Of a stretch of 64,000 nt of DNA, positions 1-64,000 are shown one piece after another. The DNA lies in NCBI RefSeq assembly GCF_030028105.1, contig NC_092374.1, positions 8,918,998 through 8,982,997 of the forward strand. The letters run 5' to 3'. Numbering within the stretch: position 1 is the stretch's first letter; each line of letters starts with the position of its first letter. The translations under genes and the position numbers were made by a program. Below the pieces are notes generated by a model that did not search any database, was not told where the DNA came from, and saw only the letters and a program-made list of their open reading frames with translations. Source of the stretch: Mobula birostris (taxonomy: Eukaryota).

Positions 1-119
1 TGAGATCCACTTTCTTCTGAATGCAATGTTTTTTCCCCTGAAGGTTTCTCCCCTCGTTCCTCGTGGCAGACAGAATGGCTTGAAATTAATGAGGTAATGT
101 TGCACACGTTACCTGACCT

Positions 120-608
120 GCTTCCTGTTTTAAACAGTTTAAGAAAAATTACCCTTGGAATTTCCGAAGAGGAAGACTGTATCGCACATTCTATCTTTGG
201 AGGAGTTAGATAAGGTTAGGTTACCCTTTGGTTTTGCACTTCAGAATTCCTGAACGCCCTGGAGACAGGAAAGTCTCCGGAGTTGCCGCGCGTTCAGCCG
301 GCCACAGTTGCTTTTTATTTTGAGGGAAGCGGGGAGAGTTGGAGAGGCCGGAAGAGTCTCGCTCTCGGGCAGTGCCGATATCAGCGACGGAGCCGGTCGG
401 ATCAGTCCCGCGTGGAGGTGGGGCACTTGACCAGTCTTTCACCCTTCACCGGGAGTTAAACGGGGGACTTCACACAAGACACAGGAAGCTGACAGCAGCT
501 TCACTTTCGGTTTTTGCGACATCAGAGAGGGGAAGAGAGCGACGCAGTTTGCCGCCCTGCATAGTCGCCGAGTCTCCGAGACAGCGCGCCCGAGTCCACG
601 GTGTGAGG
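120..608 (+). promoter_or_regulatory. Putative GC/CpG-rich promoter and 5' UTR of the Siglec-15-like gene, with ETS-type GGAA cores
   Basis: CpG-rich stretch directly upstream of the leader ATG at 609. GGAA/TTCC cores at 121-127 (cttcctg), 348-354 (ccggaag) and 481-488 (acaggaag). The TSS cannot be determined from sequence. Confidence 0.35.
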
Positions 609-666
609 ATGACCTTCCCTCCCCTCCTGCTCTTCCTAATACTCCTGACCGCGGTGGTCATCTCAG
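609..666 (+). CDS. SIGLEC15-like: Siglec-15-like gene exon 1: signal peptide MTFPPLLLFLILLTAVVIS(G)
   Basis: ATG plus a 19-codon hydrophobic leader ending in phase 1 at donor G|GTAGGT (667). The phase matches the V-set exon acceptor at 18707. Confidence 0.8.
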
Positions 667-742
667 GTAGGTTCCTTTCCCCGCTCTCTCTCTCTCAGGC
701 TCATGGTCGGTAACTAGATAAAACATGGATACCGGGAAGTAA

Positions 743-1118
743 NNNNNNNNNNNNNNNNNNNNNNNNNNNNNNNNNNNNNNNNNNNNNNNNNNNNNNNNNN
801 NNNNNNNNNNNNNNNNNNNNNNNNNNNNNNNNNNNNNNNNNNNNNNNNNNNNNNNNNNNNNNNNNNNNNNNNNNNNNNNNNNNNNNNNNNNNNNNNNNNN
901 NNNNNNNNNNNNNNNNNNNNNNNNNNNNNNNNNNNNNNNNNNNNNNNNNNNNNNNNNNNNNNNNNNNNNNNNNNNNNNNNNNNNNNNNNNNNNNNNNNNN
1001 NNNNNNNNNNNNNNNNNNNNNNNNNNNNNNNNNNNNNNNNNNNNNNNNNNNNNNNNNNNNNNNNNNNNNNNNNNNNNNNNNNNNNNNNNNNNNNNNNNNN
1101 NNNNNNNNNNNNNNNNNN
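743..1118. other. Assembly gap (N run)
   Basis: Run of N. Confidence 0.99.
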
Positions 1119-1959
1119 CCGTTTTAATTCCCGTCGTATCTTTCCACATAGAACTTAAAGGACCCGTGAAGGCCACACACCACACAGAACTGGCATAAAG
1201 GTTACCCTTTCATGCCCACGGTGTGTGTCATGTGGTGACCGTGATTTTCTTGCCTTTGAGGCGAGAGACTGTGATAAAATACATATCCTCGGGGCAACAG
1301 GGGTGGGATCAAAAATTGGTTCAAATTAGAACCGTGAGTTCAGAGTTGTAGAATTCTAAACCACTCTGTGTCTCTGCTAAAACTCAGGGCAGAAAGCAGC
1401 ACCACACTGACAGGCCATTCATCTCACTATGTTGTGCTGATCCCGCTGCCAATTTATATTAGGAGCCATGATGAAAGGTTTAGGTCCAAAAGTCAACTGA
1501 TTATTCTTCTCCATTGATACTGCCTGACCTGCTGAGTTCCTCCAGTGTTGTGTGTGTGTTGCTCAGGATTTCCAGCATCTGCAGAATCTCTGGTTATTTA
1601 CTAAATGGCCTCCCCATATCCCTCCATCCCCTTCTTATTCATTGGTCTGTCTAAAAACTTCTTAAAATCCACCAAGCAGCCTGTTTCCATTATTATCACA
1701 GCAACCAATCCAGGCTTGTAAAAGGGGATGTAATTTTAAGGTGATTGGAGGAAGGTATGGTGGGGGGTGGATGTCAGAGGTATTTTTTTTTACACAGAGT
1801 GTGGGTGCCATGGATCGAGGTAGAGGCAGATGAGTTAGGGACATTTAAGAGACTCTTAGATAGGCACATGGATGATAGAAAAAATGGAGGGCTATGTGGG
1901 AGGAAAGGTTTAGAACAATCTGGGAATGGGTTAAAAGGTGGACACAACACTGTTCCATG

Positions 1960-3660
1960 TTCAATCAAGGCACACAAAATGCTGGAGGAACTCAGCAGGC
2001 CAGGCAGCATCTCCGGAAAAAGGGTACAGTCAACGTTTCGGGCCAGGAAGAAAAGATGAGGGGTCAGATTAAGAAAGTGGGGGGAGGGGAGAAAGAACCA
2101 CAACGTGACGGGTGAAACCAGGAGGTGGGGGAGGGGTGAAGTAAAGAGCTGGGAAGTAAATTGGTGAAAGAGGTACAGGGCTGGAGAAGGTCGAGTGTGC
2201 TAGGATAGGACAGAAGGCCATGGAAGTAAAAAGGGGGAGGAGCACCAAAGGGAGGTGATAGGCAGGTAAGGAAATAGGTGAGAGAGGGAACTGGGAATGG
2301 TGTAGGGGGGAAGTTTGAGAAATTGATGTTTACTTATGCCATCAGGTTGGAGGCTACCCAGACAGAATATAAGATATTGCTCCTCTAACCTGGGTATGGC
2401 CTCATCACAACAGCTGACTGTCTATGTCGGAATGGGAATGGGAATTGGAATTAAAATGGGTAGCCACTAGGAGATCCACTTTTTCTGGCAGACGGAACAC
2501 AGGCTCTCGGCAAAGCAGTCTCCCAATCTGCGTCGGGTCTCCCGGGCCACACCAGCAGCACCGGATACAGTAGATGGTACCAACAGACTCACAGGTGAAA
2601 TGTTACCTCACCTGGAAGGACTGTTTGGGGCCCTGAATGGTGGTGAGGGAGGAGGTGTAAGGGCAGGTGTAGCACCTGTTCTGCTTGCAGGGAAAAGTGC
2701 CAGGAGGGAGATCAATGGGGAGGGAGTTGCACTGGAAGCAAATCCAGCAGAAAGTAGGGGGAGAGAAAGATGTGCTTGGTGGAGGGATCTTGCTGGAGAT
2801 GATGGACATTATAGAGAATTATGTGCTGGACACGGTGACAGATGGGGTGGTAGGTGAGGACAAGAGGAACCCTATCGCTTGTGGCATGGTGGGAGGATGG
2901 GATGAGGGCAGATGTGCACAAAATGGAAGAGATACAGTTGAGGGCAGCATTGATGGTGGAGAAAGAGAAGCTCCTTTCTTTGAAGAAGGTGGACATCCCC
3001 TTAGTTCTGGAATGAAAAGCCTCATCCTGAGAGCAGATATGGCAGATATGGAGGAATTAGAGACAGGGATGGCATTTTTACAAGTAACAGGTTGGGAAGA
3101 GGTATAGTCCAGGTAGCTGTGGGAGTCAGTGGATTTATAATAGACATCAGTAGATAAGCTGTCTCCAGAGATAGAGACAGAGAGATCAAGAAAGGGAAGG
3201 GAGGTGTCGGAAATGGACCGGGTAAATTTGAAGGCAGGGTGGAAGTTGGAGGCAAAGTTAATAAAGTTGACAAGCTTGGCATGGGTGCAGGCATAGCTGG
3301 GACCCATGCGAGTGCCCATGGTTACACTTCTTGTTCGAAGGAGGTGGGAGTAGCTGAAGGAGAAATTATTAAGAGTCAGGACAAGTTCCGACAAATGGAG
3401 GAGAGAGGTGAAGCAGAACTGGTTGGGTCTGGTGTCCAGAAAGAAATGGAGAAGCTTTGAGGCCTTCCTGGTGGGGAATGGGGATGTATGAGGACTGGAC
3501 ATCCATAGTAAAAATAAGATGATGGGGGCCAGGGAACTTGAAATCATTGAAAAGATCAAGAGCATGTGAAGTGCCATGGATGTAGGTAGGAGGGGACTGA
3601 GTTGGGGTATGCAGATATGAGCTCAGGGGGGAAGGAACAAGCAAAAACAATGGGTCTACC
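1960..3660 (-). mobile_element. Penelope-like element (degenerate RT plus GIY-YIG region and 3' terminus)
   Basis: Minus-strand ORF fragments carry PLE RT motifs: FTMDVQS, MGTRMGPSYA, FINFASNFHP, LPFLDLSV, TDVYYKSTDSHSYLDYTSS, RVPLVLTYHP. GIY-YIG-like region at about 2350-2620. Terminal tail at about 1968-2047. Confidence 0.85.
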
Positions 3661-4245
3661 TGGACAGTTGTGGTGTGTTGGGGCCATCTACTGTATATGC
3701 TGCTCCTGGCGTGGTCTCCTGTATTTCAGTGCGACCTGATACAGAGTGGGAGACCGCTTCACCGGGCACCTATGCTCCACCCGCCAGAAAAAGCAGGATT
3801 TCCAAGTGGCCAGTCATTTTAATTCCATTTCCCATTCCCATTCTGACACGTCAGTCCATGGTCCCCTTTATGGTCGTGATGAGGCCACACACGTTAGAGA
3901 AACAACACATTATAGTCTGTCTGGGTGGCCGCCAATCTGATGGCCCAAACATCGATTTCTTGAACTTTCTGTAAAGCCTTCCCCACCCCCCACCATCACC
4001 ATTCTGCATTCCCATTTCCCTCTCTCACCTTATCTCATTACCTGCCCATCACCTCCCTCTGGTGCTCCTCCCCCCTTTTCTTTCTTCCATGGCCTTCTGT
4101 CCTCTCCTATCAGATTCCCCCTTTTCCAGCCCCATATCTCTTTCACCAATTTACTTCCCAGCTCTTGACTTCACCTGTTTCACCTATCACCCTATGTCTT
4201 TCTCTCTTCCCACCCCCACCCCCCCCTTACTCTGACTGCTCATCT
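3661..4245 (+). mobile_element. Penelope-like 3' fragment (GIY-YIG endonuclease region), inverted relative to the adjacent copy
   Basis: Translates GAIYCICCS..LLY...GDRFTGHLCSTRQKKQDFQVASHFNSISHSHSD, homologous to the 2350-2620 minus-strand segment. Followed by the pyrimidine-rich PLE 3' region. Confidence 0.75.
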
Positions 4246-4250
4246 TTTAG

Positions 4251-7097
4251 ACCATAAGACATAGGAGCCAAATCAGGCCATTCAGCCCATCTAGTCTGCT
4301 CCGTCATTCCATCATGGCTGATCCCTTACATATGACTTCTTGCCATAACCCTTGATTCCCCGACAAATCAGGAGACTATCAATTTTTGCCTTGAATGTAC
4401 CTACAGTCTTCGCCTCTACAGCAGTCGTGACAGAGCATTCCCCAGATTCACTGCTCTCTGGCTAGAAAATTCCTCCTTACCTCGGTTCTAAAGGATTGCC
4501 CAACAATTTCGAGCCTGTACCCTCTAGTTCTAATTAAGAATGTATCAACACCTGCCTTAAATATACCCAATGACTTGGCCTCCACAGCGCATGTGGCAAC
4601 AAATTCCACAGTTTCACCACTCCCTATCTAAAGAACTTACTCCTCATCACCATTCTAAATGTACATCCCTGTATTCTGAGGTTGTCTGCTCTAATCTTAG
4701 ACTCCCCCACCAGAGGAGATGTCCTCTCCATATCAACCTTATCTAGCACTTCCAACATTCATTAGGTTTCAATGAGATCCTTCCGCATTCTTCTAAGTTC
4801 CAGTGAGAACAGGCCCAAAGCTGTCAAACGCTCCACATATGTTAGCCCCTTCATTCCCAGGATCATTTTCGTGAGCCTCCTCTGGACTCTCTCCAATGAC
4901 AGCACATCCTTTTTGAGATATGGGCCCCAAATCTGTTGACAAAGTGTGGCCTGACCGGTGTCATATAAAGCCTCAGCAATATCTCCTTGCTTTTATATTC
5001 TGTTACCCCTGAAATAAATGCCACATTGCATTTGCCTTCTTTACCACAGGCTCAACCTGCTGGGAGTCTTGCATGAGGACTCCTAAGTCCTTTTGCACCT
5101 CTGAATTTTCTCCCCATTTAGATAATAGTCTACACATTTGTTCCCAATACTGTACTCCATCTACCACTTTTTTGCCCATTCTTCCAATTTGTCCAGGTCC
5201 TTCTGCAAATGCATGATTTCCTCAGCACTTCCTACCCCCTCCGCCTACTTCTGTATCATCTGCAAACTTTGCAACAAAGCCATCAATTTCGTCATCTAAA
5301 TCACTGACAAACAATGTGGCAAGTAGCAGTCCCAAAACTGTCCCCTGAGCAACATCACTAGTCACTGGCAGCCAAGCAGAAAAGGCCCTTTTTATTCCCA
5401 CTGGCTGTTTCTGCCTGTCAGCCATTCCTCTGTCCATGTCAGTATCTTTCCCGTAATGCCATGGGATTTCATCTCGTTAAGTAGTCTCATGTGTGGCACC
5501 TTATCAAATGCCTTCTGAAAGTCCAAGTAAATGACATCTACTGCCTCTCCTTTGTCCACCCTGCTTGTTACTTCCTCAAAGAACTCTAAAAGATTTGTCA
5601 GGCAAGATTTCCCTTTACAGGAACCTTGCTGACTTTGACTTATTTTATTATTAGTCTCGAAGTACCTTGAAACCTCATCCTTAATAATGGACTCTAACAC
5701 GTTCCCAACCACTGAGGTTAGGCTAACTGGCCTATAATTTCCTTTCTTTTGCCTTCCTCCCTTCTTAAAGAGCGGAGAGAGATTTGCAATTTTCCAGTCC
5801 TCTGGAACCATGCCAGAATCAAGTGATTGTCGAAAGATCATGACCAACGCATCTGTTATCTCTTCAGCAACCTCTCTGTGGATTCTGGGATGTAGTCCAT
5901 CTGGTCCAGGTGACTTATCCACCTTAAGACCTTTCAGTTTGCCTGGCACTTTCTCCTTTGTAATAGCAATGGCACTCACTCCTGCTCCCTGACACTCACA
6001 GACCTCTGGTACACTGCTAGTGTCTTCCACAGTGAAGACTGATGCAAAGTACAATTTAAGTTCATCTGCCATTTCTTTATCCCCATTACTACCTCAGCAG
6101 CATCATTTTCCAGTCCAATATCACCTCTCACCTCCCTTTTACTCTCTATATAACTGAAAAAGCTTTTGGTATCCTGCCTTATATTATTGGCTAGTTTCCC
6201 CTCATATTTCATCTTTTCCCTTACGGCATTTTTTAGTTGCCTTTTGTTGAATTTTAAAAACTTTCCAATCATCCATCTTCCCACTCACTTTTGCTAGATT
6301 ATATGCCCTATCCTTGGCTTTTATGCAGTCCTTAACTTCCCTTGTCAGCCACTGTTGCCTAGCCCTGCCATTTGAGAACTTCTTCCTCTGTGGGACATAC
6401 CTATCCTGCATTTTGCGAACTATTACCAGAAAACTTCTTATCCCTGCTGTCATCCCTGCCAGTATTCCCCTCCATTCCACCTGGGCAAGCTCCTCTCCGT
6501 GCCTCTGTCATTCCCTTTACTCCGTCTGCCTTACCTTTCCCCTCTCAAACTGCAGTATGAATTCAATCATATTATGATCATTGCCTCCCAAGTATTTCTT
6601 TACCTTAAACTCCCTAGTAAAATCCGGATTATCACACAACACCCAGTCTCAGATAGCCTTCCCTGAGTAGGCTCAAGCACAAACTGAAGTAAAAAAGCCA
6701 TTTCGTAGACAGATTTCCCCTCTCGCGGTCTGACACCAACCTGATTTTCCCAATCCCCTTGCATATTGAAGTCCCCCATTATAATTGTCACATTACCCTT
6801 ATTACCCTTTCCAGCTCCGTTTGCAATCTCAACCCCACATTTTGGCTACTATTTGGAGGCCTATATATGATTCCCATAATCTTTTTTCACCCTTGCACCA
6901 ACAAGATTCGACATTCTCTGACCCTATGTAACCTCTTTCTAAAGATGTAATTCCATCTCTTACCAACAGAGCCTATGCCCTCCTGCCTGTCCTTCTTTCA
7001 GCCATGACTCAGTGATGCCCATAATGTCATACTGACCAATCTGTAATTGCACCACGAGTTCGTCCACTTTATTCCGAATACTGCCTACATTTAAATA
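4251..7097 (-). mobile_element. CR1 LINE, degenerate ORF2 (host element; resumes at about 10733)
   Basis: ORF fragments with CR1 motifs (KSPGPDG, NYRPVSLTS, YLDFQKAFDKVPH, KFADDT). 3' UTR and tail-type sequence at the left end. Confidence 0.85.
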
Positions 7098-10000
7098 ACC
7101 ATATATAACCATATAACAATTACAGCACGGAAACAGGCCATCTCAGCCCTTCTAGTCCGTGCTGAACTCTTACTCTCACCTAGTCCCACCGACCTGCACT
7201 CAGCCCATAACCCTTCATTCCTATCCTGTCCATATAGCTATCCAATTTAACTTTAAATGACAACATCAAACCTGCCTCCTCATCTTACCCCTAAACTTTT
7301 GCCCTTTAACTCTCAACTCATGTCCTCTTGTTTGAATCTCCCCCACTCTCAATGGAAAAAGCCTATCCACGTCAACTTTATCTATCCCCCTCATAATTTT
7401 AAATACCTCTATCAGGTCCCCACTCAACATTCTACTTTCCAAAGAATAGAGACCCAACTTGTTTTTTCTCTGTAACTTAGGTGATGAAACCCAGGTAGCA
7501 TTCTAGTAAATCTTCTCTGTACTCTCTTGATTTGGTTGACATCTTTCCTATAATTTGCTGACCAAAACTGTACACAATACTCCAAGTTTGGCCTTACCAA
7601 TGCCTTGTACAATTTCAACATTAAATCCCAACTCCTATACTCAATGCTCTGATTTATAAAGGCCAGCATACCAAAAACTTTCTTCACCACCCTATCCGTA
7701 TGAGATTCCACCTTCAGGGAACTATGCACCATTATTCCTAGATCCCGCTGTTCTACTGCATTCTTCAATGCCCTACCATTTACTATGTATGTCCTATTTT
7801 GATTAGTCCTACTAAAATGTAGCACCTCACATTTATCAGCATTAAACTCCATCTGCCATCTTTCAGCCCACTCTTCTAACTGGCCTAAATCTCTCTGCAA
7901 GCTTTGAAAACCTACTTCATTATCCACAACTCCACCTATCTTAGTATCATCTGCATACTTACTACTCCAATTTACCACCCCATCATCCAGATCATTAATG
8001 TATATGACAAACAACATTGGACCCAGTACAGATCCCTGAGGCACACCACTAGTCACCGGCCTCCAATCTGACAAACAGTTTCCACCACTACTCTCTGGCG
8101 TCTCCCATCCAGCCACTGCTGAATCCATTTTACTACTTCAATATTAATACCTAACGATTGAACCTTCCTAACTAACCTTCCGTGTGGAACCTTGTCAAAG
8201 GCCTTACTGAAGTCCATATAGACAACATCCACCGCTTTACCCTCATCAACTTTCCTAGTAACCTCTTCAAAAAATTCAATAAGATTTGTCAAACATGACC
8301 TTCCATGCACAAATCCATGTTGACTGTTCCCAATCAGACCCTGTCTATCCAGATAATGATATATACCATCTCTAAGAATACCTTCCATCAATTTACCCAC
8401 CACTGACATCAAACTCACAGGCCGATAATTGCTCGGTTTACTCTTAGAACCCTTTTAAAACAATGGAACAACACGAGCAATATGCCAATCCTCCGGCACC
8501 ATCCCCGTTTCTAATGACATTCGAAATATTTCTGTCAGAGCCCCTGCTATTTCCACACTAACTTCCCTCAAGGTCCTAGGGAATATCCTGTCAGGACCCA
8601 GAGACTTATCCACTTTTATATTCCTTAAAAGCTCCAGTACTTCCTGTTCTTTAATCATCATAGTTTCCATAACTTCTCTACCTGTTTCCTTTATCTTACA
8701 CAATTCAATATCCTTCTCCTTAGTGAATACCGAAGAAAAGAAATTGTTCAGAATCTTCCCTTTCTCTTTTGACTTCACACATAGCCATCCACTCTGATTC
8801 TCTACGGGACCAATTTTATCCCTCGCTGTCCCTTTGCTATTAATATAACTGTAGAAACCCTTGGGATTTATTTTCACCTTACTTGCCAAAGCAACCTCAT
8901 ATCTTCTTTTAGCTTTTCTGATTCCTTTCTTAAGATTCATTTTACATTCTTTATATTCCTCGAGCACCTCATTTACTCCATGCTGCCTGTATTTATTGTA
9001 GATATCTCTCTTTTTCCGAACGAAGTTTCCAATATCCCTTGAAAATCATGGCTCTCTCAAACTTTTAATCTTTCCTTTCAACCGAACAGGAACATAATGA
9101 TTCTGTACCCTCAAAATTTCACCTTTAAATGACCTCCATTTCTCTGTTACATTCTTCCCATAAAACAAATTGTCCCAATCCACTCCTTCTGAATCCTTTT
9201 GTATCTCAAAGTTAGCCTTTCTCCAATCAAAAATCTCAACCCTGGGTCCAGATCTATCCTTCTCCATAATTATACTGAAACTGATAGCATTGTGATCACT
9301 GGACCCGAAGTGCTCCCCAACACATACCTCCGTGACCTGACCTATCTCATTCCCTAACAGGAAAACCAACACTTCCCCTTCTCTATTTGGTACCTCAATG
9401 TATTGCAGCAAAAAACTATCCTGCACACATTTTACAAACTCCAAACCATCCAGCCCTTTTACAGTATGGGCTTCCCTGTCTATGTGTGAAAAATTAACAT
9501 CTCCCACAATCACGACCTTATGCTTACTACAGATATCTGCTATCTCCTTACAAATTTCCTCCTTCAATTCTCGGTCCCCATTTGGGGTCTATAATATACC
9601 CCTATAAGTGTTACTGCACCTTTCTCATTCCTCAGTTCCACCCAAGTAGCCTCTCTAGATGAGCCCTCTAATGTATCCTGCCAGAGCACCGCCGTAATAT
9701 TTTCTCTGACAAGCAATGCAACACCTCCTCCTCTTGTCCCTCCGATTCTATCACACCTGAAGCACTTAAATCCAGGAATATTTAGTTGCCAATCACACCC
9801 CTCCTGTAACCATGTTTCACTAATTGCTACCACATCATACTTCCAGGTATCAATCCATGCATTAAGCTCTCCATCTTTCTTATAATGCTCCTGGCATTAA
9901 AATAAATGCATTTAAGAAATTTTCCACCTCTTACTCTCTGTTTAACACTGACAGTGCAAACAACTTTACTATTTTCTTTTTCTTCCTTCTCCCCTACACC

Positions 10001-10732
10001 TGTTCCAACACTATGGTTCCCCTCCCCCCTTGTATCTAGTTTAAATCCACCGGAGACTCTCTAGCAAACCTACCTGCAAGAATATTTGTCCCCCTCCAGT
10101 TCAGATGTAAACCGTCCTGCTGGAACAGGTCCCACCTTCCCTGGAAAACTGCCCAATTATCGATAAATCTGAAGCCCTCCCTCCTGCACCATGTCTTCAG
10201 CCACGTGTTGATCTGCGCTATCTTACTATTTCTAAACCCGCCTACACGTGGCACTGGTAGCAATCCTGACATTGCTATCCTGGAGGTCCTGTCCTTTAAC
10301 TTGGTGCCTAACTCCCTAAACTCACCTTTCAGGACTTCCTCACTCTTCCTACCCACGTCATTGGTCCCTACATGGACCACGACATCTGGCTGCTCACCCT
10401 CCCTCTTGAGAATACCTAGAACTCGATCCAAGATATCGCGGACCAGCACCAGGGAGGCAACCGACCATCTCCAGGATTCTCGATCTCTTTCACTGAACCT
10501 CTTATCTGTCCCCCTAACTATCAAATCCCCTATCACTACTGCTCTCCTCTTTTCCCTCCTTCCCTTCTGAGCTGAGGGTCCAGTCTCGGTGCCAGAGACG
10601 CAACCACTGCAACTTGTCCCTGGTAGATCATCCCCATCAACAGTATCCAAAACGATGTACTTATTATTGATGGGATCGGCCACAGGGGTGCTCTGCTCAT
10701 TCTGTCTATTCCCCTTCCCTCTCCTGACAGTC
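7098..10732 (-). mobile_element. CR1 LINE, long copy (ORF1 SGNH region plus ORF2 APE-RT, frameshifted), nested in an older CR1
   Basis: ORF2 pieces 7424-9833 (SQHGF, DFSKAFDKVPH, GVPQGSVLGP, YADD; APE motifs ETW, GVYYRP, GD(V)NF, SDH). ORF1 10036-10734 (GD..VRG, HVGTND, DGLHLN). Short-repeat 3' tail (aaccatat) at about 7096-7115. Confidence 0.9.
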
Positions 10733-12020
10733 ACCTTCAGTCCTGCATTCTTCGCCCTTTTGAATTTTTAACTGTGGTACAACTTAACTCTTTGCACTAT
10801 CTGCATTTGTACCCCATCAATGGCTTGTCCCCTACATTCATATTACAGATGACATCATCTACTTGTAAACCTGCTGGCTCATCCTCAGCTCAATCATACT
10901 GGTTCCCACCCTTCTGCCAAATTAGTTTAAACCACTCTCAATATTGGACCCCTCAGATTCAAATGCTATCCATCCCGTTTGAAAAAGTCACACCTACCCC
11001 AGAAGAGGTTCCAGTGATCCAGAAATCTGAATCCCTGCCCCCTGCTCCAATTCTTCAGCCTCGCATTTATCTGCCACCTCATTCTATTCCAATCCGCACT
11101 GTGGCGTGCCACAGGAAATAATCCTGAGGTTACCACCCTCGAGGTCCTGCTTCTCAGCTTCCTTCCTAACTCCCTGTAGTCTGTTTTCAGGACCTCCTCC
11201 CTCTTCCTACCTATATTGTTGGTTCCAATATGTACCATGGCCTCTGGCTGTTCACCTTCCCTTTTCAGGATATTGTGGACATGTTCAGAAACATCCCAGA
11301 CCCTGGCACCTGGGAGGCAAACTACCATTCGTGTTTCTTTTTTGCGTCCACAGAATCGCCTATTTGTCCCCTAACTATAGAGCCCCCTATTACTGCTGCT
11401 ATCCTCTTCCATTCCCTACCCATCTGAGCCACAGGGCCAATCTCAGTCCCAGAGGCACAGCCACTGTTGCTTCCCTCAGGTACACAGTACTCAAAATGGA
11501 GTACTTATTGTTGAGGGGGCGGCCACAGGGGTGCTGTCCACTATCTGACGTTTTCCTTTCCTTCTCTTCACAGTCACCCATGTATCTATCTCCTGTAGTC
11601 TTCAGGTGGCTATCTCCCTGTAACTCCTGTCTATCATCCCCTTATTTTCCCTAACAAGCCAAAGGTTAGCGAATTGCAGCTCTGATTCCTTAACATTGTC
11701 CCTAAGGAGCTGCTCCTCCATGCACCTGGCGCAGATGTGGCCATCAGGGAGGCGGAAAGTCTCCTGGAAATCCCACATCTGACACCCAGAACAAAACACT
11801 GACCCTGCAGACATACCCCCTATACTTTCAAGAGTTAAATAAGAAAAGGAAATAAACTTACCTCGCCTTCGCCTGTTCTTGCCAAAGCCTGTTGAGCCAA
11901 AGCCTAACCATTCTGACTCAGAACACTTCCATGATGGGCACTCCACTAGGCGGTATCTCTCTTTTATGGGGACTGGGTTTTTCAAGTTCTGCTCCAGACC
12001 CGCGCAGGAATGCTTCAACT
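10733..12020 (-). mobile_element. CR1 LINE 5' portion (ORF1 esterase, zinc finger and 5' UTR) of the host element
   Basis: ORF 10966-11328 (VHIGTNNIG, FLDHW). The CSGC...CARC zinc-finger/coiled-coil segment lies in ORF 11602-12111. Confidence 0.75.
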
Positions 12021-12024
12021 GTGT

Positions 12025-12160
12025 TCCAGTCCTGATGAAGGGTCTCGGCCTGAGACATCGGCTATACTCTTTCCCATAGATGCTGCCTGGCCTGCTGAGT
12101 TCCTCCGGCATTTTGTGTGTGTTGCTCAGATTTTCAGCATCTGCAGATTTTCTCTTGTTT
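12025..12160 (+). mobile_element. Short Penelope-terminus element with a mutated hammerhead motif
   Basis: CAGTC-CTGATGA-A-GGGTCTCGGCCT-GAGACATC followed by the shared tail gatgctgcctggcctgctgagttcctcc...gcatctgcaga. Confidence 0.7.
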
Positions 12161-12369
12161 GTGACTGTTCTATGTTCAGTGAGTGAGGGGCATTGGTACG
12201 ACGGATTTGAAGGGGTGCATCACTCCACGGGCAGCCTCGGTCTGCGTGTAGAACTGCAAAAGACTCCTCTCAAGCACGTGCTTGGAGTATGAGGGAAAGC
12301 TTGGGGAAAGTCTCCAAGTTCCCAGCAACCTCTTATTTTATTCCACTGTTAAAATTCACCATGACCTAC

Positions 12370-13760
12370 TTTGGTCCTTTTTCACCGAGGACTAGAATGT
12401 GGGATGTAATGCTGAGGCATTCTGAGGCATTGGTCAGACTGCACTTGGAGTTTTGTGAGTAGTTTTCAGCCCTTTATCTAGGAAAGGATGTGCTAACATT
12501 GGAGAGGGTCCAGAGGAGGTTCATGAGAATGATTCCAGGAATGAAAGGACACGTGAGGGGCGTCTGATCATTGTCATAGTCATAGTCATACTTTACTGAT
12601 CCCGAGGGAAACTGATTTTCATTACAGTTGCTCTAACCAAGAATAGAATATAAATATAGCAATATAAAACCATAAATAATTAAATAATAATATGTAAATT
12701 ATGCCAGGATAAAAGTCCAGGACCAGTCTATTGGCTCAGGGTGTCTGACTGTCCAAGGGAGGAGTTGTAAAGTTTGATGGCCACAGGCAGGAATGTCTTC
12801 CTATGACGCTCTGTGTTGCATCTCGGTGGAATGAGTCTCTGGCTGAATGTACTCCTGTGCCTACCCAGTACATTATGTAGTGGATGGGAGACATTGTCTG
12901 AGATGGCATGCAACTTGGACAGCATCCTCTTTTCAGACACCACCGTCAGAGAGTCCAGTTCCATCCCCACGACATCACTGGCCTTACGAATGAGTTTGTT
13001 GATTCTGTTGGTGTCTGCCACCCTCAGCCTGCTGCCCCAGCATACAACAGCAAACATGATAGCACTGGCCACCACAGACTCGTAGAACATCCTCAGCATC
13101 GTCCGACAGATGTTAAAGGACCTCAGTCTCTTCAGGAAATAGAGACGGCTCTGACCCTTCTTGTAGACAGCCTCAGTGTTCTTTGACCAGTCCAGTTTAT
13201 TGTCAATTCGTATCCCCAGGTATTTGTAATCCTCCACCATGTCCACACTGACCCCCTGGATGGAAACAGGGGTCACCGGTGCCTTAGCCCTCCTCAGGTC
13301 TACCACCAGCTCCTTAGTCTTTTTCACATTAAGCTGCAGGTAATTCTGCTCACACCATGTGACAAAGTTTCCTATCATAGCCCTGCACTACGGCTGATGT
13401 ACTGATGGCTCTGGGCCTGTACTCAGCTGGAGTTTAGAAGGGGGGAATCTCATTGAAACCTATCAAATATTTACAGTGGACATGGAGGGGATATTTCCTA
13501 TAGCAGGGGAACATGGAGAGGATGTTTTCTATAGTGGGGGAGTCAAGGACCAGAGGGCACATCCGATAGAAAGATGTTCTTTTAGAACAGAGATGAGGAG
13601 GAATTTCTTTAGCCAGAGGGTGGTGAATCTGTGGAATTCATAGCCACAGATAGATGTGGAAGCCAAGTCTTTGGGTATCTTTAAGGTGGAGGTTAATAAA
13701 TTCTTGATAAGTAAGGGTGTCAAAGGTTACAAGGAGAAGACAAGAGAATGGAGTTGTGAG
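12370..13760 (+). mobile_element. CR1 3' fragment interrupted by a Rex1/Babar-like LINE
   Basis: CR1 RT C-terminal DNA at 12370-12568 continues at about 13402-13760 (ctgatggctctgggcctgtactc). Confidence 0.65.
12570..13400 (-). mobile_element. Rex1/Babar-like LINE, 5'-truncated
   Basis: ORF 12728-13378: WCEQNYLQLNVKKTKELVVD, YKYLG, SRLYFLKRLRSF, AVVCWG. (catagt)n tail at about 12573-12590. Confidence 0.85.
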
Positions 13761-13764
13761 TACG

Positions 13765-14370
13765 AAGTACAAAGTAAATTTATTATCAGAGTATGTATAT
13801 GTTACCCTATACAACCCTGAGATTTGTTTCCTTGCAGGCATACAATATACAGTAAATCCAAGAACACAATAAAATCAATGAAAGACCACACCCAACAGGA
13901 CGGACAAACAACCAATGTGCAAATTACAACAAACTGTGCAAATATAAAACAGAAAAAAAGTAATAAAATATAAATAAGCAGTAAGTGTTAGGGTTAGGAT
14001 GCAGAGTCCCTGAAAGTGCATCCATTGTTGGTGGGAACAGTTCAGTGATGGATGAGTAAAGTTGAGTGGAGTTATTCTCTTTGGTTCAAGAGCCTGATGA
14101 TTGAGGGGGTAATAACTGCTCCTGAATGTGGCGGTGTGGGTCCTGAGCTCCCGTACCTTCTTCCCGATGACAGCAGTGAGAAGAGAGCATAGGCCTGGGT
14201 GGTTACTTGATGATAGAAGGCTGCGACATCATATTGTGTAGATGTGCCTAATGGTGGGGAGGGCTTTACCCGTGATGGACTGGGCTGATCTACTTTGTGT
14301 AGGGTTTTCCATTCAAGGGCATTGGTGTTTCCGTGCCAGGCTGTGACACGGCCAGTCACTATACACTCCA
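13765..14370 (-). mobile_element. Rex/L2-type LINE 3' fragment
   Basis: ORF 14072-14371 with the ..TAWHGN.. C-terminal motif and the recurrent 3' UTR seen elsewhere in the window. Confidence 0.55.
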
Positions 14371-14661
14371 CTATACATCTATGGAATCAGCTATGATGGA
14401 ATATTGGTGCAGACTTGATGGGCTGAATGGCCGAATTCTCTTGCTATGTCTTATGGCCCCTGGCTGGTGGGGAGAGGTTGGGATCAGGGGTCAAATAATG
14501 AGAATGGAAACGTTGGCCAGGCCGTGGAGTTAGATTAAACCGGAAGCCACTTGTGGTTTTCCTAACTGTGGGACCCGTGGAAGTTTACGAGGGCCGTTTC
14601 ACCAACACGGTGCACTGAGGAGCAGGAAAGAAAGTGTGTTAAAGGAAGAGTGACTAACAAG

Positions 14662-14696
14662 AGCAGTGGGGGAAATCCTTTCCTCAAGAGAAAAGC

Positions 14697-14738
<42 letters not shown>

Positions 14739-14787
14739 AGAGACTGACGCGAGCAGTGGGGAAAATCCTTTCCTCAAGAGAAAAGCT
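14662..14787 (+). repeat. Pair of 37-bp direct repeats separated by a (GA)n microsatellite, possibly in an LTR-like segment
   Basis: gagcagtggggg/aaaatcctttcctcaagagaaaagct at 14662-14698 and 14751-14787. AATAAA downstream near 14894. Confidence 0.7.
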
Positions 14788-15874
14788 TTCTGAGTCATTG
14801 CAGGTCCTCGGAATGCCTCAGTGCAGCTGGGAGTTTGTGGGAGTTTCCTATCCAAGTCGCGTCTTGTGATTAGCAACCCGCAGAACACGCTGAATAAAGC
14901 ATGGGCTGTCAGTCACAGGAACTCATTCTAAGTTCCCCATGACTCAACCTCTTGCCATATTTAGTCCATGACTCTCAGAAAGATACAGCAGAGAAACGGC
15001 TTTGCCTGCCTGCTCTGAACCTGAGTGCCCGCATTAGGGCCATGGCCCTATACTCCACCCCTACCCATTGCACTTTCTCCGTAGCTTCCACACTTTATTA
15101 AAGCCATACAGTCTAGAGCAGGGAAACAGACCATTCGGCCCAAAACACCTGTGCTCAACATTTCAGAAACAGCCTCTTCCCCTCCCCATCAGATTTCTGA
15201 ATGGACCATGAACCCACGTGCACTACCTCACTAGTTTTCCCTGTTTTTTGCTCTTTTCAGCACTGCTTACTTAATTAAATTTTTGATATATTTTATTCAG
15301 ATTTGTAGTTTCTGTTTATTTTTACGTATTGCAATGTAAAACAATAAATTTCACGACATCTACCAGTGATATTAAACCTGATTATGCCTTGTCCATCCGG
15401 AATGCGTTGCCCTGAGAGCTCGTCCCATCTGCCTGCATTCGGCCCAGATCTCTCTAAACCTCCCCTACCCATGTACTTATCTGGATAGCTTTTAAATTTT
15501 GCATGGGTGTCCACCTCAACCACTATTTCTGACAACTCATTCCAAATACACACCAGTTTTTCTGTAAAGAGCTGCCCTCATGTTCCTTTTAAAGTTCTTG
15601 CCTCTGATCTTAATCCTATTCTGTCTTGTTTTTGGTAGCCCCTCACTCTGTCTATGCCCCTCATGACCTTGTGTACCTCTATCAGGTCACCCCCTCGATC
15701 TTCTACGTTCCAGGAAATAAAGTCCTAGTCTATGGAACATCTTGTAAGTCAGACCTTCAATTCCAGGTGCCATCCTGAGAAATCTTTTATGCACTCTTTC
15801 TAGTTTAATACTATCTTTCCTGTAGAAAGTAAAAAGGATCTAGTGCTTTTCTGGCATATATGACAAGTAACTCG

Positions 15875-16005
15875 TCTCGGGCTTCCAGCCCGGTACAAGT
15901 AGCGACCTTTCGATGGCAAACCCTGCCATCTTCATCCCTGATGGCAGAGTTTGTCATCGAAACTTCGGTTATAATTGATACCTGTACCCAGCTGGAAGGC
16001 TGAGA
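15875..16005. repeat. Imperfect palindrome containing two degenerate hammerhead-like cores
   Basis: Left arm 15875-15930 is the near reverse complement of right arm 15940-16005. Each arm reads GATGGCA-loop-TG(T/C)CATC-GAAA. Confidence 0.75.
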
Positions 16006-16059
16006 AGTTTATTCGCCTGTACAAGGTACTCCAAGACAGGTCTCACCGATGTTTTATAT

Positions 16060-16975
16060 ATAGAACATAGAAATTTACAGCACATTACAGGCCCTTCAGC
16101 CCACAATGTTCTGCTGACCATGTAGTCTGCTCTAGAGACTGCCTAGAATTTCCCTAGCACATAGCCCTCCATTTTCCTAAGCTCCAGGTACCTGTCTAAG
16201 AGGCTCTTAAAAGACCCTATTGTATCCACTTCCACCACTGCTGCTGGCAGTGCATTCCACGCACCCACCACTCTCTGCGTGAAAAACTTACCCCTGACAT
16301 CCCCTCAATACCTGTTTTCAAGCACCAAAAAACTATGCCCCTTTGCGTTAGACATTTCGGCCCTGGGAGAAAGCTTCTGGCTACCCACATGATCAATGCC
16401 TCTCATCATCTTATACACCTCTATCAGGTCATCTCTCATCCTCTGTCGCTCCAAGGAGAAAAGGCCAAGTACACTCAACCTATTCTCATAAGCTACGCCC
16501 TCCAGTCCAGGCAACATCCTTGTAAGTCTCCTCTGCACTCTCTCTGTAGTATCCACATCCTTCCTGTAATGAGGTGACCAGAACTGAACACAGTACTCCA
16601 GGTGAGATCTGACGAAGGTCTTATATAGCCCTAACATTACCTCACGGCTCCTGAGCTCAGTTCCATGGTTGATGAATGCCAACACTCCATAGGCTTTCTT
16701 AACAACAATGTCCACCTGCGCAGCAGCTTTGAGTGTCCTATCGACATGGATTCCAAGATCTCTCAGATCCTCCACACTGCCAAGAGTCTTACCATTTATA
16801 ATATATTCTGTCTTCAAATGGGATCTACCAAAATGAACCACTTCACACTTATCTGGGTTGAACTCCTTCTGCCACTTCTCAGCCCAGTTCTGCGTCCTAT
16901 CGATGTCCCGCTGTAACCTCCGACAGCTCTCCCAACTATCCACAACACCCCGAACATCTGTGTCATCCAATACCC
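16060..16975 (-). mobile_element. CR1 LINE, 5'-truncated
   Basis: ORF 16305-17120 (WAEKWQ.EFN..KCEV, RSHLEYCVQFWSPHY). 3' tail tagaacatagaa at about 16061. Confidence 0.9.
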
Positions 16976-17269
16976 ATAACGTAACTTCCCAACTCCAAAA
17001 CTCCGAGCTAGTCTGCTCTCTCTTTTCCCTTTTGTACTTGTGTATGGAATGATCTCTGGGGATTGCACGCAAACAAAAGATTTTCACTATATCTTGGGAC
17101 ACGTGATAATAATAAAGCAATCCATTTACTCATCCAGATATCTTTATGCGTTAGAATTGTATCTGCCTCAGCCTCTTTCTCCGAACATCACAGTAGTACA
17201 CCTGGTGCACTGCTCCACAGTTCAGGTGACCAGGATTTAATCCTGACCTCTGGTGCTGCTTGTGTGGAA

Positions 17270-17830
17270 TTTCTAAGGCATTGGTCAGACAACACTTGGA
17301 ATATTGTGAGCAGTTTTGGGCCCTTATCTGAGAAAGCATGTGCTGGCCTTGGAGAAGGTCCAGAGGAGGTTCACGAGAATGATCCTAGGAATGAAAGGGT
17401 TAACATGTGAGAAACATTTGATATTTCTGGGCCTGTACTCACTGCAGTTTAGAGGAATGAGCGGTGGGTTGCGGGGGAAATCTCATTGGAATCTATTGAA
17501 CATTGAAAGGCCTGGATTGAGTGGACAGGGAGAAGATGTTTCCAATAGTGGGAGAGTCTAGGATCAAAGGGCACAGCCTCAGAATAGAAGGGCGTCCCTT
17601 TAGTACAGAGATGAGGAGGAATGTCTTTAGACAGAGGGTGATGAATCTGTGGAATTCATTGCCACAGACAGCTCTTGGAGGCCATGTCATTGGGTGTATT
17701 TAAAGTGGGGTTTGATAGATTCTTGATTCGTAAGTATATCAAAAGCTATGAGGAGAAGGTAGGACAATAAATCAGCTAAGGTGGAATGGTGGAAAAGAAT
17801 TGTTGGGCCAAATGGCATAATTTTCTCCCA
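17270..17830 (+). mobile_element. CR1 LINE 3' fragment
   Basis: GPYLRKHVLALEKVQRRFTRMI and RVMNLWNSLP motifs, followed by the 3' UTR. Confidence 0.8.
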
Positions 17831-18069
17831 TGTCTTATGGTCTTTCCCCTGGAAGTTCCTATTTCTTCCTACATCCCAAAGACGTGCAGGTTGATTGGTT
17901 AATCGGCCACTACATATTGCCTCTAGTCTGTGTAGTGTGTAGGAGGATTGTAGAATCAAGGGGGGAGTTGATGGAAAGCTGGAGGTGGGTGTGTTCCCAT
18001 GCTGTGTGTCTGTATGTCCATGTTTTATCTCAACTCTACATTCAGGAATTGGTCCCAGCTTCATTGGGA

Positions 18070-18500
18070 AAAAACCTGCAGATGCTGAAAATCAAGCATG
18101 TGGATGGAGTACAGGGAGGAGAGGCTGGTTTGTGTGTTGGGCTGGACTGTGTTCACAACTCCCTTCAATGTCCTGTGATCTTGGACAGAAGAGTCACCAG
18201 AACCTTTACAGAACATTGAGATGTGTTCTGACCAGCTGCATCACTGTCTGGTACAGGAATTGCAAGACACCTGACCTCAAGTCCCTACACAGGATTGTGA
18301 GGACAGCTGAGAGGATCATCAGGGTCTCTCTTACACCCATCCGAGATGTTTATCTGGAGCACTGTGTGTGCAGGGCCCTTAGCTTTGTCAGCGGTCCCTC
18401 CCATCCGTCCAACAATCTCTTTGAACACCCCTACCATCAAGCATGAGGTACTGTAGCATTAGGACAAGGACTGTTAGGATAGGAAACAGCTTCTTCCTTT
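18070..18500 (+). mobile_element. Rex1/Babar-like LINE fragment
   Basis: ORF 17985-18446: LTSCITVWY.NC...LHRIVRTAERII..SHPSNNLF. Confidence 0.65.
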
Positions 18501-18706
18501 GGTCGTAAGTACTGCGTTGTCCACCTTGGTCAGGAGGAACATTGTTTCGCCTGGTGATGAACAGCTAAATGGCAATAAACTTGAACTTGGAGTTTGATTT
18601 GTTTATCATGTACTGTAGTTCTGTTGTTTGTGTTCTTCTTGCATTGTGACATTGTTGATTGTCCAAGGTGAGATGTCCTTTATGCTCAGACTCTTTATCC
18701 CTACAG

Positions 18707-19105
18707 GAGACCCAGCCTCCGTGTCTGTGGAGGTCCCGAAGAGAGTGAAAGGTACTGTCGGACATTCGGTGGTTTTGCCCTGCACTTTAAAGTCTCCCTA
18801 CACTGAGTACACGACCATTGAGATTGTCATCATCTGGAAGATAAAGGTGTTTTACGAAGGGCCGGTATTGTTCAACGTGACTAACAGGAGCAAGGGCAGC
18901 AAGGAGTTTGAGAATGAAGTTCACACAAATATCAAAGGCCGGTACAAACTGGCTGGGGACCCGAGAAAGGGAAATGCCGCCCTGGAGCTGCAGAATGCTA
19001 CGCTGGATGACAGCGATCAATACTTCTGCCGTGTGGAAATTAAACGGCAGGGCCTGGGCACCTTCAAGGCTGAGTCCAACCCTGGGATCACACTGGAAAT
19101 ATTGG
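18707..19105 (+). CDS. SIGLEC15-like: Siglec-15-like gene exon 2: Ig V-set sialic-acid-binding domain
   Basis: Acceptor ctctttatccctacag|, donor G|GTAAAT, phase 1-1, 399 nt. Protein has VVLPC (B-strand Cys), IIW, GRYKLAGDPRKGNAALEL and DDSDQYFCRVE with the essential Arg, closely paralleling the Siglec-15 V domain. Confidence 0.92.
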
Positions 19106-19144
19106 GTAAATATCATAGATGTTGGATATATTCATTCTCATTCA

Positions 19145-19462
19145 TATTCTCTCCCTCTCTCTCCNNNNNNNNNNNNNNNNNNNNNNNNNNNNNNNNNNNN
19201 NNNNNNNNNNNNNNNNNNNNNNNNNNNNNNNNNNNNNNNNNNNNNNNNNNNNNNNNNNNNNNNNNNNNNNNNNNNNNNNNNNNNNNNNNNNNNNNNNNTC
19301 CCCCTTCCCTCTCCCCCTTCCCTCTCCCCCTTCCCTCTCCCCTTCCCTCTCCCCCTCCCCTTCCCCCCTCCCCTTCCCCCCTGTCCCCTCTCCCCCTGTC
19401 CCCTCTCCCCCTCTCCTCCCTCTCTCCTCTTTCTCTTTTCCCCCTCCCTCTCCCCTCTCCCA
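19145..19462. repeat. CT-rich low-complexity tract with assembly gap (N 19165-19298)
   Basis: (CT/CCCCT)n on both sides of an N run. The overlapping ORFs are artefacts. Confidence 0.95.
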
Positions 19463-19464
19463 TA

Positions 19465-19975
19465 TCTAAGAAAGGATGTGCTGACGTGGATAAAGTATAA
19501 TCCTGGGAGCAAAAGGGTTAACAGATAAGTGTTTGATGGCTCTGGGCCTCTACTTCCTGGAGTTCTGAAGAACGACTGGGGGAGGGGAGGGCGTCATTGA
19601 AACCTAATGTTGCAAGGCCTAGAAAGAAAAAGAATGATTGTGTTGCAGAAAGGATGCTTCATATACTGCCAGAGTCCAGGACTGGGGCACAGCTTCAGAA
19701 CAGAGGGACATCCTTTTACAACAGAGATTAGATGGAATTTATTTTAGTGAATCTGAAATTCATTGCTACAGACCATTGTGGAGGCCAAGTTACTGGGCAT
19801 ATTTAAAGTGAATTGTGATGGACTGTTGGTTAGTCAGGGCATCAAAAGTTAAGGTAGAAGGCAGAAGAATGGGGTTGGAAGGGGTAATAAGTCAGCCATG
19901 ATGGAATGGCGGAGCAGACTCAATGGGCCAAATGATCTAATTGTGCATCTGTGTTGTATGGTCTTATGGACAAAA
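19465..19975 (+). mobile_element. CR1 LINE 3' fragment (degenerate)
   Basis: Similar to other CR1 3' ends in the window (tatctaagaaaggatgtgctg..., gtggaggccaagt..., 3' UTR). Confidence 0.65.
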
Positions 19976-20749
19976 GGTAAAATCCCTTCCTCCTACCATG
20001 ACCTCTGAGCCCTGGCTTCCACCAGGACCCCTCCCTGCCTCTTGTGTCCGGCGTGTGAGCTGTATGCATCTGAAGGACTCACTCAATATCATTCAGCTTC
20101 CAAGTCAGTCCAAAGGTCGACTGCTTCTACCACCATGAGACGCTTCCATCATCTGCATCAGGCGCCATGCCTGCCTCACTCCAGGCTCGATCGTTCCACA
20201 CTGCTCGTCCTCCAGCCTTCATTAACACAGCAGCTACAGTCCTGAGACAGTCCTCCAACAATGGAAACTCAAACGTAACCCAACAGCCATGGAACTTAAA
20301 TTCAGTTATTTCAGTAAATCTTTACAAAAGTCAAGAAAGAAATCGATTGTCCTAAAAAAAAATCCAATCTGGGTCGTTTCAGGGGAACTTCTTCACTCAG
20401 AGGGTGGTGAGAGTGTGGAACGAGCTGCCGGTGGAAGTGGTGGGACGGTTTAATTTCAACATTTAAGAGGATTTTGGATAGGTACATGGAGGGGAGGGGT
20501 ATGGAGGGCGATGGTCCAGATGTGGGTCACTGGGACTAAACAGGATAACAATTTGACAAGAACCACATGGACTGAAAGTCCTGTTTCTGTTGGGGTAGTA
20601 CTCAATGACTATGACTATAACTAATATCCTACAGGGAAGGAAGTCTTCTGTTTATTAGCAGTCTCGACTTCATGTGACTGACCTGTGGCTGCCTTCTAAA
20701 ACAGTGCAGCAAACTACTCCATATCAAGAAAATATAACAACTATTAGTT

Positions 20750-21240
20750 ATGGTGCACAGAAACAGACTCTTTGGCCCATCTTGACCATGCCAGCCCAGT
20801 TTTCTTCCTTGTTCCGTTTACCTACACCCAGACCATATCAACCCGTTTCTCTCCCATCCATGTATTGTAGCTCTTCAAACTTCCCTTGAATGTTACAATT
20901 GAACTTAGATCTACCACTTTCACCGTCAGCTTGTTCCACACTTGCACCACCCTCTGAGTGAAGAGGTTCCACCTCAGATTCCATTTAAATACTTCATCTT
21001 TCACCTCAAACCTATAATGTCTAGTTCTAGTCTCACCTAACATAAGAGGAAAAAGCCTGCAAGCATTCACCCTATCGATACCCTTCATAATCTTGTGTAC
21101 CTCTGTGAGATCTCCCCTCGTTCTCCTACGCTCCAGGGAATAAAGTTCTAACCTTTTCAACCTTTCCCTATAACTCAGGCCCTCAAGTCCCGGCAACATC
21201 CTCGTAAATATTCTCTGCACTCTTTCTAGTGCCAGGTAGA
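20750..21240 (-). mobile_element. CR1 LINE 3' fragment
   Basis: ORF 20822-21259: LERVQRIFTRMLPGL, LYSLERRR, FTQRVV. Confidence 0.8.
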
Positions 21241-22004
21241 TTCCCCACACTACCATCATCAGAGGTCATGTGTCTGGCCTCCTCCGGATACTGTATCCAG
21301 TCAATGAGAGTGGATAGGGTGTGTCTGTGTCTGTGCGGACGTGGAGGGTCAGAGTGGGGCTCCAGTGGTCAAGGCCCCAACTTATGGGATCCCCCATTCT
21401 CACTGCATGAGAACTCTTGCCTGAGGGATGTATCGGAGCCGAGGTTTCCAGTTTTGGCAAACCAAGCAGCCAACGTGTCTGAGTCATACGGCACAGAAAC
21501 CGGCCCTTCAGCCCAACCAGTCTGTGCTGACTATCTCATCCCGTTTGTCTGAACTTAACTCATATCTCTCTAAACCTTTCCTATCCTTGCATTTGTCCAA
21601 GTATCTTTTAAACGTTGTTGAAGTAACCACCTTGACAGCTCAGTCTACATACTGACCACCATCCTGGTGAACAAGATGTCCTTCAGGTTCCTATTAAATC
21701 TCTCCCCTCTCACCTTAAACCTTCGCCCTCTAGTTCTTGATTCCCCAGCGCTGAGGGCAGAAAACAAGAAACTGTGTGAATTCACCTGTCTTTTATACAC
21801 AGAAAGTTTTGAGAAATATACAATTATTGAATGACAGTTGGACACTTGACCTTGTGGTTTGGCTGCACTGCACTTTCTCTGTAACTGTAACACTTTATTC
21901 TGCATTCCGTTATTTTTTCCCATGTTCTACCTCAATGCACTGATGTGATGAAATGATCTGTATGGATGGTATGCAAAATAAAGTTTTCGCTGTACCTCGG
22001 TACA

Positions 22005-24275
22005 GGTCGGCACAGTAACAAAGCAGTTAGCATAGCGTTATTACAGCATCAGCGAACACTGATCGAAGTTCAAATCCTGTCTGTAAGGAGCTTGTACGTT
22101 CTCCCCAGGGCCCCTGGGCTGGAGGCCCTGATGGGCCCCTGCTGACACCATAAAATGCTGCTGTACCAAGCAAAAAAAGGCAAGAACAAGAGCAAAGGTC
22201 GTACTGGTCTAAATATCAAAACTGTGGACCAAGACATTGGTTTAGTACAATACGTAGGCTATAAGCTTACAGGCCTTAAGAGGGAGGACAGAAAGTAACG
22301 CAGATTCTTAGTTTGAAGGACAGCATCTAAAGCACTCAAAAATTGACCTAGGCTTAGTTGGCTTAGTAAAGTTATGAGGGAGACGAAGTATGATGTACCC
22401 AATCTTAAATCTTTATTTAGCTATTGCTGCACATACCATAGGCCTTATTTCTCGAACAATGTCAAAGCATTTTTATCTAGGTATTTTTCTCAAACGTGTG
22501 TTCTGAGAAAGTAAAATGGAATTGAGAGACAAAAAGGCCAAGGGAGATGGCACTGTGGCAAACTAGGAAACTTGACAATACCCCAACACTCTTTTTGAAA
22601 AATGAGATCAAGCACATACTAACCTATTGCTGTACTGTGCGTGGCTTGCAGAGTAAAGAGCACTTATTACTTACTAGGTTTGTAAACAGTCAACTATTAG
22701 CCTACTGCCACAAAAACAGGAACAGCACTGACACACAAGCTTAGAGTTTACAAAGTCAGATGCTTGTTTTTCAAAATTAAAGCCTAGTTCTTCTGGATTT
22801 CTTTGCAGCAAAGTCCTTGATCAGATCACTAAAATCCAGTTTCCGAACAAGATCACTTTCAAGTGACATCAGAGTAAGATGACTCAGCTTGTCCTGTCCC
22901 ATTGTGAATCTGAGCCTATTCTTCACTAGCTTGAGCTTGGAGAAAGATCGCTCACCACTTGTATTTGTGACAGGGGGAGTCGGGTAAAGCCTCAAAGCAA
23001 TGCACACATTTGGGAAGATGACCTGCAAGTGTTTTTCTCTGAGGAAGCATAAAAGCTCTGTTGCAGATGAAATATCTTTGCCACTTACAATTTCCCTGAA
23101 ATGGACAATCTCCTCCACAAAGTCTAACTCCAGGTCAGCTTTGGAGATCAGACGCTCTCTTGTGCAGATCTTGTACAGAGAGAGAAGGGATATTGTTTTT
23201 GCAGTTCTGTATCTATTCTTCTGCTGTCAGGCACTAGTGTAACATAGGTCAGTCTTGCTTTCCTGTCGTGTTCGCTATTTTCATGCTCTGCTGTGTGCTC
23301 AGCGGCATGTTTCCAGTCGCTAAAGCCAGTTTCGAAGATGGACTGACAGTTACCATCACTGAAGATGCAGCATGCAAAACAAAACACACAGCCGTGGAAG
23401 GGGAATATAAAAGCCATCGCCGTGATATGTGCTCACCATTTACGAGCTTGCGTTTGAAGTGAAATTCGGAGAATAAAAGTCTCTGCTGTTTGTATACTCA
23501 TTCCAAAGCTTTGATATCCACATCCTTATTCTGGCAGGACTCCGGCCCTTTCTTAGCCCAGTACACTCGGACTGAATCATCTAACGTTTCCTTTCCCCAG
23601 CGAGCAGGATCAGTGCTGTAAGGATCCTCAATAGCGGTAATGTTAACATTAATGGCGGCCCAACTTGGTTGTTCGGAGGCCTCTGTGGTCGGGAATTCCA
23701 AAGTCATGCTCTCTGCGTCTTCAACGTTAGCTGCTGACTGTGGCGAGGACGGTGGTCCTGTGCTAACACTGGTGCTAGCACTAGCTGTTGAACAAGTCTC
23801 CATTTGTCCACCGGTCTCAGACTGTGACAAGAGCGATGGTGCTGCTGCATCATCGAGAACAGGTTTAAAAAATTCCGTCAATTTCAATGTCTTTTTAATG
23901 CTTCTTTCTCACGGTCCTCTTTTTCTTTCTTTTTTCTTTTCTGTGCTCCACTCTCATATTTTTTTTTGTCTGCCATGACGATAGCTAATTATTTTGGGGC
24001 CCCTCTGCAGCTCTAGCCCCTGGGCTGCAGCCCAGCCTCTCCCTGCCTAAAGTCCAGCCCTGGTTCTCCCCTTTCTGCGAGGGTTTCCTCCGGGTGCTCT
24101 GGTTTCCTCTCACATTCCAAAGGTGTACCGTTTAGATTTAGTAAGTTGTGGGGAAGTTTGTTGGCAGTGGAAGTGTGGCGACACATATGGACGGCCCTCA
24201 TCACGATCAATTCTCGCGGATTTGATAGGATGTTTTTCACTGTATGTGACAAATAATACTAATCTTTATCTTTAT
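22005..24275 (+). mobile_element. V-SINE-type SINE split by a hAT insertion (22005-22105 and 24063-24275)
   Basis: Head ...gttcaaatcctgtctgtaaggagcttgtacgttctccc continues after the hAT as ...gggtttcctccgggtgctctggtttcct... Confidence 0.7.
22106..24062 (-). mobile_element. hAT DNA transposon, internally deleted, ZMYM1-like (TTF zinc finger / hATC) transposase remnants
   Basis: Perfect 8-bp TSD GTTCTCCC (22098-22105 and 24063-24070) and terminal CAGGGC...GCCCTG. ORFs: 23498-23887 (N-terminus), 23148-23417 (CFAC..F...GFSDWK TTF finger), 22777-23118 (PVTNTSGERSFSKLKLVKNRLR hATC). Confidence 0.9.
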
Positions 24276-24384
24276 GTGACAATAGTAAACTAATCCACCA
24301 ATTTAGAAACGAGTCATTGAGCAGATGATGGTTTTCTTTAGTGATGAGGAATAGGTGCTGCCCTGGAAACTGGGAAGAACCAGG

Positions 24385-24960
24385 TTCTCATCCACTCTGT
24401 CAGTTCAAGTCTATTGTCACCTGATTGTGCATGTATACAACATTGCTTTGGACCATGGTCTTCCCACAATACATATATCACACACAGCACATAAAACAAA
24501 ATATTACCACAGATAAGTTAATAAAATATAATTCAAAATGCATGTAGTGCACAGCACAGGTAAACAGTAAACAGCTGGCTCTCCTGGTGATGAGACATCA
24601 GTGGTGACAGGGCATTCACTAGTGTCATAGGTGAAGGGAAGAAGCTGTTACCCACTCTGGTAGTGCTAGTCCTGATGTTCCTGTACTACCCCCCCCCCCC
24701 GCCCGATGGTAGTGGGTCAAAGAGATTGCAGGATGGGTGGTAGGGACCCTCAATGATACTTTGGGCCCCTGCTGTCCCACACCCCCGGTAACTGTTACAA
24801 ATAGAGGAAAGGGGGACCCCACTGATCCTCTTGGTGCTTTTCACTATCCTTTGTAGGGTCTTGCGGTCTGATGCCTTGCAGCTCCAGTACCACACAATGA
24901 CATAGCCAGGCAGGACACTCTCAGTGATACCCCTGTAGAAAGTTGTTAGAGTGGGGCACA
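24385..24960 (-). mobile_element. Rex1/Babar-like LINE fragment
   Basis: ORF 24686-24895: WYWSCKASDRKTLQRIVK..HPSCNLFDPLPSG. Confidence 0.65.
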
Positions 24961-25009
24961 GAGAAAGGAATCAGGATCGCTCACCAAGGGGGTAGATCAG
25001 GCGTTAGTT

Positions 25010-25450
25010 GAATTGCAACATCTGAGAAAGTGTCAGCCTCTGATGAGCTCATTGCATCCTTCCTTTTCTTCCACTGTCCACTTTGCTGCTGCTATCCCCG
25101 TCTTCCTTCCCTTTCTCCCAAGGTCCACTCTCCTCTCCTATCAGATTCCTTCCTCTCCAGCCCTTTACCTTTTCCACCTATCCCCTCCCAGCTTCTCACT
25201 TCATCGAGCCCTCCCCCAACCACCTATCTTCTCCTCTCCTGGTCTCACCTAACCCTTGACAGCCTGTACTTCTTCCCCTCCCTCCACATTCTTGTTCTGA
25301 TTTCTTCCCCCTACTGTTCCAGTCCTGATTAGAGGGTCTCGGCCTGAAACTTTGACTGTTTCTTCCGTTCAGTAGATGTGGCCTGACCCGTTGAATTCCT
25401 CCATCATTTTGTCTGCTGCTTTGGATTTCCAGCATCTGCAAAATTCCTCA
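25010..25450 (+). mobile_element. Penelope-like 3' terminal fragment with a mutated hammerhead motif at 25320-25358
   Basis: Pyrimidine-rich 3' region like 3960-4245, then CAGTC-CTGATTA-GA-GGGTCTCGGCCT-GAAACTTT-GACTG and the shared tail. Confidence 0.7.
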
Positions 25451-26026
25451 TGTTTACGATTAATGAGGGAGGAGTTCTGAAAACAACGCAGCAGTTATCA
25501 TACACGTAATAAGCCGATCTCTGCAATGCCGGGTATCTGACAGTATTTCATGCAACCGTTTTCTCTTTCTCCCCCCTCACCTTGTCTCCCTGTCTCTCCC
25601 TCTCTCCTTCTCCATTCTTGTCCCTGTCTCCAACTCCTGGCACTATCCCTAGTTGTGACTCGGCTTAAGAGAACATTCCCCTCTTGCACAAAGAAGCTGC
25701 TCCTGCAAGATCTCTTCTCTAACACCAGGCTTCCCCAATACGTGGTGGTACTGGTCTCCACCCTCTTCTCTTACAACCTTCCGTTTAGACACATAACTTA
25801 GAAAAGCATTATTATAAAGACCTTCATATCCCTCCCACCTACGTACTTATCCAAATTTCACTTAAATGTTAAAATCGAAAGCACATCCACTGGCCACATA
25901 TTCCACGCACTCACTACCCTCTGACTGCAGAAGTTACCTGTATGTTCCCCTTAAATATTTCATCTTTCACTCCTCTAGTTTTAGTCCCAACCAACCTCAG
26001 TGAAAAACCCTGTCTGCATTTACCTT

Positions 26027-26333
26027 CTCTAAAGGCATCCGTTAGTCTTGCGAGACCATGGATCTGTGCCTGGAAAGCTTTCGCTCTCCAGGGCGCAGGC
26101 CTGGGCAAGGTTGTATGGAAGACCAGCAGTTGCCCATGCTGCAAGTCTCCCCTCTCCACAACACTGATGTTGTCCAAGGGAAGGGCATTAGGACCCATAC
26201 AGCTTGGCACCAGTGTCGTCACAGAGCAATGTGTGATTAAGTGCCTTGCTCAAGGACACAACACGTTGCCTCGGCTGGGGCTCGAACTCACGACCTTCAG
26301 GTCACTAGTCCAATGCCTTAACCACTTGGCCAC
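26027..26333 (-). mobile_element. tRNA-derived SINE inserted in a CR1 fragment
   Basis: Minus-strand head gtggccaagtggttaaggc...gttcgagcc has Pol III A and B boxes. Candidate TSD TACCTT at 26021-26026 and 26334-26339. Confidence 0.8.
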
Positions 26334-26488
26334 TACCTTATCTATAGCTCTCATAATCTTATGTATTTCTATTCAATCTCACCTCATTCTCTTATGCTCT
26401 ATGGAATAAAGTCCTAACCTATAACTCAGATTCTCAAGTCATGGGAAAATTATTTTAATTTCCTTTGTACTCCTTAAATCTTATAGAT

Positions 26489-29447
26489 CAGTGGCGTCTC
26501 TGAGGTATGGCAGGTATGGCACGTGCCCTGGGCACCACTTGAAGTGGGGGGGGGGCGCCACTGAGCAGTTTGTATTAAAGTCAGACAAGCCATCCTCGGA
26601 TAGTGAAAAAAGAGCTTTCTTCAGATGTATGATCTGTCTTTGATTATCATGGGTGAGAAGCACTAGGATGGCCTTATTTCAGAGCATTGTGTAAGAAGAC
26701 TGTGAAACATTTCTTCATGAAGAAGAAGGAAAGCGGAGCTGAAGGATGGAAGAGACGAAAGTTGGAGGCGGAGGAAGCCAAGAAGTCGAGCAAATTCTTC
26801 ATGCCTTTCTTTGAAAAGCCTGGAACAAGTAGTTCAACACATTCCACGGAGTCGCCTGCACCTGCTACAAGTTTGTTAGAATCCGAAGGTGGATCAAGTA
26901 CAAATGGGTCACAAGCTGAGGAGGAAGTCGAGTCAGATAAATCCGAGTATGACGAGATTAAGAGTGAAGCTGCCACAGAGAACATGGACATGACAGGAGG
27001 GGAAGACGATGGTGGTGGTGATGTTGAGTTTATTGACGAGATTTTACCTGATGAGATTGAACCTGGGCAACATTGAACCTAGTGAACTGGATGGTGTCAA
27101 AGAGCCTCGAACTGTCTTACCAGAGGTGACTGAACAGCATGACATTGGACTTCTGAAGTTCCACAAGGATACTGGAAAAGCAATTCTGCCTGACGCATGA
27201 GAACAGAAATAATAAAGCTGGGTTCAAAGTATTTTCAGAACAGTGAGGGGCCTTTCCTACCAACAAGTAACCGTTCAATGAACAAAACTTGGTTCAAGAG
27301 GAAATTGGGAAATGGTCGTGGTGAGGAAGTGATTCGCTCGTGGCTGGTCTATTCCCCTTCTAAGAAGTCTGCATTTTGTGTCTGTTGTCTTCTCTATTCC
27401 CAGTCAGACCATCCATCCTCATTGGAGAAGGAAAGTGGATTCAACCTGTGGAAAGCACCTGAAAGGATTAATGTTCATGAAAATGCTAAGAATCATCGGG
27501 AATGCTTCACACAGTGGAAAGAAATTTAGCTGGAAACAGAGGAGTTATTGATGCGGAATTTCAGTCACAGATTGAGAAGGAAAAGCAGAAGTGGTGTGAT
27601 ACCTTGACAAGAATCCTTGGCTGCATAAAATTCCTTGCGACTCAGAACCTGGCTTTGCGACGACACAAGGAGTTACTTCAGCTAGACGGTGACTCCAATG
27701 TGGGAAATTTCTTTGGCTTACTGAAACTATAGGCCATCTTTGACCCTGTCATAAAGGAACACCTCACTCATTTGGAAAGTCATCCTGGACCCATGTCTTA
27801 TCTTTCACCGGGTGTCCAGAATGAATTCATCCACATGATGGCATCCACCGTTCTCCAGAGTTAACTGAGAAGCATTCGTAAAGCCAAGTACTATGGTCTC
27901 ATGTTCGACTCAACTCCTGATCAGGCACACCGTGGGCAGATGTCAGAAGTAGTGAGGTATGTGGAAGTTGATTTTGAGAGGAAAACTGTCCGTGTTTGAG
28001 TCCTTCCTTGGTTTTATCCAGATAAGCCAGAAGGATGCTGAGAGCCTGGTTGAAGACTTCTTGAAACAGCTAGAGAAGGATGAAATGGAGCTACAAGATT
28101 GTCGGTCACAGAGCTATGACAACGCTGGCAGTGTTTGTGAGTTGCGACAATCACTCACTCAATTTGGTGGGTGTACATGCAGCCAAGCAGGATACAATGA
28201 TGGTCACGTTTTTTGGAACCATCAAAGCTCTATAAGTGTTTTTCTCTCGTTCAACACAGCGCTGGGAAAAACTCAAAAACGCCGTGCCTGTGGGTGTTAA
28301 GTCCGAGTCCGAAACCAGGTGGAGTGCAAGGACAGAAGCAGTGAAGCCCGTCAACAAGTACCTTGAGATACTTCAAGTTCTCCAGGACATGATAGACAAT
28401 GAAAATGAGTCCAGTGAATCAAGAAGTGATGCAAGGCAGCTGTACAACCGCATGTTGAGTTACGATTTTCTGATTTTGCTAGGATTTTGGAACAAAGTGC
28501 TCATTCGCATTGACCATATTCAAAACAGGTTGCAGGATCCTAGCATGAACTTCCACGATGCTGCCCCGGATTTGAAAGCACTCCAAGATAATTTTTATGA
28601 TGAAAGAGAAGTGTTGGTCAGTGAGTCACTCGAAGAAGGAGTCGGTCTCTGTCAAGAATGGAATATTGAAGTTGAAAGATGTCAGAGATGAAAGAAACGA
28701 ATGGCTGATGAGAACTCGAGAGACGCTGGGTTAACAGCTAAGGAGGAAATGGAAAGAGTCATGAAGGGAACACTCGACCATCTTCACAGAGAAATGGACG
28801 AAAGGTTCGCTCATTTGCACAACACTGACACCAAGTTTGGGTTCCTTCTCGATGTTGAGGGACTGTGTTACGGTGCCGACGGTAACGACCTAAAGAAGAA
28901 GTGTGAAAATTTGGGTGAATTGTACAGCTCTGATGTTGATGGACAGCAGCTATATGAAGAAATTTTGGATTGCAGAATGTTGCTATCAAGGCCGGTCAAC
29001 ATGAAAATATCAAGACCTGAAGAGTTTCATGAATTTATTGTTCAGTGTGGAGATGAGAGCATCTTCCCCAATCTTCGCATTGCTATTCAGATAATGCTAA
29101 CCATCACAGTTACCATCGCCAGCTGTGAGAGATCATTCAGCAAGTTAAAACTAATACTTTCATATTTGAGAGCCTCCATGGGTCAAAGCAGACTCTGTGA
29201 TCTTGCTCTGATGAAAAAACTGACTTTGATCACATCATAGACCAATTTGCATCAGTGAAAGCAAGGAAGGTGCAGTTCTAATTTTCACGTAGTGCCATAA
29301 TTTGTTAACTAAATGATTAACGAGCTTGACTTGTATTTTTGAACTGATATTATGGTAAATTTATTTAGAAGATGGGTGTCAGATGTTTGGACAGTGGCGG
29401 AATTTTAGTGCTTGCCATAGGCACTATTTTCCGTCGATACACCCCTG
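26489..29447 (+). mobile_element. hAT DNA transposon, full-span with frameshifted ZMYM1-like transposase
   Basis: Perfect 8-bp TSD TTATAGAT (26481-26488 and 29448-29455). Imperfect TIRs CAGTGGCGTCTC / CAGGGGTGTATC. ORF pieces 26687-29240 carry WLVYS..AFCVCC (TTF), FLATQNLALR (DUF4371-like), ETRWS and CERSFSKLKLI (hATC). Flanks are a continuous CR1 fragment. Confidence 0.92.
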
Positions 29448-29798
29448 TTATAGATATCTTTCCTGTAGGTAGGTGACTAAAACCGCACACAATACTACAA
29501 ATTAGGCCTCAGTGTAATGATGCAGCAAGACTCATGGCAGTGAACATGCATATTGTGAACCAATTCAATGGGGATATAATTACTCAACTACCTTTACCCT
29601 ACATCAGGATAATCCACGTTTCCCCTAAACCATGGTAGATCACAAAGTGAATAGTGGGGCTCTGAGGAGTGTGGTAGAACAAGGGGACCTGGGAATACAG
29701 GTCCATAATTCATTGAAAGTGACAAATTTCATGGGTAGATAGGGTTGTAAAGAAAGCTTTTGGTACATTGGCCATAAATCAATGCATTGAGTACAGGA

Positions 29799-29928
29799 AC
29801 ACGAGGAATTCTGCAGATGCTGGAAATTCAAGCAACACACATCAAAGTTGCTGGTGAACGCAGCAGGCCAGGCAGCATCTCTAGGAAGAGGTACAGTCGA
29901 CGTTTCGGGCCGAGACCCTTCGTCAGGA
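29799..29928 (-). mobile_element. 130-bp non-autonomous Penelope-terminus element with a 14-bp TSD
   Basis: TSD CATTGAGTACAGGA at 29785-29798 and 29929-29942. Contains the hammerhead core plus the shared tail. Confidence 0.9.
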
Positions 29929-29929
29929 C
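29894..29929 (-). ncRNA. Minimal type I hammerhead ribozyme motif (intact catalytic core)
   Basis: Minus strand reads GUC-CUGACGA-A-GGGU(CUCG)GCCC-GAA-ACGU-C-GACUG. It has the CUGANGA and GAAA cores, a 4-bp stem II, a palindromic ACGU stem III and a GUC cleavage triplet (cleavage after 29899). Stem I is only 3 bp in this copy. Confidence 0.7.
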
Positions 29930-30739
29930 ATTGAGTACAGGAGTTGGGATATTATGTTGAAGTTGTACAAGACGTTGTTGAGGCCTAATTTGAAGTATTG
30001 TGTGCAGTTTTGTTTACCTACCTGCAGAAAAGATGTACGTAAGGTTGAAAGAGTACAGAGAAAATTTACAAGGATGTTGCTGGGTCTGGAGGACCTAAGT
30101 GGACCTGAGTTGTAAGTAAAGATTGAATAGGTTAGGATTTTATTTCTTGCAATGTAGAAGATTGAGAGGAGATTTGATAGAGGTACACAGATTTATGAGG
30201 GCTAGGGTAGAAGCAAACAGACCTTTTCTTCTGAGCTTGGGTGGTACTACAGCCTGAGTTCATGGGAAGGTGAAGGGTGAGAAGTTTCAGGGAAACAAGA
30301 GGGGAAATTTCTTCACTCAGGTGATGAGAGTGTGGAATGAGCTGCCAGCACAAGTGGTGCATGCGAGCTCGATTTCAGTGTCTAAGAGAAGGTTAGATAG
30401 GTACATGGATAGTATGGTTATGGAGGGTGATAGTCCCAGTCCAGATCAATGTTTTCAGCATGGACTAAGTGGGCCAAATGGCCTGTTTCTGTGCTGAACT
30501 CTGACACTTATCACTATTTTTAAGTAAATTCAGTTTAAAGAGTAACAATATTTTAGCACATCAAAAATAGATGCAATCCAATTTTTATACCTCTGTATTA
30601 GATTCATAAAATTAACTGGTCAGGATTCAAGACTGCTTTAGGTCACAGATGCTGCCTGGTCTGCTGAGTTCCTCTGGCATTTTGTGTGTGTGTTGCTCAG
30701 ATTTCGAGGATCTGCAGATTTCCTCGTTTCTGTTTTATG

Positions 30740-32235
30740 TCATTTCCTGTACACAAGTGTAAAGGGGAACAAAATAATCATTACTCCAGATCTGATGCAG
30801 CACAAAAACCACAATAAAATAAAGAAGACAATAATAAAAAGCACAATAAATATAAATGCATAGGACAGATTATATACATAGATTGACTATGTCCATAAAG
30901 TTATGCTAGGCACAGGAATGTCTGGACATAAGGTGACTCTGACAGGAGATGATAAAGTAGTGGTGGTGGGGGGTGGGTTAGTGGGTGGTGATGTTGATCA
31001 GCCTTACTGCTTCGGGAAAGTAACTGTTTTTAAGTCTGGTGGTTCTGGAGTGGATGCTACATAACCTCCTCTCTGATGGGAGTGGGACAAACAGTCTATG
31101 AGCAGGGTGGGTGGGATCCTTCATGATATTACTGGCCTTTTCCCTGCACCTTTCTGTATACACGTCCTTGATAGCAGGTAAGATGGTGCCAGTGATGCTT
31201 TACACAGTTTTGATCTGTCATGTACCCTATGACGGGAATAAAGAACCAGCACAGATGGAAAACACTTTGGAGTCTCGTATTGCTAGCAACTAATAATATT
31301 TATTAGTAACTACGCAATACAGTAATATAAATGTAGATAAATCAAACAGGTTAGCAATGATTATATATAAAAGTAAGTGTGGAATATATATGTATAAAAA
31401 AACCAAGCTTCTTTAAGTCTGGGGTAAAAAGATACAGTCTTACGATGTTGAGTAAAGTTCAGTTCAGTTCAGGTCGTGGTATTTAGTTGAGCAGTGATGG
31501 AGAGAGAGAGAGAGTGAGTTGAGTCCTCAGGTGAGCTGATGCCGTCAATCTTCTCATCGTCCTCTGAAATCCTTTACAAGTCACCGACTGTGACTTTAAC
31601 CAGCGGGACCGGTCTTCTGTGGTGGAGCTATCACCCCGGCAAGGGTGGACACATAGACAACTCCCCACCGGTCAACCCCTTCTCCTCAAACTGGAATGGC
31701 AATTTGGAATCGATCCACCTGATCGATCCTCCAAAACCCACTTTCTCTGCGGGCAGAACAATGCTCATTCAGTGTCCAGATCATGTGTCTGAGGTCTGTA
31801 TCATCTGACCCCCTATTTATTTCACCAGGCTGAGCATCACCTGTCACTCAAAGAGTCCCTCCCTCCTTTGTCTGTAAAGCAGTGCACAAGCAGGCAACAA
31901 GTCCTTGAAAGTAACATCAACAATCTGCCTTTGGTCACCATAGCAACCTTTGAGCTGCTCAGTGCTGTCTCCAACTCCAAACTCAGTAGAAATCCGAAGT
32001 TACTTCCAATGCCTTAAAGTGACAGTCCAACAGTTAATCTTCATCTCTCTCTCTCTCTCTTTTCAAAAGCAACATATCGGTGGTAATTAACTCTGTCTCT
32101 CTCTCCTTCCCAGACAAACCAACAATGATGAACGTCTCTCTCCAAACAGTTAATTGGGGCACTCCAGGATCCCCTCACAGATCTAACCATTGTCGAGCCT
32201 CCCTGTCCACTGCAGTGCAATTTCCGTACCATGTA
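30740..32235 (-). mobile_element. Rex1/Babar-like LINE fragment interrupted by a solo LTR
   Basis: ORF 30978-31163 (DPTHPAHRLFVPLPSERRL..RTTRLKNSYFPEAVRL). The sequence resumes after 32183. Confidence 0.7.
31216..32179 (-). mobile_element. Solo LTR (Gypsy-type, 964 bp)
   Basis: Begins TGTCA and ends TCACA. 4-bp TSD GATC at 31212-31215 and 32180-32183. AATAAA on the minus strand near 31300. Host LINE is continuous across it. Confidence 0.85.
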
Positions 32236-32248
32236 GCAATGCAACTTA

Positions 32249-34871
32249 TAGAACATAGAATAGTACAGCACAGTACAGGCCCTTCAGCCCACAATGTTGT
32301 GCCGACCCTCAAACTCTGCCTCCCATATAAGTCCCCACCTTAGATTCCTCCATATACCTGTCTAGTAGTCTCTTAAACTTCACTAGTGTATCTGCCTCCA
32401 CCACTGACTCAGGCAGTGCATTCCATGCACCCACCACTCTCTGAGTGAAAAACTTTCCTCTAATATCCCCCTTGAACTTCCCACCCCTTACCTTAAAGCC
32501 ATATCCTCTTGTATTGAGCAGTGGTGCCCTGGGGAAGAGGCGCTGGCTATCCACTCTGTCTATTCCTCTTATTATCTTGTACACCTCTATCATGTCTCCT
32601 CTCATCTTCCTTCTCTCCAAAGAGTAAAGCCCTAGCTCCCTTAATCTCTGATCATAATGCATACTTTCTAAACCAGGCAGCATCCTGGTAAATCTCCTCT
32701 GTACACTTTCCAATGCTTCCACATCCTTCCTATAGTGAGGTGACCAGAGCTGGACACAGTACTCCAAGTGTGGCCTAACCAGAGTTTTATAGAGCTGCAT
32801 CATTACCTCGCGACTCTTAAACTCTATCCCTCGACTTATGAAAGCTAACACCCCATAAGCTTTCTTAACTACCCTTTTCATTGTGAGGCAACTTTCAGGG
32901 ATCTGTGGACATGTACCCCCAGATCCCTCTGCTCCTCCACACTACCAAGTATCCTGCCATTTACTTTGTACTCTGCCTTGGAGTTTGTCCTTCCAAAGTG
33001 TACCACCTCACACTTCTCCGGGCTGAACTCCATCTGCCACTTCTCAGCCCACTTCTGCATCCTATCAATGTCTCTCTGCAATCTTTGACAATCCTCTACA
33101 CTATCCACAACACCACCAACCTTTGTGTCGTCTGCAAACTTGCCAACCCACCCTTCTACCCCCACATCCAGGTCGTTAATAAAAATCACGAAAAGTAGAG
33201 GTCCCAGAACAGATCCTTGTGGGACACCACTAGTCACAATCCTCCAATCTGAATGTACCCCCTCCACCACCACCCTCTGCCTTCTGCAGGCAAGCCAATT
33301 CTAAATCCACCTGGCTAAACTTCCCTGGATCCCATGCCTTCTAACTTTCTGAATAAGCCTACCGTGTGGAACCTTGTCAAATGCCTTACTAAAATCCATA
33401 TAGATCACATCCACTGCACTACCCTCATCTATATGCCTGGTCACCTCCTCAAAGAACTCTATCAGGCTTGTTAGACACGATCTGCCCTTCACAAAGCCAT
33501 GCTGACTGCCCCTGATCAGACCATGATTCTCTAAATGCCTATAGATCCTATCTCTAAGAATCTTTTCCAACAGCTTTCCCGCCACAGACGTAAGGCTCGC
33601 TGGTCTATAATTACCCAGACTATCCCTACTACCTTTTTTGAACAAGGGAACAACATTCGCCTCCCTCCAGTCCTCTGGTGCCATTCCTGTGGACAACGAG
33701 GACATAAAGATCCTAGCCAGAGGCTCAGCAATCTCTTCTCTCGCCTCGTGGAGCAGCCTGGGGAATATTCCATCAGGCCCCGGGGACTTATCTGTCCTAA
33801 TGTATTTTTAACAACTCCAACACCTCCTCTCCCTTAATATCAACATGCTCCAGAACATCAACCTCACTCATATTGTCCTCACCATCATCAAGTTCCCTCT
33901 CATTGGTGAATACCGAAGAGAAGTATTCATTGAGGACCTCGCTCACTTCCACAGCCTCCAGGCACATCTTCCCACCTTTATCCCTAATCGGTCCTACCTT
34001 CATTCCTGTCATCCTTTTTTTCTTCACATAATTGAAGAATGCCTTGGGGTTTTCCTTTACCCTACTCGCCAAGGCCTTCTCATGCCCCCTTCTTGCTCTT
34101 CTCAGCCCCTTCTTAAGCTCCTTTCTTGCTTCCCTATATTCCTCAATAGACCCATCTGATCCTTGCTTCCTAAACCTCATGTATGCTGCCTTCTTCCACC
34201 TGACTAGATTTTCCATCTCACTTGTCACCCATGGTTCCTTCACCCTACCATTCTTTATCTTCCTCACAGGGACAAATTTATCCCTTACATCCCGCAAGAG
34301 ATCTCTAAACATCAACCACATGTCCATAGTACATTTCCCTGCAAAAACATCATCCCAATTCACACCCGCAAGTTCTAGCCTTATAGCCTCATAATTTTCC
34401 CTTCCCTAATTAAAAGTTTTCCTGTCCTCTCTGATTTTATCCTTTTCCATGATAATTATAAAGGCCAGGGAGCGGTGGTTGTTCCCCAGATGCTCACCCA
34501 CTGAGAGATCTGTGACCTGACCCAGTTCATTACCTACTAGATCTAGTATGGCATTCCCCCTGGTCAGCCTGTCCACATACTGTGACAGGAATCCATCCTG
34601 GACACACTTAACAAACTCTGCCCCATCTAAACCCTTGGAACTAATCAGGTGCCAATCAATATTAGGGAAGTTAAAGTCACCCATGATAACAACCCTGTTA
34701 TTTTTGCACCCTTCCAAAATCTGCCTCCCAATCTGCTCCTCGTTATCTCTGCTGCTACCATGGGGCCTATAGAATACCCCCAATAGAGTAACTGCTCCCT
34801 TCCTGTTCCTGACTTCCACCCATACTGACTCAAAAGAGGATCCTGCTACATTACCCACCCTTTCTGTAGCT
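32249..34871 (-). mobile_element. CR1 LINE, 5'-truncated (ORF2 APE end through RT and 3' tail), few disruptions
   Basis: ORFs 32309-34858 with GDFNFPNIDW, SQHGF, DFSKAFDKVPH, GVPQGSVLGP and KFADDT. Tail tagaacatagaa. Confidence 0.92.
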
Positions 34872-34967
34872 TGTTAGGGTGCCCTCTACTGCCCATCTGT
34901 AGAATGACGCGAGTATGGATATGCACAGTCTAGCTCTCCACAGCCTCCCCAGAAAGCAGAGGCATGT

Positions 34968-35155
34968 AACACACATCAAAGTTGCTGGTGAACGCAGCAG
35001 GCCAGGCAGCATCTCTAGGAAGAGGTACAGTCGATGTTTCAGGTTGAGACCCTTCACCAGCAACTTTGATGTGTGTTGCTTGAATTTCCAGCATCTGCAC
35101 TAGCAACTTGATATGTGTTGCTTGAATTTCCAGCATCTGCAGAATTCCTGTTGTG
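34968..35155. mobile_element. Penelope-terminus insertion with inverted 5' segment and duplicated tail, 13-bp TSD
   Basis: TSD AGCAGAGGCATGT at 34955-34967 and 35156-35168. Perfect 25-bp inverted repeat at 34968-34992 and 35053-35077. Confidence 0.85.
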
Positions 35156-35270
35156 AGCAGAGGCATGTGCCTTGCACGTTAGTACAACGGTTCTACAGGA
35201 ATTGTTAAGTAAACAATGATTTGAATATTTTATGTAGTTAAATATTAACCCTGTGTTCTTCCTTTCGCAG

Positions 35271-35654
35271 GTGCCCCTATCATCCTGCATGTCTCAGTTA
35301 ACGTAATCAACACCACCCATTCTACTCTAGAATGCCTGGCAGAGGGGCAACCCTCCCCAAACATCATTTGGATCGACCCCCACAACAAGAGGCTTCCAGT
35401 GAATGGCAGCGACACTCCCGTCACACCAGGACCGGGAAAGTATCAGACCCTGGGAGAGCTACGTCACCCAAAGCTGGGGGGAAATTACACCTGCCTGGTG
35501 GTAAACGACCAAGGAAACAACACGGAGTCCGTCCACCTGCCCAAAACCGCGCAGAGCCAACACCGGCTCATTTACATCATCGGAATTCTGGTCGGAAGCA
35601 TCTTCGCGATAATTCTGATTGTTATTGTCTTAGTGATCCTGAGGAGGAGGAGCG
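35271..35654 (+). CDS. SIGLEC15-like: Siglec-15-like gene exon 3: Ig C2-set domain plus transmembrane helix
   Basis: Acceptor tgttcttcctttcgcag|, donor G|GTGAGT, phase 1-1, 384 nt. Translates APIILHVSV..LECLAEGQPSPNIIW..GNYTCLVVNDQG, then TM LIYIIGILVGSIFAIILIVIVLVIL and stop-transfer RRRS. Confidence 0.92.
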
Positions 35655-36938
35655 GTGAGTTACTTTTTGTAGGGGGCAAGGGATCTGGGAGCTGACAACC
35701 TCACCAGAGGGTCAGGTCACACTGGATTTATTTCAAAGATACGTTTTAGATGGTGAATATGGTTTGGAAGGAAGAGTTGGTTCAAGTTGAAGTTTATTGT
35801 CATTCAACAATGCACATGTAGACAGCCAAACAAATCAAAGTTCCTCAGGGACCAAGTTACAAAGCACAGTCCATACAGTCACACAGAGCATATAGAATAA
35901 TATTAAGAGATAATTTAATAATTCATAATTGATATAAAGTGCATCTACAAAAGAACGTTAAGTATACAACTTTGATAAATAAGGTGTGCTGGGTGGTAAC
36001 AGGACATTCAGGAGTCTCACAACCTGTTACCCAGCTTAACGGTGCTTGTTGTTACACTACGATACCCTCTGCCTGATGGTAGATCAAAGAGATTGTTAAA
36101 CAGAAGGGAGGGCTCCCTGACGATGCTGAGGGTTCTGTGAATGCACACTTCTGGATGGGGAGGGCAGGGAAGAGAGGCTCCGGGTTACAGGAGTGATTGG
36201 AGTCAAGGGGAAGGAGTGAAGAGGAAGAAATATAAGGGAGGGCCTGGGGTGGCCGGTGAAGAAGGGTGGGGGGGGGGGGAAGTGTGGAGGAACGATGGAC
36301 GAAGTGAAGACCAGGAGGAAGGGACCTAGGTGTGGGAAATGGGAGGGATTCCTAGGTGGAATCTGATAAATTGGAAAGGACTTGGGAATGGCTGGGAATA
36401 GGCAAGTGGGGTTGGGGAATTTGTGTTGGATGAATGGGAGTGTGGTGATAGTGCATGAATTGACCATGAGACTATTAAGATATAGGAGCAGAATTAGATC
36501 ATTTGGCCCATCGAGTCTGCTTTGTCATTTCAGCATGGCTGATCCAATTCCCTCTCGGTCCCAATCTCCTACCTTCTCCCCATATCCCTACATGCCCTGA
36601 CTAATCAAGAATCTATCAACCTCTGTCTTAAATGTACCCGTTGACTTGGCCTCCACAGCCGTCTGTGACAATGAACTCCACAGATTCACTAGCCTCTGAC
36701 CAAAGAAATTGGAGGGAGGAAATCGAGTCGCATGGTCATTGGGAAATAGGAGACCCAGAGAGGAAAGAGGAGGAGAGAGGATGGAGAGTGGTGGGTAGAG
36801 TAGAGGAGCAAGGGGAAAGCACACCAGAAACATAAGAGCCAGTGCCGGCAACTTGGCCCCAATATTTAATCTGACTGTAGCTGAGCTAAGCTGTCCTTTT
36901 CTGTGCCATTTCTCCATACTCCTCTAGTTCTCTATCAG

Positions 36939-37205
36939 CATGGTAACATGGTGGCTAGTGCAGTGTTTTACAGTACTAGCAACCCAGTTCAATTCCCACC
37001 ATCGCCTGCACGTTCTCCCCATGACCGTGTGGGTTTCCTCCGGGTGTTCCAATTTCCTCCCACAGTCCAAAGACCGACCAGGTGGTGGGTTAATTGGTCA
37101 TTGTAAAGTGTCCCGTGATTGGCCAGGGTTAAGTCGGCACTGCTGAGCGGCTTGGCTCAAAGGGCCCAGAGGACCTGTTCCATGCTCCAGCTCAATAAAT
37201 AAAAA
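36939..37205 (+). mobile_element. V-SINE-type SINE (further copies at about 17840-18010, 38160-38340, 38325-38760 minus, 41120-41375, 41960-42150 minus, 44900-45040 minus)
   Basis: gttcaattccc B-box-like head, central gggtttcctccgggtg..ccaatttcctcccacagtccaaaga, A-rich end. Confidence 0.75.
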
Positions 37206-39150
37206 TGAAAAAAATTATCCACCTCCACTTTAAATACTTCCAGTGAGCCAGCCTCTACCAGCCCTTGGGGCAAAGAGTTACACAGATTCACCACCCTCTG
37301 CATCAAGTACCTCGGAGGAATGAGTTGGTGTGGCTAAAAAGTGAGGGAGGGAGGGGGCAAAGGGTGCACTTTAGTGGTGGAGGTAGTGGATAGGGTTCAT
37401 TGTGGATAGTGGGCTCCTTTGTTCTGGGTTGGTCGCAAGCTTCTTAAGTCCTTTTGGCGCTGCACTCCTCAGACAAGAGGAATCTATCCCATCAGACTTG
37501 TGACTGGTTGTGTCCTGCTGGTGGAGGGGCTTTGGGTGCTGTGAAGTAAGTTATTTCCCAAAGGATACTAATCTAACCCACTTTCTGGGATTCATTTCTC
37601 ATACAGCACTGTGCAAAAGACTTGGACACATATATATAGCTCAGGTGCCCAAGATTTTTGCACAGTACTATGTGTAGAGATTTTGTAACTCTGGTGGGAG
37701 CAAAGGACGTTGGGAATGATGAGGGTGGAACGTCACGGGAGGGGTGTGGGACAGGTGGCAGAGAAGGAGTGCCAGGGGTGGAGGGTGGCATGGGCGCAGG
37801 CACCTCCAGTCCCAAGTCATGAGGCACGGTCATTTGATTCCAAACAATTGGTTTGTTGATCATTACAGAATGTCTCTCTGGTGCTTCCCACTCCCTCCCC
37901 TCTCCCTTCCCCTTTTCCTAACCATGATTCCCCTCTCCCTGCCCCCTTCCCACTCTCAGTCCACAACAGAGACCCGTATCAGAATCAGGTTTATCATCAC
38001 TCACATGTGTCATGAAATTTGTTTTCTCGTGGCAGCCGTACAGTGCAGTACATAAGATTACTACAGTACTGTGCAAAGGTTAGGCACTAGAGCCATACAG
38101 TACATATATGTCTAAGACCTTTGCACAGTATTGTATGTCTGGCCAGACATATATGGGTAGTGCAGTAAAATAGCACAGTGCTTCACAGCATCAGCGACCC
38201 AGGTACAATTCCCACTGCTGACTGTTAGGAGTTTATACATTCTTCCCATGTATGCCTGGGGTTCCTCAGAGTGCTCTAGTTTCCTCCCATAGTCCAAAGA
38301 TAAAGGTTAAAAGATTAGCTTTATTTGACTTTGAAACGTACAGTGAAAGGCATTGTTTGTGTCAAATCAAATCTGCGACGATTCTGCTGGGCAGCCTGCA
38401 GATGTCACCATGCTTCTGGCACCAGCATGGCATTCCCACAATTCAGCAACCCTAACTCGGATGTGTGTGGATCGCGGGCGGAAGCCAGAGCACCCAGAGA
38501 AAACCCACACGGTCATGGGGAGGTGATACAAACTCCTTCGAGACAGCGGCGGGAATCAACCCTGGTCCTACAGCTCGTGCAGCAAAGCGTGACACTCACC
38601 GCTGCACTAACTACGCCATCACACTGCGCCAGCGCATGGGTTGGAGTCAGTTGTGAGCACGCTATGTTGGCGTCAGAAGCACGGTGACACTTGCCGGCTG
38701 ACCCCAGTATAACCGCAGACTGTTGGTCTTTGACACAATGCACACATGGCAAATAAAGCTCATCTTTATCTCCTTCTCTTCAACTACGAACATTTGATGC
38801 ACCAAGTTAAGTCACCAGGGTGAACATGTGGTACATTGACATGTCAGGGGCAAGAGGAGATGTCAGGGACAAGTTTTTTATGCAGAGATTGGTGAGTGCG
38901 CGGAAAGGGCTGCGGGCAGCGGTGGTTGTGTCGGATACGATGGAGTCTTTCAAGAGACTCCTGGATAGGTACATAGAGCTTAGAAAAATAGAGGGCTGTG
39001 GGTAACCCTAGGTAATTTCTAAAGTAAGTACATGTTCGGCACAGCATTGTGGGCCGAAGGGCCTGTATTGCGCTGGGGGTTTTCTATGTTTCTATGTGTA
39101 ATCAGTAGTAAGATTATACTTACAATACAATCTCTCCTTTCTTCTTCCAG

Positions 39151-39181
39151 GAAGAGCAGAGTTTAACCCAACGCGCAGAAG
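39151..39181 (+). CDS. SIGLEC15-like: Siglec-15-like gene exon 4: 31-nt juxtamembrane cytoplasmic exon (G)RAEFNPTR(R)
   Basis: Strong polypyrimidine acceptor tctctcctttcttcttccag|, donor AG|GTATGA. Phase 1-2 joins exons 3 and 5 in frame. Confidence 0.75.
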
Positions 39182-39527
39182 GTATGAAGCAAAAATCGTC
39201 ATCTTTCTCTGTTGTGTACCAAACTGTTGTTGAAGTTAAATTAATGTACCAAATTAGGAATTACCAAGGGAAAGGTGCTACTCAACTGGCTTCATGGGAA
39301 TGGAATCAATCTGCTAATCAGGGTCATCAGAGGGGCAGAATGTCGGGAGCAACGTACTAATAGAACTGGACACACTTTATGGAGAATACCTTGGGGATCA
39401 GTAAGAGTGGGAATTATAGAGAGTGTTCCATCGGTGTGGTGGCTCCCACTGTGCCTCCAAATGGATTAGCAGGGAGGAGGCATTGTGAGCCAGCCCTCTG
39501 ACATCACGTTCTGTTCACCTGTTCATC

Positions 39528-40000
39528 AGGTACACCTGTACACCTGTCCATTCATGCAAATATCTGTTCAGTTCTTCAGCACATCACTTTGTAATGTGCG
39601 GTTATTTGAGTTACTATTGCCTTCCTGTCAGCTTGAACCAGTCTGGCCATTCTCCTCTGTCCTCTCTCATAAACAAGGCATTTTCACCCACATATCTGGA
39701 TGTTTTATTGTTTTTCACACCATTGCCTGTAAACTCTAGAGACAGTTGTGTGTAGAAATCCCAGGAGATCAGCAGTTACTGAGATACTCAAACCACCCCT
39801 TCTGATATCAACAATCATTCCACAGTCAAAGCCATTTAGATCACATTTCTTCCCAATTCTGATTTTGAGTCTGAACAACAACTGAAATTCTTGACCATGT
39901 TTGCATGCTTTTATGCATTGAGTTAGTGCCATATGATTGGCTGATTAGATATTAGTAGAAATGAGCAGGTGTACAGGTGTACCTATTAAAGTGGCCACTA
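39528..40000 (-). mobile_element. Tc1/mariner-derived internally deleted element
   Basis: 19-bp inverted repeat aggtacacctgtacacctg at 39528-39546 and 39966-39984. ORF 39705-39932 GKKCDLNGFDCGMIV..GLSISVTADLLGFLHTTVSRVYR is a Tc1 N-terminal HTH. Confidence 0.8.
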
Positions 40001-42300
40001 ACCATATATCTTGTGTGATGTAACATTGTATAACATAACAAACCTGATCCTATGAGATGTATACCCAGTTAAAAGTCTCCCCCTTACACTGGGTCCTCTC
40101 CACTGTCGTGTAGCCCAGGCAGTCCACTCCTGAAACCCCCATCTATCTCTACGGCTACCTCCAGACTCAATTATTTAATTTGTCTCCTTGCTGACTTTGT
40201 CTTCTAATCACCCAGTACATGGCTCACCAGAACTCGTGACGCAGCCCACTCACCCACCTCTCTGGCTCCTACACCCATGGTTAAGGGTTCTCAGTCGTCG
40301 TGTAGACCCTGCTCAAACTGCACCTTTGAGGGCCCTCAGCACACCGTCACAATCCACACCAATCTGCTCTGAGCAACGCACGCCCATCTGTGGGAGTGCT
40401 ATGTCTGGATTCCCAGCGTCAAGTTTCTCTGCTCTCCACTTCATAAGACCGCAGGACAAAGGGGCCGAAGTAGGCCATTCAGCCCATCGAGCCTGCTCTG
40501 CCATTCTGTCGCGGCTGATTTATCACCCCTCGCAACTCCATTCTCCTGCCTTCTCCCCATAACCTTTGACACGCTGACTATTCAAGAACCTATCAACCTT
40601 CCCTTTAAATATACCCAATGACTTGGCCTCCACAGCCGCCTGTGTAATGAATTCCACAGCTTCACGAAAGAAATCCCTCCTTATCTGTTCTAAATGGATG
40701 TCCCTCTATTCTGAGGCTGTGCCTTCTGGTCCTAGGCTCACCCACTATAGGAGGCATCCTGTCCATCCAATCCATCTAGGCCTTTCAGTGTTTAGTAGGT
40801 TATCTAGGAATTTCAATGTTCAATGTTAAGTAACTCTAATGACTTAGTCACTGCTCTCACAGGAGCATTCTTCCAACCTACCTGGTAGACTGAGTCTTGC
40901 GTCAATAACTCCAATTCACCTGTGTTGACCAAGGCGAATATTTGTCAGGTGTATTTCAGCACTAAAATGAAAACAAGACCACGTGTCGCATGACAGTAGG
41001 AGCACCAGTGGGCCACTCGGCCCCTCAAGCCCCACCTCTCAACATGATCATTACTGATCCCTAGTGGCCTCAACCCCTCTCCTGCTCCTGTTCCCTCTAG
41101 TCCGCAGTCAGCTCTTATGGGCGGAACAGTAGCATTGTGGTTAGCATGCAGTTCCTAAAGATCATGTGAGTTTCCCCTGGCTGCTCCAGTTTCCTCCCAC
41201 AGTTCAAAGATGTATGAGTTAGGGCCAATGAGTTATGGGCATGGTATGTTGGCACCAGAAGCATGGTGACACTTGCAGGCTGCCCGGCACAGTCCTGTCT
41301 GATTTGATCTGACACAAGGCAATGCACTTCACTGTACCTTTTGATGTTCGAAACATAAAGCTAATCTTTATCATCTGCATCAGAACTTAAATAACTCTAA
41401 TGACAATCTCCCTAAACCTCCTGGGTAGAGGGTTCCAGAGATTCATTGCCCTTGATAAAAAAAAAAGAACCTTCTTTTAAGTGAGCAGCCCCTTTTCTTG
41501 TAAATAGGTCCCCTTGTTTAAGATATCCCATTGGTTAAAATGTCTCACTTTCTACGTACCATCTTCCCATCAAGCCTCTCAGGATCAATAACAACACCCT
41601 TCCTTTTAAACTTAAAGCATTAAAAACCCAAACTGCCTAACTTCTCTAAATAGGACAACCCTTTTGTGTCCAGAATGAGCCTGGTGAATCTCTTCGGCAT
41701 TGCGCCCAACATTACTCTATCCCTGTTTTTTTGGACTAGAGGGACCACAGCATTGCATAGTATTCCAGCTGTGGCCTCACCAACTCTGTGCAACTTAACA
41801 AAAGCTCTCTGCGTTTAAACGCAAATCCCTTTCCAACAAAGGCCAATTTGTCTTCTTGACACCTCGTTGCACCTGCCTGCTAGTTTGCTGGGTTCACATG
41901 CCGAGAAACCGAGATGCCTCTTCACCTATAGCAAGATTTATTTTATTTATTTATTTAGAGATCCAGCAGGGTAACAGGCCCTTTTGGCCCCTTTGCCGCC
42001 CTGTTACACCCGTGTGACCAATTTACCTGCTAACCCGTAGGTCTTTGAGATGTGGGAGGAAACCCACACGGTCCCTTGGAAAACACACTCCTTGCAGACA
42101 GCAGCGGCTGGAATTGGACTCCTGTCACTGACTCTGTAATAGCGTTACGCTAACCGTTACTGTGTCTTTACCTGAGGCGTGGTGCTTGGAATACAGCGAG
42201 GTTTATGAGCCCGAAATAGCACTGGTCTCAGGGTAACGAGGGATATTGTGTGCCCCACACAGCAATGAAGGTTTAATTCGGTTTCTTGCTTATCACCCAG

Positions 42301-42362
42301 GGCCCAGCCAAATTCATCAGAGTATTCAAGAGCTAGTGTGCGCCTGCAGCAGACGTCACCAG
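42301..42362 (+). CDS. SIGLEC15-like: Siglec-15-like gene exon 5: cytoplasmic exon with Tyr motif (R)AQPNSSEYSRASVRLQQTSP(G/V)
   Basis: Acceptor tttcttgcttatcacccag|, donor CAG|GTAACC. Phase 2-1, open in frame with exons 4 and 6. Confidence 0.7.
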
Positions 42363-42738
42363 GTAACCTGGTTTAACAATTAAACCGCTCCACAGTTCCT
42401 TAAACAGAGTATTCTGTGGTAGAAAGTGCCGGGAAAAAGTATTTGGTAAATTTCAAGGGGGAGCGTAATGCAGGTGGAAGGTGTGGAGGAAAGGACAGAA
42501 TGTACGCGGGAGTTGCCGGGAGTGGATGGACTGAGCCCGGAGACGGGGGGTAGAGTGCGGAGGGTAGGGTGTGGAATCTCACTATTGACTTTGTGAGCTC
42601 AGGTGTGGAGTGGGGGAGGTAAGGCGGGGGTAGAAGTTGGAAGGTGGTGCTGGGGGTGGTGCGGAGGAAGGTTGGGGCTCTGTGATTCCTCCCCATTTTC
42701 TGAGATAATCTGTTCTGAAGAGAATTCCTCTCTTGCAG

Positions 42739-43349
42739 TGGTAAACAGGACCAAAGAGAACGGCTCTCTTGAGGTGGTGCCCCTTATGCCTGAACCGAAT
42801 GCGACTGAAGAGAGCGTCTCTCTTACCGCGCAGACCTGGATGCCTGAAGTGAACGTGATTGAAAACGGCTCTCTTGTGGCAGTGCCCCGGACGCCTGAAG
42901 AGAATTCAATCGCAGAAAACGCCTCTCTTACGGCGGTGTCCCAGACGCCTGAGGAGAATCCAGTCACAGAAAAAGCCTCTCAGGCGGTGTCTCAGACGCC
43001 TGAGGAGAATCCAGTCACAGAAGATGCCTCTCAGGCGGTGTCCCAGACGCCTGAGGAGAATTCAGTCACAGAAAACGCCTCTCCTGTGGCGGTGTCCCAG
43101 ACGCCTGAGGAGAATCCAGTCACAGAAAACGCCTCTCCTATGGCGGTGTCCCAGACGCCTGAGGAGAATTCAGTCACAGAAGACGCCTCTCAGGCGGTGT
43201 CCCAGACGCCAGAACCGAACGCAACTGAGGAGAGCGCCTTTCTTACTGCGCAGACCTGCACGCCTGAAGCGAACGTGACTGAAGACAATGACTCGCTTGT
43301 GGCAGTGTCCTGTGTGCCTGAGCAGGACACGGAGGTTAGCGATAAATGA
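42739..43349 (+). CDS. SIGLEC15-like: Siglec-15-like gene exon 6: terminal coding exon with acidic S/T/P-rich tandem repeats
   Basis: Acceptor ttcctctcttgcag| in phase 1 opens into ORF 42603-43349, stop TGA at 43347-43349. 51/54-bp repeats encode VSQTPEEN(P/S)VTE(N/D/K)AS(P/Q). Confidence 0.7.
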
Positions 43350-43429
43350 GTGGCCAAACTAACGCTGAGTTAATGCTGCAGAGACTACTTCAGCCAAATC
43401 GAATCTACTTTCAGGACAAACGGTGTATG

Positions 43430-44062
43430 AGAGAGACTGAGTGTGAATGTTAGTGTGTATGTGTATATGAGCATGTCTGCGTGTGGGTTTACCTGTGAGT
43501 ATGTCAGCGTGTGTGTGTATAAATGAACACATCTGTAATGAGTGTCTGTGAGTGTGTATGAAGAGCATGTGTACATTTACCAGTGTGTGTGTGCATATGT
43601 AGATGCACATCTGTGTTCATGATGTGTGTCTGAGAGTATATGTATGTCAATAAACCTACTTACCAGCCTATGCATGTCAGTGAGAGTGTGTTTCTATATC
43701 AGTCAGTGTACGTCAGTGAGCTGTTTACAAGCATGTCATGTGTGTGTGAGTGTGAGTATGAATGTGTGAGAGTGAGTATGAGTGTGTGTGTGTATTTATC
43801 AGTATATAGCTGCATTTGTATCTGTGCGTATTTCAGTGAGCTGTTTACGCGTGCGTGTGTGTGTGTGTGTGTGTGTGTGTATTTATCAGTATATCGGTGC
43901 ATTTCTATCTGTGTGTACTGTATTTCAGTGAGCTGTTTACAGGTGTGTGTGTGTGTGTGTGTATTTATCAGTATATCAGTGCATTTCTATCTGTGTGTAC
44001 TGTATTTCAGTGAGCTGTTTCCCAGTGGGTACATCACTGTGTGCATATTTAAGTGTGTGTGA
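43430..44062 (+). repeat. TG-rich composite microsatellite/minisatellite downstream of the stop codon
   Basis: (TG)n runs interleaved with recurring gtatttcagtgagctgtttac and gtatttatcagtata units. Confidence 0.85.
43649..43654 (+). promoter_or_regulatory. Candidate polyadenylation signal AATAAA for the Siglec-15-like gene
   Basis: First plus-strand AATAAA I found after the stop, 300 nt downstream. Confidence 0.35.
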
Positions 44063-45797
44063 GCACAGAGAGTGCTGAGGATGAACGACTGCTTTTAAGA
44101 TCCTTGAAGTAAGTGGACGAGTGGACACACGTGGAGCGGTGAAGCGGTTTCCCACAGAACATAGATTCTACCCTAGCAGGATGTGACGTCCTGCCCAGCG
44201 GTGTGGTTCCAGAGCTTGGTAGACAGGTTGCAAACTTCTGCAGGATCTGGCCAGAATTGATCCCTGTGGGAAGATGCTGGTGAGCCTTGGCTGAGTGGAG
44301 CCAGAGTGCCAGACATCAGACCTAAGGAGAAAGCGGCCAGATGAGAGTTCTCTAACAACTTCTGCAGCTTCTAGGTGTTTTAAAAAAAAAATTCCTCCCA
44401 GTGGAAACTGAATTTCAACGTTCAGACCACATTTGGAGCATTCTGAGCAGTTTTGGGTCCCTTATCAAAGATAGGATTTACGGGTGTGGGAGAGAGTCCA
44501 GAGGAGGTTCATGAGAATCAGTTCAGGAATGGAAGGGTTAACATATGAGGTGCATCTGGTGGCTCTGAGCCTGTACTCGCTGGAGTTCAATGCACCACAT
44601 ATAGATAATTTAGTTACTAGCAAAAGTGTTTCCGCTTCGAGACCACCCCAAAGATTAATATATTTCCATTCACCCGCTTTTCAGTTGAACAAAACTTCCT
44701 CTGGGTGTCAAATATTTAATTCTTGGTGTGTTTCATTCATTATTTATTTATTTCTTTGGCATTCAGCACTGGGAAAACTTCTGAAAAATGTTTGGGTTTT
44801 CTCAAAGACATTCCAAACAATGCATAAAGCAGACCCTCCCTTCACAAGCCAATGGCCTTTGTCTTTTTGATTAGTTTTTCATTTAGAGAATGAGCATGGT
44901 AACAGGCCCAGTGAGCTCGTGCCACCCAGTTCCGTCTGTCTTTGTGATGTGGGAGGAAACCCAGACGGTCACGGGGTGAGCGTGCAGACTTCTTACAGAC
45001 GCCAGAATTGAACCCAAGTCACTGACACTATAAAAGCAACTGTGCCACCGACTTTTGTGTTTGTGTGGAATGGGGTTCTTCTACTGGGTGATAATATTGG
45101 ATTGTACCCACTGCACTGTTGTAACTTGAACTCATCGTTAACTGCTGCTCACTCAGAAATGTTAGTGCAAGACATTTCTGTTCTGTACAGGTATTAGCGG
45201 GACGATGTTTGACAGGTGAACAGAAATAAAGAACGTTATTGGTTATGAGTCAGAGAGTGCTATAGCTCAGAAACAGACCCTTCAGCCCATCTATTCTACC
45301 TAGTCCAGTGGACCCTCACCTGGACCATACCCCTCCCATCCATGTACTTATTCCGACTCTAATGGGTTCCCATGGTCAGACGTGTCTTTCACTTCTAAAA
45401 ATTCTCCTGTGCTTCTGGCAGGATTTTTGTAGTTTCTCAGATAAACTTGTATCCTTCTTGGTTTTCATGTGCTGAAATGAGTGACAGAGGATCATGTCTG
45501 CTTACGGTTAGCTGATGTTCATGTAGTCATGTGGATAGTTTTTCCTCCATCTGTCCTGCATCTTATTTCCTCCATTTCTAAACTCCGAGACTCTGCAACT
45601 CAATATCCCACCCCTTTGCAACAAATTTTGACTTCCTGACCAACAGACTGCCATCATTAAAGATGGCAACAATACCTTTGCCACTGTTATCCTCAACACC
45701 AATGCTCTAAAAGGTTGCGTCCTCAGCCCCCCTACCCCCCACCCCCGCTCCCTGTGTACTCAGGACTGTGTGGCCAAATTCTGCTCAACTCCCTCTA

Positions 45798-45878
45798 ATG
45801 GGGGTTCCCAACCTGGGCTCCACAGACCCCTTGCTTAATAGTAGGGGTCCATGGTGTAAAAAAGCCTGGGAACCCCTG
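45798..45878. mobile_element. About 80-bp MITE with hAT-like terminal inverted repeats, inside a Rex-like fragment
   Basis: ggggttcccaacct ... gcctgggaacccctg. TSD is not clean. Confidence 0.55.
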
Positions 45879-47468
45879 TCCTACAAGTTAGCAGATAATA
45901 TCACTGCGGTGGGCAGGATCTCAGGAGGGAGATAGAGAGCTCTGTGACATGGTGTCATGATAATAATCTCTCATTCAATACCAACAAACTAAAAAACTGG
46001 TTATCGCCTTCGGGGGGGGGGGGGTGCACAGGCTCTTGTTTACATCAACAGTGCTGGGGTTAAGAGAGCCAAAAGTTTCAAGCCCCCGGGAGTGACCTTT
46101 ACCAATGGTGTGTCCTGCTCTAACCATGTAGAAGCCATAGCCAAGAAAGTCCTCCAAACCCTCAACTTGAAGTCCAAGTATACTGTCATTCAACTATACA
46201 TGTTTACAGCTAACTGAAGCAATGTTCCTCAGGGACCAAAACAGAGTTCATATATCACAAACAGCAGAGAAAATAATATTAACACAATAATATCAGAAGA
46301 TTAAGGTATTCTGTAGATGTACAAGTTGATATAAAGTGCATACACGACATATAATTAAATATACAACTGTATTACTGTTACTGGCACTGCGATAAATAAT
46401 GTGTACTGGGTGGCAACAGGGGATTCAGAAGTCTCACAGCCTGGGAAGGAAGCTCTTCCCCAGCCTAACAGCCCTTGCTCCTGACAGTAGGAGGTCAGAA
46501 AGATTATGGGACGGATGGGAGGAGTCCTTGACAATGTTGAGGGCTCTGCGAACACAGTGACACTGTTGTGTGTCCTGGATGGAAGTGGAGCTTGGGAGAT
46601 GTCCTCAGGAGGCTACAGAAATATGGCATTTACCTGCTGACCCTCACCGATATTTATTGATGCATCAAAGAAGGCATCCTATCTGACACATAACAGCATG
46701 GTAGGAAACTGCAACAAGTGGTGCACACAGTTCAGGATATCAGTGAAACCAGCCTCTCCTGCATGGACTTGCTCGATACCTCCCACCGTCTCAGTAAAGC
46801 AGTCAACATAATCAAAGATCCTACCCACACTGGGCTCTCTGTCTTCTCCCCTCTTCCATTGGGCAGAAGATACAAAAGCCTGAAAGCACGTACCGCCAGG
46901 CTCAAAGGCAAGTCTATCCCGCTGTTATAAGATGATTGAACAGTTATCTAGTACGATACGATGGACTCTTGACCTCAGGTCTAGGTCGTTATGACATCAC
47001 ACATTCTTGTTTGCCCGCAATTCGTTTCTCTGTAACTACATTCTGCATTACTGTTTTCCCTTGTACTGCCTTGTAATGAAATGGCCTTTATAGATGGCAT
47101 TGGAAACAAAGTTTTTTACTGTACTTTGGTGCATGTGACAGTACTAAACTAAACAGATTTGCATCTCGCAGTGGCACACACGAAGCTCAGGTCCAAGTGT
47201 ATCGTTATTCAACTGCACACGTATACAGCTAAACAAAACAACATTCCTCAGGGACCAAGGGTCACAGGCTGAATCTTTTCCACAGATGCTGCCTGGCCTG
47301 CTGAGTTCCTCCAGCATTCCTGTGTGTGTTGCTCAGATTTCCAGCACCTGCAAATTTTCTCATTTGTAACACACACAAAATGCTGCAGAAACTCCGTATT
47401 TCGGAAAAGCCCAACAAATAGCCCAAAACACCGGCTGTTTATTCCACTCCATAGATGCTGCCATAGAC

Positions 47469-47875
47469 CCAAGAACCCGAGCCTCGAGGATCCCGCAGCC
47501 AAACTCCAAGAACCCGAGCCTCGAGGATCCCACAGCCAAGCTCCAAGAACCCAGGCCTCGAGGATCCCGCAGCCAAGCTCCAAGAACCCTAGGCTCGAGG
47601 ATCCCGCAGCCAAGCTCCAAGAACCCGAGCCTCGAGGATCCCGCAGCCAAGCTCCAAGAACCCGAGCCTCGAGGATCCCGCAGCCAAGCTCCAAGAACCT
47701 GAGCCTCGAGGATCCCGCAGCCAAGCTCCAAGAACCTGAGCCTCGAGGATCCCGCAGCCAAGCTCCAAGAACCCTAGGCTCGAGGATCCCGCAGCCAAGC
47801 TCCAGGAACCCGAGCCTCGAGGATCCCGCAGCCAAGCTCCAAGAACCCGAGCCTCAAGGATCCCACAGCCCAGCT
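47469..47875 (+). repeat. Minisatellite, 11 copies of a 37-bp unit, within an LTR-like segment ending TGTGACA at 48269
   Basis: Unit ccaagaacccgagcctcgaggatcccgcagccaagct. The 37-aa periodicity in overlapping ORFs confirms a non-triplet unit. Confidence 0.95.
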
Positions 47876-48269
47876 CCAGACCCAGGATCCCGCCACCCAG
47901 TTCCAGACCCAGGAACCCAAGCCTCAATCCTCAAGAGCGAAGACCCTAGCCTGTCTCCAAGCTCACACCTCTAGACCCCAGCCACATCCTGTTCTGAAGC
48001 CATGTCATGTCCTTGCCTGGTTCCGGGGTCCGAAACCGAGGCAAGACCCAGGTACTGGGTCCTTATCCAGTCTCGAGCTCGGAGTCCATACCTTGTCTCC
48101 TAGTCCATGGTTCCTAGTCCTGGTCCCGCTTTCCCTAGCCCAAGTCTGCGTTCTTGTCCCTGCTCCTTGCCCGAATCCTGTCACGTCCCTACTCTAGTCA
48201 AGTCCTGTTCCTTGTACTTCAGTGTCTGTGTTTTGCATTTGGGTCTGTTTCCAGCACCCCATTGTGACA

Positions 48270-49435
48270 GATAGAGGTCTAGAAAATTATAGGGCTAGCA
48301 GGAAGGAGCTTAAGAATGAAATTAGGAGAGCCAGAAGGGGCCATGAGAAGGCCTTGGCGGACTGGATTAAGGAAAATCCCAAGGCATTCTGCAAGTATGT
48401 GAAGAGCAAGAGGCTAAGACGTGAGAGAATAGGATCTATCAAGTGTGACACTGGGAAAGTGTGCATGGAACCGGAGGAGACAGCAGAAGTACTTAATGAA
48501 TACATTGCTTCAGTATTCAAGACGGAAAAGAATCTTGCCAATTGTAGGGCTGACTAACAGCTGACTGAAAAGCTTAAGCATGTAGATATTAAAGAAGAGG
48601 ATGTGCTGGAGCTTTTGGAAAGCATCAAGTTGGATAAGTCTCCGGGACTGGATGAGATGTACCTCAGGTGGGAGGTGAGGAAGGAGATTGCTGAGCCTCT
48701 GGCAATGATCTTTGCATCATCAATGGGGATGGGAGAGGTTCCGGAGGATTGGAGGGTTGCAGATGTTGTTCCCATATTCAAGAAAGGGAGTAGAAATAGC
48801 CCAGGAAATTGTAGATCAGTGAGTCTTACTTCAGTAGTTGGTAAGTTGATGGAGAAGATCCTGAGAGGCAGTATTTATGAACATTTGGAGAGCCATAGTA
48901 TGATTAGGAATAGTCAGCATGGCTTTGTCAAAGGCAGGTCATGCCTTATGAGCCTGATTGAAATTTTTGAGGATTTGACAAAACATATTGATGAAAGTAG
49001 AGACATAGATGTAGTGTATATGAACTTCAGCAAGGCATTTGATAAGGTATCCCATGCAAGGCTTATTGAGAAAGTAAGGAGGCATGGGATCCAAGGGGAC
49101 ATCGCTTTGTGGATCCAGAACTACCTTGCCCATAGAAGGCAAAGAGTGGTTGTAGATGGGTCATATTCTGCATGGAGGCTGGTGACCAGTGGAGTTCCTC
49201 AGGGATCTGTTCTGGGACCCTTACTCTTCGTGATTTTTATAATTGACCTGGATGAGGAAGTGGAGGGATGGGTTAGTAAATTTGATGATGACACAAAGGT
49301 TGGGAGTGTTGTGGATAGTGTAGAGGGCTGTCAGAGGTTACAACAGGACATTGATAGGATGCAAAACTGGGCTGAGAAGTGGCAGATGGAGTTTAACCCA
49401 GGTAAGTGTGAGGTGGTTCACCTGTTGGATAAATT
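48270..49435 (+). mobile_element. CR1 LINE ORF2 internal fragment
   Basis: ORF 48603-49445: KSPGLD, SQHGF, NFSKAFDKV, GVPQGSVLGP, KFDDDT. Confidence 0.9.
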
Positions 49436-49439
49436 TGAG

Positions 49440-50250
49440 GGCTAAAGCTGTCCAGAACTCTCTTTTGGATCTCACTAACCATCTCACTCACAGTGACACC
49501 CTCTTGTCCCTGACCACAGACCGAATTTGAGGTAGCTAATTTAATGGGTGAATAACCTCTTGAAACAGAGAATCCAGGCAGTTCTCCCCCTCCCTGATGT
49601 GCCACAGTGTTTGAGGCTCAGATTCCAGGTCATCAACTTTGAGCCTGAGTTCCTCGAGCAGCCAACACTTGCTGCAGATGTGGTCAGCAGGAACCACAAT
49701 GGAGTCCACCAGCTCCCACATCGTGCAGCTACAGCACATCTCCTGAGTGTGCATCATCCCTACATTTAATTAGCTGTAATTTAGTGTCTTTTTATTAAAA
49801 AAAAAGCCTTACCTGCTACTTACCTGTGCCTCCTCGCTGAAGCCAGAAGTTCCCACTCCTATACTGGTCCACTCACACAATGGCCGCTATGCTTAGACCC
49901 TGCTTTACTTTTATTTGCTCCTGCAAATTAATCGTGAATTGACTGGTCTGCCACTAATACGTCAAACCCCGCAAAAAAACTCTTCTCCCGACCTGTGCGA
50001 AGCTCTCTCTCTCTGCAAATCGATTGGTCCACTGCCAATGCGCTGAGTCCATGAAATGCTCCTTTTTTATACTCTTCTCCCCGACTTATGCAAAGCTCTT
50101 TCTCTCTATCTGTGAATTGATTGGTTTGCCACTAATGCACCGAGTCCCGCAAAATGCTCCTCTTTCAAACTTCTCTTCCTGATCTGTGCGAAGCGCTCTC
50201 TTTCTGCGAATCAAGTGGTTGGCTGCTAATGCCACATTTCTCTATAACTT
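49440..50250 (-). mobile_element. CR1 LINE 5' fragment (ORF1 zinc finger plus 5' UTR)
   Basis: ORF 49536-49757: CCSCTMWE..HICSKCWLLEELRLKVDDLE. Confidence 0.7.
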
Positions 50251-50589
50251 TCCTGTTATAGAGCCCTCTTTTGCTGGCAATATCCTCGTAAATCTTTTCT
50301 GCACTCTTTAAAATTCAAGCACATCTTTTTCTATAACAGTGTGATGAAAGCTATGCACAATACTTGAAGTGTGGCTTCACCGATGACAAATACAACTCCA
50401 ACATAAATACCCCAACTCCTGAAAGCAATGCCCTGACTGGTGAAGGACTGCATACTAAACACATGTTTAACCGCCCCGTCTACCTGAGATGCTGCTTGCA
50501 ATATATTAGGTCCGTCTGTACCATGGCCCTCCCTAGTGAACTACCATTTATCTGGTTTGACTTTCCATAATTTATCACTTCATTTACTT

Positions 50590-52915
50590 CACTTCACAGT
50601 GTGTGGACAGGCCGACCAGGGGGACGCCATACTAGATCTAGTAGGTAATGAACCGGGTTAGCTCACAGATCTCTCAGTGGGTGAGCATCTGGGGGACAGT
50701 GACCACCGCTCCCTGGCCTTTAGCATTATCATGGAAAAGGATAGAATCAGAGAGGACAGGAAAACTTTTAATTAGGGAAGGGAAAATTATGAGGCTATAA
50801 GGCTAGAACTTGCGGGTGTGAATTGGGATGATGTTTTTGCAGGGAAATGTACTATGGACATGTGGTTGATCTTTAGAGATCTCTTGCGGGATGTAAGGGA
50901 TAAATTTGTCCCGGTGAGGAAGATAAAGAATGGTAGGGTGAAGGAACCATGGGTGACAAGTGAGGTGGAAAATCTAGTCCGGTGCAAGAAGGCAGCATAC
51001 ATGAGGTTTAGGAAGCAAGGATCAGTTGGGTCTATTGAGGAATATAGGGTAGCAAGAAAGGAGCTTAAGAAGGGGGCATGAGAAGGCCTTGGCGAGTAGG
51101 GTAAAGGAAAACCCCAAGGCATTCTTCAATTATGTGAAGAACGAAAGGATGACAGGAGTGAAGCTAGGACTGATTAGAGATAAAGGTGGGAAGATGTGCC
51201 TGGAGGCTGTGGAAGTGAGCGAGGTCCTCAATGAATACTTCTGTTCGGTATTCACCAATGAGAGGGAACTTGATGATGGTGAGGACAATATGAGTGAGGT
51301 TGATGTTCTGGAGCATGTTGATATTACGGGAGAGGAGGTGTTGGAATTATTAAAATACATTAGGATGGGTAAGTCCCTGGGGCCTGAAGGAACATTTCCC
51401 AGGCTGCTCCACGAGGTGAGGGAAGACATTACTGAGCCTCTGGCTAGGATCTTTATGTCCTCGTTGTCAACAGAATGGTACCGGAAGATTGGAGGGAGGC
51501 GAATGTTGTCCGCTTGTTCAAAAAGGGTAGTAGGGATAGTCCGGGTAATTATAGACCAGTGAGCCTTACGTCTGTGGTGGGAAAGCTGTTGGAAAAGATT
51601 CTTAGAGATAGGATCTATGAGCATTTAGAGAGTCATGGTCTGATCAGGGACAGTCGGCATGGCTTTGTGAAGGGAAGATCGTGTTTTACAAGCCTGATAG
51701 AGTTCTTTGAGGAGGTGACCATGCATACAGATGAGGGTAGTGCAGTGGATGTGATCTATATGGATTTTAGTAAGGCATTTGACAAGGTTCCACACAGTAG
51801 GCTTATTCAGAAAGTCAGAAAGCATGGGATCCAGGGAAGTTTAGCCAGGTGGATTCAGAATTGGTTTTCCTGCAGAAGGCAGAGGGTCGTGGTGGAGGGA
51901 GTACATTCAGATTGGAGGATTGTGACTAGTGGTGTCCCACAAGGATCAGTTCTGGGATGTCCACTTTTCGTGGATTTTATTAACGACCTGGATGTGGGGG
52001 TAGAAGGGTGGGTTGGCAAGTTTGCAGACGACACAAAGGTTGGTGGTATTGTAGATAGTGTAGAGGATTGTCAAAGATTGCAGAGAGATATTGATAGGTT
52101 GCAGAAGTGGGCTGAGAAGTGGCAGATGGAGTTCAGCCCGGAGAAGTGTGAGGTGGTACACTTTGGAAGGACAAACTCCAAGGCAGAGTACAAAGTAAAT
52201 GGCAGGATACTTGGTAGTGTGGAGGAGCAGAGGGATCTGGGGGTACATGTCCACAGATCCCTGAAAGTTGTCTCACAATGAAAAGGGTAGTTAAGAAAGC
52301 TTATGGGGTGTTAGCTTTCATAAGTCGAGGGATAGAGTTTAAGAGTCGCGAGGTAATGATGCAGCTCTATAAAACTCTGGTTAGGCCACACTTGGAGTAC
52401 TGTACTGTGTCCAGTTCTGGTCACCTCACTATAGGAAGGATGTGGAAGCATTGAAAAGGGACAGAGGAGACTTACCAAGATGCTGCCTGGTTTAGAGCGT
52501 ATGCATTATGATCAGGGATTAAGGGAGCTCGGGCTTTATTCTTTGGAGAGAAGTGGATGAGAGGAGACATGATAGAGGCGTACAAGATAATAAGAGGAAT
52601 AGATAGAGTGGATAGCCAGCACCTCTTCCCCAGGGCACCACTGCTCAATACAAGGGGACATGGCTTTAAGGTAAGGGGTGGGAAGTTCAAGGGGGATATT
52701 AGAGGAAGGTTTTTTACTCAGAGAGTAGTTGGTGCATGGAATGCACTGCCTGAGTCAGTGGTAGAGGCAGATACACTAGTGAGATTTAAGAGACTACTAG
52801 ACAGGTATATGGAGGAATTTAAGGTGAGGTGTTATATGGGAGGCAGGGTTTGAGGGTTGGCACAACAATGTGGGCTGAAGGGCCTGTACTATGCTGAACT
52901 ATTCTATATTCTATG
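50590..52915 (+). mobile_element. CR1 LINE, 5'-truncated; same subfamily as 32249-34871, opposite orientation
   Basis: Near-identical translations (MNWDDVFAGKCTMDMWL, EGWVGKFADDTKVGG). (ttctat)n tail. Confidence 0.92.
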
Positions 52916-53199
52916 TATACTCACCTGTCTTGAAATCCATTTGTCACTCATCAGCCCGTTTCCATAACTGATCAACATCTCCCTGTAACCTACAATAACC
53001 TCTTTTGTAAGAAAGATGTGCTGATAATATTAATTCACAAAAATGATTCTGGGATCGAAAGGCTTTTCACCTGTGGAGTGATTGATGGTTCTGTGTCTGT
53101 ACTTGCTGGAATTTAGAAGAATGGGGGATGGGGAGATCTCATTGAAACTTATTGAATGTTGAAATGCCTAGACAGAGTGGATGTGGAGAGGATGCTTCC

Positions 53200-53695
53200 T
53201 GTAATGCCCTGGTTCATATTTTTATTGTTATGCTGTATGTATTTCATTTAGCAATTCTGTGAGAGCAGTCTGTTCTGTTTTCAGCTTGTTCGGGTTATTG
53301 TTGAAGAAAAGAGATGAGGAGAAATGTGTGCCATGCAATTAAGATGGTCGAATTAAGGTGAGGTTTCTCGGGTGACGGACACTAAAGTTGGGCTTGGGGC
53401 TTTTGTACGAGAGGGGTGAAGAGGGAAGATACAGGAGAGAAGAGGTTGTCGGATTCGACCCAGAGCAGGGCCATGATTCAACGAAGCCAGGAGCAAGATC
53501 GATTGAGGGTCGGTGACTTTGGAGAAACTAGGAGCTCCAACTTGCGCACATTTGGCTGTTTCATTAAAATGGGCCCTTTTTTTGTTCTTTTCTTTACTAA
53601 CCCTTCAGTCAGATTAAGAATCATAAATATGATCTTTTAATTGTATGCAGTGTATAGTCTTTTGTTTTGTGGCACTGATTAGTAACAGGGTCACA
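53200..53695 (+). mobile_element. Solo LTR-like segment
   Basis: TGTAATGCCCTG ... CAGGGTCACA terminal inverted ends. No matching TSD. Confidence 0.5.
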
Positions 53696-54044
53696 GATTG
53701 CACAGCGTGTGTGTCTGTATCTGTCTGTGGGTGTGTGTCTGTGTCTGTATGTGGCTGTTTGTGTGTGTATGTGTCTGTGTGTCACTCTGTATTTGTGTTT
53801 GTGTGTGTGTATGTATAAGGAGTATGCTTGCCAGGTGCTCTCCGTCACACTGAGTCTTCATTTCATCTCAGCTTTGAGCTGTGAGAACCATGGTTCCAGT
53901 GAAGAGCTAGCATAGCCCAGGCAAGGAGAACCTCCTTGGGTGCTGCTGTCTCCCATTCTATTTCTCTGCATTATCCCTGTACCAAAAAAGACCCAGGTAA
54001 CATGTCTGAACAACTGGCGTGCTGTCACACTCATCTCAATAATA

Positions 54045-57000
54045 AGCTAAGGTTTTGAGAGGCTGGTCAAGGACTACATCTGCAGCTTGCTTCCACCCAC
54101 ACTGGACCCTCTTTAATTCGCCTACTGACACAACCGATTGGCAGATAACGCAAAAGATGCAGCTCTACACACTGTCCTTGCACACCTGGAGAGGAGGGAT
54201 GCTTATGTGTGAATGCTGTTCTTGGGTTACAGTTCAGCATTCAACACCATAATTCCCTCCAGGCTCGACAAGAAGCTCAGAGACCTTGGCCTTCACCCTT
54301 TCGCAGGATTCAAAGAAGGAAGTCTGAGAGTTGGAGCAGGAGTGCGGAGGAAGCCATTTTTGAATTTTTCGTTTTTTTCCCATCGGCGTTCAGAGAGGCG
54401 GGACTGCGCAGGCGTGTGACGTCGGGCAGTGAAGCGCGGAAGCTTTAAAAGGAACAGAGCCTCATACAGCGGGCAGCGGAATTTGCGGGCGGCGGAGTGC
54501 CGGGAGTAGAGTGAAGGCTTAAGGGCTTCGGCTCACCAGGCTTAGGCGGAAACGGGCAAGGCGAGGAAGGTTTGATATTCATTTTTTGTTGTTATTTGTG
54601 GAGAGGGGCAGTATGAGTGTGAGGGCAGTTTGCTGTTCTCGGTGTCAGATGTGGGAGGCCCTGGAGTCTCCAAGCCTCCCGGACGTCCACATCTGCGTCA
54701 GGTGCGCTGAAATGCAGCTCCTAAGGGACCGCGTTAGGGAACTGGAGCTGCAGCTCGATGACCTTCGTCTGGTCAGGGAGAGTGAGGAGTTGATAGGGGT
54801 TACAAGCAGGTGGTCACACCGGGGCCACGGGAGGCAGACCAGTGGGTCACGGTTAGGAGGGGGAAGGGGAAGAGTCAGGTAATAGAGAGTACCCCGGTGG
54901 CTGTGCCTCTTGACAATAGGTACTCCTGTTTGAGTACTTTTGGGGGGGGGGACAGTTTACCTGGGGGAAGAGATAGTGGCCGTGCCTCCGGCACAGAGTC
55001 TGGCCCTGTAGCTCAGAAGGGTAGAGAAAAGAAGAGGAGAGCAGTTGTAATAGGGAACTCGATAGTAAGGGGGTCAGATAGGCTATTCTGTGGACGCAGT
55101 CCAGAGACCCGGATGGTAGTTTGCCTCCCTGGTGCCAGGGTCCGGGATATTTCTGATCGTGTCCAAGATATCCTGAAGTGGGAGGGTGAGGAGCCAGAGG
55201 TCGTGGTACATATAGGTACCAATGACATAGGTAGGACAACGTAAGAGGCCCTGAAAGGAGAATATAGGGAGCTAGGAAGAGAGTTGAGAAAAAGGACCGC
55301 AAAGGTAGTAATCTCGGGATTACTGCCTGTGCCACGTGACAGTGAGAGTAGGAATGCGATGAGGTGGAGGATAAATGCGTGGCGGAAGGATTGGAGCAGG
55401 GGGCAGGGATTCAAGTTTTTGGATCATTGGGACCTCTTTTGGCGCAGGCGTGACCTGTACAAAAAGGACGGGTTACACTTGAATCCTAGGGGGACCAATA
55501 TCCTGGCAGGGAGATTAGCGAGGGCTACTGAGGTGACTTTAAACTAAAATGGTTGGGGGGTGGGAATCAAATTAAAGAGACTAGGAGAGAGGAGGTTAGT
55601 TCACAACAGGTGGATGGGAACCAGTGCAGAGAGACAGAGGGGTGTAAAATGAGGGTAGAAGCAAAAAGTAGTAAGGTGAAAAGTAAAAGTGGCAGGCCGA
55701 CAAATCCAGGGCAAGCATTAAAAAGGACCACTTTTCAACATAATTGTATAAGGGCTAAGAGAGTTGTAAAAGCGTGCCTGAAGGCTTTGTGTGTCAATGC
55801 AAGGAGCATTCATAACAAGGTGGGTGAATTAAAAGTGCAGATTGTTATTAATGATTATGATATAGTTGGGATCACAGAGACATGGCTCCAGGGTGACCAA
55901 GGATGGGAGCTCAACATTCAGGGATATTCAAAATTCAGGAGGGATAGACATGAAAGAAAAGGAGGTGGGGTGGCGTTGCTGGTTAGAGAGGAGATTAACG
56001 CAATAGAAAGGAAGGACATAAGCCTGGAAGATGTGGAATTGATATGGGTAGAGCTGCATAACACTAAGGGGCAGAAAACGCTGGTGGGAGTTGTGTACAG
56101 GCCACCTAACAGTAGTAGTGAGGTTGGGGATGGTATTAAACAGGAAATTAGAAATGTGTGCAATAAAGGAACAGCAGTTATAATGGGTGACTTCAACCTA
56201 CATGTAGATTGGGTGAACCAAATTGGTAAGGGTGCTGAGGAAGAGGATTTCTTGGAATGTATGCGGGATGGTTTTTTGAACCAACATGTCGAGGAACCAA
56301 CCAGAGAGCAGGCTATTCTAGACTGGGTATTGAGCAATGAGGAAGGGTTAATTAGCAATCTTGTTGTGAGAGGCCCCTTGGGTAAGAGTGACCATAATAT
56401 GGTGGAATTCTTCATTAAGATGGAGAGTGACATAGTTAATTCAGAAACAAAGGTTCTGAACTTAAAGAAGGGTAACTTTGAAGGTATGAAACGTGAATTA
56501 GCTAAGATAGACTGGCAAATGACACTTAAAGGATTGACGGTGGATATGCAATGGCAAGCATTTAAAGGTTGCATGGATGAACTACAACAATTGTTCATCC
56601 CAGTTTGGCAAAAGAATAAATCAAGGAAGGTAGTGCACCCATGGCTGACAAGGGAAATTAGGGATAGTACCAACTCCAAAGAAGCAGCATATAAATTAGC
56701 CAGAAAAAGTGGCTCACCTGAGGACTGGGAGAAATTCAGAGTTCAGCAGAGGAGGACAAAGGGCTTAATTAGGAAGGGGAGAAAAGATTTTGAGAGAAAA
56801 CTGGCAGGGAACATAAAAACTGACTGTAAAAGCTTTTATAGATATGTGAAAAGAAAAAGATTGGTTAAGACAAATGTAGGTCTCCTACAGACAGAAACAG
56901 GTGAATTGATTATGGGGAGCAAGGACATGGGAGACCAATTGAATAATTACTTTGGTTCTGTCTTCACTAGGGAGGACATAAATAATCTTCCGGAAATAGT

Positions 57001-59670
57001 AGGGGACAGAGGGTCCAGTGAGATGGAGGAACTGAGGGAAATACATGTTAGTAGGGAAGTGGTGTTAGGTAAATTGAAGGGATTAAAGGCAGATAAATCC
57101 CCAGGGCCAGATGGTCTGCATCCCAGAGTGCTTAAGGAAGTAGCCCAAGAAATAGTGGATGCATTAGTGATAATGTTTCAAAACTCTTTAGATTCTGGAC
57201 TAGTTCCTGAGGATTGGAGGGTGGCTAATGTAACTCCACCTTTTAAAAAAGGAGGGAAAGAGAAACCAAGGAATTATAGACCGGTTAGCCTAACATCGGT
57301 GGTGGGGAAACTGCTAGAGTCAGTTATCAAAGATGTGATAACAGCACATTTGGAAAGCGGTGAAATGTCTGACAAATCTCATAGAATTTTTTGAGGATGT
57401 AACTAGTAGAGTGGATAGGGGAGAACCAGTGGATGTGGTATATTTGGATTTTCAAAAGGCTTTTGACAAGGTCCCACACAGGAGATTAGTGCGCAAACTT
57501 AAAGCACACGGTATTGGGGGTAAGGTATTGATGTGGATAGAGAATTGGTTGGCAGACAGGAAGCAAAGAGTGGGAATAAACGGGACCTTTTCAGAATGGC
57601 AGGCAGTGACTAGTGGGGTACCGCAAGGCTCAGTGCTGGGACCCCAGTTGTTTACAATATATATTAATGACTTGGATGAGGGAATTAAATACAACATCTC
57701 CAAGTTTGCGGATGACACGAAGCTGGGCAGCAGTGTTGGCTGTGAAGAGGATGCTAAGAGGATGCAGGGTGACTTGGATAGGTTAGGTGAGTGGGCAAAT
57801 TCATGGCAGATGCAATTTAATGTGGATAAATGTGAAGTTATCCACTTTGGTGGCTAAAACAGGAAAACAGATTATTATCTGAATGGTGGCCGATTAGGAA
57901 AAGGGGAGGTGCAACGAGACCTGGGTGTCATTATACACCAGTCATTGAAAGTAGGCATGCAGGTACAGCAGGCAGTGAAAAAGGCGAATGGTATGCTGGC
58001 ATTTATAGCGAGAGGATTCGAGTACAGGAGCAGGGAGGTACTACTGCAGTTGTACAAGGCCTTGGTGAGACCACACCTGGAGTATTGTGTGCAGTTTTGG
58101 TCCCCTAATCTGAGGAAAGACATCCTTGCCATAGAGGGAGTACAAAGAAGGTTCACCAGATTTATTCCTGGGATGGCAGGACTTTCATATGAAGAAAGAC
58201 TGGATGAACTGGGCTTGTACTCGTTGGAATTTAGAAGATTGAGGGGGGATCTGATTAAAATGTATAAAATCCTGAAGGGATTGGACAGGCTAGATGCAGG
58301 AAGATTGTTCCCGATGTTGGGCGGGGGGGTGTCCAGAACGAGGGGTCACGGTTTGAGGATAAAGGGGAAGCCTTTTAGGACCGAGATGAGGAAAAACTTC
58401 TTCACACAGAGAGTGGTGAATCTGTGGAATTCTCTGCCACAGGAAACAGTTGAGGCCAGTTCATTGGCTATATTTAAGAGGGAGTTAGATATGGCCCTTG
58501 TGGCTGAAGGGATCAGGGGGTATGGAGGGAAGGCTGGTTCAGGGTTCTGAGTTGGATGATCAGCCATGATCATACTGAATGGCGGTGCAGGCTCGAATGG
58601 CCGAATGGCCTACTCCTGCACCTATTTTCTATGTTTCTATGTTTATGCAGCTGGATCCTGGACTTCCTATCAGATCACTGGCAGGTGGTAAAAATGGGCT
58701 CCCTCACCTCTGCCCCTCTGACTCTCGACACAGAAGCCCCCCAGGGATGTGTCCTAAGCCCCTCCCCAACCTTTACTCTTTGTACACCAATGACTGTGTC
58801 GCCACCCACAGCTCCAGTTAATTTTGCTAACAATACTACATTGATTGGCCTAAATTCAAATAATAATGAGGCAGCCTACAAAGAAAAAGTTATCACCCTG
58901 ACACAGTGGTGTCAAGAAGACAACCTCTCCCTCAATGTTGCAAAAACAAAGGAGCTGGTTGTGGACTACAGGAGGAACGGAGACAAGCTCAACCCTATTG
59001 ACATCAATGGATCTGGGGTTGAGAGGGTGAACAGCTTCAAGTTCCTCGGTAAACATACGACCGAGGATCTTACGACGTCTATACATACCAGCTGTGTTGC
59101 AAAAAAAACAACAGCTCCTCTTTCACTTCAGATGGTTGAAGAAGTTTGGTATGGGCCCCCAAATCATAGGACTTTCTGCTGGGGCACAATTGAGAGCATC
59201 CTGACTGGCTGTATCACTGCCTGGTATGGGAACTGTACTTCCCTCAATCACAGAACTCTGCAGAGAGTGGTGCGGACAGCCCAGTGCATCTGTAGATGTG
59301 AACTTCCCAATATTCAGGACAGGTGTATAAAAAGGGCCCGAAGGATCATTGGGGACCCGAGTCACCCCAACCAACAAACTCTTCCAGCTGCTTCCATCTG
59401 GAAATCGGTACACCAGCATAAAAGCCAGGACCAACAGGCTCAGGGACAGCTTCTTCCACCAGGCCATCAGACTGATTAATTCACACTGACACAATTGTAT
59501 TTCTAAGCTTTTTTGATTGTTCTGTTGTATATCTTACTCTACATACTATTTATTACAAATTACTATAATTTGCACATTGCACATTCAGACGGAGCCGTAA
59601 CATAAAGGTTTTTACTCCTCCTGTATACGAAGGATGTAAGAAATAAAGTCAATTCAATTCAATTCGATTC
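54045..59670 (+). mobile_element. Rex1/Babar-like LINE (54045-54300 and 58647-59670) interrupted by a full-length CR1
   Basis: RT motifs SAFNTIIP before the insertion; SWILDFL, APQGCVLSP and WCQEDNLSLNVAKTKEL after it. (caatt)n tail at about 59650-59670. Confidence 0.85.
54301..58646 (+). mobile_element. Near full-length CR1 LINE (5' UTR, ORF1 zinc finger plus SGNH esterase, ORF2 APE-RT, 3' UTR with octamer tail)
   Basis: ORF1 runs from ATG 54613 to about 55547 with frameshifts and a stop. ORF2 pieces 55553-57394, 57360-57857 and 57909-58550. (ttctatgt)n tail at about 58627-58644. Confidence 0.93.
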
Positions 59671-59899
59671 ATTCACTATCTATTGAATGTGACACAACAC
59701 AACTCTCTGATAATTCAGCCCTCTTTCAACAGGGCAGTGACCCAGGGTGGGCACATAAATCACCCATAGTGGAATCGTGGAGCAGAGTCGATGGGACAAA
59801 TGATCTAATTTTGCTCCTGTGTCTTATGGTCTTATAGTATGACTCCTAAAGTGTCTGTGGCCTCAGCTCAGTGTTAACACCACACTTCTGTCTTCACAG

Positions 59900-60275
59900 C
59901 CGCTGACAATAATAGATGGATCATGGAGATTTCCGGCAAGGTGATAAGGAGACAAGAGAATTCCTTGGTTCTGTTCTGCTCTTTCACTGCCCCTTTCCAT
60001 GAATACAAGGGGAACATCAGCATCATCTGGAAGAATGGGAATTGACACTTTTCAATTACATAAATTATCCATCAGGATGTAGGTTGACAAATCAGATCGT
60101 GGAGAACAAAGATGATCGCTACCAACCTCTGGGGGACCCATGGGAGAACAATGCTTCAAATAATCCCATCTAATAACTAAATAAAGAAGACAGAAGGAAA
60201 GACGTAATATTGTCATGTCGATTTCACAAAAGGCAGGAAAATATGAAATTGCTCATGGAAACATCAAAGTAACAG
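59900..60275 (+). pseudogene. Disabled Siglec-15-like V-set exon (paralog)
   Basis: Acceptor cttctgtcttcacag| and donor CAG|GTGAGG. Fragments translate RWIMEIS..LVLFCSFTAPFHEYKGNISIIWK, LFNY, DRYQPLGDPWENNAS, YCHVDF and GKYEIAHGNIKVT, with in-frame stops and frameshifts. Confidence 0.8.
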
Positions 60276-60647
60276 GTGAGGAGTAATTGCATCTGAAATC
60301 TGCTGAAGAGATTACTGACTACAGTTTGTCCTCCCTCACTCCTGAGGTCTGGGTGTCACAAGCAGGGCTGGATGTTGTTGTTGCTCATTCCTGTGTCTGC
60401 TCGGGTACATCAGAGGACAATAGCATGTTGGAATGCACTCACATCTACTAAAGAGAATTTCAGAAAGAAATTGGGAGGGAATAAAAATAGGATTTGAAAT
60501 GCTGGCAGTCAGTATAATGGACATCCCACAACTATTGACTGGTTCATGGGGAGTAAGAGAGTGGCTAAGAAATGAGAAGATTCCTTCAGGGACGTAAAGG
60601 GAAACCCCGATGAGTTGGGTTCCAGGTAAATGAATACTTCTTATTGG

Positions 60648-62214
60648 TGTATCGTTCTGTTATATTGGCTCCTATATGTCCAGGGGAAATCCTGCCCAGC
60701 ACCTGCCTCAACACTCCCCACAGTGTCGGTCGCCGCCCAAATCAATCCTAAACATCAGTCATCAGCCAGCACACCCAGTAAATTTTAACAAATAAACTTT
60801 ATAGATATTACTAGTTCTATGACATTAATATAAATTTGATACAGAGAGGAAAGTAATGAAAAAAAAAGCGCCAACACTTATCCAAGTCCAAGTTCTTCGC
60901 GCGCTACCGTTGGAGCTCAATCGATTCCTGACGACCACCCGGATCCTGTCGACTCACGGCTCAGGATCACCCGGAGTGATCGACTGGAGCCTTTTGCGCG
61001 TCCGCCGTCCTCCTCGTCTCTCCTCCGACTCCCCGTCTCTCCCCCGACTCCCCATCTCTCCTCCGACTCCCCGTCTCTCCTCTGACTCCCCGTCAAAAAC
61101 CCCCGCACGTCCACCGTCCTCCCCGTCTCTCCTCCGACTCCCCGTCTCTCCTCCGACTCCCCGTCTCTCCCCTGACTCCCCGTCTCTCCACCGACTCCCC
61201 ATCTCTCCTCCGACCCCCCGTCTCTCCACCGTCCTCCCCGTCTCTCCTCCGTCCTCCATCCTCCCCGTCTCTCCTCCGACTCCCCATCTCTCCACCGTCC
61301 TCCCCGTCTCTCCTCCGTCCTCCATCCTCCCCGTCTCTCCACTGTCTTCCCCGTCTCTCCGCCGTCCTCCCCGTCTCTCCGCCGTCCTCCCCGTCTCTCC
61401 TCCGTCCTCCATCCTCCCCGTCTCTCCGCCGTCCTCCCCGTCTCTCCTCCGTCCTCCCCGTCTCTCCTCCGACTCCTCGTCTCTCCTCCGACTCCCCGTC
61501 TCTCCACTGTCCTCCCCATCTCTCCTCCGACTCCCCGTCTCTCCTCCGACTCCCCGTCTCTCCACCGTCCTCCCCGTCTCTCCTCCGTCCTCCCCATCTC
61601 TCCTCCGTCCTCCCCGTCTCTCCCCCGACTCCCCGTCTCTCCTCCATCCTCCCCGTCTCTCCCCCGACTCCCCGTCTCTCCCCCGTCCTCCCCGTCTTTC
61701 CGCCGTCCTCCCCGTCCCTCTTCCGACTCCCCGTCCCTCCTCCGACTCCCCGTCCCTCCTTCGACTCGTCTCTCCTCCATCCTCCGTCCTCCCCATCTCT
61801 CCCCCGACTCCCCGTCTCTCCTCCATCCTCCGTCCTCCCCATCTCTCCTCCGACTCCCTGTCTCTCCTCCGTCCTCCCCGTCTCTCCTCCGACTCCCCGT
61901 CTCTCCTCCGACTCCCCATCTCCCCGTCGTCCTCCCCGTCTCTCCTCTGACTCCCCGTCTCCCCACCGTCCTCCTCGTCTCTCCTCCGATTCCCCGTCTC
62001 TCCTCTGACTCCTTCCCCAAAAACCCCGTTCCCAGTCATATGATACAGCATTGTATCGGAAAACAAAATGACACATGACCACCCATTGGCTGATAGCACC
62101 CTGCTATCTCTAATAACCCAAGCAAATGTCTAGTTAGAGACTGTCTCAGCATTCCCCAGTATAACATAACAAAATAAACCATTTTAAATTTAACAAAAAG
62201 AAAGACCCCGTACA
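60648..62214 (-). mobile_element. 3' LTR of a Gypsy retrotransposon, expanded by an internal minisatellite
   Basis: On the minus strand it starts TGTA immediately after the PPT GGGGGGAGAG (62215-62224) and ends TACA at 60648. The left flank is a CR1 fragment. Confidence 0.75.
61005..62012. repeat. Pyrimidine/purine-asymmetric minisatellite (about 19-bp ccgtctctcctccgactcc and ccgtcctcc variants)
   Basis: About 1 kb of scrambled short units. It produces four long spurious ORFs. Confidence 0.95.
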
Positions 62215-62235
62215 CTCTCCCCCCACCAATAAAAG

Positions 62236-64000
62236 TCATGCCCTCATGACGTTAACAGAGTTCACCAGTGCTCCTTGTAAAACACAAAACCCAACCCAGG
62301 TGCACAAAGCAGTGACATAACCTCCCAGGGCAGTAGAGATCACACCCTGCTCTCCCGGCGCTGTATAAGTCAGTCTCTCCGGGGGATGTCTACGCCTCTG
62401 AGGCCTCTGGACTTCCTCTGCTGACTCTCCCTGTTCAGACACCCCAGGTGACCTCCCGGGCCTATCTGTCGGACCCTCCCCCTCACCGGGACCCCTCAGC
62501 CCCTGTGAGCCCTCTGCCTCAGGTTCTGGTTCCACCCTCTCCTCCCCCAATCCCGGCTGTAATACAAGCGGCTCTGCAACACCCTCCCTCGGTTCCCCTA
62601 ACTCAGTGATGGAAGGGCCAGGAGTCTCTTCTCCCGGCACTGGGGAATCAACGAATGGAAACAGGTACCACACGTCTGAATCATCATCTTCCGATGACGT
62701 ATCCCTTCTCGAGGTGGGGATCGGCCCCGTCTCCTTCACAGCGGGCTCTTCCCTCGCCCCGCGCCCTCGCAGAGTCCTCGTACTAGGCGTAAACTCCCAT
62801 TCGAGCTCTGAGTCTACCTTCACCTCTCGACGCAGAGGCAACAGGTGGTTCCGATGGAGTACCTTGACAGGCCCCTCCCCATCCTCAGGTCTCACCCGGT
62901 AAACAGGGAGATTCGGCATCTGACTCTCTACCACATAGGGGGTGGCTGCCCAACAGTCCGCCAACTTGTGCTTACCAGGTAGTCCTAAATTCCGGATAAG
63001 GACTCGGTCTCCCGTCAATAGCTGGACGAACTTTACTTTCTGATCATACCTCTTCTTATTCCGCTGGTTCTGCTTGGTGGCTGCCGCCTCAGCCAACTCG
63101 TACACCCTTTTCAACTCTCTCCTCGTATCGGACACGTACATCAGACATGGCTTCGAAGGTATTTCACCCGCTCCAGTCCCAAAACACAGATCAGTAGGCA
63201 ACCTCGCTTCCCGTCCGAACATCAGATAGTAGGGCGAGTACCCCGTAGCATCATTGCGAGTACAATTGTAACAATGAACCAAATGGGCAATGTGCTGACT
63301 CCACTTACTCTTCTGTCCAATCTCCAAGGTGTCGAGCATGTCCAGCAGGGTCCGGTTAAACCTCTCGGGCTGAGGATCACCCTGCGGGTGATAGGGGGTG
63401 GCTCTGGATTTCTCAACCCCAAGCATATCCAGTAATTCATGGATAAGCCTGCTCTCGAAGTCCCGTCCCTGATCACTGTGGATCCGCCGGGGAAGGCCAT
63501 AATGAACAAAGTACTTCTCCCACAACACCTTCGCCACTGTAGTCGCTTTCTGATCCTTAGTAGGAAAAGCCTGCGCATATCTAGTGTAGTGATTCGTGAG
63601 GACCAAAACATTCGCGGTATTGCTGGTGTCCGGCTCAATAGACAGGAAATCCATACATACCAGGTCCATGGGTCCTGCACTCTGCAAGTGGGACAGAGGA
63701 GCCACCTGCGGAGGCAAGGTCTTCCTCCTGATGCAACGACTACAGGTCTTACAGTATTCTTCCACCTCCCCCCTCATCTGGGGCCAGTAAACCCGGTCCT
63801 TGACTAATCCATAGGTCTTCTCTACCCCTAAGTGCCCAGAATCATCATGTAGAGCCTGGAGCACAGTCTTCTGATACTTCTCAGGCATGACCAGCTGCCA
63901 GTGCCGGGGGTGGTCCGGAGGCGACGTGACCTGGTACAGGACGTGGTTCTTCAGCTTCAACCGAGGCCACTCCTTCAGTAGTAGGGGAACGGAGGCATGC
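62236..64000 (-). CDS. Gypsy/Ty3 pol C-terminus: integrase (HHCC zinc finger, DDE core, C-terminal domain); ORF runs off the window
   Basis: Uninterrupted ORF with LHDDSGHLG..YCKTCSRC, CMDFL, HSDQGRDFES and PERFNRTL. The frame stays open to 64000. Confidence 0.93.
   Translation of the reverse strand, partial: HASVPLLLKEWPRLKLKNHVLYQVTSPPDHPRHWQLVMPEKYQKTVLQALHDDSGHLGVEKTYGLVKDRVYWPQMRGEVEEYCKTCSRCIRRKTLPPQVAPLSHLQSAGPMDLVCMDFLSIEPDTSNTANVLVLTNHYTRYAQAFPTKDQKATTVAKVLWEKYFVHYGLPRRIHSDQGRDFESRLIHELLDMLGVEKSRATPYHPQGDPQPERFNRTLLDMLDTLEIGQKSKWSQHIAHLVHCYNCTRNDATGYSPYYLMFGREARLPTDLCFGTGAGEIPSKPCLMYVSDTRRELKRVYELAEAAATKQNQRNKKRYDQKVKFVQLLTGDRVLIRNLGLPGKHKLADCWAATPYVVESQMPNLPVYRVRPEDGEGPVKVLHRNHLLPLRREVKVDSELEWEFTPSTRTLRGRGAREEPAVKETGPIPTSRRDTSSEDDDSDVWYLFPFVDSPVPGEETPGPSITELGEPREGVAEPLVLQPGLGEERVEPEPEAEGSQGLRGPGEGEGPTDRPGRSPGVSEQGESAEEVQRPQRRRHPPERLTYTAPGEQGVISTALGGYVTALCTWVGFCVLQGALVNSVNVMRA

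Follow-up and report, generated by a model that had tools for sequence, protein, structure and literature searches.

The 130-nt insertion at 29799–29928 of the window (the whole 64-kb stretch of DNA analysed here) is very probably a recent solo copy, a few bases short at its 5′ end, of a non-autonomous family of ~140 nt. The family comprises a minimal hammerhead ribozyme (min-HHR) of the kind found in Penelope-like elements (PLEs) and a ~100-nt tail; on this reading, the copy was mobilised by PLE machinery and is inert at its locus. As a young copy of a PLE-type min-HHR short retroelement, the insert is ordinary; elements of this known kind are hyper-abundant. No paper in the searchable literature contained its exact sequence, and the family-level points set out below are all in line with the literature of 2014–2026, with nothing unexpected among them. 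At its locus, the insert appears to be intronic, antisense to a Siglec-15-like gene, neutral and of very little consequence. The insert, its flanking repeat and its host are as follows.

29608–30531, plus strand: host fragment of a CR1-type LINE, ORF2 C-terminal region; flank translations match the reverse transcriptase (RT)-containing ORF of a paralog at 7424–8128
29785–29798, no strand: left target-site duplication (TSD), exact 14-mer CATTGAGTACAGGA
29799–29928, minus strand: 130-nt insert, a hammerhead-plus-tail short retroelement copy without ~5–9 nt of the family 5′ end
29799–29895, minus strand: element tail, including the GATGCTGCCTGGCCTGCTG block (29879–29861) and a subfamily-specific segment at ~29835–29860
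29929–29942, no strand: right TSD, exact 14-mer CATTGAGTACAGGA; it begins at 29929 with a minus-strand G that is helix I position 2.3

The direct repeat is 14 bp long and extends no further on either side. A LINE paralog on the minus strand near 7633 has the 14-mer once, with one mismatch, and both of its flanks match those of the insert locus, left to left and right to right. Because the 14-mer is single in this paralog, the repeat is a true TSD and is not native to the host LINE. The translations agree: the left flank of the insert ends ...INQCIEYR and the right flank restarts IEYRSWDIMLKLYK..., and the paralog's RT-containing ORF reads ...INQSIEYRSWDLMLKLYK..., with IEYR once there versus on both sides of the insert at the insert locus. 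Public Logan contigs of four related organisms, A–D, from DNA runs and from runs guessed to be RNA, were also aligned to the locus. In organism A, 73 contigs carried unbroken LINE sequence across the insertion site (loose end at 29930). A sequence-only reading of this DNA had proposed a retrotransposed insert within a 14-bp TSD while allowing that the 14-mers might be a native duplication in the CR1 repeat. The exact 14-mers and the paralogous empty site uphold the proposal; the reservation falls away on the single 14-mer and single IEYR of the ~7633 paralog and the 73 uninterrupted contigs. As to the host itself, a motif of the LEYCVQFW type is characteristic of the ORF2 C-terminus in CR1-clade LINEs, and the depth of the LINE repeat stops at a unique stretch, 30532–30615.

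Hundreds of contigs had loose ends at 29798 and 29929, which mark the termini of the family. Because contigs from other family copies match through 29929 (G), the G at this position is both a target base and a family base, that is, a 1-nt microhomology at the 5′ junction. The earlier reading placed the element boundary inside helix I, where a host G completes the remaining 3 bp; the boundary and the 3 bp stand, but the G at 29929 is the family's own base as well.

The minus strand of the insert reads UC, CUGACGA, A, GGGU-CUCG-GCCC, GAA, ACGU and C, followed by GACUGUACC (starting GACUG) and the ~100-nt tail. The hammerhead was annotated as follows.

29896–29929, minus strand: minimal type I hammerhead, from sequence and descriptor, with helices I and II present in the minimum-free-energy (MFE) fold
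29929–29927, minus strand: helix I, 5′ strand
29926–29920, minus strand: core C3–A9, CUGACGA
29919, minus strand: unpaired extra A after A9
29918–29907, minus strand: helix II with a CUCG loop, GGGU/GCCC, comprising G10.1–C11.1 (29918/29907), two G-C pairs and a U-G pair
29906–29904, minus strand: G12–A14, GAA
29903–29900, minus strand: palindromic ACGU (A15.1, C15.2, G16.2, U16.1) with zero loop nucleotides
29899, minus strand: C17; the predicted scissile bond lies between 29899 and 29898
29898–29896, minus strand: helix I, 3′ strand

A loose pattern, CTGANGA-N8–20-GAAAC, is expected ~0.8 times per window, and a full min-HHR descriptor was therefore written. It comprised helix I of at least 3 bp, CUGANGA, 0–1 extra nucleotides, helix II of 4 bp or more with G10.1–C11.1 as the closing pair, GAAA, a self-complementary dinucleotide, U and H (non-G). 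Across both strands of the 64 kb, the descriptor matched exactly once, at the insert's hammerhead, and it matched nothing in 300 composition-matched, first-order Markov simulations. The full core, GUC triplet and self-complementary ACGU that the sequence-only reading had reported were thus borne out by the minus-strand sequence and by this unique match. Chance might be invoked for the hammerhead resemblance and the flanking repeat alike, given how often the loose pattern alone is expected, but we consider this hardly credible: the simulations yielded no full match, the motif is inherited, its layout being shared by older family copies, and the 14-bp repeat is exact at a site that is single in paralogs. 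The Rfam hammerhead models (Hammerhead_1, RF00163, and relatives) gave no match at gathering across the window and none at E up to 10 on stretches of 351 nt and 66 nt. Since the motif has no helix III, this miss is to be expected; it reflects what the models can recognise and does not count against the hammerhead.

The min-HHRs of PLEs have no helix III loop, an unpaired nucleotide separating position 9 from 10.1, a G10.1–C11.1 pair, a palindromic 15.2–16.2 and a helix I of 4–5 bp (PMC4209133, Cervera & De la Peña 2014). The insert is likewise type I and carries the whole conserved core (C3 U4 G5 A6 N7 G8 A9 / G12 A13 A14 / A15.1–U16.1 / H17) at 29926–29899 of the minus strand. It also has a loopless helix III with a self-complementary 15.2–16.2 (palindromic CG, within the ACGU at 29903–29900), the unpaired A at 29919, the G 29918–C 29907 pair and a short helix I. 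Unlike in several published families, where helix II is 6–8 bp, that of the insert is 4 bp with a tetraloop. Its helix I consists of three pairs (C-G, U-A, G-C), below the 4–5 bp of PLE min-HHRs, and no PLE ORF or pLTR context occurs within the window. PLE min-HHRs are mainly dispersed single motifs from truncated PLEs (PMC4209133); the insert, too, is a dispersed single motif, and its hammerhead is expected to act as a dimer only. The extra A after A9 is present as the sequence-only reading had stated, but the CChMVd precedent that it had called upon is unneeded, since an unpaired nucleotide here is a stated hallmark of PLE min-HHRs (PMC4209133). The CChMVd (+) hammerhead (De la Peña & Flores 2001, as cited in PMC4209133) does have an unpaired nucleotide between A9 and helix II; nevertheless, this viroid ribozyme is of type III, its helices are full, and it resembles the insert in form only.

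The insert has numerous relatives nearby. The conserved GATGCTGCCTGGCCTGCTG block occurs in 7 copies in the window versus 0.02 expected, and the window contains at least 8 family copies in all; those returned by nhmmer and blastn with the insert as query are listed below. Two copies of the young subfamily and six older copies were counted in the 64 kb.

1466 (plus), 2056 (minus), 12030 (plus), 25323 (plus), 30624 (plus), 47246 (plus) and a complex copy at 34940–35154: family copies found with the insert as query (nhmmer/blastn)
34955–35168, minus strand: fold-back sibling of the young subfamily, with a forward copy (element nt 8–95) preceded by two tail pieces in inverted orientation

In the alignment, the older window copies had the same hammerhead layout, with cores broken mostly at CpG positions. 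The copies at 12030 and 25323 carry an extra shared 5′ stretch, UGUUCCAG, ahead of UCCUGAUGA, which completes a 5-bp helix I, CAGUC/GACUG. The insert copy ends before the UGUUCCAG stretch and retains three helix I pairs, two of the five being gone. The fold-back sibling is flanked by an exact 13-bp TSD, AGCAGAGGCATGT (plus strand), at 34955–34967 and 35156–35168, and its 3′ end is element nt 95, unlike that of the insert. PLE insertions are typically 5′-truncated and TSD-flanked, often with an inverted 5′-truncated copy ahead (PMC8557442, PMC3846280). This architecture was found here: the insert, flanked by a 14-bp TSD, is shorter than the family by 5–9 nt at the 5′ end, and the sibling has an inverted 5′ part, a 13-bp TSD and another 3′ end. 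The tail copy at 30624–30729 was considered as the 3′ end of the host CR1 itself and rejected; a unique stretch lies between, and genome-wide the piece is preceded by hammerhead-family sequence.

Elsewhere in the window, 15870–16010 forms a near-perfect 141-nt hairpin (−72.9 kcal/mol, z −9.1). Its arms contain decayed hammerhead-like cores of a different family, in which A9 is followed by an extra A and helix II (GAUGGCA/UGCCAUC) is 7 bp long; the min-HHR descriptor matches neither arm. The hairpin looks like an older fold-back PLE derivative.

The aligned contigs also bear on the abundance and age of the family. Summed contig depth over the element was 2–4.5 million in organism A and 8–17 million in organism B versus ~9 in a unique bin; contig depth is unreliable as copy number. 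For the family, the depth in DNA runs of these two related species suggests ~10^5–10^6 copies, a very rough order of magnitude that agrees with the two young-subfamily and six older copies counted in the window. Depth over the subfamily-specific segment (for example, at 29847) was 3.7 and 14.7 million in A and B versus ~2–3 thousand in C and D, ~1000-fold lower in the latter. Similarly, a diagnostic G at 29890 accounted for ~97% of the depth in A and B and for ~3–4% in C and D. This burst is specific to the lineage of two related species and shows recent activity of the mobilising machinery. Variation within the family was scored over 29828–29901 in A and B; contigs break at the element ends, leaving the outer ~29 nt on each side, and with them the whole catalytic core, outside the scored range. 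At all 14 scorable variable positions within that range (15 table rows), the insert copy has the majority letter. Its CpG observed/expected ratio is 0.77 versus 0.37 for the window. These two results support a young insert copy, as the sequence-only reading had held. With such numbers, the family represents a very large natural set of min-HHR variants in which selection on PLE hammerheads and cutting in vivo may be asked about.

Most contigs, drawn genome-wide from these organisms, exit the element into unrelated A/T-rich flanks. None spanned either junction of the insert, the contigs being short and the flanks repetitive. Among the joints listed for the contigs of the related organisms, none was a head-to-tail joint of 29799 to 29928. 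Contigs of organism C, and to a lesser extent those of B, return from ~29880 to ~29805 with 4–6 letters between, and the non-ribozyme part of the tail therefore also occurs as short tandem repeats of ~80 bp in relatives.

Among known systems, the Poseidon element PAc of Anolis carolinensis (Frangieh et al. 2024, PMC11167929) is one of the closest. Reverse transcription of PAc starts internally, ~111–118 nt past the start of the ORF, which adjoins the hammerhead; the enzyme nicks and extends both strands, favours AT-rich targets and uses uncleaved RNA, and the PAc hammerhead cuts only when helped by the protein (PMC11167929). The PAc traits match the insert family in that the 3′ end of the insert lies 100 nt past the predicted cut site, 3′ ends vary between copies, the flanks are A/T-rich and the 5′ end lies upstream of the cut. 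More specifically, PAc insertions end ~100–120 nt after the hammerhead, and extension from both nicks could explain the fold-back copies. Unlike PAc, the insert family has a unit of ~140 nt, no ORF running on from the hammerhead and a fairly fixed 5′ end. An ORF starting from an AUG inside CUGAUGA, as in Anolis PAc, was considered and rejected: the window consensus has an in-frame stop, TAG, and the insert copy has ACG in place of AUG. The family's behaviour is that of a short non-autonomous element rather than of a coding PLE cut short by truncation.

Non-LTR retrozymes of animals and satellite 2 of newts (Cervera & De la Peña 2020, PMC7229834; Li et al. 2026 preprint, 10.64898/2026.07.22.740005) resemble the insert in being non-autonomous, in carrying a type I hammerhead and in their relation to PLE pLTRs. 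Those of vertebrates cleave most effectively as dimers, and derivatives of the monomer are dispersed in genomes (PMC7229834; 10.64898/2026.07.22.740005). However, retrozymes are head-to-tail tandem repeats of 170–400 nt with a canonical helix III and circular RNAs, whereas the insert is a solo 130-nt copy with a TSD. The insert thus has neither the tandem 170–400-nt unit nor the canonical type I hammerhead by which retrozymes are defined.

On the preferred reading, an RNA of the family, uncut at the hammerhead, would have been reverse-transcribed where two nicks, staggered by 14 bp, had opened the target. At the empty site, the plus strand would have been nicked after 29798 and the minus strand between CAATG and CATTG, and the 5′ junction would have formed through the single shared G. 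A PLE reverse transcriptase/GIY-YIG endonuclease, supplied in trans, is the likeliest enzyme. The window contains no PLE ORF and its RT pieces are all LINE-like, with no GIY-YIG motif found there; PLE mobilisation, together with an autonomous partner and a PLE origin of the tail, is therefore our inference. The 14-mer target is not especially AT-rich, which counts against the PLE reading. Solo and fold-back insertions with TSDs of 13–14 bp provide handy material for the poorly understood mechanism of PLE integration.

The insert could instead be a conventional SINE-like element, moved by a CR1- or L2-type LINE that shares its 3′ tail, with the hammerhead-like head incidental or captured. Such an origin would suit an element that is short, dispersed, extremely abundant and TSD-flanked, in a window where LINE RTs are plentiful and a PLE ORF is absent. 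We nevertheless regard it as unlikely. No match to tRNA, 5S or 7SL occurs anywhere in the window, the element has no poly(A) or microsatellite tail, and it is unlike any LINE 3′ end in the window, the host CR1 fragment itself ending in unique sequence ahead of the next tail copy. Moreover, two features point to PLEs as their signatures: the min-HHR head, and a fold-back sibling that lies within one TSD.

Whether this copy would cut itself was addressed using predicted folds. In the MFE fold of the monomer, helices I and II are kept and the core GACG is paired with the CGUC of the cleavage site. The catalytic domain-swapped dimer was predicted at −13.9 kcal/mol versus −23.0 kcal/mol for two inactive monomers and −31.3 kcal/mol for the dimer MFE, nearest-neighbour energies that leave out the tertiary contacts of hammerheads and protein assistance. 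Even with the 5-bp helix I of the family restored, the double hammerhead reached only −21.9 versus −31.0 kcal/mol. The stability of the whole-element fold was ordinary (z −0.73). The lone insert copy is probably inert as a ribozyme, because helix I is 3 bp, loop 3 is lacking, no second copy lies in cis and the core is paired with the cleavage site in the favoured fold. With no loop 3, a second copy is needed to build helix III. The modelled hammerhead should cut neither itself efficiently nor, being antisense, the Siglec-like pre-mRNA. On the reading that best explains the data, it is a relic of the RNA biology of the family, with no function at the insert locus.

It is quite improbable, by our estimate, that the insert copy is instead a working ribozyme whose antisense intronic transcripts are cut between 29899 and 29898, alone or by ACGU pairing with transcripts of other copies. 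In its favour, every core nucleotide is intact, and words of the family are plentiful in runs guessed to be RNA from organisms A, B and H as well as in runs of unknown kind from organism I. In vitro, min-HHRs show weak cleavage as dimers (PMC4209133), and the PAc hammerhead cuts with protein help (PMC11167929). Depth ratios could also be read in this sense. The ratio of RNA-guessed to DNA depth is V-shaped across 29800–29932 in both species pairs, with its minimum in the 7-nt bin that holds the predicted cleavage site, 29898–29904. It runs from 0.118 through 0.069 to 0.108 in organism A and from 0.024 through 0.010 to 0.015 in organism B; the RNA-run labels are guesses, the runs consist of contigs, in which neither ends nor strand can be read, and contig depth is a poor measure. 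The dip could reflect cleavage of family transcripts, a bias from GC content or structure, or a differing age mix of the expressed copies. Against a working ribozyme stand the 3-bp helix I, the missing loop 3 and cis partner, and an active fold 9 kcal/mol worse than two inactive monomers. Furthermore, single min-HHRs show no detectable cleavage in vitro (PMC4209133), and no RNA-seq ends were found at the hammerhead site in Anolis (PMC11167929). Finally, the loose ends listed include no hot-spot at 29898/29899, although contig runs show neither ends nor strand.

A related possibility concerns the family as a whole: that its hammerhead is active in vivo, transcripts of different copies pairing through ACGU and cutting each other. 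This is conceivable because the genome may hold, very roughly, 10^5–10^6 near-identical copies, and we give it a similarly small chance. If it were true, sense-oriented intronic copies would be pre-mRNA liabilities, their orientation would be under selection, and the depth-ratio dip at the cleavage-site bin in two species would be its first trace.

One further form was seen near the cleavage site. It skips 29827–29897 and joins 29826, at the end of the tail, to 29898, the base just 3′ of the cut, in one RNA-guessed contig each of A (depth 96) and B (depth 826). The joint is in no listed DNA contig; single-copy DNA variants joining 29824 to 29898 and 29835 to 29899 exist. The 29826/29898 joint may represent deletion variants or template-switch products that end near the cleavage site.

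The position of the insert relative to the gene, which the sequence-only reading had given as antisense within a Siglec intron, was examined in the annotation of the window.

18712–19110, plus strand: V-set Ig exon of a Siglec-15-like gene (Pfam V-set, E 7.5e-12; best solved relative Siglec-15, 7zoz_A, E 3.2e-14)
35249–35692, plus strand: exon encoding a second Ig domain and a transmembrane (TM) segment

Provided that the two exons are parts of a single gene, the minus-strand insert is intronic and antisense in it, and the placement is confirmed on that condition. The fold-back sibling at 34955–35168 sits just upstream of the start of the Ig+TM exon at 35249. In the sense of the host gene (plus strand), the insert contains an acceptor-like CTGCAG/A and a donor-like GAG/GTACAG ~70 nt apart.

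Other mobile elements were annotated in the window, with a dense cluster of their ORFs at 55553–63960.

28701–29240: hAT dimerisation-domain fragment
55553–59479, plus strand: LINE with an AP-endonuclease domain and RT pieces
62236–63960, minus strand: LTR-type integrase ORF
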